Shown here one piece after another: positions 1 to 64,000 of a stretch of 64,000 nucleotides of DNA; positions within the stretch are counted from its first letter, which is position 1, and every line of letters begins with the position of its first letter. Where the stretch lies: the NCBI GenBank assembly GCA_009103225.1, contig RHPI01002533.1, positions 1,233,842 through 1,297,841 on the forward strand, given 5' to 3'. Origin of the DNA: Chlorokybus atmophyticus (Eukaryota > Plantae > Mesostigma and Chlorokybus algae). Position numbers and translations under genes: made by a program. The notes below the pieces were generated by a model that searched no databases, was not told the origin of the DNA, and saw only the letters and a program-made list of their open reading frames with translations.

Positions 1-1344
1 GCAACCAAGCCAACCAAGAGGTGTGCACAGACAGTTGGCATCTGGTGGTCCAAAACATACATGCTAGGAGGGTGCATCCATACTGGTTCTCTGCGCATAA
101 CAAGGATTCGTTGCAACTGACGCTGGCAACACTTGTGCTTGCTGCCCAGGCGCGGGAAAAGGCGGAAGAGCGCATCAAAGGCGCGCTAGACAACAGTCGA
201 CGCATCATGGAGAAGCGGATGGAAGAGTATGAAGTGAAGCAGCGCGCTGCAGACCAGAAGCAGGTTTGTGCTTGACCATATGTTACTGGAAGGTGTAAGT
301 GCTGAAATGACAGGCTCACAACCAATGCGCCTTGTGCAGCAAGAGATGGAGCAAGAGCGGCGCGAGTTGGAGATGCAGAAGAGGCAGCAAGAAGCAATGA
401 AGGCTGAGCAGCGCAGGTACGCCGTTGGTTTGATGACCTGCGAGTCAGTGCCATAGCAACAGAAGTGTTTGCCTGACTCAAACTATATGGTTGCAGGGCT
501 GTGTACTTTGAAGCCCAGCGTGAAGAGCAACGACGAAAAGAGATGCTTATTGCAAAGGTAACCTTTGGCTTGATCTCAACAGAAATCTGTGTTGGTTGTG
601 CAGACTTGGCTAATGCAGTCTAGTTTGCACCCTATGCGCAGGCTGCGGAGGCTGAAAGGGTGCTGCAGCAAGTGAAGGTGGCCACTGCCCGTGAAATCCA
701 GCAGCGGTCAGTAGCACGCCGGTTGGACCGACAAGATAAGCAGGACAAGGTTGAGAGCATGAAGCGCATGCAGGTGCGAGGACACGGCCCGTCGTAAAGC
801 ATGAAGCTTGGGTGCTATCTGCAGGAGTTGACGCATACACATGTCTCAGCTAACCACTTGCAAGCCTTCTTTGGTCCTCTGTTTGCAGGCGTATCAGCGG
901 CGTCTCATGCTAGAAAAGATTGAGAGCGAAACAGATCGCGCTCGTTCACTGCTGGAAGCCAGAGCCGCCCTTCAAGAACAACGCAAGCTAGCAAACGTGA
1001 TGTCTTCAATCCATCGGCAGCGACTCATTGAAAGAATGGAGCAAACTCAGGTATTCGGCGTGTGAGCAAGTTATGTGCTATACTGTTTGAAGCAAGTCGC
1101 ATGTAGAAGGTTCATCGTGTTGGCTTTCAAGAATCTGGGCTTGTTGTCCTTGAAATGTTGCTGTCATGTTTCATGCACGCCTGTGTGCAATGGCTTTCTG
1201 TTCACGACACGTCCAAAGGAGAAAAGGATTGCTGCATTGTGTGCACAGGTCACAAAGAAGTGGAGACAACTGGATGCAGACTTGCGACAGCTCAACGCGG
1301 ATGCATTCAACCCTCTGGCACAAAGCAAAAGCCACAACAAATAA
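1..1344 (+). CDS. 3' part of a multi-exon, charged coiled-coil protein (uncharacterised; 5' end outside window)
   Basis: Exons 150-263, 340-416, 497-557, 642-773, 889-1050 and 1249-1344 join in frame through GT-AG introns. They give an E/K/R/Q-rich helical sequence (AREKAEERIK...LEKIESETDRARSLLEAR...SHNK*). Confidence 0.75.
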
Positions 1345-2923
1345 AGCAGCAAACAGGCATTGAGAGGACAGCACTGTTCGTTAACTCGATAGTACCGTTA
1401 GGTTTAGAACATACCATAGCTACATTACCATGTATTAAACCTACCAACTAACTTGTCTGGCCGCATTGGCCTGGTAGGGAGGCTGTCCTTTAGCTGAGGT
1501 GAACATGCCCTACGAAATTCAAATAGCTCGCTGTTTTACCCCACAACTGAATGCGCGTAAAAAGAACGACATACGCACACAACATCATGAAGCAATGTAC
1601 AGTGTATAACCAACAAGCAGTGTGTACGTACATACACGCTCCATGTTGGTTATAAGTTCGCAATAGCCATGGGCATCACTCGGTATCATCATGCCCTGAA
1701 TGCATCAATGGATCCGTGTTTACATAAAAGTGAAAGAGTATCAGATTTGTGCATATATAGGAATTTCACGCTTTTAACTTCATGATGCTGATTACTAGTA
1801 ATTATGCAATTTTTCTCTCAATGATTATTATCCGTAGTTGCAACGTACGTAATTAAGACTGTAGCGGATTGGCCACTGCAATTATCACAACAGCATCAAC
1901 AAGCTTGTTACAATGTGTGGATTCAATGTTTATGATTTTGCGTTCAATGCGTCATTGATTGCCAATGTGAATGCAAACAAGTACGTTCATTGGCAGCTGA
2001 ACACTGTTAAGAGGTCGTCCATCTTTATAGCACATATATGTTAATCACACAAGCTCATGGTAATTGTACAATTGAAGTAAAAACTCGGGAAATGAATTTA
2101 GAGATTACAACTTTAAAGTTACTACATGATGCACGATTCAACCCTATTTGCGGGTAACTATTACTATAACACAAAATCGTGTATAAAACGCTTGCACTGC
2201 TTGAAGTTGCTTTCTAGCAATGACACCATTGATGATGCTAATATGTCTTTCATAAGTACTACGCAAATTCATCAATTTGTTAACGTCACAACAAGTTGTA
2301 CATTTTTATGTATGCAATTTCAATTGTCGCAAATATGTTTAATGCTTAAAATTGTCCAAATTTACAAGTGATAGCATGCATAGAGATACAACAAACGTAT
2401 ATAAACAATAAGCTGTGCATTTGCAATCAATGGACGGTCCACATAAATATGCCACAGAAGCAAAAAACATGTCAAACATAGCATATAATGGTTGTAATTG
2501 CGCCATGATATACGTATGTATCATCTATAGCTATTCAAGTAATGGCTTTGCATTGTTAAATATGTTTGCATGCATGCAAAAGCTAGCCCCACGAGTGAGG
2601 ATGGCGTATCAGGCTGACACTATCAGCAGATCGGTTATGTACAGGATAATTTCCTTATAAGTAAGTTACCCAATGTATTAGTTAATTTACTTATAAATAG
2701 ATTAACCAGTATGTAATATTGGTTAAATAATGCCCACATCGTTAACATAAATGCAATTCTTCTGTGTTACAGCAAGGTTTATGTAACCCCTTTGCACTAC
2801 AGCAAGTTGTAAACACCAAAGGACAGTACACCTAATGCAATGTTATACAGTTAAGGGCCTCTGGTGTAATCCAGCAGCAATGATGCAATTTTGCAATACA
2901 TGTGAAGATAAATGCAGCACAAT

Positions 2924-2924
<1 letters not shown>

Positions 2925-2963
<39 letters not shown>
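2925..2963. repeat. (GT)n microsatellite, about 20 units
   Basis: Directly visible gtgtgt run. Confidence 0.95.
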
Positions 2964-2966
<3 letters not shown>

Positions 2967-3858
2967 AGCACCATTAAGTAAAGCGCAGTTTTTTTGTTGA
3001 TTAATACACAATTGTGCAATATGAAGCTTTTTTCCATCAATAGGGTGCATTACTTATCACAACTTCTTATGAGTTCATGCCACAAGCTCGGTAAGTCTTT
3101 ACACAACTGCTGTGCCTACACTTGCCGGTGCCTTGTGATGCACATGTTTGGGCTGATTGAGACCCTCTTTAAAACTCATTTTCCCCATACGTATCAAACT
3201 TTTTGTGTCAGTGATGGTTCGTAAACCTGTGAGCACATGACTCATATAAGAGCTGCGCAAGGACAGCTCACAGATGGTGTGCAAAATGCAACCATACATA
3301 CGTACATACCTCATTGCTGGTGCATAGTGTGAGCTTGGTATATACCTCATGCATAATTATACACGCACATAAACAACTTGCTGCATTTAATATCTGTGCG
3401 CAATCCAAGGTATACACACTTCATACGATGTTGATGCTTGCATGGCACAGTTGGTTTCACATGTGCTTGTTGGTGGATAGTGTATCACCGTTGATTCCAT
3501 GTGCCATGTTGTTTTACTACACCCTTTGCATGGTTGCATGGTTAGGAAAACTCCCTCATCTAGCTCAGCGTCTGCCAAGGGGGGGCTGCCCAAAGTTTTA
3601 AATCCGAACACTGTTATCCGGTGGGCCAACGCGTTGTGCCTTTGCGCGGGAATCGCGCATTATGAAATTCCAGTGCCCCGACAACAGACTCGACACCGCC
3701 CACGTGTCCCTCGCTGGTGCTACCGCCGCCGCCGCCGCCGCCGCCGCTGCTCCTCTGCGCAGGAAGCCAGTGGCAGTCTGACTGGGAGGAAAGACAGCTG
3801 CTTGCCGTGGCTTGCTCCTGTACATGGCGGTGTTAAAGATATCTTGCGCGGTTGCGGC

Positions 3859-5368
3859 ATGAAGGCTGGTCTGGCGCAGGCGGCCGCAGGGACCGCCGCC
3901 GCCGCCCCCGGCGATGGTATCATTGTCAGGGTTGACAACCCGGCTGCTGCGACGCAACACAGCAGCCAGCCACCAAGCTGTAAGCATGAGCATGACGTGC
4001 AGCTAAGCATACTTGGGTGATGGCGGCTAAATGCAGGTGTTAGCGATAGCACGCATGCCATACATGCGACTGCTGGCGTGCGCAGCTGTTGGATTACACA
4101 CTTTCTTGCTGTGTTGAACCAATGCCGGTTGAAGTCAGAGCTTGCAATGCTACTGCGGTTATTGTGCATGGATATGGATCGAAGTCACTGAGCACGGTTG
4201 TGGTGCATAAAGCTGGTTGGGTATTGAGTGATGGGAGGCACTGTTATACGGTCAGATTTGGCAATGACCCAGCACTGTTGGGGTAAGGTTCCAGCACTGT
4301 TGGGGTAAAGCGTTGCATGCAACCTTTGAAAGACTTAAGAATGTGGTTGGATTCACTTAGATTCACTTAGAGTCCATAGCATGCGAAACGTTACAGTATC
4401 ATCTCTTTTGTGCTGGTTTGTTTGGCAGTGTGCAGAGTGTGCCACCAGCTGGAGACTGACGCGCACCCGCTCATCTCGCTGCGCTGCGGCTGCGAGGGCG
4501 ACGCAGGGCGCGCGCACGAGGACTGCGCTGCGGCCTGGCGTGTGATCCGTCGCAACAGCGACAACAAGTGCGAGCGCTGCGGCCACACGCTGAGCCGCAA
4601 TGTAAGCCACACACACGGGGTTGGTTGGTATTATGGGTGGTTTGCATGTAGTATCACAAATGTCGGTTTGCTTACAGTATACAGCCAACCATGACCAAAC
4701 CAATGTTGTGTAAACCTTAGGGTGTGCCGGCTGGAGATTCGCGCGGGGCCATCCGACCAGTGCGTACCAATACCAATACCGCTTTGTCTCCCATGCAAGC
4801 GACGCCCACACAACAAATGTCCCCGACTTCACCGCAAGCTCGGCACCATCGCAGGGGTTCCTCATTTTATGGGAGGAATCACTCCATTCGTATCCTGGAG
4901 TCAACACTCTCGCAGGTACATATTGTTCTACTTTGCGTCATGTTTGACACAACACGCACATGCACAAACAGGATTTTTGCTCTGGCGCAGGAAATTGTAG
5001 GCAATTCGGATGCAGCATGGAACATGGCGGGTTCACCACCCGGGTTGCTGCCTGGGCGTCCAACAAGGTGTATTGACTACTCAGTATACAAGCAGCGACT
5101 GAGACAGAACCCAGTGCGGTCAATCATCTGCGCAGCAGTGTTTATTGTCGTGGTTGTCGTGTACATTGTGTTCTTCGCCTTCCTTTATACGCCGCCAAAC
5201 CCCGGCATCACCCTTCCCCTTATTTTATTACCAGGTGAGTTCAGTGCAGAGTGGACGATGACGGGTGGTACTGTTTGCTGGATTGTGACCCAGCTCTTTT
5301 GCATTCCAGCACTTGCACTGGTGGCGGTCGCTGGATTGATTATTGTTGTCACGGCCTGTCACCAATGA
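3859..5368 (+). CDS. RING-CH (C4HC3, MARCH-type) E3 ubiquitin ligase with C-terminal transmembrane helices
   Basis: Exons 3859-3979, 4429-4601 and 4721-5368 splice in frame. Motif CRVC...CGC...H-ED-C...CERC, followed by hydrophobic segments (IICAAVFIVVVVVYIVFFAFL; ALALVAVAGLIIVV). Confidence 0.8.
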
Positions 5369-6000
5369 CACGCTCCGCTGCTGTGATGCTGCCTCCTTTT
5401 CTGGTGGTTACAAGTTGACTGCTAGCTGCATTGCTATGCCCTTCAGTACACCCTGCCGTTTGCACTTGAATGCCGACTTCAGTATATGACTTTGTAGATG
5501 AAGTTATGTTCAGATGATCAGGTAGTTATGTAGATTGATCAGACTTACTGCTAGGCAATTTTAGACAAGTCTTTGACTTGGGTTGCGTTGTATGTGCTGA
5601 TCATTGCAGCAGTGCGCACAAGAGATAGTACCCTAGATTAGTGCACATGTCAGAATGTGGGCCTGTACAGTGCACATTTTGAGATACAATCAGTCGCTAC
5701 CACCACTTGACTTGCAGTGAGGTTTGATTGAGGCGCTTTCATGTGTGCTTCGCATCATGTGGAAGTATACACACGCCTGGTGTTGTTGGCACTCTCATCG
5801 GCAACTGCTGTGGTCCTCTCAGTCGCATGCCGTGGAACAAAGTTGCAATGACTCCAGAATAACCGCAACGAGAAACCCAAAGTGGCATTCCCGGGAGATC
5901 TGCCAGAGCATTTATGACAGCGGACCAATATTGCTGTCACTGTGTGCGGGGTGGCCAACTGGTAGCTCAAGGATGACACTATGAACCTCTGTTGATGTGC

Positions 6001-9000
6001 CTAAGATGTTGCTGGCTTGGGCATTGGAGGCCTGCATGGCATAATACACAACTGAGGACACCCTGATCGTCGTACTTCCAATTGGCAAAATGATAGCACA
6101 TGTCAGTCATGCTCAGATATCCGCAACAAACAATAGTAGCTCAATGTTGGATTAGACTTGCATGCACAAAGACAACATCACAGTGTAACATGAAACACGC
6201 GCGTTGCGGTGCTGATGCAGCCGACTTACGGTGGAGGGGGCTGGGGTCGGCTTTGTTGTTGCTTGTTGACACCTGCTGACTCCTGGTTGCAAGAAGGTGT
6301 GAGTATGGCACCGGTTCATGCAACTTGACATCAAGTAGCTTGGTGTGTATGCACTCTTACTGCAAGCTTGAATGCCAGAGAGGCTGCTGGTGAACGAGGA
6401 GCAGGTGGAGGAGGTGGTGGTAGTGTTGGTGACTTCGCACCTGATGCATGCTGATTCCAACCTGGAGCTGTTGCTGATGTAGTAGTAGTTGATTGCATCG
6501 CAGCAAGTGCCTGCTGGACACTCTTCGCAGCTGCTGACATCTGGCTTCGCACGAACCCATTGCCCTCGCTGACAAGAGCAGTTTTTACCGACGTTCCGGC
6601 CTCAGCCCTTAACACTGGTGATGATGCAGGGCTGTCCGAAACGATTTTGTCTTGCCTGTCTACACTGTTGGAAGGATTGGACCGTGGGCTATTCAACAGA
6701 CCTGCCAGTGCTTGCTGTACTGTGGATGATGCTGTCACGCGACCTGCTGATGAAGATGTTTTACTGCGTTCGTCCTCTGCATCCGCTTGTGTGCTTTGTT
6801 TCGCTACACTCGTGTCCCTTCTGCTGGGCGAAGAAGGCATTGGTTGGTTTCCAAATTGGATCTTAACGACAAAATCCTGACTGCTGCTCTGGGATGGAGC
6901 CGAACTTTGTTTCAGCTTTGCCCAGGCAGGCATGGTTGCTGTTTCGGACTCACCCTCTGCATCGTCATCAGATGGCTGACCCTTGTTAACGTCGCGACCC
7001 GGGGAACCAGTTGGCTTCAACCTGGCCCAGGCAGGCATACCGGCTGAATGCTGCTCTGCAGCTGCCTGCTGGTTGCCCTTCTGTGGAAGCTGGAAGCCAG
7101 CATTAGGACTGGATGGCAGCTTTTGGCCAGATGTCACCGCTTGGGCTTGCTTTGCTGCGAACCCTGCAATTGCAGCTTGCTGGACAGCTGGCGTGGGACC
7201 GTGGGTCAAACTGGTTGGGTGCGACTGTGTCTGTGTTTCTGCTCTCTGCGTGTCTCGGAGTGTTGAAGTGGTGGATTTCAACATTGCCCAAGCAGGCATA
7301 GACTCAGTTTCTGCTGTCTGTCCTTCATCATGTTGTGCGCGGTTGCCATAGACCCCTACTGGCCTGAGGCTTGCATCAGGTCTTGGAGATTGTTGCTGCG
7401 TAACAGTCACATTGTGTGCAGTTGGACGCTCAACAGGTGCAACTCTGTGTTGTTGGGGGGTCGTATCTAGCTCCATTTCGCTTGTGACAAGATCAGCACT
7501 GGTCAAGCCAGTGCTCTTGTAGCCATCAATGCCATTGTGAGGTTGCTGTGCTGACTTAGGCGAGTTGTTGGGTGATGCCTCTGTCAGCAGTTTGCTGCGC
7601 AGCGTCTGAACAGTAGTAGCTGGTGGTGTCGTGGGTACTGCAGAGGCTTCTCTTGACTGCCATGAGCGAAGGGCTGCAGATACAGGGCTGCGGTCGCCAG
7701 ACTCAACCGCTGCTTTCTGTTTTGGAGTTGTTGGTCTGAGTCGGACACCCCTGATTTGCTCCAGGGAAACTCCATCCGGTTGACCGCGCGACTGCATGGC
7801 ATGCGCAAGCATTGCAGCTGGCTGTGTAGACGGAGCAGAAACTGCAACACTACTGAACTTTGACGACATCTCTGTGCTGCGAGGTGAAGGTGGTGCTGGC
7901 GTTTGGGCACCCACTGCACCAAGCTGTGCAGGAGCTGGTGTGTTGCTTGAAGGCTTCAACGGCGCACTTGGTGACTGTGGAGGTGATGTTGAAGTTGGCT
8001 GCAAGACAGTGGGCTTCAGTTTTGCTAAAACTGGCGGTGTAGGCGGCGTAGGGGCCGCTATGGGTGTCGGCCTCAACTGTACAGGGGCATCAACGGATTG
8101 CGAGTGCTGTACCATAGGTGTGGGTGTTGAACCTATGGACCTCAGGGTTGCCAAAGCAACGGGTTGTGGAGGCAGGGGCAGCGATGCTTGCGTTGTGTGA
8201 GGTGGCGGTGGCGGTGGCGGTGGCGGCGGCCCAGCCCCGGGTATGGGCTTCAATTGTACAGGGGCAGCAGGTGGAGTTTGTGACTGCGGCATTGTAGCAC
8301 TCATCGCTGCAAGAGCTGGAGGTGGTGGAGGTGGCGGAGGTGGTGGAGTCGCATAAGGCACTGTTGGAGGCATGGGTGGTGCCGAGGTTGTGGGCTTTGA
8401 CTGCACAGGGGCAGCACGTGGGGATTGTGGCATTGATTGCAGCAATGACGTGGGCATTGGAGCTGTAGGCCGCAAGTTTGCAACTGCTGGAGCCAGAAGC
8501 GGTGGTGGTGGTGGTGGAGGTGATGAATACGCATGAGCCGTTACTGTGACCAATGCAGGCTCTGATTGCAGGGGTACTGAAGGTGCGCGCGGTGAAGATT
8601 GCTGTGATGCTAACGATAGTCCTGATGTGCCTTGCCCGTGGTGTATAGCTGCAGGCAATGGAGGCGGACGACCACGCGATGCAAAGATGTCGGTGCGTGC
8701 AGGAGGTGGTGGAGGTGGTGGTGGAGGTGGGAGTGGAGCTTGGGGGACTTGCGATGAAGCTACGGGCTCCTGCATAGGTAGAGGCGGGACTGGTGCAATC
8801 ACTGGGGCAGTCTTCACTGCTGCAGGCTGCAGTGGTGGGAGTTGTGGAGCGCTTGACAAAGTTGCGGGTTTCAGCTGTACGCGAGGAGGTGGAGGTGGAG
8901 GCGGAGGTGGAGGTGGAGCAACAGCTTGTGTCTCTGATAAGGAATCAGCAAGTGATGGGGCAGGAACTTGAGGTGACCAACGTGGCGATAGGGGCACATG

Positions 9001-9340
9001 TGCGACGGGTTTCAATGTCGGTGGAGGTGGCGGCGGTGGTTTTGGAGAACTAGGGGCGGCGGTTATAGCTTGAGGGGGAGAAGCTGGAGTCAAAGGCACC
9101 ACTTGCCGCAGTGAGGCAGGTGTCAACTGTGCCAGGCCAAGGGGTGTAGGGACAGGAGGTGTCGATCGAAGTGAGGATGGGCTGGACTTCAGAATTGCAG
9201 CAGAAGGGGCTGAAGGCGTCAGTGAGGTAGGTGGACGCGATGGTGAAGGACCAGCTTGCGCAGCCGGTGTAGGTTCCAACTGTGCCGGTGAAGGGGGTGG
9301 AGGTGATGGGGTGAGCTTCAGTGCTGCTGGAGGTTGTGGC

Positions 9341-9371
<31 letters not shown>

Positions 9372-11302
9372 CACTTGGTGAGGTAGATGATGAAGCTGTT
9401 TTCGAGTGTAGGGATGGTGCTGGATCACTTTGTTTCAGCAAGGCAGATTTCTGCATTGGGCCTGCTGGTAGTGGCGGTGGTGGAGGCGGAACAGCTGCGG
9501 GTTGCAAACGTGCAGCTTGCGCAGCAGCTTGTGCAATAGCGGCTATGGAGACCGGGCCATTCCTTGACTGAGGAGATGATGGTGCTGGTGGGACATGCGT
9601 GGACCCTGATTGGGCAGGTTGCGCCTCTGTCGGATTGGCTGGAGTGGTGAGCGGCAAAGACGTGGGCGGATGAGGCGTTGAGGGAAGTGACATGTGTGAC
9701 TCCTCTGTACCTTGCGCCGAGCTCAATCCCAACAATAGAGTCGCAGAAGGAGGTGGGGGAGGGGGAGGCTGGTTGGGTGACAACTTTGCTGCTCCTTCCA
9801 AGCGTGTGAGCAACACAGGTGGGGGCGGCGGTGGAGGCGGAACAGACTTCGTGTCCTTTCCTGACACAAACATGGGAGGTGGTGGAGGCGGGGGAGGAGA
9901 ACGAGGGGAGTTGGAAGCATTCGTTGAAGAAATTACATGGCTATCAGTCTTTGTTACTTCGTCCAACCGGGCAAGTACTGAAGGTGGAGGTGGCGGTGGA
10001 GGAGGGGCAGGGGGACGTGTGTTTGCTATTGGTAAAGGCACTGTACTTGCTGGCTTCAGACCGTCTTCCAACCGGGCTGATGTTGAAGGAGCAGGCGGTG
10101 GAGGAGGCGGCACACCTCTAGCTTTGGTTCCTAATCAAGGACTTACATGTGAGCTGCTTTTTGCTTGCAATGCAGAACACAGCAGAACTGTGTGGCCAAC
10201 AAAAGCTTGGGGCAGTACATGTCCTGCCCTGATTGGAGTTAGGACCTAAGAGGGCGCTTTACCTGTGCCTTCAGCTGCATCATGTCGCGGTTGTTGAAGC
10301 AGTGAGTTACCCACTGCTGTAGCTGCCATTGACAACGTGCCACCTCCCGTGAGGCCAGCCCGTGGAGTGGTGGCTGCTCGTCCTGCAGGCATGAATACAG
10401 TCATGTTGTGTGCACATTCAAGCTGTGAAGAGGGTTCTAGACATAGGCAGCATTGGGCAGCCACTATAGAAGCCAGTTTCTCACCCAATGACGTGCCTAT
10501 AGAGTCAAACATGCTGAAATCAAACAGCTCAGGTTCCGTTGGGGTTGCCACTATAGTATGCGCCTCAACGCTCCATGTGTCTGCAGACCATGAACCAGAT
10601 GTTACCTCAATAGCCAGTTCTCATACCTCATCTGTAATGGTTGGTGTAAAAATGGTACCTGCATGGATTGGAGCATGCCTGGGCAAGCGCGCAGAAGGCT
10701 TCTTCTGCCTCAGCCTTTGCCACTCTAGCTGATCCAGCTGTGTGTGACATCCATGCAAGCGCTGGAAACCAGGACATCAGATATTAGGTTAAAAAAGCTT
10801 CTCAGGCACAATAGCAGCAGAATACCCTACCGTGGTTAGGACGTTGATGCTCCGCTCAGAGCTTGCGTTCGTGTCTACAAGAGCAGCGATCTGCGTCTCT
10901 AACCCACGCATGGTGCCAGCCACACGGTTAGTGACTTTGGTGAGAGCCATAACCGCATATTGTTGTGTGTTCTGCAGCGCACTGCAGCAAAAATAAAGGA
11001 TCAGGGATTGTTGGCTCAGTTGGGTTGCTGTGACAGCAAAGTTCTAGGTAAGACTTACTGCTTGCGGTCGTTTGCTGACAAGTACTGCTTCTCATGCAAC
11101 TCAGCACTTGTGTACAACTGATGGCAGATGTCCGCAAGCTCCTGAAGACACGCACAACAAGCAAAATACAAAATCAATGCTGAGAACATGCTTGAACCGT
11201 CAGCAGCCTGTCAACAGTGTGGGATTATGCTACCTGGAGACCAGCCTGCAGCGTGTCGGGTCCCACAGATCCATTATGGTGGGCATGTGGCACACTACCC
11301 AT
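6001..11302 (-). CDS. ABI/ABIL-like (SCAR/WAVE complex subunit) N-terminal domain fused to a very long polyproline region with a WH2-like motif; roughly 1500 aa
   Basis: Exons 11302-11234, 11141-11059, 10981-10831 and 10761-10659 splice in frame to ...LQELADICHQLYTSAELHEKQY...RKHALQNTQQYAVMALTKV...ERSINVLTTRLHGC, matching ABI/ABIL helix spacing. They continue into the 1260-aa Pro-rich ORF (6331-10113) containing SLEQIRGVRLRPT. Last small exons end at a TAG at 6001-6003. Extra 5' exons are possible. Confidence 0.75.
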
Positions 11303-12170
11303 GCATGCAGCAGGGAGTGTTTCGCATCTCCAATGCTGTCAACTCCTTCTTCAAACAGCTGTCATCAGCAGCTCACGTGGTGCTGCTCTGAGAGCTTTAC
11401 CGCAAATCCTGATTGTACGGCACAAGCAATGTGACGCCAGCAGCACGATATTCCTTGCTTTGAGTATACATAAGCATGTAAAGCTGCCATAACTTACAAT
11501 CCGTTGCCGGACTTGTGACTACAGCATAACGACGTGCTGTGGTATGCAATTCTCACGCATTGCATGCAGATTGGGCTAGAGCAAGCTCGCTAACTGGGCG
11601 ACAGTACTTGAAGCTGAATGAGACATCACACTTACGCTGTGTTGTGTAACGCTTCGCAAGCCATCCTCGGTGTAACAAGCAATCCCGCTGCTGTCGCAGC
11701 AACTCAAGAGCAACAGCTGCTTGGCACCCAAAACATCCAAGCTGATCAGCCTTACCACCATAAGCTCCGCGCTGAAGGTCTCCACCGATGTGACAGCTGG
11801 CTACATAGTTCAACACGAGCTATTACTCCTCCGCCGCCGCCGCACCCAGCGCCGAACACAAGTTTGGGCTGCTACTGGCTTGCTGCCTGCAACACTTGCC
11901 AAGCAGTGCTGAGGCAAGTTCCTACTTGTCTGACACAGTGGCGTCGGTTGAGACTGACTGCGATTCGGTTTCAACTGAGCCGGTTGCATGCATGGCTATT
12001 CCCGATCGGCAATGCGTCAGACTTGCATTGGCTTGGCGAGGCAGGCGCTGGCCTTGGCGACGGCGGCGGCGACGGCGACGGTGGTGGTGTCCTTGGGAAC
12101 GTGCGTGGCTTCTGGAAAGCATGAGCCTTATGCGAATGGTGCTTTCAAAGGTTAGAGTGGGCCGGAGGTG

Positions 12171-15100
12171 ATGGGGACAGCTGCGACGGGCTGGTGCCAG
12201 CCCGGGCCTGGCTATGTGCGAGCCGTTGAGGTGCCGTGGCTGGAGGACGAGAACATCAACTGGCGCCAGCTGTCGATTGACTTTCCTGCTGCTTCGGAGA
12301 GCACCGCAGGCCGGCAGCAGCGCCTCCTCTTTCCTAGAACCAGCGCGGGTGGAGGCCGTGGCGCAAGCTTACCAACGCAACCAAACCTCCAACGCTCTCT
12401 CTTCTGGTGCATGGTGTTGTTGTTTAGCGCATGTTACCATAGCGCCTCATTGTAATTGTGAACAAAAGTATGCGCATGCGAGCACCATGGCGTGGTCGAT
12501 ATAGGTTGATCATTGCTACCCTGTGTTTGCTCACGACACTCAAGGAGGTTGATGGCAATCTGATGGCTTGAGGGTAATCATGCATGCATGTACGCGTAGT
12601 GACGCCGCGTATTTGCTGCTGTTTCAAAGAAACAGCAGCAAGAACGGCAGCTTTTCATTTGTCGTTACCAAGCCAAGCCGGCTGCTTTTTTTATACTTTG
12701 TCAACTTTATGGCCTGTGGCTGCTATTGCTATTGAGTGCTAGTGATGGTAAGTGTAAGTCAGTCGGTCAAAGAGTGCTACAGAGTGGATCAAATTTTGAC
12801 TGTTGGTATTGGCCAGGCGCATTCATGAGTCCTCACCCTCAAGTTTGGAGCTCATAGAAGGCTCGTTGTCCACTAGCCTGCAGAGAAATGGGCTACGAAT
12901 ACAGTTTCCTGCACCCTTGTTCGCAAAGATCCTCATTGAAGCAAGTGTAAGAACAGGGTTGCCATACATGGCAACTTAAATATCAGATGGTGTGAAGCCG
13001 GCGTTTGAGTACAGGGGGCAATGCACTAACCGCCTGTTGTCAGGCTGTCACTGGTTCGGATGTTGTGTACAGCGTCTTGGCTTTCACTGAGGCTGGTATT
13101 GTGTACATATTAAGGCTACCTGCACCTGCCACCACCACCACCAGTTCACTCAAGGAGGTAAACCTTGCCGTACGCTGTTTGTGTGTTGTTTCTTTGCAGG
13201 TCGTGTCATGTGACCGTGTGTCATCTAGGCTTGCTATATTTCTGCTATACAAGCATGGTATGCAGTATTGTTCATGCTGTGTGGGCATGTGCTTCTGAGT
13301 TCGTAGTTGAACAACGCTTGGTGTGCACCTACTTGATCATTGACAACCAGGTGAAGGCGAGAGACTTCACCTACCGCAACAAGTTCTCAGAACTATCGCG
13401 AGTGACCGACCCAGTCGACATCGCAGTTGCAGGCCAGCATCACCTATGCATTGGTGGTTCCAATGGGAGTGTGCTTGTCATCCCGTTGCCGCAACTGTCA
13501 ACCAGTAAGTGACTTCTGTCTCATGTACTTTGCTGTGGACTGCAGCTGGCGTACTGTGAGTTTGGGTGCGTTTGTAGCTGACAGAAGCATGGTGCAGTGG
13601 CTGCAGTCGCGGATCCACCAGCTTATGAACTGAAGGAGTCTGGAAGCCTGTGGAGAGGTTTTCTACAACGGTACAGTGTCCTGCATGAGGGACACTGTGT
13701 GTGAGCAAGTGCAATTGTGGGCTTGTAAGCTCGCAGCTTGCACCGTAGCAGCAATCAACACACGTGTTCTTGAACAGATCTAGGCGAGTGCGTGGTGTCA
13801 GCGCCATGAGTGTGCAACTGATGGACAACAAGCGATACCTTGTTGTAGCGCATGAAGAAGGTGTCTTGCGTGCTTGGGATGTGCAAGGTCACTTGCTGAC
13901 AAGCCAGGACTTACCAACCAAGTCAGATGACAGCCAACATGGTACCAAACAGTTTTGTAGTGGCACATGCAGTAGTATCACAGTGCATTCATACACATGG
14001 AAAGTCTTGAACTGCCACCTACGTGGCTGTGGACTTAGTACAAATCAAGCCATGCCATGTGCCAGTGCCTTCACTCCTGCGGTCTTTCATTTTCGAGGAT
14101 GGCGCAAGCGGCTTACTCGTTGTGTTAAAGGCGTCCAGCAAAGAGGTGTGGACCCTGAAAGTACTGGCTATTCTTATTACAGGCCACGTAACTTTTGTAT
14201 GCTGTCACAGACGCACGGAGGCCTGATAGTGCTGTACAGCATTGCAGCAGTTGAGCGCGACGGTGACGAGCGCCAAGCTGTTCAGTTTGAACAGCGCAGT
14301 GTCATCAGCTATGCAGAGGTTTGACAGCTATGCAGTTGATAAGGCAGGCAGCTTTGCCATTCTCTGTTGTTGGTGGCAGTCTGATTCACCATGCGCAGCA
14401 GGCACAAATTCGTGATGCCATCGTTGCCAAAGGTGTTGTATGGGCTCTGGCTATGGTTGGAGATGGTCGCCAGCAGTGCGCATCCGTTCTCTTCATGGAC
14501 TTGGAGTCCTTGCGTACGCTGCAGCCAGCAGAGGTGATATCTTGGTAAGAAGCCTAAATCAGAAGAGTACGGTTGTTAGAGTCTGTTGTGCATGAGACTG
14601 GTGCTGTTGGCAGTTGTTCTAGCAGTACCCTCTGTGCACAGCGTTTGCATGATGCCATCTAGCCCAGCTGATGAGAGCAATGAGTTCACTCCACCCATTA
14701 CCTGTATACCTGTACAGGCCACAGTGGTCTCTACGATGTCAGTTGCAGCAAGAGGCTGTAGCAGCGGCGCTGGTGCAGTCTGCCAACAGCGCTGATGAAC
14801 ACTTCATTCAAACCCACATTGGAAGTTCTCTTGAGGTGAGCAGCAAGCGTCGCCTGTGAGTTTATCTTGTGTAAATATCAGTTGTCATGATGTGACAAAG
14901 GCGCCGGTGGCATACAGGAGTTTTTGCTCGCTATGTTGCTGCAACCTGGGATTCTGAGCCGTACAGCCATTCGCTTGGCTCTGCGTGCGCATGACAGGCA
15001 CATATCCCCAGAAGATGCAATGGGCCTGTCGTTGCATGGACTGGCCAAAGAAGTTGCAACAGTTATCCACGCTAAGGTACTTTACCGATAGCTATGGCAC

Positions 15101-18100
15101 TCCGTGTAGACAACTGCCAGGATTGGGGGGGGGCGGGGGGGGGGCTGCTTATGCCGGCTGTGTTCCTTGCTCAGCATGCCTGTTGTGAACACTTTGTGCG
15201 CATTGTCAGGCTGGTCGCCAACGGAATCGCCGGCAGCTGCAGGCATGGTGGGAGTTTATGTGTGACTACACGCACTGTTGGCGCCAAGCATATCTGCCGC
15301 TGGGGTTCCACAGAGACAACCTTTCAGGTGCTGTAGGCCTGGTGACGACGGGGTCGATAACAACCTTCCGCAGCTGCGATCGCGCAGAATCTTTGAGCTT
15401 TGGTGACTGGAGTGCTGAAGGTGAGTTATGTAAGAGCCCCTCGCAGCCCGTCAGCCCTACTGCTCTGATCTCAGCCTCCAGCTGTATGTTAATCTGACTG
15501 TTTCTGTGCAGAGTTGGCAAAGGCTGCTCCTGCTCGTCAAGTCTTGGAAGATGCTGTTACTTCTCAAGCAGGGCAGGCAGTAACAGTTGCGTTTGCACCT
15601 CTGCGCAAGCTGCTCGAGTGTTGTGCGAGTGTGAGGTTACAGCTGCCAGCCGTTGCTCGGGCCGCTCTGCCGTGGTTGTTGGGTCGAGTGGATGTTAACA
15701 GCCTTGAAAGAATTGCGGCTGGCTACACTGATTTGCTGCAGAAAGGTCCATTTCCAGAGCATGAGGATCGCTCTCTGGATGACGAGCAGATTGGCATTCG
15801 CCGCAAGCTTCGCCGTAGGCATCTTGTTTGGACACTCGAGTTCGAACAGCACTTGCAGGACCTGCAGGGCGTAGTGCAGCATGCGCATGACCCGCGATGG
15901 CAGAGCACATTGCAGGTACTGTGGTGCTAGTTGTCATTCATGTGTACTTGCACACACTGGCATCAGCAGGTCAGTGTGTTGTTATCGCATGTAGAAGTGC
16001 TCTGATCTACTTGCATGTGTAACATGGCAAAAGTATCAGGCTGATGCGGTCATGTGCACATGTTGGCATCAGCAGTTCAGTATGTTGTTATTGAATGTAG
16101 AAGTGCTGTTGTCTGCATGCATGCGGAACTTGGCATAAGCATTGAGCTGATGCAATCATGCTGATTTCCTCCTGCAGGTCGTTGACTGGTATTTGGGCTT
16201 TTTAGAAACTGCAGGCCAGGCCGCTCCTGAAGTTTATGACATGGATACATCAGAGCATGTGGCATATGGTGGCAATGACCTCATGCGTGCAGTTGTACAG
16301 AGCATACGGCAGCACACGGAAGCACTCGGTGCGCTTGCATTTGACGTATACCTGCTGCTGAGCTACCTGCAACGCTTGGGTTCACAGGTCTGCCTGCCTG
16401 TATTGCGCGTAGCTGTTACAATAGATGCCTGCCCTTTTCTCAACTTCCGAACTTCTTGTTTTAACCTTGGTTTGATGGCAGGCCGGGTTGGATAGCATGG
16501 ACATGTCATTCCTGCACAAGCAGCTGCTAGCACGAGCACAAGCATTGGTTGTCAGCACCCAAATTGGCCACTGGCTGAGCCACCATTATGCTTTACCTCC
16601 GGGCTTCTCTGCTGCCGACGACTTCAGCAGTCACCTGTCATCCCTTCGCATAAGCAAGGAGCAGGGTACGACACCATCAGTTTCACTTCGACAAACCCCA
16701 TGCCCCATTTTTCAGGTTTGATTGTAACAATTTGCTTGTGCAGGTGAGACAGGCCAGCAGACCGGCTACACCCCTCTGTTGCACATGGTGCTTGCACCAC
16801 AGCTGACAGGGACGCTGCGAAGCGGACCTGCCTCTCCCGCAGGATTGAGTGCAGCGGCGCTGGTTCACGCCTCGCGCATCTGGTGTGAGCCGCGTAGAAT
16901 GCAGCAAGCTGTGCAGATTGGGCACTTCCTCTACTGGCAGGGGCAGTTTGAGCTGCTGCCAGGGTGGCTATGGCTTGCGCACCAGACCCCCGGCAATCTC
17001 CTTGATGTTGCGGACTCGCACACATCCGGGCTGGACTTTCTGCAAGGCTTGTGTGGACTGGCTGCGCTTGCGCGGTTGTCACGTGATGGCTCTGAAAGCT
17101 TAGGTGTGCAGCGCACACAGTTGGAAAGGGCCAAGGGTTGCTTCTTCCGGGCGGCATCCGGCATCGCCGCCAAGAATGAGGACATGTTGCAGATACTCTC
17201 AGTGTTCCTGCGTGAAGTCTCGCGCGCTGACCTAGCAGAAGACGCCGCACTGCAACGGTTGCAGTACTTGGATCTCGTGATGCTGCTGTTTGAGCGTTCC
17301 GGCAGCAATGCGGGTGCACGCGACATGGCATATGCAGCATTACAACAGGTAACCACTCGGTTTTGTTCAATCTGACTGAGAGCTCATGTCGCGTGCATCC
17401 ATGCGCTATGGTTGTCCTCTCGCCACCTCTGTGCATGTAGTGGCTCGGATGTCATGTTGAGCAATTTTTGTAGGTGGATGCAGCGTATGCCCAAGCTGGT
17501 GCAGATGCTGCAACAGATGCAGAGGGAACAAGCGCTTCAACTGGCGTTCGTGATGAGGCTTGCGCGCGGTTGTGGGAAAATATACTGCAGTATTCTCTGG
17601 AAGACGGCCAGTATCATGCCGCCTATCAAGCGGTGGTATCACATCCGCTACCAGCTCGCCAAAAGGAATGCTTGCGCAGACTGCTGGCGGCACTTTGCGA
17701 GAAGAATGCAGTGCAGACTTTGTGCGAGCTGCCCTTTGCTGGCTTCTTAAGAGATGTAGACGACATCTTGGGCTGGCGCGCAGAGCACGGCGAGCTGGGA
17801 GCACGACCGAACTACTACAAGCTTCTGCATGCTCTTCATACCAGTCGGTCCAACCACCGGCGTGCCGCTCTGTACATGTATCAATATGCGCAGAGGTTGT
17901 CCATGGAGGGAGGCTGGCAATGTCATGCGCAGCAGCTGCAGAGCTTGCAAGTTGCAATCAACTCGCTGAATCTTGTTGACCCGAAGCACGCCTGGTTGGA
18001 GTTGCCTAATGGAGACCAGTCCAATCCCTCCGCGCCTTCGCCATCAAAACGACAGCGTGGCTCGTCAGCTGAGCAGCGCACTTCAGGTAGTGGGCGTTAT

Positions 18101-19036
18101 CTTGACCTCTCGCTATCACGTGAGCGTGCCGTTGCAACTGCCTCCGCATCAACCGCACTGCCCAGTGAAGCTCTGGACGATGGACATGCCCTGCCCATCA
18201 TTACGCTCAATGAGATTGAGAGGGAGGCGGGGCTACTGCAAGCGCAGGTACTCTTGTCAGCATCCACAGGACAGCCGCCTGCTGTGCTGCCTTTGGAAGC
18301 GGACAAGGTGTTGGCATCGCTTCTGGAATACAACGCGTTTGATGCCGCGCTCACGTTGGCATCTCTTACCTGGACGGGCACTGAAATCACTTCAAGGCTT
18401 GAGGCTGTCATAGAAGCCGCTACAAGGCGATGCGTCCAGCTGCAGATGGAAACAGAACAGCAGCTGCAAGCCGAGCATGATGATGAAGATGCTGCAGCTG
18501 CTGCCGCGTATGCTGACAACATGTGGCAGCAACTGGAGGGCTACTTGGCCAGATACGACAGCGAGGAGTGCAACTTTGCTCTAAGATCCACTGTGGTTGA
18601 TACCATCATGACTGTCAACAAGCAAATCTGCCTCCCCACATGGCTGGAGCAGCTGTTCAGCCCAGCTGAAGCCTCAACGTCAGGCTCCGGCATGGCGTTG
18701 ATGAAGTCTAACCCATCTGCCTTACTGACACTGTACCTCAAGCACGGACTGCTTGTGGAGGCTGCTGCACTTGCGCTTGGCTATCTCAATGCCTGGATGG
18801 AGAATGCAAGCTTGCGGAAAAGAATGTTCGCCATATGGTTTCCGCACGCTCTCTTTGACAAACTCAGAATCAGGCTCGAAGAGGCTGCCAGCAGTCATAA
18901 TCCTTCCAGGGGCGGCGCAGGTGATTACCGTTCTTTGCATAATAGGCTGGTTGAGGTTCTTGAAATCTACAAGATCCAGGCTCAGCGGGATTCAGATGTG
19001 TTGAGACAACAATTGCAGTTAGCTGCGGTTAGCTAA
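12171..19036 (+). CDS. NUP160: Nuclear pore complex protein Nup160 (multi-exon)
   Basis: N-terminal VEVPW motif. C-terminal 520-aa exon with RPNYYKLLHALHTSRSNHRRAALYMYQYAQRL, LQVAINSLNLVDPKHAWL and ALLTLYLKHG, typical of Nup160. Many intervening GT-AG exons. Confidence 0.88.
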
Positions 19037-20134
19037 TCGCATTGGCTTTGCTCGACTCCACTTAGTGTAGGTCTCCAACTTGCGCGTCCCAGCGTAGTTG
19101 CCTACAAGTAGTGGCAGTTGGAGTTCAGCACCTGCTTTGCCAGTGTCACAAACGGTGCAAAGGGGCACTCGCACATGTAATGCCACAACCACAACAACCA
19201 CTCATCAACTTGACTACCGGGCTAAGGTATGCACCTACATGCTATCTACTAACTACCCCTACCTCTACCTCTGTTGCCCCCTTGATAGACATGCATGCAT
19301 GCACGTATCTGCTTGCATAGGCCTGTGCTAACATGCGCGCTCATGTCCATGGACAATCCATGTACACATGTATGTATGCAACAGTGGCTCAACCATCTCA
19401 CAATGTGGCACCATTCAAGAACATTACTTACTGCACAACACCGGGTGAGTGGCACAATACTTGCTGCAGTGGCAGCGCCGTCCTCATTTAGGGTATATAT
19501 ACAGTCAATGGGAGTAGTGCTCCCTGCCTTATGACTACTTGTAACTAAGGTGGGGGGAAGAGACTACTGGCTGTTCTGCGTGCAATTGCACTTGTGATGC
19601 AGCACACAAATATTGCTCGACATCAACAAGACAGTGGTGCAGCCAACTGAAGCAATGTGAAGGGCCTGTACTATTCACAAAGCTACACTATACCAGGCAG
19701 GGGAGTCGGGGTGGATTAGAAGCAGATCTGGCAACATATGTCGTAGGCTTCAGCCATAAGCAGGCAGCAACTGCGAGCCATGCACCCTAACAGCTACAGT
19801 ACTTTCTTGCGTAGTCAAGCAGGAACAATTGCTGGTGCAAGTGTGCATCAGCAATTGTTATGCATGGCAATGGTGATGCCATGCAAGCCATGCTACCTAT
19901 CAGCCGCCACCCACATTGCCAGTAGGAGCTACTGAACAGAGCGCGAGGCCTTCACCAGCCTATACCACTACTTGACACAGCTAACTCACCAACAGCAGCC
20001 TATGTTCTTTCTACTAGACAGATGCGTGTGCGTGCATTGAGTTGAAGTCCCTGATACATTGCGTGGGTTGGCTCTCACACTAGACATTGCTTGGTCATCT
20101 TAGCCAGATTAAGCAGACATGCACGCATACTGCG

Positions 20135-23108
20135 TCAATCCGTCAACAGTCGCCTCACACGCTGCACATTCATGAATTGCATCAGCCATGGTGGTTGTGT
20201 CTTCTCCAAAGCGTCTCCATTTGCGACAGCAGCATACCTGTGTGTAGGCTCGGCGGTCTGTCTGGTAAAGTCGGGCGGCCTCAGCATTGACAGGACATGA
20301 CAAATCCACATCGTCCAACATGACATGAAGTGACACCAGCAAGGATGTCAGAGACCACAGCGGGTTCCACTCTCCAGACAACATGTCTAGGCAAGGCGTG
20401 CCGTCGGCGGTGATGTTGGGATGATACATGCGTGAGAGAAACCGAACTCGAGGTGCACTGTGCGGGAAGCTGCGCAAGAATCTGCCAACAAGCCCCATAC
20501 AGGTCCCATCAGCTTACAAGACAGAGAACACCGCACATGCCTTAGGATGATGCACACGGGTCTCTCTCTCTCTCTCTTCCCCCCTCTCTATCTCTGTCCC
20601 CCTCCCTCCCTCCCTCCCTCTCTTAGTGCTGTAATTAATAGGCATACCGTATGGTCAGTGATAGGAAGCCACCGTCCACAACAGAGCCATCGACGCCAAT
20701 TAGTGTCACGTCCCAGATGAGAATGTTGCCATCACGTGGTGAGACACTTATGCCCACAGGTGGGTCTCCGGTGATGCGCTGCAACTGCAAAAGGACACAA
20801 ACTGGAGGCACAGCAGCTACGCACAATACAAAGCACCCAAGTACTAACCTCTTGTGTGCAACAGACAGGACACAAACAGTAGGCACACCAGCTACACGCA
20901 AAACAAAGTGTCCAAGTGTACTGACCTCTTGTTGAAGCAGTGACTGGCCATAGCAAAATGAGGCGGCGGACTGCACTGAACCCTCCCGTTGAGGTGCCAT
21001 TGTCACGGCATCTTCCGCAGCTGCCTCTGCTTCTTGGCGGTTCAAAATCGTTTCCTGCACACACAAAGGATCTGGCTGATGGTTCGCAATACAGGCGCAT
21101 GTATGAAATGCACATCACGGCACATGCATCACCTTGATGGCCTGAAGTCGCTCCAGAAGGCTCGCATACTTGAAGGTGCCATTCAGTTCCTTGAATGGGT
21201 CCTGGTGCGACAGCCATGCATTTGAGTTTTGAGTTTTGCAATAGGAGGTCTCATGCGATTCACCATAGGAACAGAAGCCGTCACACACCTGGAAAGGCTT
21301 TGAATCAAACTCTAATGACAGCTGTCGACAGTTGGCAACATACGTATCATACCTGTGCTGCAACCCAGTCAGATCGCTAGGCAAAAAACCTATCAAGAGG
21401 TTGGGACAGCTTATGCTCGCAAATTCCTTTGATTCTGCGATGCATGAATGTAGTGACATGCTTTACCACAGCAAGAATTGACGCTGGACGATGTCGGAGA
21501 AGATAAGGCCACCATACATGGGTGTTGGTGAGGATCCTTCAGCGTCTTGCGAAGCAGCGGCATTGCGCGATAGGATGGTCTCCAAGACACCGCATACAGC
21601 TACTCGCAGTGTTTCATGGCGCTGGCATGCACTGATGGTCAGCCCATGCCACAAACACTGCAGTTGTGTGACAAGCGTAGCTGCAGTGTCTTTAAACATA
21701 CCACACCTGTATATCCGAATAATGTTGTGCAGCATTGGATCGATGGTGCAGTAGCCCGTTGGTCAATCGTTTGCTGTCCAGCTCGTAACCAGGCTCATTG
21801 TGATACGGAGCGTCATTCATAATGCTCTGCACATCCCGCGCATGAGTCTTGCTTCGACATGCATGCACAGTGACATCCGGTGTATGTGCAACAACAGCAA
21901 TGTTGTAATCTGGCAGCGAATTTGACACATACGCGTTTGTGGAAGGTCACAAGCAAGCCAATTACATCAACGTGAAGCTAGAACTGGTACCCACCTGAAT
22001 GGATATCAACACACTGTGAATGGTCTCCACACTGCTCCACCCAGGCCCCTCCCATGTGCCCAGAATGCTGAGGCATACCTGCACTGGTTGCAGTGATGGC
22101 TTGAATTGCTTGAATCTCATTCAATTGTAGCTGCAGTCTTGCACACAGCACAAAGTTCAACACAGCAATGAGAGCATGCGAAAAGTACCTTTCCACATTT
22201 GTACAAATTGGGATTAAACCTATGGCGGCCACTGTCAGTTGTCAACAGCTTGACAGTCGGCGGCTCAAAGGGGTAATCACTTGGGAACCGCATCGAGAAG
22301 ATGAAAAAGCCATACTGTGACACGCAGAATGCAGGTCAGCAACGACATGCAATATGCATGGAGGTCCGAAGCAGCTTGCTAGCGGCCAGCCTTTCCTTGG
22401 TGCCATGAGTAATAGATTGGTTGATGCATGGATGACAGCATTTACACTGCTAGCTTGGACACACATGCGGTCAAGACACTGGGAACAAACTTTCATAATA
22501 TTGCAAAAAACAGTGAAGCGCAAAGGCCACCAGCCTCGGCAACACGCCATGATGGCTGTTCTGCTTAAGCAAAGTAGTAGTACCTGGGGACATGAGACTG
22601 CTAAACGCAATGCATGCTACAGCGCAATTGCAGTTGGTGGGTGGGCTCAAGAATACACGCCTGCTTTTATTTGTGCTGCAGTTTTGGCATCCCGCCATAA
22701 TTGTTGGCAGTCAGCAGACCAGCAAGCTGCGAATGGCATGCAACCGCACTACTGAGGCGCGTTACTAGGATACCATGTTGAATTGCTTGATATTATGCGC
22801 GCAACCCCCCTAAAATATAAAAAGGACTAGCTCTCGCAGTGTCAAATCAAGGACAATTGCATTACGCAATGTGCCTGGCCGCTTAGCTGACCGTGGAGAC
22901 AAACTTTGCACGCAAACACCGCCACCGCCACACATGCACTTGCTATCCGCTTCACCTGATAAGGTGTTCCAGGGGGTCCCATGACAAGGGCCTCCAGGTG
23001 AGTCAGGGAGTGCTCTGATGGGGGGGCGACCCAGACAAGTGGCACGGGCTCGCCTTTTTCCCGCCGCAGCTCCGCCTGGAGCCGCCTCATGCATGCTGTG
23101 CTTGCCAT
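20135..23108 (-). CDS. Tandem double ubiquitin-conjugating (E2) protein: N-terminal UBE2Z/USE1-like UBC plus C-terminal class I UBC
   Basis: Domain 1: [25 protein letters not shown]|[35 protein letters not shown]...[12 protein letters not shown]. Domain 2: [39 protein letters not shown]. The linker exons splice in frame. Confidence 0.85.
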
Positions 23109-24463
23109 TTCCGCCCTCTTCCGCAAGCAACAGCCAGAAATGACAGCGGAGAGGAAAACACCAGGTACACTAGGTAAAAAGGTTCAAGCTAACACCAATT
23201 GGAAGTCTACGTGCGCTGAGCGGCTGGTACGCTACATGTTGCTTCTGCTAACAAGCAAGCTTCGCCAACCGCATGTCCGGCTTGTCTCATGCACGGCAAT
23301 GGCGCCAAGCCCAACAGCATGTTGATGGTCAGGACAAACCCCGCGTCCTTTCTTTCAACCTTTCCTAACCCCACAACACCTGCAATGCCGCTGTGGCCAC
23401 CGCACTACAGCTGTAGTACTCCCTTGCACTCAAGCTGAAACCATCCACTTTTGACCTTCACCTCCCACCTCGGCTTGTTCAACAATGTTACTGACCCAAG
23501 CCTTGCTAGCGCCCTTGACGCCACCCTCGTCCTGCGCAGCCCTGTAAAGGTGTCGTTGATGTCGTTGTCGTTGACCCTAACACGCGTGTGATGGCAAAAT
23601 AGTCGCCGCATGTCGAGACTCAGTGCGTATGCGGTCAACCGCGCAGGAGGTGGCGAGCAGGTTCCCGTGCACGTTAAAACCTGAGGTGACCTGTTAGTAA
23701 AGGGTGTTCTGCCTGGTGCGTGTGAGATCACCATCACAGCACGACCGCCAAGCCCCCCCTACCACATCATGTACATGCAGTTTGACACGCACACAACTCT
23801 AGCTGCTGTGCAATTGTCTTTTCCCTTATGCTCTGATTTGGTCGTAACGTGCACGCAAGTGGCATTGTGCAATCTGTGCTACGCAAGCAAACCGGATTGG
23901 ATGCCGCTTTTCCCGACAGATGTCTGTTTACTAATGTGCTTATGTCATATTATGTGCTCCGTTAGGTAGGAGTGCCTTTGCACATGTGCATGCATGCCAT
24001 ACTAAGCTAAACAGGATGATTGGTGTGCACTTAGCTAGCCAGCCCCTTTGACTGTAGGGTTTGTTGTTGTTATTGTTGTGGTGGTGGTGGTGGTTGTTAT
24101 TCTTGTAAACAAAACTGCTGTTGGGAAGGAGTAGACATTGGGTATATCACATACTAGCTGAGGGCACCTGTCTTGGGCCTGCGCTGTGAGGCCGCGTGTG
24201 TGTGATCTATAATCCCTGGTGTTCTACCACTCCTGCTGTGCATATGTGTTGGCTTGGCTTGTAGATTGGCTTGGTTTGTTAATTGGGCCCCTCTCTTTTA
24301 CTTTATACATCAAATAAGGGTGGTTGTGCATACATGTGCGCTCTCGCACACACAGACATTGGTTCTGACCATCGTTGGCACGCATGCAAACCCAATGCAC
24401 AAACAATACATGTGAGATAATACATGTGTAGGGCATCGAAACATGTGCACAACATACACTTGA

Positions 24464-24767
24464 CACATTCCGCGCAGGCGAGCTTCCTACCCCAAGAGCA
24501 ACATAGCAAAGTCGGCTAAGTTAGGAGTGGTGTCACAGCTTGTAAGATTCACACGCATTTGCATTGCGTGCCCATTTCGTTGATGCCATGGTTCAGTTGT
24601 TGCGAGATATGTAGGCTGACGGCTATATATTCAGCGCGCTGATGTCCAAGTTGCGGGCGAAGATGTACAACATGCAAGGTGACGTGTATGACACCACCTA
24701 CCAACGGCTCTACCTGCAAGTGGCGCGCAGATGCAGTTCCACGGCATGGATAAGTGAGGTAAGTTAA
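24464..24767 (+). mobile_element. Degenerate, 5'-truncated fragment of a Penelope-like retroelement (RT C-terminal/thumb region)
   Basis: Conceptual translation SYPKSNIAKSAKLGVVSQLVRFTRIC[frameshift]FVDAMVQLLRDM*ADGY resembles the PLE motif SNI...GV..SQL.R..R.C...F......L...GY. Frameshift near 24570 and a premature TAG at 24612-24614. Confidence 0.55.
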
Positions 24768-24819
24768 CGTGCATTATGCGGGGAGCAGTTGTCACTGCCC
24801 GCACATGTTTTATATTGGC

Positions 24820-24935
24820 GCACATGACTGTGCATGACTGTGCATGCTCTATGTTGGCTCGCAGGACTGTGCATGAATGCATGATTGTGCATGCGCATGC
24901 TGCATGTGCATGCTAGCTCACATGACTGTACATGC
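24820..24935. repeat. Degenerate tandem (TGCATGAC-like) repeat
   Basis: gcacatgactgtgcatgactgtgcatgc...gactgtgcatgaatgcatgattgtgcatg...catgactgtacatg. Confidence 0.7.
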
Positions 24936-25159
24936 CTGCAAGACGGTGCAGGATCAAGTGCCAACCCCTCATTCTGTCGTGCACTCAGTTCTCTTGTAAT
25001 CTAACCGTTGCAGTTCTTGTAAGCCATGTGACAGCCTGCAGCCGATTGCGAACTATGGGTTTTACACGGCAAGACCAGGACCGGCCGAACAGCAAAGTGG
25101 CAGCGACATCCACCATTCAGCAGCACATCATCACACTGCACACCCGCCCTCGCCCTGCT

Positions 25160-26490
25160 CCTACCATTGCTGCCAGTTGCTGCTGTGCTACCTCCACATC
25201 CTTCACGTTCTCATCGTGGGCCTCTAGCGTCTGTGCCAAGGTTTGCTTGCCCAACAACTCTGCCTGCTCTCACCACCCCGTTGCATTCACTTCATTACAG
25301 CATTTTGTTATGTGCCCCTGTGGTAATAGACTGCCTTGTGCTGCTTCTGTGCATGCTTGTGTGCATGCTGGTGGACTATGTGCTTGAGAGTGCGTCTTGC
25401 ATTAGATTCACGAACGGTCTCTACATATACTTGCATCAGTATCTCTAAAAATCCTATACACACGCACACATCACTTGTTTGTGTGGTTACCTCGTTGTCT
25501 GCACACTTGCGCTATGCACACGTTTTCGAATCTTCTTGTAGAGAGCATTAGGTTGCCGAGTTTATCATCAACATCTGTTTTACAGGTCAACATTAGCCAA
25601 CAATGTGATTGCAATGCAGGTTGAACAACTATTGCTGATGTGCAGTGTCTGCGATAAGGTCTGCAGAACGTGTTGGCTTAGTCTAAAGTAATCATGCAGT
25701 CATGCACCATAATACATTGCCTTGCGCTGTGTAATGCCTCTGTTGACGATTACCTCAGAAAGCACTGTACTCTTGAAAACTCCACGACCACAAAACTGTT
25801 TGCCATCAACGGCCTATGCCTGTTCATATAATCTGTGCGCCCCAGTGCATGCATTGTTTAGCGTCTTGTGTGTCTACATGTATCTGCATGGTCCCGTTGA
25901 GATCTTCTGCGCCATAGTTGAAAGAAAGGCTGTAACCTGCAAGTAGCTACGTTGAACACCGCATGCATACTTGTTGATATTGACTATCATCGAGCGCGTT
26001 ACTTGAGGGTGCATGTGAAGTTGCCTCGAAGTCATAAGCCCATGGGCCTTCATCACACTCGTGCAAGGCGCACACACCAGCACAGCAGCAAGTCAGGCAG
26101 TTAGAAGAGTTGTGCAGTGACAATCAGCTACTACTACAACAGTACAGTACACCGTCCACTATCGACGGTGAACTGGTGCTTGCCCTGTCAACATCTACGA
26201 AGCTCTCTTCCTCCGCAGTGATCAAGCTTGACACCAAGCACTCGGCAGATATTGCAAACCTCAGCCCTCTTCACACGCCGCCGCCTACGCCGCCGCCCCT
26301 TCCGCTGGCACTGGGCCGCCAATCCTATTGCCAGCTGGCAGTGGAGGCTTAGGGCTTCAGTCGCCTCCTGAGCGAAACTCCCTGTAGACCGCTGCTTTAC
26401 TAGACTGCGGCCTGGCAAACGTCGTTCTTTTGGAAGCAGCGGCGGCGGCGGCGGCGGTGGGCGGGCGTCACGAGCGGTTCATTGTTCACA
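25160..26490 (-). CDS. Possible unrecognised multi-exon gene divergent from NSA2
   Basis: Several minus-strand stretches with splice-like ends and protein-like translation (AECLVSSLITAEEESFVDVD; DVDDKLGNLMLSTRRFENV; AELLGKQTLAQTLEAHDENVKDVE) and a GCC run at about 26450. No family recognised and the model is incomplete. Confidence 0.25.
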
Positions 26491-26641
26491 GGCCTGCGGT
26501 TGTTAGGACGGCTTAAGCGGACGACTGGGACTGCTGAGTTGAGAGGAGCCGTGGTTGGTTGGTGCTTGTAGCTTGGAAGAAGACCAACCCCACCTTAGTT
26601 GATTGGCGTGAGATACCGCCGGGTGCCGCTGCGTTCCAACC

Positions 26642-28440
26642 ATGGTAAGCTTCTGTGCCATGTGGCATCTGGTTCGTCGAATCGCTGTTTAGGGGCTCTG
26701 TTGGACGACTCCGTTGTCCATGCTTTCTGGGACAGAAAGCGGTCGCGTTTTAGCGCCTACGCACCTCGTGGATTGGTTATTATCAATTGATTGAACTACA
26801 TGCACGGAGACTGTCACTTGTTGAAGGAGTAGACAGCTACCCAAGAGCGCTTGCATGACAATTGCAGCATAGGGTATTGGTTGTCCACCCGCACAGAGAC
26901 TGTCACTTGTTGAAAGTGAGACTTATACGTATGTAGCTGTTGCATGGTACTCGCTGCATATGTGTTTGTGCTAGCACGCTGTTAAAGCATGTGCGTTAGA
27001 TGTCGCGTGAAAACGCGCTTTATACATCTCGTAGTACTGAGGCGTGTGGTGGTGTGTCAACAGCCGCAGGGAGATCACATTGAGTTGCATCGCAAACGGT
27101 ATGGCCGGCGACTTGATCATGAAGAAAGGGCACGCAAGAAGGAGGCGCGCTCTGTGCACAAAAAGGCTGCTTTTGCAAGAAAGGTAAACTTCTTGAGCAT
27201 GGTAGTCGTCTGCGCTTTGATATGTTATTAGACCAGAACGTTGACAAGTATTGCCAACTGCGCAGGTTTTGGGTATCAAGGGTAAGCTGTACGCCAAGAA
27301 GCGTCATGCAGAGAAGGCTACCATGAAAAAGACGTGAGTTGGGCCTGCTGCCGATTTGTGATTATCCTGCTGCGCATCAACTCATCAGTCACTTGAAAAG
27401 CTGCAGAAGTTTGCTTGTTTAGGTGTGCTGATTGTTTCTGATGCAGATTGGCCATGCATGGAGAGAGGAATAACAAGCATAGGGTTGGCGATGCTGCTCC
27501 GGAGGGCGCTGTGCCAGCTTACCTGCTGGACCGTGAGGCTACGCAACGGGCAAAGGTGTTGAGCAACACCATCAAGCAGAAGCGTAAGGAAAAGGCTGGA
27601 AAGTGGGAGGTCCCGCTGCCCAAGGTAAAACTTTTGAACAATATCTGTCACCAGTGCAACACCATGGCTCAATGTCATGCTGATAACATCAACATCTTTG
27701 TTTGCCAGGTGCGACCAATTGCAGAGGATGAGATGTTCCGCGTGATCAAGTCTGGAAAGAGGAAATGTAAGCAAGATGTCTTTGCTATTCTTGTATGTGG
27801 TGCATATTGTTGCACACCAGCATTAGAATCAATGCTGTGGTCATGCAGCCAAGCAATGGAAGCGGATGGTCACCAAAATGACCTTCGTGGGCCCAAGTTT
27901 CACTCGCAAACCACCCAAGTACGAGAGGTTCATTAGGCCCATGGCACTGCGTTGCACCAAGGTACGCGCCGTCAGCTGTGCGCGTGAGCATTGGTCATCG
28001 CCTGCACTTGCTAATGTTGCATGTGATCAGGCTCATGTCACCCATCCCGAGTTGAAGTGCACATTCAGTTTAGAAATACTTGGAGTGAAGAAGAACCCCA
28101 ACGGGCCTATGTACACGTCCATGGGTGTTATCACAAAGGGTACTATCATTGAGGTATGTGCAATGCGTTTGTTGCATTCTCAGTTATCTCGGTGATGTGC
28201 CTGAGTTGAGTGTTAACTGAGCACAATATTGGGAACAGGTGAACGTCAGCGAGCTGGGGCTTGTGACTCCGGGTGGCAAAGTTGTTTGGGGTGAGTGATT
28301 GTGTGCTTTGCTAATGGCTAGGGTATGCACTTTATCTGTGATTCTCCATTTTGACTTATGCAACTATTGCAGGCAAGTTTGCTCAAGTCACAAATGATCC
28401 GGAGATGGACGGTTGCATCAATGCTGTTCTGCTAGTGTGA
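26642..28440 (+). CDS. NSA2: Ribosome biogenesis protein NSA2
   Basis: [87 protein letters not shown]. The start ATG is inferred to be alone in exon 1 (26642-26644). Confidence 0.95.
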
Positions 28441-29357
28441 GCTGGCGGTCAGCACGGAACTGTTGCCCGGACTAGCTGCGTCGATGCGCGGCATGTGTAT
28501 TTTGTCAGTATGCTCATGCGGATGTGCTCTAGATTTGGCTCTTGTGTGTCGTCCAACAAACACAGTGCTTGGCTTGTGCAATAACTGGGGTGCAGAGCAC
28601 CTATCAGGACGCTGCCATATCCTGCCTACTGTGTGGTTCAACAATTAGTGCTTGCGTTGTGTATTGGTTGGGGTGCATAGCACCTTCCAGGACGCTGCCA
28701 TATGCTGTGCTTGTACATGCAGCAGCTGTTCCATACTGTATGATTGCCTCATATACTAGGCATAGATAAAGAAGTTGATGCAAGTTAGCAGCAGATCATT
28801 CATTGCGACACAGCTTGCAGCAAGCAGGGCCTCAACCGATTATCTCAGTTGCAAAAGGTACACGGGTACAGCAGCAAGCAGCTTAGTGATTGTATGCAGC
28901 TCACAGCCTTCAGCACATGTATATTATGCGCAATGAAGCAACTGCATTATGCACTTTAAGCATGGCAGAGTCGAAGAGAACTACTCTCCAGGCAGTGATC
29001 ACAGAGTATGGCTGCACTTCCTTCAGGGCGTCCTTGGGCAGTAAGTTGGACAATGTGCTTCCCAGCACGGACACTTGGCGAGTGCATTTGCCAGATACAT
29101 ACTTGCCGCTGAATTAACATACAATGCGCGTGGCATATGTACTGCCCCGGCCTTCCTCTTGGCAAGTTCTACTCTGTGTAGGCACAACTGACTTGCGCAC
29201 GGTTTCACTGCATGCTTGTGAGATCAGCCCACAGCAGCTTAACTACCGCTCCACTATCCCACCCAAAGACCCGCACCCTACGCATCAACACATTGCGGAC
29301 AACTCGCACAACACAATACTCTTGTAGCAAGAGAGACATGGCCAATCAACTACTGCA

Positions 29358-31496
29358 CTATGCCACAGCGGTTCGGGCTCCCTGGCACATTTCGCAACAC
29401 GCGAGCAGCAAGCTATTCTGGAACGTGCAGCGCGAACACTTCCAGCGGCCTTCGACATATGCGCGCAGAGTGCAGCACGCCTCGCACTGCAGCGAAGTGG
29501 CCTGCGCACGAGACAACAGTTCATCAGCAACAACCAACACCTTTCAAGCAGATCAAAGCCCAAGGAACACTTTTTAACGCGTTGCAGCAATTGGCCTGCA
29601 CCTGGTTGAGCAGCGTGCACGCGTCACAAGCCCAGCCAGTGGTGCTCGGTGATTGCGCATCGCGTGCATCCATGGCCGTTGAAGCGTGTGTTCTTTGTCG
29701 TTTTGCCGCAACGTTGGGGGCAGCAGCAGGGCGCGGGAGGTGGTTAGTGACGTCTTGAAGAAGGGTGCTCGAGGAAGGTGCGGTGGAGGCAGTTGGCCGC
29801 TTGTGAGTATGTGTGCTTGCGGGTGCGCTAGTGCTTGCTTCACCCTGCCTGCTGCTTGTAGTGGCACCACTTACAGCCTCAGTTTCAGCTGCAGCACTTG
29901 GTGACATGGATGGGCACCATTGATCATCTCTCAACCGCCGCTGCAAGACAATGTAGGACTTTCAACCACACTACACAGCACGTTGGAACGCAGCATTTGG
30001 TTTGCACAATGATGATAAACACAATGTGCAAGGTAGGCTTGTGCACATGCGTATGCGTATGTGCATGCCTTTGCATGTTTGTGTGTGTACCTCAGCAGCG
30101 TAGGCAGCAGCTTCAGCGGGCGACATCGCTTTCATCCTGTGGATATCCCCTCCCAGTCGGCGAGGCCCAGCACTCCCGGCAAGAACAGCGTTGACCTTCA
30201 TCCGTTTTTCCGCAGCAGCGAGTGCTGCCTGCACCCCCCACGCAATTGCATGTTGATCTCAGAGCAGTGCCAAGCCATGGTCATTCATGTTGAGAGAAGG
30301 CAACACATAACATACCTGTCGTATGGCGGTGCCGTGTGCTGCGGGATTGTGCGAATTAGTTGACAACTTTCGCCCGAGACCGCCTTCAAAGCCTTGGCCG
30401 GTGCCCATAATGCCCTTAGCCATGAGCCCCTCACACTCCTGTACAAATGTGCCACACGTATAAGATGTGAGGATGGTCGCCAATGCGTGAAAACAAGCAG
30501 CGTCTTGCATGCAACTTACTGTGGTGATCTCGTCAAGTAGTTTGTAGAAGGTGGCGTCGTGCGGGCCGTGCGCGTTATGCACGAGCTCGTGCAGCATCGT
30601 GCCAAGGATATGCTCGAACGGGAAGAACACGCCATCACTGCGAGGCTCGCGCAACCGAATCCGCACCTCCTGCCCGCGATTCACGTTCAACCCGAGTAGT
30701 GACGGGTTGGGAGGACTGCACACACATGAACAACCAGAGCAACATCAGTTCTCCACTTGCCAGTTCCGTACAGGTGTCATCAGCATCTATACTATCACTC
30801 CAGAGTTGCCACTTCGCCAAAGCTTACATACAATCTGATTACCTGTATGCTAGAACAAACTTGCACGTTTGTTACAGCATACAGTTGATGTTATCTAAGT
30901 ACCCACGCAGCCAACTTTGTGGTTTAAAGCATGGTTGGCAGCCCTATCAACTTAAGTCAACCGCAATGGACTATTGCTGACACTCGTATGAACATACCTG
31001 AACTCCCTCAGCATTTTGACTCGCCACTTGCGCTTCCGCATAATCGGCTGAACCTGCGAGTGTGCATGCATGAGACGCGTACACAACTCATGTTGCTGCT
31101 GCTAACCTCTAAGTCGAGTTCGACTCCCACAAACCTGTGTGCCAATCTGTACGACGCCTGAGCCCTCAACAATCAGGAGAAAAATGTTGGGTGATATATG
31201 TTTGCTATCACAGCGTCAGAGCCTGTGATGATAGATTTTTGTGCTGTCTCATATGCAACGGCTTGCAAAACACCTGTGCCAAACTTGTGGCATGCAAGTC
31301 TCGCACAAAGTGTGCTGAGCGTGTGCAAGAGTAGGATGCAAGAGCATTTGTCAATGGATGCATAGTACCAACTGTTCACCTGCTTGGCTGCTGTTTCAAG
31401 CAGGCGGCGTGCTTCCCCGTCGTTGCTTTTGCCCATCGTCTTTATCTCCCACACCTTGTCCAGGTCGCCAGAGCTCACCGACATCGGCGGCGCCAT
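29358..31496 (-). CDS. WSS1: WLM-domain DNA-dependent metalloprotease (WSS1A-like) with two RanBP2-type zinc fingers
   Basis: DLDKVWEIK, VQPIMRKRKWRVKMLREF, LLGLNVNRG, TMLHELVHNAHGPH (HExxH), GTGQGF, WACDACTLLN and WKCSRCTFQN...CEMC. Confidence 0.92.
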
Positions 31497-31824
31497 GCCA
31501 GATGATGTGACTACGAACCACAGCTCTCCTCAGCATACCCCTACGTCCACAGAGCCACTTCCCAGCGGCGTCGCCGCCGCTGTCGCCGCCGCCACGTGGC
31601 GAGACTTGCAAAAGCTTCCTACATTTCAAAAGGTTTTGAGGAATCTTCCGGTTCAGCCTTCCGTAGCGTCAGCGTGTCTGGATACGCTGAGTGATCGAGT
31701 TACGCGAAGGTATGTGCTGAGTATTCACAAAGCAAATAGCCTCCTGGGTGTGGTTGATGGGGGCGGCGGTGGCGGCGGCGGTCGTGGTGGCCGGCGGCAC
31801 GGAGCCTGTGTGGTTCTGGATAAC

Positions 31825-34067
31825 ATGGCGGAGTTCTCAACTTCGAGTAAGAAGAGAAGTGGATGCTTTGCGACGCCTTGCCCGACTACAGACTGGCTGG
31901 AGGCCCTGCCTGAGCAGCTGTGGCTGCATGCTCTGAGCTTCTTGAGCATCCAGGACTTGCTGCGTGTGCGCCAGGTACAACAAAATACACCGACTCTTAA
32001 TTTGTTCTCATGCGTAGTCACAATGTTTTACGCATGTGAGCGTTTCACATGATTGACTGGTCTGCTTGCTACACAAGTTCGTGTGCTTTGCAACCTATTT
32101 GCAGCAGCAGTGAGCTACAGCACTCGGCCTGCGTAAGCTCTGCCAAGAAAACTGATTTAAACAACTGCGTACATTATTGTATCGACTCTGTGATGAGGCT
32201 TGCACTCGCCATGCAGCTAAACATTACAGCATGCATGGATTGAATGTTATCATTGGCTGTTTAGGCTGCTACCTGTACAACTGCAGGCAGTTCACCAACC
32301 AGCTGAGAGTGGATTGCTGTTTGTATGCAGGTGTCTAGTTGTTTTAGGAACTATGCTGAGCACGCGCTATCGGAGGTCAAGTGTCTTTCACGTGTCGGAC
32401 TGCCCTTTAAGTTGGACGATATCGCATTAGCTTGGCTCGCAACGCACTGCCCGCAGCTTCATGTGCTGGACGTTTCCGCGTGCTCACTTGTGTCTGATGA
32501 AGGCTTGCAGCATATAGGAGCACACTGCAAGTCAATACAGGTACGGTGTGCATGCTAACATATGCAGACGCAGTAAATGCTGTGTCCAGTTGCTGACTTG
32601 CCATGCGCTTAGGCTTTCTGTTTTCCCAAACCAGTGTACTGTTTTATTGCTTGATGAACACTAAGGTGTGGCAGGTAGTGAATATCACAGACTGTACTAA
32701 AGTCACCGATGATGGTGTATCAGCAATCGTGAACTCGCAGCTGCGGCACGTGTTTGCTTCCGGGTCCAAGATTACGGATGTGACGCTACTGGTGCTAGCG
32801 GAAACATGCAAGCAGTTGCAGATTCTCGCTGTCGGCAACTGCGCTGTCAGCGATGTTGGACTCCTCTCCATCGGCGCCAACTGCCCTTCTCTGGTCTACT
32901 TCAACTGCTTCGGTTGCACTCAAGGCGTGAGCGATGCAGGCATTGAACACATTGCAGAGAACTCTAGAGAGGTACTGCTTATCTTTGTTGTAAGCTTGCT
33001 GTATGAGCGTTATTTACAGGCCACTTGCAAGCTGATGGTGAAGTCTTTGTGTGCAGTTAGAAGAGCTTGAAATCTCCAACTGCCAGCAAATCACAGACCG
33101 GAGTTTGACTGCAGTGTCAAGGCACTGTAAGAAGTTGAAGATGTTGTACGCGGCTTTCTGCCCGGAGCTGAGGGACACCGGGCTGCGCCAGTTGGCAGAA
33201 GGCGGCACACAGCTTGAAGAACTGCACTTGTCCGGCTGCATCGGTTTGAGCTCAAGAGGCTTGCAGAGCATAGGCCTGTGCAGCAAGCTCAGGTCGTTGC
33301 ACATATCGAGTTGCGATTTGGACTCCAGCTCGCTGCAGGCGATAGCAAAAGGCTGCGCTGCGCTTGAAACTCTTGACCTGAGTTTTTGCACCGGCATCAA
33401 TGATCTTGCCATACAGCTCCTTACCAAGCACTGTCCTCAGTTGCAGAGACTGTCGATGGCTTTTGGGAAAGAGGTGACTGATGCCAGTCTGCAGGCAATA
33501 AGCGAGAACTGCCCCAAGCTTGTGTCTTTGGACTGCAGCAACTGCAGACAGATCACCAATGTTGGCGTTGAATCCATTGCAGAGAAGTGCCGCATGCTTC
33601 AAGTGTTGAGCATCGAACGCTGCCACCTCGTGACGGACCAGAGCATAGCCAAGTTAGTAGCCAATCAGCCGAACCTGCATTCACTCAACGTCTCGCATCT
33701 TCCTTTTGTCACCGATAAAGGCTTGGTCAACTTGGCAAGCTGTCCAGCACTGCGATCGTTGCGAGTGGCGAGCTGTTCTTCGGTGACAGACAACACGTTG
33801 CAAGTGTTGGGTGCGTATTGTCGGCTGCTTGAGACGCTCATCATCCCGTTAAATCCCAACATCACGGATGAAGGGATACTTGCCATTGGGGAAGGGTGCT
33901 CGCGGTTGATCACGTTGAACGTGAGCTGCTGCCGGCGCGTGACGGCCGCGGGCCTCGAGGTGGTGCGCTCCAACTGCCCTTCGTTGAAGTGGCTTCTGCA
34001 CCAACATAGTAGGTCTGCTTCCCCAGTAGTCGATCGTGCAGCACAGCGGCTTTTGCAAGCACCCTGA
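31825..34067 (+). CDS. F-box/leucine-rich-repeat (FBXL-type) protein
   Basis: F-box LPEQLWLHALSFLSIQDLLRV followed by many 26-aa cysteine-containing LRRs (L..L.L..C..ITD..L..I...C..L). Confidence 0.9.
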
Positions 34068-36889
34068 CCACCCTCTCTTGTGTGTGTGTCTCCTCAGTGA
34101 TGACCCATGTGAAATCAGACGCTGACCTGCACTGCACGCGGAACCAATGTCTGCAAGGGCTTTCCACAGCTTTCTGATCTGCTTGCGCGCGCAAGAGCTC
34201 CTACTACTGCAAGGGTCCTTAACCTCCGACAGCGTGGAGCGGAGAACATGTTGGAGCGGTTGTTGCAATGGCAACCGATTGCATATGCAAAGCCGCTGGA
34301 GGTTGTGTTGCACACAGTGCAGAGCGTTCAAGGCAAGGGTCCTGGTTCACCGGCTGTTTCCGTTTGGGATTCTGGTGTAAGCAGTTGGCGCGAACACTCC
34401 CAGCTACGCCCCTTACATTGGTGTTGCAAGTGAAGTGTCACGATTAGCTTGGGCCAGCCCATGTGATTGCTGTTGTTATCTGTTGTCATGTCAATGCTAA
34501 ACCAACCCCCTTAACGCGTCCGTGCTGCTCATTACTGTGCACTGTGCTACCTGCCAAAGTGTGCGCTCCCACATTCATTACCCCGTTGATGCTGTGCTGG
34601 TCAATGCCAAGCTGTGCCTGCTTGTTTAAAGTTGCAACAAAGAACCTTATGGCAGTGCTCGATGCGAGCAGAGGCTGCATGACAGACGTGTCGGAAAAAG
34701 TAAGAAGCAGGTTGCTTTAAACTTGTACCGGTGTAGACTTGCACATGTGGCATAAACCTGTGCATAGGTAAGGCAACGCCTAGGTCAGTAGTATTGCTTA
34801 ACCAATGTGACACTACATTTTATATGACCAAGAAGAGTCACATACACTGTGACGCTTGCTTTCTACTTGGCCCCGTTGCTATACCATATGCACAGTCTTG
34901 CATGTATTCTACACAATAGCGTCTTCGATTTTCTGTACACATATACAAGTGCATGCTAAGCAAGGGTAGCGCAACCGGCGTTCTTCACACTCAGTACACC
35001 TTTGTTTGCACAAGGTACACGTGTGCAGAGGCCTGGTCCCATACCAGTTCACGCAAGTGCGGCCTTGCGCAGAGTCCAACTTAGGCTGCAAAACCTGACT
35101 GCGCACTGCACGGTTTGTTGGGGCATTGACACCACCCGCACGCACACTTAGTTGAGAGCCTTGTTACACCTGCCCCACGCTTTGTCCCATCCGTGCGCAG
35201 GCAGCAGCAGGGCATCGCTTCACAGAAAATGACGAGTGCAAGGGATTCAATGGATTAGGGCATGCACCGCCGCTGTTGCAGATCGCCTCCGCACTTGCTC
35301 TATGTGCTTGTTGCAGCTTCACCTTGGCGGCACTGGATGGGGGACGCTGGGAGGATGCATTGCGTAATGCTTGATAAGGCAACTGCATTGTTTGCTTGTT
35401 GACGTAGAGTCTGACCGTGGTAAGCTTGTTAGCTCATGGAGTGTTGTGCTACTCCGCAACAATCTGCACGCATGCATGTCTACAAGACAAAAATGCATGG
35501 CTCGGTCGGCTGTATAATCTGCTGAAACTGCCGCTTAGCATAGTTCGGGCACAGTCACAGAACCTTTATATTCCTCCACCGTGCATGCATTGCCTTAAAC
35601 AGCCTTCTGCATGTATTCACAGATGGGCCAGACACACACCAACAGCCGAGAGAAAGCGCCACGCCATAACTGACTCAGAGTGCAGCCTATACGCAACAGA
35701 GGATGAAAGATTGCTGGACAGTCCTGCTACCATGCTTGCGGAAGATGCCCTCTCTGCCCTGACAAGAAGCGCAAGTGAGTGGTGCTTTCATAGTCTTGTG
35801 CATGAGCTACTTGCTGAAGACATTCTTGCAAAGCCAATGGTCGATAAAGCTGCGCGGTGTTATAACACGATGGATCTAGTCATCATGCAAACATGCTACC
35901 TGAGTTGGTGCTTGCGTGCGTATGTTCGTTGCGTGCATGCTTTTCAGCGTGAGGTAGGACCCACTGTTTCCACACATGTGGAAGATTGCTTAGAAGAGAA
36001 CTGCTGTGGGTGCCCTGCAGGACAAGCGCACGCGCTCTGTACCACCATGTGAGTGAAGTCAAACAGCTGAGGCGCTTGCATCAAGAGTTGGCAAAAAGGT
36101 GCACACGTCCAAGAGCATGCCTTAGTGTCAAGATGTGTTTGCAAAAATGTTAGCTCAGGAGACAAGTGTTTATAGCCAATAACGTCATTGGCCAGGTGGA
36201 GAGCAGAGGCTGAGCAGATGGGTGCTACTGTCATGGCTCCATCCGTGCAAGGGCTCCGTCTCGGCCAACAAGCAGCAGGTGAGTGTGCTGCACGGTCTAA
36301 ACATGCACATGTAGTTCAGATTGCTTGGATGTGTGAGCTGCATCAACAGGTGTCGCACAATCGCACGAGCCCAAGGAGATGCCCCTCAGTGGCAGTGGTG
36401 GCAGCAATCGCAGGCTTGTGTTTGACAACCCACCCAATGGGTAAACAATGCACTGGACTGCATGGCACAGGATGATGTTTGCAGATTGTGGGCTGCTGTA
36501 CGCACTAAGGATGCATGCAAGTGATAAGCGATAAAAATACTCTTGTTTGTGAAAGAAAACGCCTATGGCTCAAGCTGATGTATATGGTGTCATGCAGGTA
36601 TGGCCGTCAAGACTTGCGCCGAGAGTTCAGCTCCTGTGCCCTGCAGGTTGACTGGTAGATTTGCAGGCACTGTTTGTGGAGGCGCTGCCCCGTGTCTGAA
36701 GTTGTTGTCATACGTCAGGTGCTGCTGTCTCGCCATGATGACATTGCATGCCTACCGATGCCCGCGGTGACGGTGATGAAGGCGAAGTTTCCTTACAGCA
36801 GGGAAAGTGTACAGTTCAAAGCATTGTTGGAGCTTACATCAGGTGCACGCTTTGGCGCGCTTGTGTGCGCACATGAGCTTGTGTGCGTG

Positions 36890-38236
36890 TGACTGATGCT
36901 TGGCCTGGCAGAGCAACTTGCAGGTGCATTGGAGCAACTACACAAAGTGAAGGCGCGTGCGAACAGCACGGGTGAAGTGCGCTTTGTGCGCCTGCGCAAG
37001 CCCCAAGGCGTTGAAACGGAAGACTTTCTGACCAAGTCAGAGCGCAATCGCGCAGAGCCTGCGAGTGCTCGTCGATGTTGAAGTGCAGGTACTGATCTCA
37101 TGGAGATGTGTTGTGAGCTACATAAATGTTGGTTGACTGATTGACCGGTGTTCAAACACAGAGTCTGACGGCCTGTTTGAGGCATGCTGAGCAGCGCGAG
37201 GCTTCGCTATTGATGGAAGTTGAAGAAGTCACAAACAAGCCAAAAGAGGCTTTGCTGGCAGCGCAAGCAAGTGAGCGAAGGGCGCGTCTCGCTGAGGATT
37301 TTGCAGAATCCGAACACTGGAGCCAGCTGCAGAGACAGGTACTAGTAGTCTAGCAGTTCGTTGTGTCATCACCACATAAGGAAAATCGAAAAGATTGAGA
37401 AGATCCTCAATGAACCGCTTGCCGAGTTGGGAATGAAGGAGTTGCCTGAGAATCAGTTCAGTTATGGAGTAGACTCAAAGTGCACAAGCACACATGCACA
37501 CATTTCATTGATTTCTGATCCCAACAGCTTAGCAGCTTCCAGCAAGAAAACGCTGAGGTGAGCCTGAAGCTGTCTGTGCTAGAGACTGTCGAAACGGCTC
37601 TGGCTGAGAAGCTTGCAGCGGCACATACCAAAGCTGAGACTTTGTCAAGCAGCTTGACAGCAACAGAGCTACAGCGCAGAGAGCTATCCATCCAGGTGTC
37701 CACAATGCGACTCGAGGCGCTTGCAAATGCTCACATATGGATGGAGCAGTTTTTTCAGCAAAGCATTAGGCAAGCTGAGCCCCGTAAACCGTGAGCTGAC
37801 CGTTAAAGCTGCCGTAGAGAACATGGAGGTTGATCCCAGGTGCATGGAGTGCCCAATCTGTTTCGAGGTGCATGTGATCAGCTGGCTTGTGTATCCTGCT
37901 CGCGGGCATCACAGATGCAAGAAGGACTTCGTCAAGGCATGGAAGAGGCATGAACGGAGGTGTCACACTTGTCGGGATAAGGAGGTGCACAAAAGCGCTA
38001 TGCTGCCCGTTCCTCCCGCAGTTAAAAAATGCGTCATCCAAGTGGACAAGCTTTGGCAGAAGTTCCAAACTCAACTGGAATTGTTGTTGTTGGAGCCGTT
38101 GTCATCGGAATGGCGTGAGTACTTCACACACTACTTATCACAAGAATGCGCCCATGCCGAACACAAGTTTTTCAACTTCGCTGCTGAGCAAAGGGCAAAA
38201 AATGAGCCTAGCAGAAAGAGGCGCCGGCTGCATTAA
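36890..38236 (+). CDS. Uncharacterised coiled-coil protein with a C-terminal degenerate RING-like finger (5' boundary uncertain)
   Basis: Coiled-coil-like exons (ALAEKLAAAHTKAETLSSSLTATELQRRELSIQ) can splice to CMECPIC...PARGHHRCKKD...CHTC and end in RKRRRLH* (NLS-like). Confidence 0.45.
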
Positions 38237-39503
38237 GGTAAGAACATGGTTTGCAGTGTTGACACTCACACAATGCAACCACTTTGTCCTTGCGCGCAGA
38301 AGGTGGGTGAGGAGGAGGAGACCTGAACAGCTGCTGGTTGTAGTGCTGTCAAGGTCAAGGTCAAGGTCACAAGCTCCATATGAATAACCATGGTCATGTA
38401 CTTGTGTACATATCACTCATACGGTGTTTTCAAGTAGTGATCTAGGTGACGAAAAATTCGGCATCTTCCTACTCGAATGGCTCGTGGCTTGCTACCCAAT
38501 CGCATTTCTCTGTTGAACACAATGCTCTACGCTTCTTTCAACAATGTAGAGTTTGCGGGTAGTGTAAACCCGGTGTGTCATGGGGTTGGATGCAGGAAAG
38601 TGTGCATGCAGCACTTGGGCATGGTGTGCCATTGTGTTATTTAGCAACACTCGCAGCAACTGAACCGATGTGCACTAAAGAGAACAAGGGGAGTGCTAAT
38701 GCAAGTGCAATGCTTGTACAAGCCAGCAGTGTTATGCTTTGATTGTGTGCAGTAACGTCCTTGGCCTATCTTGCACTCATGACAGCCTATGCTGCACACG
38801 ACATGGCCAAATGCAACTTGCAATACAGAAAATCGCCTGCACTGTGATGCAGGCTGGGGTTTCAGCAGAAGTCACACGTGGTCTGCTGCAATTTGATGTG
38901 CTCCACCACATATGATAAAATAGAGGGGCCGCAAAGTACAGCAAACTTGCACAGCAGACCGCGCATGTACACAGGTGGCCCCAACTACTAACTTCAGCAC
39001 AAAACAGTCGCATGCTCGAAATGGTGGCCATTACACCGCAACTCACAACTAGCGTTTAAGTACTTTGTGATGAATTTGCACGAGGAGGATTGCATGCCGT
39101 GGAAAGGAACTTGCTATGCTTTGTGCATGTGGGGTCGCGTGAAATCCATCGGGATGCTGTACAGGAAATGCGAGAGAGGTATGCCCATTCACACCACACC
39201 ACGCATGCAACACTCTGCAGAACACACTCACCTCGTGCTGTATGTGCACACACTGTCGTCTGTTATTCAACAGCGAGCAAACTGGCTTCGTGCCAAATCA
39301 GCCGGGCGAGAGATTTAGTTGCGTCAACTTGGCAAGGATGACACACGAGAAGATGTAGTGGTGACACATGTGCTGTGCGATGTGCTGTGCTAGGTATAGT
39401 GATAGACCTCACAGCTGAACAAGTACATTTATCAGCATAGACTTGTTCATTCTGTACAGACATGTATTATTCACAAGTTAAGAGTCAGTGCATGTGCAAT
39501 GTA

Positions 39504-41256
39504 TCACTCCTCGATGGAGATGCGACTCAATGAATCAGTGCTTCTCTGCTCTGCTGAAGCTGTCCTTCCTGACTTAGGGACAGGGCGTGGCGTCCGCGCG
39601 GGGCTCCACCGCTCGTCGTCGCTCATGTCCGCTACCAACGGGCTCAGCGCAGGGGATGAGAACCGCTTCTGCAGTTTCACCATCAGCGGCAGCATGGTGT
39701 AATACAACCCTGCTAAGATCAGTGGCGACACCAGTGCCCACCCGATGATCTGCGGCACAGTTGTGATGACATGAGACTGAGAAGCAACACACCATTGCAT
39801 ACATCAACAAGAACAAGCTGCGGCCAGGGAACTAGCATCAGCACAGCTTAGTTGTTGAAAGGGCTGCACTTACCGCATACATCATGCCGCGTAGAGCCAG
39901 AGATGGGTTTTCTAACAGCGCCTTCCATAGTTCAGAAGGCGACAAAGGGATTGGCTTGGCGCGGCACACAAACTCACCCAACTTCATAAGTGGCAGCGCC
40001 AAGCTGAGAGGAGAGCAAACCCAGAGAAACCATAATCAGCTTACCAATCTGAACACAGTACCAGTGCCATACACATGTGGCAACAGTCTCATCTACCTGA
40101 CTTCGATGGGTGTCACGAGCATGTTGGCGATCAGCATTGTGGGGGCGTGCGTGCGGCTGCGCAGGCAGTACGCGAGTGCCAAGCACAGCAACGCGGTCAC
40201 GCCAACAATTGGGAACAACCCAGCGTCTGCGCCCAGCGCGAGCGACAGTGCAAGATGCTTCGGCTCTGCACCACTGCACAGCACCACAGCATGACAGTTG
40301 GTGACAACAACATGAGAACACGAAGCGTGCAAGGGAAGTGCGTGAAGCACACACGACCGGCAGTGACTGCTGCATGGCCTCCAAGACGCTGCCGCACACA
40401 GGTTGCAACCACTACAACTTGCCACAACATGTACACCCACTGGATGCATATTGAGCTGTCTCCATTGCTTGACCCCCCCTTCCCCCCCCCCTTCCACTTG
40501 CCATTGGGGAAGGGTGCTCGCGGTTGATCACGTTGAACGTGAGCTGCTGCCGGCGCGTGANNNNNNNNNNNNNNNNNNNNNNNNNNNNNNNNNNNNNNNN
40601 NNNNNNNNNNNNNNNNNNNNNNNNNNNNNNNNNNNNNNNNNNNNNNNNNNNNNNNNNNNNNNNNNNNNNNNNNNNNNNNNNNNNNNNNNNNNNNNNNNNN
40701 NNNNNNNNNNNNNNNNNNNNNNNNNNNNNNNNNNNNNNNNNNNNNNNNNNNNNNNNNNNNNNNNNNNNNNNNNNNNNNNNNNNNNNNNNNNNNNNNNNNN
40801 NNNNNNNNNNNNNNAGGTTGAACCAAGTGGAAGATGTGCTTTCCGACTTGACGGACGTGCTCCAGCTTACCAACTGCAAGCCATGCAGACAAGACAAAGC
40901 ATGCAAGCTCGTGGTTCTGAATTATTTGTTACTGCAGACATAGTGCTGTGCCGGCTAGCACAGCATGCGGTCCTCATGTTTACTGCACACGGGGTCCAAC
41001 TAGCAACTTCAGAGTGAGGCGACAGAAAAACCCAATAGCCCACAGTTTGACAGGGTAGCACACCAACGACAGATGGCAATTGCTTTGCTATTGTCTCTCA
41101 CCGCTTTAGCATGGTGCGGAGAGGGTCAGCGACCTTCCTTTTGAACCAGCCGGACAGCCCACGCCCCTTGCTGCTGCTGTTGCGGAGCTCATCATCGTCG
41201 TCATTGCCCGAGACGAGCGGGTCCTCGGCACGGGGCGACGGCAGCGGCGGCGCCAT
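39504..41256 (-). CDS. DUF2062-like membrane protein (plant-type); intron 1 spans the assembly gap
   Basis: WFKRKVADPLRTMLKR|GAEPKHLALSLALG...FPIVGVT...HAPTMLIANMLVTPIE...LMKLGE...GWALVSP, matching the plant RRGAEPKQLAFS family. Splice phases are consistent. Confidence 0.8.
40496..40560 (+). repeat. Exact 65-bp copy of FBXL exon sequence 33878-33942, abutting the gap
   Basis: acttgccattggggaagggtgctcgcgg...ccggcgcgtga is identical at both sites. Confidence 0.9.
40561..40815. other. Assembly gap (255 N)
   Basis: Run of N. Confidence 0.99.
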
Positions 41257-41521
41257 CACCCCTCCCTGCGGCGACCTTATTCTGTATTGCATACACAGCG
41301 TGCCTCTGCCTGAGCAGCAACTTATTCCTCCACGAACGACGACGACTGTGACTACAACGACGACGACGAGGAGGAGAACATCCACGGGAGCAGCAACCTC
41401 CACGCCCACAGAGCCGTCGTCGCCGCCCTGCCGAGCTTGCCCCGCCGCCCACAAAGCGGATCTCACCAGCAATTTCACTGTGGATGATGGCGAAGTTGCT
41501 AGCTAGAGTGTAGCTGTGAGT

Positions 41522-44500
41522 ATGGGTGAGGGCGGCGGCGGAGGCGGCGACGTGCTCAGGAGCGTCAACGGCGAGGCAGCCGCTCAGCAGCACCTTGCTG
41601 CTAAGCAGCTTGCGGAGGTGTACGAGGTGCGTCAAACGGCCAGGTTTATTGTCGCCAACAACTTCAGCCGTGTGGCCCTGCAGGTAGCGAGAGTTAAACT
41701 ATTATGAACCATAAATTATCAACTATAGCTTACACATGTGTAATTCACTTCAATGGTGTGTTACACTTCACTCCGCATTCCCTGTTCCAGGAGATGATGA
41801 ATTTTGTGTCCACAGTAGGTTGCGTGCTAGTTAGAAAGCTGGCCGAAGCTTTTGCTGTACAAGCTCTGCTTCTGCTATTGCTAGAAGGTTGTACGTTGCA
41901 CGGTTCTGACAACACGGGGTATCAAGGCTGTGAAGTGAGTGTGCTTGTTGATGCATGCTGTCCTTCAACTGCGTCGTGCAAGCATCCATGACAATGCCAA
42001 CTTGTTAGCGGCATGCAGTTTCTTTTGTGTATGCTGCTTACGTTACTACAGAAGCGTGCAAGGTTGCGCCTTAGCCCCTTGCTGTTGCATGCATAGCTTG
42101 TGCTGCAAGGCTGTTGATGCGTTCATCTCAAGTTACATGCTACAGTCTGGTTGGGGTGGTTGTTGGGTGTGCACTTTTTAAACATGCATGCATGCGCGAG
42201 GGTGGAAGGCAGTTTTACGACATGTGTCTTGTTCTGTCAGCAGTTATTCAACAGATCGTCCGTTTGCAGTTCCCAGATGAGCTGTTGAAAGATGCCACCG
42301 CTGTGACTGCTGCGCTGAAGGCCGAATGCAGTCAGCTTAGAGAATCACAAGGTAGCTCTGTAGTACCTGCGCCAGATGTTGGGTGCACCCGTGTAGCAAC
42401 CAACCACCACGCAACATTGTTATGTAACCTTAGTTGCCTGCGGCTTAATGTCTATTGCTCACAGGTGCATGTGGTTTTCAATTCAGGTGTTGATGCTGCC
42501 CCCCCTGCACCGAAGCTGTTTGTGCTAGCCGACACAACATTCGGGTCATGTTGTGTGGATGAAGTGGCTGCTAGCCATCTGTCTGCGGACTGTGTCGTAC
42601 ACTATGGCCACACGTGCCTCAGCCCGTAAGCCAGCATCATGCATTTCTGTTGCTGTGTTGCTTGTGACAGCCAACCTGAACAGCAGTTCTGGTTTGGACT
42701 TTGACTGTGCATGTGCTCTCAGATGCTCGCGCTTACCTGTCCGGTTTGTCTTTGGAAGAGCTCCGCTCAACACGGGCAACTGTTCCGATCACCTCCTTCA
42801 ATTTGCTAAAACACACGCGCAAGTGCTGGTACGCTTCAGCTTGTAATATTTCCACTGTGATACTGTTTTTGCATAGCAATGTAGTAACCACCACACTGAA
42901 GTACATCACAGTTGGCTGCTAGCTCAATCACTGGCAGTGTTGTGGCGACATGCTCATTTATTTATGGCAGGTGTTGTATGCGCTCGAGTACGCTTACAAG
43001 ATTGAAGAGTTAATGCTTTCAATTGTGGGACGTTGGGAGCTTGGAGACCTGCCGCTTATTGCGGATGTTTCAAATGCAGAGATGTTTCCTTCTGCAAGTA
43101 CTGGAGCAAACACATCAACAGCGAGCAGTTTGCGAGCTGATGATGCTGAGCACCGCACAGCTGGCAGTGCAACCACTCCCATGTCAGAGCTTGCAGAAGG
43201 CCTTGAGAGAGTGTCGCTTCCGAGTGCACCGCCGCGAGAACCCGATAGCAACGATGGACTGGAGCAGAGCTGTCAACAACATGCTCTTGGCGGGTTGACG
43301 TGGTCACTGCCAGCTGGTCACATGATGGAAGACTACAACATAGTGTGGATTGGCGGTGAAGGTCCAGCGCTGACCAACCTCATGATGACGTACAACAAGT
43401 GTGAGGCAGGTTCAGTATTGGCCTGCAATGCCAATGTGCTTTGTGTGATGTCGTTCAGTTTAGCTCACCGACTGGTGTGTTGCAGTTTGCAATGTATGAT
43501 CCATCATCACGTCAGCTGCGCTCGCACGAAGCGCAGCAGAGCAAGGCGTTGATGAGGCGGTACTATCTGGTGGAGAAAGCAAAAGATGCCAACATCGTCG
43601 GCATCGTTGTCGGCACCCTCGGCGTTGCCGGCTACCTGCAAGCAGTTCAGCGCCTCCGCTCGCTAATAGAGCAAGCTGGCAAGAAGTCCTACTTGCTCGT
43701 GACAGGTGCAACATGGAGGGTATTGATAACGATATCCGTGTACTTGCACGCATGATGATGATGCTCGTGTATTCCCATGCAATGTGCTATGCAAACCTAT
43801 CTTACTTCTTGCCAGGGCGCCCGACTCCAGTGAAGCTCGCAAACTTGCCGGAGTGTGAAGTTTGGGTGTTGGTTGCATGCACACAGACCGCGCTTCTTGA
43901 CAGCAAAGACTTCATGGCGCCAATCATCACCCCGTTTGAAGCTGAACTGGCTTTCACGCCTGGCCTCATGTGGACCGGCGCGTACCGACTGGACTTCGCC
44001 AGCTTGGCTGTTGGGCAGACGGCGCCACGTGCGCAACCCACAACATCATTAGCTGAGCGTGGAAATGACGATGATGACAATGACGAGCCGCACTTCTCTC
44101 TCGTTTCTGGAGGATACCGCAGTTCTACTACAACTGGTTTGCAAGGTCAGCTTGAGTTTCAAAACAACATGTGTACGCTGATGCCATATATGCAATCACA
44201 GCTGTGAGCCATTCCAAAAAAAATCCAACTGTGGTTTTGGTTGTTGTATTGCCGGTTGGACTAAACTACTGCTGCTCTGTGCAGATGTCAGTTCAACTGC
44301 GCTGGTGCAACGAGCGGATACGCAGCTTTCAACAAGAGAGCATCCTTCTGCGCTGGCAGTAAGCAGTACCGGCAAGGATGTGGAAGTGCGCTCCGGTGCA
44401 GAGTACTTGCTTCACAGGCGCAGTTATACGGGGCTACAGTATGCTAAACCAGTTGATGAGAATGGGGATGAGGCTAGCTATGCTGCAGTGCAGGGAAGGA

Positions 44501-44538
44501 CAGGGCGTGCAGCTGCATACGCTGATGAGACAAGATGA
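41522..44538 (+). CDS. DPH2: Diphthamide biosynthesis protein 2
   Basis: VALQ|[27 protein letters not shown]...[69 protein letters not shown]. Confidence 0.93.
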
Positions 44539-45123
44539 TAATGCATATGATGGTTGGCTTACACATGTTGCGGATTGCATGGGCTTGCCCGTGCAGATGC
44601 ATCGCCGCACACGACAGGGAATGCATGCCTTGTGTGCACGGACACTTGACCAGTGAGCAGAAAATCACTGATGCTTTAGCAAAAACTTGAAAGTTAACTC
44701 AGTAAGTAATGTAGCCAGCTGGTGAGATCCTGGCAGATTACATGGTTGTGTTGCACTCGTCACATGAACGCACGCACCCATCCGAGGCGCTCTCCCTGCC
44801 TCATTGCAAGCATCATAACGTGTTTCCCCCCCCCGCCCCCCTTCCCGCACTAACGTGAGCCGCAACGTTGCAGACACGAACGTTCAGTTGTCGCGTGTCG
44901 CCGTAGTTGCGTGGCAATAGGCTTGCTAAGTACGACACGTGTCGCACGAGGAGCACTCTACCAGTCCGTCTAAGTCATAGACGCCTCCGGCGGCGGCGGC
45001 GGCGAAGCGGCGGCCAGCATGCAGTCATGCAGCGGGAAGCAGCGTTTAGGGTGGCATCGCCTAGTGGCTGAAGGTTTTGCGCGTCAGTCACAGCGCTAGC
45101 GCTGCTGCCAAGGGGTCGCCGCC

Positions 45124-46761
45124 ATGGGCGTCGTCAAGAAGGCGCCCAAGGCGGCGGACAAGCTGTACAGCAGGGGCGTGCTGATGACACCGAAGAGGTT
45201 TGACGAGCTGAAGGTTATGCATGAGACGCCCAGCAAGGATAAGCTGGAGGAGGTGCAGGAAGACGCTGCCGCTGGCCCCAGCGGACATGAGCACAGCGAT
45301 GATGATGATGGCCAGCAGGAGAAGCCGAGCTACAAGATGGTCGTGCTGAACGTCCCGTCAGACGACACCGCCCACTGGGTGGACAACCTGTTGAGCTCGG
45401 AGGTTGTCGGCGCTGCTTGGAGGGAGGTCCCTGTGGTCATGGCCCCTGCTGACAAGAAGTCCAAGGAGAGGAAGAAGCAGAAGCAACAGGACGAAAAGCA
45501 GTTCAAGAATCTCAAGCAGTACCTGCGGGATCACCAACCAGACGTGGTGCTGCTGCAGCTCCACCAGCGGAAGAATCAGGTCGAGGGTGTAGCCGATGAC
45601 CAGCTGGCGGACATGGAGAAGGCCATCATTGCCCTCTGCACCCTCCTAGCCTTGCCGCTGGTCACCCTCGCACCCACCAGCGCATTGGCGCAGCAGGCGG
45701 CCTTGTGCACAGCGAACACTTGGCCCGTGTTTGTCCAGCCTGCTCAAGTCTGCGATGTAAGTGTGTTGACAGTGTGCTTGGCGTGCAATGCGATTGGGAT
45801 TTTGTTGGTTGGACAAACCAACGGAGGCTTTTGGTGGCGTACAAGGACAGCAAGCAAGCAGTTATGCAGTTTATGTGCATGCGCGTCATGCTTTAGTGGG
45901 CATGTTGATACCTGTGTGTGCATACATGTAACTGGCGGGAAAGATGAACCGGGCGGGGTGCGGGGGGGTGGGGGGGTGGGTGGGGTGTACAATCTTATGC
46001 TGCACACCTGTCTTGGTCTTGATGACATTGGCAACCATGAAAGCACAGTCGTTGATGGTTGCAGGTGATTTTGCACTGCACTGTCCAGTTGCTGTGCACA
46101 GGCTGCTTGGTCCATTGCATTGAATGTGCGCTGACTCGGCAACATGTTCCTTTGCTGTACTGTGCCTTTGATGTAGCGGCACAATGACTAGTTGTCTTCG
46201 TGTGTGCAGTACTTCAAGACAGAGCTGCCAAGGTTGCTGGCAACGCGCAAGGCAATAGAGGAAGACATCAAGGTCAAGACAGAGAAGTATGGCAAGGTGG
46301 AGGTGGCCACACATTTCCTGAAGCGGGCAAGTGTAGCGCTTGTGCCATTTGGAGTTCTTGCTGTGAACTTCCTCGGCATTTGTCGGTTGGTGGCCAAGAT
46401 GATGAAAAAAGTGGGCATGATGTCCGACAAGACCACGCGCACAGCAGCGCAGAAAGAGGGCTCCATGGTGCTGGCAAAGGGTTACATGTGGGAGACGATG
46501 GGTGATGCGTACCAATACGCGCTGTATGCAACTGTGTTGGTTGACTTTGCCCATGAGGCGCAGTCGGCGGGCATGCTCGCTGCGCTCAGCAGCATTAGCG
46601 TAGCTGATGGCTTCCTGCTCGGCAGCGTGAGTGTTGTTACTGGCGTTATCTCTACCTGGACCGCCGTCAAGTACAGGCCGCAGCTGGTAACGGAGATTGT
46701 GCGCGTGTTGACTTTTCTTCAGCTGCTGTGCGTGCAAAACCCAAAGCTGCTCAGGGAGTAG
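45124..46761 (+). CDS. Uncharacterised protein with a hydrophobic, possibly DUF697-like C-terminus
   Basis: Strong GC3 codon bias over 45124-45756 and 46211-46761, joined by a phase-0 gtaagt...tgcag intron. No family recognised with certainty. Confidence 0.7.
45951..45985 (+). repeat. Intronic G-tract cluster (G-quadruplex-forming potential)
   Basis: gggcggggtgcgggggggtgggggggtgggtgggg has at least five runs of 3 or more G. Confidence 0.6.
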
Positions 46762-48259
46762 GTTGGTGCTGCTGTTGGCTCCCAGCTGCATATTTCAACA
46801 CTGTCGCAGTGGTTGATATGCACAAAGACCAGCGCACAGGAGTACATATGTCTGTCAATTGATGTTGACATGGGGTAGTTGTAGGAAGGTAGATAGGGTG
46901 TATTGGTAAGTAGGTCTTGTGTATATGTGCATACGTAGGTAGCTGCAGCTAACTTGTTAGGGCAGGCTTGAACCTGCACGCATATCCTAGTAACTGATTG
47001 GCTGCAAAGTGACGATGCACTGCAGGTCTGTGCAAAATCAGTTTGTCGCTAGGTACTGGTCTGTATTAAAGTCTTTCCACAACTTTACAGCACACCAGTA
47101 AAAGTTGTTGCAGCTCTCTTTTCATGGTATGTTCGTATTGCAATTCCACACACTGGTAGTTGGCACCCCCACAGGCAACCACGACAGTGTCGCCTGCAAA
47201 GCTACATTGGATATGAGTGTGCGCGCCTGCCACTCAGTCGTAGTGTCCTGATTTGGTCTCAGATTTACGTGCAACGCATCTGGCACTCATGCACTGCCGT
47301 TCCTGCACAAGCTAGTGCGCAGCAAGCCACAGACCAAACCATGTGGGACAGCAGTATTGACAACGGGCCTCAGCCAGGAGGTGTTGTTGCAAACCCACTG
47401 GAAGGAGCATGCCGGGAGGTATGCAGAGGCAAGCAGCAGCAGGAATACATGCATTCCTGCACTAGTAAGAAGTGGACAGTGTTCCTGCAAGGTTCACCGT
47501 AACTGCACTGAAGTATGCGCCAGCATCATCGCACAAACCCTAGCAGGTTATGCAATGCCCCCCCCGCCACCAAGCGAGCAAAGGCGTCGAGCACGCATGC
47601 AAACAAACGAGCCATTCACATAGGACGCACCCATGCCTGACAATATTGTGCCAACACGCAGTGTAGATCTGGGGAGTGCGGGGCAGAGCAGGATGGACGA
47701 GGCTGCATTGTGTGCAGGCAGGCAGGCATCATGCACGCAGTGCGCTGAGCAATTATATTTAGCACACAACACCTTATTTTATGCAAGGCTTGAAGTAGGC
47801 TCATAGTTACCGAACCCACTACAGCAACCATTACAGAAAACCAGCCAGGCAATCAGTAACCTGCCTGTGTTGTTGGCCAAAACCAGCTGTGACAGCTGCC
47901 ACAGCTGGTTGTGGCAGTGCCGGACCAAGGCACCAAGCTTGCAGTGCGAATCAGCTGCTTGCAAGTAAGAAGTTCAAAGGGTACCGGCTTACAGACACAG
48001 AGTGTGCTTGAGCTTGGCCTGCGTCCACCTAGCGCCGCCACCGCCGCCGCCGCCACCACCACTTCGCCCCACCTTCCTCGCTGCAAACTGGCTTCCGCAC
48101 GGAAACAGTGCAGCGTTCGTAGTTGGCTTCCAGTCAGTCTTTCATTGAGCTCGCCCGCAAGTAGCGAAATCGGCGGAGCTTGCTTGGCAGTGTCTAAGCT
48201 TGGAGCTGTGTGCATGCATGTGACTGTGCTGGCGAGGCGGTGCTGTGGAATGAGCAGAG

Positions 48260-51200
48260 ATGGCTAACATGTCGGTTTGCGTGAGGGTGAGGCGTCTGAG
48301 CCAGACGGAGCGAGCGCGCAGCTGCGCCAGCTGCGTGAAGAGCGTGCAAGGCAGCGACACCACACTCCGAGTGGAGGTGAGAGTGCTGCTGGTTCTGACA
48401 TGAAGAGCATGGCTGAAACACTGACTCGAAAGATTTAGAAACTATGCGTAGAGCATGTTAACATTGAGCACAGCTGCTTGTGTGCAAGCATGCTCTGCAC
48501 TGAGGCTGCTTGCACATGCGGTACACACTATGTTCTTGAGCCCCATGTTTGGGGCAAGTGTTTGTCAGTTCAGGTGTTTGACGTGTGATGTTCTATATGA
48601 TGTTCTGTTGCACCTTCTTGCAAATGTTTGTCAACTGTGGCTGTTGCTGCGGCAGGAACAAGAAGGACAGCCCGAGCCCACCTTGTTCACCTTTGATAGA
48701 GTGTTTAACCAGGAGTCCAAGCAAAGTGAGGTACCAGTGTTATGTCCTATAGCGCTGTGGTAACAGAGCTGTGGTTGCAAACACTAGTACTAATATGCAC
48801 ACCTCAGAGTGCTTTAAGCGGAGGTGTAGACCAGTTCTAAGTTCGTGTGATGCTTTCAGGTGTTTCAGTTCGTTGGGGAGCCAATTGTCGAAGGTATGGC
48901 CTGTGCACCGTGTAACTTGTTGAATTTCGAGATACTTGTCATCGCAATGAACACTATATTGCTATCTCAGCGTGCTCGTGCATGTTGTCTGCTGCTTGCA
49001 GCACCTTGTCGAGTCCTTCCAAAGCACTGCATTGCACATCGCTCAATACCATTCCCTAGCACAGTGGCCCAAAGTCTTTGCAATGTCTCTATGAACTCAA
49101 TGGTGGTGATTTGGTAGACGTTCTTCGAGGGTACAATGGGACAATCTTGGCTTACGGCCAAACTGGTGCTGGCAAGACCCACACAATGGAGGTGACTGCA
49201 CACTTGAAGGCACTGCTGTTAGGTCTTGCACCTAAAGTCGTAAACAAATACCTTATGACAGCAGCATGACAGCCTAGCACCACATGTCTTGTCTGCTTGC
49301 TCACAGAGACACAATGTTACCAGCAAAGTTGACTCTAGCACGAGTTCACTCACATGCACGCAGAATAGCTAGCGTCTATCTGGCGTAGCCGTCGAGCCAG
49401 AAAGATGGAAGTGTGTGGGGAGTGTGTTCAACAGCACCCCCGGGCTCCAAGGCCTTGCGCTAATTCAAGTGTCCTGGTCATGACTGTCGTCGTTGGATGC
49501 CATGTCAGGGCGACCTGCAAGACCCTGCGTTGCGAGGCATCATACCACGCATAGCAACTGCCATCTTTACGGGTGTTGAGAAGTCAGACGCAAGCTGCGA
49601 GTTTGTCATCAAGCTGCAGATGGTAACTAGCTCAATATGCAACACTGTCATCTGCAGTCACTATCACCTACTGGGACAGTGTCGCTATGTGAGTAATGAT
49701 GCAACGTGTCCCCTCTCCCCCTGCACAGGTTGAAATCTATATGGAGAGCATCAGGTGCGCACGAGCCGCACATGCTGCTGTCTGCCTTGGAGAAGCAGGC
49801 TGTCAATGGTGGCTTCTCTTCCAGGGATTTATGTGGCAATAAGACACGTTTAACTGTGCGTGAGGACAAGGTTCGCGGCATCTACATAGCGGGCGCTACT
49901 GAGGTACTGCACAGCACTCCAAGAGTTTTTGACTACAGTCGATGTGTATAAATGTTGACAGCCATGCACCTAAGAAGCACATGTCTGGGCGATGAGCTAA
50001 CTGATTGCTGCAGGTTTACATTCAAGACGCAGCGGAGATGTGGCAATATGTGCAGATGGCCACATCAAACCGTGCAGTTGGGGCAACGCGTAAGTAGCAG
50101 TCCTGTTAGTAGCTGTCACAACCACTAGCCGGACGTCATGGCCTGCTTTTATCTGGTGGTGCTTTACAGAAATGAACCGCAACAGCAGCAGAAGCCACTG
50201 CCTGTTCGTTGTTACAGTGCAACAAACTAACACAGAGACTCTCAGGCAAGCACTAGCCAATTGTGATGTACCAAGGGGCCCTGAGTGCCAGTTCCCTCGT
50301 TTCAGGTGACCTACATTTTGTGTCCGCAGCGTCAAGACTGGCAAGCTGTACTTGGTTGACCTAGCTGGCTCTGAAAAGGTATGCTATGTAATGCGCGGTT
50401 ATTTGCTTGTGGTTGTTCTGTCCTACCCTCATGCACGCTCCGTGTGCTGTTGGCAGCCAAGCTGAACGTAAGATTCCAAATGTTATGGCCTTTTTGGCTA
50501 GGTCGAGAAAACAGGAGCAGAGGGTCTTGCACTGGACGAAGCTAAGACCATAAACAAGTCTCTCTCTGCGCTCGGCAACGTCATCAATGCGCTCACAGAC
50601 GGTACCGTGACCACTGTACTAGTGTCTGTGCAGAAGGCATTGTGCTAGTCTCCAAGTGACGGGCTGAGTAATTGGCATTGCAGGCAAGTCATCCCACGTG
50701 CCTTATCGCGACAGCAAACTTACCCGCATTCTGCAGGACTCGCTGGTAAGCCTTGCTGAACTTCTTTCAAGTCCAGGAGCTGCTATGTTCCAAGAAGCGC
50801 AGAACTTGACTAACTTGCTTACTGTGCACGCAGGGTGGTAACTCACGTACAACACTGGTGAGTTTGAGAGTACGTGTGCTGGCAGACTGCGTCTCCAAGC
50901 ACAGTTTCTTGTACATTACATGCAGGTGTGCTGCTGTTCTCCTGCGCCATATAACGTCATTGAGACCGTGTCAACTCTGCGCTTTGGGCTGAGGTTGGTG
51001 TTGTGACGAAAGGCAACCGCTACAAGCAGGGAAACCATAATCAAATTTCATTTAACGTCATGTCACGCAAGCAGTGCGACCGTTCACTGTGCGCAGGGCC
51101 AAAAACATCAAGAACAAGCCCACTGTCAACACTAAGCGCAGTCGTGCAGAACTTGAGATGCTTCTGCACAAGGCACAGATAGAATGCAGTCTTTTACGAA

Positions 51201-52385
51201 GGAGGGTGCAACATTTTGAGATGTTGGGAGCAGGAGGTGCGTTGCCTGAGCTATTGAGATACTGCCAACTCGGTGTCATGCGTGATGGTGTATATTTGTG
51301 CACGCACATGCGTGTTTGCATGGTGAGCGGGTGGGTGTCACACGGCGTGCGCTTGTGCGTACGCATGTGGGTCACTATGGTGCATGCGTGCATGCGTGCG
51401 AGTGTGAGGATGGGGCGTGGGAATTCGCGGTTCTCATGAAGAGCAACTACAGGGCCAGACGCATTAGAGGCCGCTACCAAATCAGGCTGGGAGTTGGAGA
51501 CCTGTTCTGCATCTGCACCAAGTGCTCAGTTGCAGCAGCGGATTGAAGACTTGGAATCCACTGAGAAGTCATTGAGAGAGGTTCGACCGTAGCGCATGCC
51601 ATGCCTGTGGCTGTGTCTGGCCAAGATCCACACTGCAAACGCTTCCATCAAGTTGCCATTGTTGATACCCACATCTTGCAACACGTGAATCTGCACACCG
51701 GTCATTTTGACTTGCACTTATGACTTTGGCATTGGGCAGGAGAACGCGCTCCTGCGCAACAAGATCGATGCGATCCACTCTGCAATAGAGACTGAGACCG
51801 ATTTTAACAAGACTCCAACACGGCAGCTGAACACCAGCTTGGAATCAGACGTTGTCTGCACCTCTCAAAGCAGCACGAGACCGGACTCGCCACTACCAGA
51901 GAGCCTGCAGTCCGAAGATGCCGACAGCTCCGAGATCTACCGCACAGTTGTACTACTGGAAGAGAAGCTTCAACATGTAACGGGTGACTATGAGAAGGTA
52001 CAACTGCACCCTGCTTACGTCAAGTGTTAACGACTTCTGTCTCGTACCTCTTGTGAACAACTCCAGTTGAATTCGAAGCTGCCATATTGCCAATGCCACT
52101 GCATGCTGGTTCTGATGCAATGTTAGAGTCCTAGAGGTGAAATGCATGTCTTGCTTGCAGGTATTGCACCAGAACGCCACCTTGGAGATGGAGATGCGTG
52201 TGCTGCAGCGACAACTGCAGCGGGCTGCACCGAACCACAATGCAGGTGAGTCGACTATCAGGTGCCAAGAAGCCGATCGAGCCTGGCCTTTCAACGGTAT
52301 GATTGAGTGCTTGTTGTCAAGACTAGAGACTTTGATGCTCTCATCGGGCTCCTTCTGCCAGGTTCTGCACGATCACGCGTGTTGA
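48260..52385 (+). CDS. Kinesin-1 family motor with a short tail (plant KIN1/PSS1-like)
   Basis: [31 protein letters not shown] (P-loop), [73 protein letters not shown]. The 3' end is approximate. Confidence 0.93.
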
Positions 52386-53849
52386 GGCCGCTGCGTGGTG
52401 GCACAGCAAATGAAAGGCCAGCCAGCAAGCAATTGATAGGATGCAACTCTACAACGAGTTTCCATTGCAGCTGGCTCACTGGCTGGCGTGCGCAGTAGCA
52501 ATGGCTGTCAGTAAATTGAGCTGCACTATCAGTCCAAGTGAGCAGCTTTTGACGACCATTGCAAACAGGAACTTTAGCTGGTGTTGCTTGTTTGCAAAGG
52601 GCAACACAAGCCATGAACGGATGAGTGCATGCACCGCAAGTGATCTGCTATCAAGTCGCTTGCATTGAATATGGTGCTTGTATTATAACGTACTCTCAAC
52701 TGAAGATATACCTTATCACAAAGGTTGTACATCCTGTGCTTACATGATGAGTTAACACGATGTTGCATCATATTACATAACATGATGTTGCATTACTTTA
52801 CTTAACGCAAGCTAGCGCGTGCGCGCTCACAGCCGACACCTTGCGACAATCTCAAGAAGATGCAATTACCATGTCAATACCCATGCTTTCCATTACTCTA
52901 CACAAGCTCGCTTGATACATGTTATGCAACCTGACATGAGAGCGACCATGGTAACTTCTATTATGCATCATACCAAATGCATAATAGATCATCCCCCCTC
53001 ATTTATAACATATGAGTACACTTCATTGATAAAGTCAATACGTAGATTGGTATGTGCACGCATAAAGAGGAGGGGTGGCAAAGAGGTTTCATGATCGTTG
53101 CGTCACTTTCAGTACATAATGTGCACTGCACCTTGTGATTTATGTAGTTTCTGTACATGTGTTGCTAACGACATAACGTGATGTACACAATAGTAACTTT
53201 CATGCAATGCAAATAATGTATGGCAAATAATGCTGTCAATTGAAGGTGTGTGGCATAACAATAACAATCAACTGCAGTGGCATTTCATCTCATTATATCA
53301 ACATCCCAAAAGGTCAAGTGCTAGTTGAGAGTCACACTTTTGTAACATTATGTATCTAATGTTGGAGTGGTTCTTAAGTCGTATTGTCATAGGTTTTTGA
53401 TCTGTTGAGACCATGCAATAGCGAGAGGATGGAAGGGAGCGATCCCCCCAGCCCAACAGCATTATGGTCCATAATTTATGCAACCCATCAAGTCACATGT
53501 TATTGATGTGTCGTTTCCCCAAACAGCAGTGAACCGGCACGCGCAGCTCTTACAGAAACTGGAGCGCAGGTGGGCACAGGTGAGGCGGTGACTGAGGGGA
53601 TCGTTATCTGCTTCATCTCCTTGGCAGCGGCGGCGGAGGAGGAAGAGGCCGCCCACCCGAGCTGGGAGAGTTTGGATTGACTTGATGGCACCGTTGCACA
53701 GGAGGATCTCTCTTGCGGCTGCTTTCGCTGTTCCTCCAGCTGCTCAAAGCAACTGTTGTGGCAAACAGCAGCTGAAGCACTGAAGCGCTGAAGAGCAAGC
53801 TTGAGGGAGGAGATTGCGAGCTTGGGAAGCTTGTGGGAGCAAGCTCAGC

Positions 53850-56453
53850 ATGGAGCAGCAGCAGCGATTGCGGCCCAGGGCTGCCGTGGTGGTGCTGGGC
53901 GACTTCGGGCGCAGCCCCCGCATGCAGTACCACACGCTGTCGCTCGCCGAGCAAGTAAGCTGGCCATAATTCGTCAATGACTATACGTATAAGGTTGTGG
54001 CATTGCTGTTTGAGCAAATCCAAGCATACGCCAGGTCATGTTACTGATAGCAAACGACTGTGCTGGCTGTGTGTGTGCCAGCATTCGGATTGTGCCTGGG
54101 TTGTTTACTCGAAACATCGCATTGCAGATGAAATGCGTTCAACATGGCGGGTTTGTGTTCGTTTCTTTACAACCTTAGTGAATGTCGTTGCCAGATTGGC
54201 ATGTATGCATACAAGTATCGCCGCAGCTGACCAAATGTTGTCGTGTGCAGGCTGGGTACAGCGTGGATGTGGTTGCATATAGAGGTAAGCATAAAAAGGG
54301 CACGCTTGCATAGGTAAGATTACAGTGACACTGCAGCATGTTTAGACATAGCCACCCAAGTGATGCCACTCAAACTTATCTTGCCTGAAGCACAGCCTGT
54401 TTATGTCCCATTCAAGCAACAAGCTGTTGATGTTCCAGTTCGTAAGTACCCTGCATTGCAGGGTCGGATCCTGCTCAAGCTATCATCACACACCCGCACA
54501 TCAAGCTACACCTTGTGGTATGAGCCTTGTAGAAGCTGCAGCTTGGCTTATGTGGGGTATCTATTGTGCCATGGTCGCAATGACGATTGCTTATCAGCAA
54601 CTTTTGCTGAACAGCCGCCCCCTATCACGGACAGATTGCCTCGCCTGTTACGTACCCTGTGTATACCGATCAAGCTGTGTACACAAGTCCTTTATTTGCT
54701 GTACTTCCTGTTGCTGCGGATACCCAGACCCGATATACTTCTTGTACAGGTATAAAGCCATTGCCTACCTCTTTGTGTCTGGCGCGTGCTTGTCTCAAGT
54801 AGTGTGACCAGCCTGCAATTGTTTCTGCATGCATGCCTGTTCAATCGCCATCCTGGCCAGTTATGTGCGCATATGCGTGCAGAATCCACCAACCATCCCA
54901 ACATTTTCGGTTGCTCAACTGGTGTGCGCGCTTCGCAAGTGTCGCCTTGTAATTGACTGGCACAACTTCGGGTACACGCTGCTCGGGATGCAGTGGGGCT
55001 CACAACATGGGCTTGTAAAGTTTGCACAAAGGTGAGCTTCTGTCCCCTGTTGTAGCTTGGATTGATACAGATAGTTGAGCTGGAGTGGTCGTTCATGTAC
55101 TGTCGACAGGTATGAGAAGAGGTTGGGGCAAAGAGCACATGCGCACCTCTGCGTCACGCATGGGATGCAAAGTGAACTTGCTCGTAATTGGAACATCTGG
55201 TGAGTGCACACATAAGCTCAGGCCACTTGCGACCGAAGTTGTGTTTGGGTACAACTTGTAAACATAGGTTGCTTTGGTGCTCGCAGCGCTGAGGTGCTGT
55301 ATGACAAGCCTCCGAGTATTTTCCACAGAGCTACTTTGCAAGAGAAGCACGAGGTGCAGTTGGTGTAAATACACACGTGCAGCTTGTCATACATGTTGGT
55401 TATTAATGTTGTGAGTTGCATGTGAGCAATTTTGTTTGCAAACCCGCAGCTTTTCCTTCGACTTCATAAGTCAATTGCTGCTGGATACGGCACAAAGGAC
55501 TGTTTCACGCGGCCCATGGAGATGCAGTCCTTGGACGTAGATGAAGAGACATTTCTGACAACTGCCACAGTCCAGCCTGACGGAGCAAAAGCTGTGACCC
55601 TCAAACGCGACCGTCCAGCCGTCATCGTGAGCAGCACCAGCTGGTACGTGTGTACCAGTATGTATAGAATGCAACTCATCGTCTGATTGCATCATACTAG
55701 TGTGGATTGAAGCATATTGTTGCATGCGCCATGTTAATTGGGGGTGCGTGTGCAGGACAGCGGATGAAGACTTTGACCTTCTGCTGGAGACTGCTGTTAT
55801 GTACGACCAGCGTGTTGCGATGGGACTTGGCGAGGTTCAGGGCATTGAACGCTCGCCCTCTCATCACGAGGAAATGCACCTGCACATGAAAGACGAATCC
55901 AGCACGCTGCCAAAGTTGCTGATCCTGATCACAGGCCAGTGTCCATGTTGCACGTGAACAGAATGGTTATGTTCAACACCTGCACTGCGTGAGTAGACAC
56001 GCCTCATTCTTTGCTGCAGGTAAAGGCCCTCTACGAGCAGAGTTTGAGAGCAAACTGAAGAGGCTTCGCCTTCGCCGCGTGGCTTTCCGTACTTTGTGGG
56101 TGTCCGCTGAGGAATACCCGCTGCTGCTGGGCTCGGCTGACTTAGGAGTCTCTCTGCACTCATCCTCATCTGGCCTGGACTTGCCCATGAAGGTGGTCGA
56201 CATGTTCGGCTGCGGTCTGCCGGTGTGCGCCTTCAACTATCAGTGCATTGGCGAGCTCGTGCGCGACCATCAGAACGGCCTGCTGTTCTCCTCCTCAATG
56301 GGCCTTCTTAGCTGCTTCATGAACCTGCTGCGCGGTTTCTCGTACGGCAACTCGCAACTGGACAAGCTGAGGAATAATGTGCTGAACAGCGGCATGGCTC
56401 GCTGGGAAGATGAGTGGGCCCAAAAAGCAATGCCGTTGTTCCAGACTCAGTGA
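53850..56453 (+). CDS. ALG1: Chitobiosyldiphosphodolichol beta-mannosyltransferase
   Basis: AAVVVLGDFGRSPRMQYH, VQNPPTIPT, IDWHNFGYT, HLCVTHGM, VSSTSWTADEDF, ITGKGPL, LGSADLGVSLHSSSSGLDLPMKVVDMFG. Confidence 0.95.
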
Positions 56454-56867
56454 TTGGGGCACCTGCAGTATAATAATGCACTCACTCTCGAGGTTTGTAT
56501 TGTTGTTATTCATCGCTGCTGCGCTGACATACAGCACATCGTTAAGGATCTAGACTCTAGGTCATGTACCACATGCACATGAAGTGTGCAGCAGTCACAA
56601 GCACGCAACTGTGCGCAAGCATGTTGCTGGTGGTGTATGCGCTTCCAGATGGTATCATCACGCAAAACTGGTCTATATACATTCTTTCTACCCACCACCA
56701 AATGCATTGCACTTGAATGCGTGTAACATTGCGTCCTTTAAAGCATGTCTGTCACATGCTTCCTTTACATTGAGGACTGTGCGGGTTGCACGCCTCATAC
56801 CAAGATGATTAGCTTCAACATGTTTGGTGGCATAGAAGGCCCATGCGAGTGTACTCAACAGAGCGGA

Positions 56868-57216
56868 GCAGACTGCGTCTCCAAGCACAGTTTCTTGTAC
56901 ATTACATGCAGGTGTGCTGCTGTTCTCCTGCGCCATATAACGTCATTGAGACCGTGTCAACTCTGCGCTTTGGGCTGAGGTTGGTGTTGTGACGAAAGGC
57001 AACCGCTACAAGCAGGGAAACCATAATCAAATTTCATTTAACGTCATGTCACGCAAGCAGTGCGACCGTTCACTGTGCGCAGGGCCAAAAACATCAAGAA
57101 CAAGCCCACTGTCAACACTAAGCGCAGTCGTGCAGAACTTGAGATGCTTCTGCACAAGGCACAGATAGAATGCAGTCTTTTACGAAGGAGGGTGCAACAT
57201 TTTGAGATGTTGGGAG
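56868..57216 (+). repeat. Exact 349-bp copy of kinesin gene segment 50882-51230, ending next to an N at 57218
   Basis: Base-by-base comparison found no mismatch, and intron sequence is included. Confidence 0.92.
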
Positions 57217-57683
57217 GNTTACAATTTGGAATGGCGATTTGCACATGAGAAGAACATATTGCTTTGCATGCTTAGTGCAAATGGCGAGTGGCGCCAATGA
57301 TGTGACTCTTAACATAGCATCCAAGGCCACCAAAATTTTAATGGTCTTAAGCCATCATGTTATGTATGTTATCTATTGTTTGATATTGCTACGCATATAA
57401 CATATGCATGCAAATGTTTATAGTTACAAAAGGGCGATGCAATTGCAGCCTGCAATCATTTTGTTTTTTAAAAAGTTATGGGTACAAGATCTTCAAGCTT
57501 GTAAGCTCAACATCACGGCTGGTAACACGTCTCCACCAATAATTCAAGCACATAACACATGTGTAATGCAACCCATTGTCGGCGGAAATGCTAAAATTGC
57601 ATGTTGCACATCTTGCATTGTGATCCATTCCTTTCACATCATACAATAATACGTAGTTATAATTCTTACGTCGAATATGTTGA

Positions 57684-57738
57684 AAACGTAGTACTTAATA
57701 TGCAAACGTAGTACTTAATATGAAAATGTAGTAATATG
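57684..57738. repeat. 20-bp tandem repeat, two full copies plus one degenerate
   Basis: aaacgtagtacttaatatg twice, then aaatgtagtaatatg. Confidence 0.8.
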
Positions 57739-58020
57739 TATAAGAAGGTAATAACTTATCACGATTGTAGCATGCACTTCATGTGCATGTGCACATTGCT
57801 GTGAGTTTTAATGAGCTATTGCCGCCACAAACCGCCTGCACATAAACCACTGTCAGCCTCATCCCATTATATTCCTCAAGATGATGCCTTCAGCGAGGGA
57901 GGCCGTGTGTAGACTGTTCCGGCGGGATCCCTACCGTACTCCGCAGTACTTTACGCGTGTCCACGTCGCCGTCGGCGTTGTGGTCGGCATCATCACCCTG
58001 CGCCAGCTCTCTATACATAC

Positions 58021-59310
58021 ATGCGCCGCAGCACCGTACTAGTTGTTGTCGTCGTCGCTGTTTCTCTCTCTGTCACGCTTGCTGCTTTTTCAGCGAACTA
58101 CAGCTTAGCTAACGACCCAGGCATGGCGCAGAACGGCGGCGCTGCTGGGCTGAAGCCCGCCACCTTCGGTGCGGGCTGCTTCTGGGGTAAGTGATGGTTT
58201 TGGAACTGTGTAGCAGCTATACGGTAAGTGCAGCTGTCGGTGACGTGGGTTGCATGCTTGCTTGTGCTTGGTATCTCAAACTTTGTGGTGTGCGAGTTTG
58301 TATGTCGGATTGTTACAGCGGTTGTCATGGTCGCTCACAAAATAAGTGTAGTTATGGTTGTAGATGAAAGCATGCCTTGCATGCAGGTTACATAGTGCTG
58401 AGTCGCTTGAGCACTTTCTTGTTCTGTCAATGCGTGGCCTTTGTGACACTTGTTCACTGCTGCTAGGCGTGGAGCTGGCGTTCCAGCGTATGGAAGGCGT
58501 GGCTGAAACGGCTGTCGGCTATATGGGCGGCAGCAAAGACAACCCCACATACGAACAGGTGAAACTAGAACCACAGCGGTCTTCACGGGATCCTCTTGCC
58601 CAAGTTTGTCGCTGCCTCCTAGCTTGCCTTCTATAATCTTCAACTGTTCAGGTGTGCACGGGGAAGACCGGTCATGCTGAGGTGGTGCACATAACCTATG
58701 ACCCGAGCGTGGTGCCGTACAGGGCGTTGGTGGACAAGTTCTTTGAGATTCACGACCCCACCACGCTGAACCGCCAGAAGAATGACGTGGGCTCGCAGTA
58801 CCGCTCTGCTATCTTCTACCATGACGACTCTCAGAAGGCTGACGCCGAAGCTGGCCTGTAAGTGCACACCCTGGTCCAGTTTGTTTGCCATAACAGCTTC
58901 GTTCGTATTGGATTGGATTGTTGTTTGCCAATTGAGTACCACATCGTAGTCAACATGCGCATGTGCATATTGGATTGGGATTGTTGTTTGCCAGTTGAGT
59001 ACCACATCGTAGTCAACATGCGCATGTGCATACAAGTGCATGGATGCGGGTGCAGCATGTGCAGCACTCGTATATTGTGGAGCATACAGATGTGCATTGT
59101 AAGCTTGCCGCTTGCAAGTCAGCCAGTGTGATGATACTGGGATTACTGTGCAGAGCCAATGCGCAAAGCCACATTCGCGGCATTATCGTGACAGAAGTTA
59201 CTCCTGCCAACACCTTTTACAAGGCGGAGGACTATCATCAGCAGTACCTGGAGAAGGGTGGCCAGTGCTCAAGAAAGGGAGATACCACTCGTATCAGATG
59301 CTATGGCTGA
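58021..59310 (+). CDS. MSRA: Peptide methionine sulfoxide reductase A with a putative N-terminal signal peptide
   Basis: [10 protein letters not shown]|VELAFQR, GYMGG...PTYEQ|[48 protein letters not shown]...IRCYG*. In-frame ATGs at 58021 and 58123. Confidence 0.95.
58906..59032. repeat. About 62-bp tandem duplication in MSRA intron 3
   Basis: tattggattg(g)gattgttgtttgcca(a/g)ttgagtaccacatcgtagtcaacatgcgcatgtgca twice. Confidence 0.9.
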
Positions 59311-61627
59311 GCATAGTGTACTGGCATACGTGTACAGTAGGTTGTGTTGGCAGCCAGTTGTAGGTTGCAACTTGTATTCCTTCTTGTGCAGTGTTGTGCA
59401 ATAATAAGCAGACCTACAGCTCAGCGCTAAGTAGCCATATGCTGCATGTTGTCACAAGTCAATTGGGCTCTAAACATATGGCATTGTTTAGGTCACACTT
59501 GCCGTCTGGCTAAGTGCCAACTAGAGCATGCCTCACACTCCAGGTACATAACCGCATCAATGCTTCACGACACAGCTTGGAGAACCCTGCAAAAGACTTC
59601 ACACGCTACTGCGCAACTTATCCTTGTTTGTTGTCAACTGTTTCAGGCATCGTCAATTCTTGATTCACTTGTCTATCTTGTGAATGTATATGGAGGGCAA
59701 CTCCACAACAGCATCATTGAAACGCCACGCTTAGCCGGACATTACAAGCGCCTGCTGTGCAGGTGGTGACTCCCTACCCTCTCCCGTGCCCTGTCTGTTG
59801 CCTGCCTGCTGCTGCAATGCACGTCTAGGTTACTGTCCTAGAGAGCTTGGTTGTTGTATGGTTTGTATAGGTGGCTACATGCAATGTGGCGTATGTATGC
59901 TCATGCACAAAAACATGCAAAGGAAGGCAACATACAACATGCAGGCAGTCATTATTGTTCGATAGTTTACCACCGCGCTAACCTGGTCTACCTTCACTAC
60001 TAACGCTACTAACACCACCCAGTGTCCCAGCGTTGCTCTGAGCCCCTTTGCGTTGCTAACACATTTTCTGCGTGTGGCCTGCTAGCACACTGCTTTGCAC
60101 CCTCTTGCTTATCAATTATATGAATCCTCCCGGTTCCTTGCATCGTAGCGCCTTGTGCTCGCAAATGGCAATACGGTGACCAAGGTGGTCACATTGCTAT
60201 CGAGCTTAGGGCACAGGTTTTAACTCCGTTGCGTGCGGATGGGCGGAGGTGCGACTGTGCTTTATGTAAACAAGTCTAAAAGTCGCACTATGGATGCATG
60301 TGCAGTCTTGCACGCGTAGCGCAAGGGACCATGATCTCTTGCCGGTACGGTGGCAATAGCCGGCACACGGACAGCCATGTAGATCATATGTAAAACAAGA
60401 ATTGAAAGAATGTAATCCCGTGCGTAATGATGAATAGACTACCTGTTACCTCTCGTACATGCACACACATTGTGATTGTGGTTGTCATGGTACTGTGTGT
60501 AATCTACTTGCCGGTTGCCTTGAACTCTCATACCGTATACATATGATACAACTTATTTGTAAAGTCTCACACTACACCAGCATCATTGGTTACATACGGC
60601 GTGCGGCGTTAACTGGTTTGCATTGCCTCTCCTACACTCACAAGATATTTTCATGCACACCACTATGGTTATGACATTCGACTCAACAGTGTCATCTGCT
60701 ACGCTACTTAACCATGTTTTTGCGATTAACATTGCATGTGCGATTGTTTTTCTTAATGGCCTCTTTATAACGATTTGTACAGTGCTTGCATGCATATTGC
60801 AAACCGTAACGAAGCCATATGCGGCTATGATTATTCGCCCTCATGGAAGCTGGCTCATTGCATGATCGGGTACGGACTTGGGGTGTAGTGGGATATATAG
60901 GGATGTCGCAAGCTCTTCCACCGGTGATGAGTGCTTTATATGTGTTATGTGTAGGGGCTTGGGGCAGCCCATGTGACTACTTTGTGGTATGTGCTGAACT
61001 TTTGCTTGTGATTGCCAACACGCGAGCGTCATTGCCATATAAAGTTATACATGCTTCAGCATTGTATAATCAATATTTATTTGACAAGTAGTGTTCACAA
61101 CGCTACGCATACAGACCTAGACATTATTCACATCAAAACATCCACGTCATGCACTGTGTGTGATATGTCATATCTGCAATATAATTTGAGTGGACTAATG
61201 CTTGCAACATGTATACTTAACAAACGGTCAATATTGAATTCACTTAAGTAAAAGTAATGTAATAAACTTTTTAATGCAAGGTCCTTGCACACCATATGTG
61301 TGAGAGTGTACGCTTATGTTCAATGCAATATTGCACATGAATTGCAATATGTGCCATATATCAACTATATCGGAACAGCATGGACGAAGCATTTATTGTT
61401 ATCACATACAGTACATGCTAACAATACGATACTATGATATCGGTTTAAAATACGCAATTTCCCTTATTAAATGTTTAACTTTCAGAAACGGTTGCAAGGA
61501 CCATGGGTATTATTGATGCTTGACCTTTTGCTGCTCGGAGAAGTGTGCTTGAGGCATTGCCCAAGCAAGGAGGGGTGAAGGTATTTGATTTTTGATATAA
61601 GTTGAGCAGCTCATTTGAAAAGCTAGA

Positions 61628-61654
61628 CGACACGTGTGGCCATTTCCACGTGTC
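61628..61654. promoter_or_regulatory. Pair of G-box/ABRE-like CACGTG motifs upstream of the ER DnaJ gene
   Basis: gacacgtgt and ccacgtgtc about 17 bp apart, with CCAAT motifs at about 61684 and 61712. Confidence 0.3.
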
Positions 61655-62205
61655 CTGCACCCAGGCTTCCGTCGCGTCTCTGGCCAATCAGAAGGCTGCT
61701 TGAGCTTGGCACCCAATCACAGACGTCTAGACGCGTAACCAGGCGACCTGCGAGAGCAGGCGTCGATATCGCGCGAGCCAACAACCTCCTCTTGCCGGCG
61801 CATCTACCGTCGAATACCGGCGCGGCTTCAGCATCCAGTGGCTCACAATGAACGAGACGCCGTGTTGGTATTTCGTGCATTGCGCAGCCGTCGCCCACGA
61901 TACCGACCGCTTCAGTGCCGTAACAAACTTTGCTGCTTGTGCCAGCTGGCAGGCAGGACGTGGCCGCCGCATTGGGCGGACGAGTGGGCGGGCGAGGAGA
62001 AGCAGGCGGAGCAGGACGACGCCAACAAGTACAAGGGGGAAGGCTTCATTGTGCGAGGAGACAGACAGTTTTGTGACTGTTGTGCGTGTGGGTCTGCCCT
62101 GGGCTTGTGGCTGGAGGCTGTGAGGACCGAGGCGCAGTGTGCTGGGCGGGACAGCTTGATTGGCTGGGTGGAGCATACCACCGCCGCCGCCTTTAGGGCG
62201 CAAGG

Positions 62206-64000
62206 ATGAGGGCGGCGGCGGTGCTCCTCACCGTGTTGCTGCTAGGGTTGTCGTCGTTTGCTGCAGCGTAAGTAGCAGTCGAACAATCTGCATCGCTGTC
62301 GCATTGGCTTGGGTCTGGCTGCAAGCATGCTTCCCACATGCTGCAATTGCAGTTCTCAATGCAGTCTACCTGGTGCAGCATGCAACTGCCCAAGCATGAC
62401 AAGTCATTTGGTTGTGTTGTTTGGTCGTCGGCATGCTTCGTTGGTTTTCAGTAGCGGACGTTGTGGTTTTCCCTGTTGAAAGGAAGTGGATGCACCTGAG
62501 GTCCACAAGCATCATTCAAGCACACGATGAGTATGCTGAGGCCTAATGCAGCTCATGTGCGTTGCATACATGCCCAAAGCAAATACTGGTTGCACCTGTA
62601 ACTCACAAGCATTTCATTCAAGCCTGATTGTGCTGAGGTCCAGTGCCTGCTGCAGCTTTGGCATGGCAACAATAATCAAACCTGTGAGCGTGAACCATTG
62701 GGATTGTGTACTCAATTCTTCATATCCTTCGCAGGCGCAACTTCTATGACATTTTACAGGTATCACGCTCTGCAACAGAGGATCAGATCAAGCGCTCGTA
62801 CCGCAAGCTTGCACTCAAGTATCACCCGGACAAGAACCCGGGCAATGAGGAAGCCGGCAAGAAGTTTGCAGAGATCAACCATGGTGAGGCATATGTGTGC
62901 AGGCACGTTTTACATGTGAGGTTGTCGGTGATTGTATGGTCTGTGAGTTTGTCAAGTCTCATGCAAGCTTCTCATTCTTTTGGCAGCGTATGAGGTTCTC
63001 ACCAACGCGGAGCAGAAGCGCATTTATGATCAGTATGGTGAGGAAGGCCTGAAGCAGCATCAACAAGGAGGCGGTCCAGGAGGAGGCTTTGGACAAGACA
63101 TATTCTCACAGTAAGCAAGCCATGCTAGGTTGTTCACTGAAAAGCAGCAGAGCATGCTTTATGTTGCACTCGCAGTCTGCGTACTGTGCGGGGTGCGCTC
63201 AGTGCGACCACAACAAGTGCGTACAGAAGTGTGAGGGTACATCAGTGCACGAGTATGAAATTGTTCGTATAAGTGTGCGTGTGTGCATGCGCGGGGACGT
63301 GTGGGCACATACGTGCATGCTGACAATCCGGTTATATCAGGTTTTTCGGTGGCGGGTTTGGGTTTGGGCAACAGGAAGAAGAGGAGTCAACTCCAAAGGG
63401 CCAGGATGTTAGAGTACAGTTGGAAGTTACTCTGGAAGACCTGTATCTGGGCAAATCCTTTCAGGTTAGGCTCATGCACATATTGCTGTGGTTGGATTTG
63501 CGTAACCTGCCTATCAATATGTGAGGGTTGCACTCTCATTCGCAGCTAGAATCCATGCATAGACGCGTGCCAGCTTAGACAGCGTATTTCAGGTACATAG
63601 AGAAAAGAATGTCATCAAACCGGCGAAGGGCACGAGGCAATGCAACTGCAAGAATAAGATGGTTACCAAGCAGATTGGACCAGGGATGTTCCAGCAGTTT
63701 CAACAGCAGGTATGGCCCACACATTCTATCTGTATCCTACATCGTTAACGTTGGTGTGGATCTTGTCATGCTTGGCTGGCCTGTCTATCTGTGGTGTGCT
63801 GCAGTGGTTGGTTGGCATGCGGCAACACAATTGCTCAGTCATGTTCGTCGGTCAAGTCCCCATGTGTGTTGATGCTGATGATCATACTGACCATGATGAT
63901 GTGATTGTGCTCACAGGTGTGCCAAGAATGCCCAAATGTGAAGTATGAACCAGAGGGCCAGTCTCTCACTGTGGAGGTGGACAGGGGGATGTCCGATGGC
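62206..64000 (+). CDS. ERDJ3B: ER-luminal DnaJ co-chaperone ERdj3B/DNAJB11-like (3' end outside window)
   Basis: Signal peptide [22 protein letters not shown] domain [19 protein letters not shown] (HPD), YEVL...[47 protein letters not shown]. Confidence 0.93.

Follow-up and report, generated by a model that had tools for sequence, protein, structure and literature searches.

A strongly diverged ABI-type protein with a giant proline-rich tail, encoded by a single transcript in the streptophyte alga Chlorokybus atmophyticus

The gene at 11302-6001 on the minus strand of the Chlorokybus atmophyticus DNA analyzed here (the window, 64,000 nucleotides, to which all positions refer) raises the question of whether an ABI-like helical head and a giant proline-rich open reading frame belong to one protein and, if so, what such a protein would do. 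The preliminary description of the locus, made from the sequence alone, had proposed an ABI-like protein with a polyproline tail of about 1,300 residues and a WH2-like motif, possibly a hybrid subunit that would itself bring in both profilin-actin and G-actin.

The gene consists of nine coding exons, which comprise 4,476 nt (1,491 codons and a stop) from an ATG at 11302 to a TAG at 6003-6001, exactly the limits first proposed. Its splicing was established from spliced RNA contigs of two runs (X1 and X2) from two studies. The contigs contain the CT..AC (that is, GT..AG) junctions 11234|11141, 11059|10981, 10831|10761, 10659|10580, 10485|10382, 10263|10130, 6361|6282 and 6230|6031, the last three of which recur in the second study (X2). 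Exon-by-exon translation demonstrated that all nine coding exons are in frame and free of stops. The reported in-frame joining of small 5' exons onto the giant open reading frame thus stands, although these exons number six, not four, and two tiny 3' coding exons missing from the preliminary description come after the giant exon. The giant exon, coding exon 7 (6361..10130, minus strand as are all features below), is a stop-free frame encoding a disordered Pro/Ala/Ser-rich tail of 1,256 residues. It is followed by coding exon 8 (6230..6282, ESAGVNKQQQSRPQPPP), both junctions of which are found in X1 and X2, and by coding exon 9 (6001..6031), encoding PPMPKPATS before the TAG; the 3' UTR extends below 5901. 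Upstream of the ATG, the first coding exon carries a 5' UTR part (11303..11408), which was delimited by X1 junctions and the sequence and is joined to alternative leader exons at 11408|11636 or 11408|11756 in X1 contigs. This 5' UTR holds short upstream open reading frames, including one that overlaps the ATG.

The giant exon is covered by RNA contigs at 6360-8192, 8350-8876, 8765-9235, 8928-9324 and 9379-10129, and the gaps between them coincide solely with the longest (CCN)n runs. Moreover, a single contig, X1-4, runs from exon 5 through exon 6 into the giant exon, of which it covers 750 nt. The ABI-type head and the Pro-rich tail of about 1,300 residues therefore share one transcript, and spliced contigs and matching phases at the junctions speak against a merger of two genes in assembly or annotation. 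The JGI model of the same gene (P0001, Chlat1 Chrsp1S03139) joins the same parts; it is unnamed, has no Pfam domains and differs from the RNA-supported model in its first and last exons. The searches described below used single exons and the database model P0001 as queries rather than the joined RNA-supported 1,491-aa protein.

The head is encoded by the first four coding exons. Exon 1 (11234..11302, MGSVPHAHHNGSVGPDTLQAGLQ) ends in LQ, which runs into the ABIL motif S-LQ-EL (ABIL consensus KSLQELRDL). Exon 2 (11059..11141, ELADICHQLYTSAELHEKQYLSANDRK) aligns with ABIL and ABI2 as the first ABI helix, and exon 3 (10831..10981, ALQNTQQYAVMALTKV...SERSINVLTT) starts the long ABI helix. Exon 4 (10659..10761, RLHGCHTQL...LPRHAP) contains the end of the ABI homology near 10669, corresponding to query residue 111 in the hhalign alignment. 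Exons 5 (10485..10580, with ELFDFSMFDSIGTSL, HHR-like by eye but without support) and 6 (10263..10382, Gly/Ala/Thr-rich) form a linker to the tail. A phmmer search with the head against 1.84 billion representatives returned only two proteins at E<=0.001, both from plants (E 1.3e-4 and 4.3e-4), one of which is a named ABIL5 carrying the PF27594 ABI family; this family is carried by 118 of the 120 listed relatives. Further hhalign comparison of head residues 1-111 with 20 plant ABIL4/5 proteins gave a probability of 96.3 and an E value of 1.9e-9. The plant ABIL profile in turn matched a single protein in the PDB, human ABI2 of the WAVE complex (E 5e-4). Searched directly against the PDB by phmmer, the head found ABI2 in the same register among four matches, at a non-significant E of 2.4; a 'Tet4 variant' match of the head is a designed repeat protein and was discarded as spurious. 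In a language-model atlas search, the ABI cluster ranked first (score 0.92, 208 of 256 features shared). AF2 predicted helices at residues 2-21 and 25-99 (block-mean pLDDT 79-98, with 80-98 for the helix at 25-99). The ABI likeness first noticed by eye is thus above chance, and these comparisons indicate that the N-terminal head belongs to the ABI family as a strongly diverged member.

Several searches returned nothing for the head. Pfam hmmscan of P0001:1-200 gave no family; since the same Pfam copy is also blank on plant ABILs annotated with PF27594 and thus seems to lack that model, this result is not evidence against ABI. Exon-by-exon Pfam scans and PDB searches found no match, the exons being too short, and a word-based protein search recovered none among 696 candidates. 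Foldseek of the AF2 head model against the PDB returned just unrelated helical proteins (E>7), the two-helix shape being too simple to be informative. Abi_HHR (PF07815), which is present in the Pfam copy used, gave no match at E<=10. The HHR-like stretch ELFDFSMFDSIG found no support either, residues 100-187 did not match ABI2 in the PDB, and the only PDB match of the stretch, an unrelated cellulose-binding protein, was rejected. VDHLG, which is invariant in plant ABILs, is absent from the Chlorokybus head.

The Pro-rich tail of about 1,300 residues that had been described is real. The part encoded by the giant exon is 22.7% proline and contains 14 runs of 6-11 prolines, 13 of them in a polyproline zone at 8200..10110. 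Short hydrophobic-basic motifs (ARLEDGLKP, VLARLDEVTKT, VQLKPA, VQLRPT and AKLKPT) come after many of the runs, and three units of polyproline plus xxARL[ED]xxxK stand at the start of the tail. L[KR]P motifs occur 11 times in the tail against 1.5 expected, a count reached in none of 5,000 shuffles. Further downstream, the Trp-bearing repeat MPAWA[MRK]LK, with basic residues after it, is present three times, at 7276..7299 (preceded by ETES), 7015..7038 and 6910..6933 (preceded by the acidic DDDAEGESETAT). The repeat units of the tail resemble a recent internal duplication. Pfam recognized no domain in the tail and, unlike in animal ABIs, no SH3; the RNA-supported C-terminus reads ...AFKLA-ESAGVNKQQQSRPQPPPPPPMPKPATS. 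A word search for relatives of the tail found just the gene's own model, and the best atlas score was 0.75, below the useful level. The tail is therefore without a detectable relative, and conservation offers no evidence that its motifs matter.

Taken together, we consider the protein to be probably an ABI/ABIL subunit of a SCAR/WAVE-type complex, the proline-rich region of which has been hugely expanded and putatively recruits profilin-actin. The head of about 110 residues would form a short helix and a very long one. In solved WAVE complexes, the corresponding part of ABI bundles with SCAR/WAVE and HSPC300/BRK1, and the Chlorokybus head may assemble into a complex likewise. A proline-rich region is also carried by animal and amoebal ABI proteins, and the disordered tail of about 1,300 residues would represent an extreme growth of it. 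Since profilin recognizes stretches of some six prolines or more, each of the 14 runs is long enough to hold it, and the tail would most likely serve to concentrate profilin-actin, and perhaps other polyproline readers, at sites of complex activity, where the profilin-actin would feed filament growth. This proposal is in line with a report in which protrusion driven by the WAVE complex depended, even in the absence of VCA, on the proline-rich domains of Abi and WAVE (bioRxiv 10.1101/2022.05.14.491902).

A possible but unlikely extension is that the tail also binds G-actin, through the WH2-like SLEQIRGVRLRPT (7729..7767) and perhaps the helix-plus-L[KR]P units, which would make ABI an actin-loading or nucleating arm. 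The motif is indeed present where it had been described, and its L..QI and LRPT fit the two hallmarks of a WH2, a helix on the N-terminal side whose conserved Ile comes after a Q, and an LKKV-type motif on the C-terminal side (PMC8102491). A shuffled tail would contain the WH2-type pattern 0.0013 times on average, a rarity to be read with the fact that the pattern was written after the motif had been seen. The roughly 7-fold enrichment of L[KR]P and the three polyproline-xxARL[ED]xxxK units at the tail start also favor G-actin binding. In contrast, the WH2 identity claimed for the motif did not hold up in profile searches: neither the whole protein nor the tail nor cut-outs of 41 and 76 residues matched Pfam WH2 (PF02205) at E<=10. 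A PDB search able to see the WH2 peptides of WAVE, WASP and WIP was blank, with no WH2 or VCA chain. Matches of ten tail cut-outs to HVO_B0008_C, INCENP_ARK-bind and EIAV_Rev in Pfam (E 0.03-0.2) were noise. Moreover, compared with canonical WASP/WAVE sequences, the gap from the Ile to LRPT appears to be shorter by one residue, and no orthologue supports conservation of the motif. It is followed by the non-acidic TPKQKAAVESGDRSPVSAALRSWQSRE... and then about 500 more residues, with no connector/acidic (C/A) region of the amphipathic-plus-acidic kind. From these comparisons, the claimed WH2 appears to be a short look-alike without model support. That ABI might be fused to the C-terminal half of SCAR was considered and rejected, as the protein has no terminal VCA and no SCAR-like region. 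For the hybrid proposed at the outset, the long proline runs make the profilin part reasonable, while the G-actin part is weak; since the WH2 call consists of a motif with no C/A region, we infer rather than observe such a dual recruitment.

It is also rather improbable that the protein is a true ABI subunit with a tail that is a lineage-specific low-complexity expansion with no dedicated actin-loading role, serving as a spacer, offering docking sites to SH3, WW or other readers, forming condensates, or reflecting largely neutral repeat growth. The tail has neither relatives nor domains, and its units are as alike as recent duplications would be. Nevertheless, an open frame of 3.8 kb has been kept and is expressed, runs of 6-11 prolines are what profilin classically binds, and the Abi proline-rich domain is functionally important in animal cells (bioRxiv 10.1101/2022.05.14.491902). 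Finally, an ABI-derived head working outside the SCAR/WAVE complex, co-opted as the coiled-coil dimerization or targeting module of an independent proline-rich actin regulator, would fit the strong divergence (just two matches at E ~1e-4 in 1.84 billion proteins) and the missing VDHLG, conserved plant C-terminal region, animal HHR and SH3, but is very unlikely given that the homology covers the whole bundle-forming region (residues 1-111) and that an exhaustive search gave no second ABI-like protein, although a diverged paralogue would probably escape it.

Literature searches on algal ABI, SCAR or Chlorokybus found no description of an ABI head joined to a giant polyproline tail. The assignment of the head to ABI gives a name to a so far nameless JGI gene model. 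It has been argued that the part of the WAVE complex indispensable for building actin lies in the proline-rich domains of Abi and WAVE and not in VCA (bioRxiv 10.1101/2022.05.14.491902). Chlorokybus is an early-branching streptophyte and its ABI has the largest proline-rich region among those compared, which makes it a natural test case for the role of the ABI proline region and for the question of whether the plant lineage had it at the start and later lost it. Should the tail prove to bind profilin or actin, it would offer a compact means of studying how polyproline arrays feed filament growth. In a bolder version, the actin-delivery arm of the Chlorokybus complex would be borne by ABI and not by SCAR alone: 14 sites would form a rail for profilin-actin, joined by a functional WH2-type site for G-actin and a dozen helix-L[KR]P units, and the complex could build filaments through ABI itself. 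This version seems to us decidedly improbable; if true, it would amount to a naturally occurring form of a mechanism, independent of VCA but dependent on proline domains, that has been proposed from deletion experiments in animals and Dictyostelium.

The probable ABI subunit described here can be compared with several known systems. Formin FH1 regions, Ena/VASP and yeast Las17, whose disordered arrays of proline runs hold profilin-actin or actin, would be alike in function only: the Chlorokybus protein has no FH2, EVH1 or WH1 and no sequence relationship to them. With SCAR/WAVE and WASP it shares a long proline-rich stretch followed by a WH2-looking LxQIR....LRPT. In contrast to these proteins, it lacks a SCAR homology domain, a Pfam-recognized WH2 and a connector or acidic-Trp region, and whereas their VCA is C-terminal (PMC3689024, PMC3298513), its motif has about 500 residues after it. 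Land-plant ABIL4 and ABIL5 (PF27594), which like Chlorokybus belong to Streptophyta, have a homologous N-terminal helical domain, with shared residues ELxDL..QLh.AAEyxE...DRK...NT+.Y, R.I..L..RL..C and LPRH. The fetched land-plant proteins (n=123, search length filter 406 aa) are only 207-346 aa long and 122 of the 123 have no run of four prolines, compared with 1,491 aa and 14 long proline runs in Chlorokybus; they also carry VDHLG and a conserved C-terminal block (VLPVRDG...) that the Chlorokybus protein does not have. Animal ABI1 and ABI2 (PDB 3P8C, 7USC) share the N-terminal ABI domain, a link made through the plant profile and a weak direct match. They are also alike in the order of an ABI domain and then a proline-rich region, which in animals contributes to actin assembly (bioRxiv 10.1101/2022.05.14.491902). 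Abi_HHR and a C-terminal SH3 distinguish the animal proteins from that of Chlorokybus. The proline-rich region of the latter is about five times as long as that of animal ABI, and its proline runs are longer and far more numerous.

The gene is encoded on the minus strand, and the 1,260-codon ORF at 6331-10113 forms the core of a single large exon. When Logan contigs of four public runs were aligned to 5901-11800, ten intervals were found to be missing from the contigs of two runs from different studies (X1 and X2). Each interval is bounded by CT..AC on the plus strand, corresponding to GT..AG on the gene strand, and therefore these runs contain spliced RNA. Nine coding exons follow from the junctions, namely exon 1 (11302-11234), exon 2 (11141-11059), exon 3 (10981-10831), exon 4 (10761-10659), exon 5 (10580-10485), exon 6 (10382-10263), exon 7 (10130-6361), exon 8 (6282-6230) and exon 9 (6031-6001). 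Translated exon by exon, with split codons handled separately, the 4,476-nt coding sequence comprises 1,491 codons and a TAG with zero internal stops. The outer limits in the preliminary description, 6001 and 11302, coincide exactly with the stop and ATG of this RNA-supported gene. Of the small 5' exons, six are supported by RNA instead of the four given there, and the two tiny 3' exons went unmentioned.

Contig X1-5 covers exons 1-4 and enters exon 5, and contig X1-4 leads from the end of exon 5 through the complete exon 6 into exon 7, of which it covers 750 nt. Thus, ABI-like exons and Pro-rich ORF are parts of one transcript with an open frame, as had been proposed. Within exon 7, contig breaks coincide solely with the longest (CCN)n runs, flagged as repeats, and the RNA contigs over 5901-11800 contain no splice junction inside this exon. 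Two of the breaks, 8193-8349 and 9325-9378, are unbridged among the contigs listed, so that a single full-length molecule is presumed. Plus-strand poly-Gly ORFs over exon 7 (e.g. 9692-10249, 185 aa) mirror the proline runs on the opposite strand and were rejected as genes, because only the minus strand is supported by splicing and reading frames.

The 5' leader (11408-11303, minus strand) is spliced to either of two upstream exons through alternative junctions, 11408|11636 and 11408|11756. It carries short upstream ORFs, one of which, running from ATG 11327 to TAG 11295, extends across the main ATG at 11302 and hints at translational control. The exon 5-6 intron (10383-10484, 102 nt) is in frame and stop-free within ORF 10246-10551, and its retention would add 34 residues with the protein frame intact. 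Elsewhere in the window, an AT-rich island spans 1500-3500 (GC 0.36-0.40 vs 0.50-0.59 around it).

The sole database protein identical to the tail is the EukProt/JGI model 'Chlat1/225/Chrsp1S03139' (hereafter P0001), an unnamed protein of 1,482 aa without Pfam annotation. Its middle is the same as that of the RNA-supported model, but both ends differ (11234-11302 and 5912-6360). The first exon of P0001 begins MV..., whereas RNA supports MGSVPHAHHNGSVGPDTLQAGLQ as the start. At the 3' end, P0001 joins exon 7 (...AFKLA) to another last segment ending ...NIGPLS, whereas the RNA-supported C-terminus runs ...AFKLA/ESAGVNKQQQSRPQPPP/P/PPMPKPATS via junctions 6361|6282 and 6230|6031. Queries for the protein searches were single exons or P0001, whose two ends differ from those of the RNA-supported 1,491-codon protein.

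Pfam and PDB searches with single exons (27-50 residues each) gave no match. The N-terminal head was searched as residues 1-195 of P0001, and in exhaustive phmmer against 1.84 billion cluster representatives only three matches passed E<=0.001, namely the protein itself plus two from flowering plants (E 1.3e-4 and 4.3e-4). NCBI gives one of the latter the name 'putative protein ABIL5', and precomputed annotation places PF27594 (ABI) in it and in 118 of its 120 relatives listed. Alignment of the head with a profile of 20 plant proteins by hhalign covered residues 1-111 at 30% identity (probability 96.3%, E 1.9e-9), in agreement with the ABI-like N-terminus noted in the preliminary description. 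Searched against all PDB chains, the plant profile matched solely Abl interactor 2 of the WAVE regulatory complex (7USC, 3P8C, 4N78; E 5e-4). ABI2 was also among just four PDB matches of the head itself by phmmer, with residues 11-73 aligned to 26-84 in the same register, at an E value (2.4) not significant alone. The nearest language-model cluster was 'Abl interactor' (PF27594 and PF07815; score 0.92, 208 of 256 features in common), and the second was an oomycete PF27594 cluster. In the multiple alignment, the head has in common with plant ABILs E-L-x-D-L, Q-L, A, E, T, Y and V, then R.I..L..RL..C and LPRH, and the LQ at the end of the RNA-supported exon 1 extends the plant motif S-LQ-EL; in place of VDHLG, invariant in plants, the head has TNRVAG. 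AF2 with this alignment predicted helices at 2-21 and 25-99 (block-mean pLDDT 79-98) followed by disorder, a short-plus-long helix shape which we take to be that of the part of ABI2 that enters the helical bundle. Foldseek was uninformative for such a simple helical model. The Pfam copy searched matched neither the head nor the plant ABILs, and therefore seemingly lacks the PF27594 model. Abi_HHR had no Pfam match on the protein, and the HHR-like stretch ELFDFSMFDSIG gained no statistical support from PDB searches. By sequence, the protein qualifies as a member of the ABI family, and the head is very probably a diverged ABI-family domain.

The exon 7 product of 1,256 residues contains 22.7% Pro, 13% Ala and 13% Ser. 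Its proline runs of 6-11 residues number 14, and all but one lie within the first 643 residues. Profilin requires about six or more prolines. The motif L[KR]P was counted 11 times, compared with an expectation of 1.5, and 0 of 5,000 residue shuffles reached this count. Many copies have similar contexts (PVQLKPA, PVQLKPI, PVQLRPT, AKLKPT) and the tail opens with three polyPro + xxARL[ED]xxxK units, so the duplication of an internal unit accounts for part of this enrichment. Proline is less frequent in the last 500 residues, which carry repeated helix-like VQQALA motifs as well as three MPAWA[MRK]LK repeats (within 6910-7299; two after the acidic/Thr-rich stretches ETES and DDDAEGESETAT). The Trp-containing repeat has no Pfam match. 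TVQQALAGLL and SVQQALAAMQ lie at 6400-6800 (about residues 1110-1240 of the exon 7 product) in the proline-poor tail end, comparable to PAVQQAAIAGF further up. No Pfam family, SH3 and WH2 included, matched the tail; a word search of the best 8,000 candidates by words in common found no relative of 690-2,200 aa besides P0001, and a language-model search gave nothing useful. One expressed gene thus combines an ABI-family head with a very long disordered tail rich in proline runs.

The head would incorporate the protein into the SCAR/WAVE complex, as ABI does elsewhere. The tail would bring profilin-actin to the active complex, judging from the length of its proline runs and from the report that one of two proline-rich domains, that of Abi or that of WAVE, is required for lamellipodia even with VCA deleted (Buracco et al., bioRxiv 10.1101/2022.05.14.491902). 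On balance, we favor a SCAR/WAVE ABI subunit whose tail recruits profilin-actin. The hybrid subunit of the preliminary description, with a working WH2, appears unlikely. In a WH2, an amphipathic helix at the N-terminus contains a conserved Ile, with A, S, Q, D or E before it, and an LKKV motif comes after the helix (PMC8102491). SLEQIRGVRLRPT at 7729-7767 contains L..QI and LRPT, and a WH2-feature pattern, written after the motif was seen, is expected 0.0013 times per shuffled tail. However, Pfam WH2 gave nothing at E<=10 on this stretch, including 41- and 76-residue cut-outs, phmmer against PDB (including WH2-actin complexes and WAVE1 VCA) found no match, no connector-plus-acidic region follows, and the C-terminus is ~500 residues away. 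Therefore, the WH2-like motif is a lead rather than a finding. That the tail lacks any dedicated role in actin assembly or loading is slightly less probable still, and an ABI-derived head acting outside the complex is improbable.

In the literature searched, neither an ABI with a tail of this kind from any alga nor the SCAR/WAVE complex of Chlorokybus was described; recognisable WASP-family proteins are reported to be missing from several green algae (PMC3298513). The already predicted but unnamed gene is now identified as an ABI with an extreme proline-rich region. This identity and architecture are solid, and the putative actin-loading role is the more exciting reading. Animal ABI has HHR and SH3, both of which the Chlorokybus protein lacks, and plant ABIL has a C-terminal block that is likewise missing from it. 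In reviews, plant ABIL figures as a short scaffold subunit only (PMC3689024). The land-plant ABIL4/5 proteins compared, within a search length window with an upper limit of 406 aa, are 207-346 aa long, and 122 of 123 have no run of four prolines, in contrast to the long proline runs of the Chlorokybus protein.
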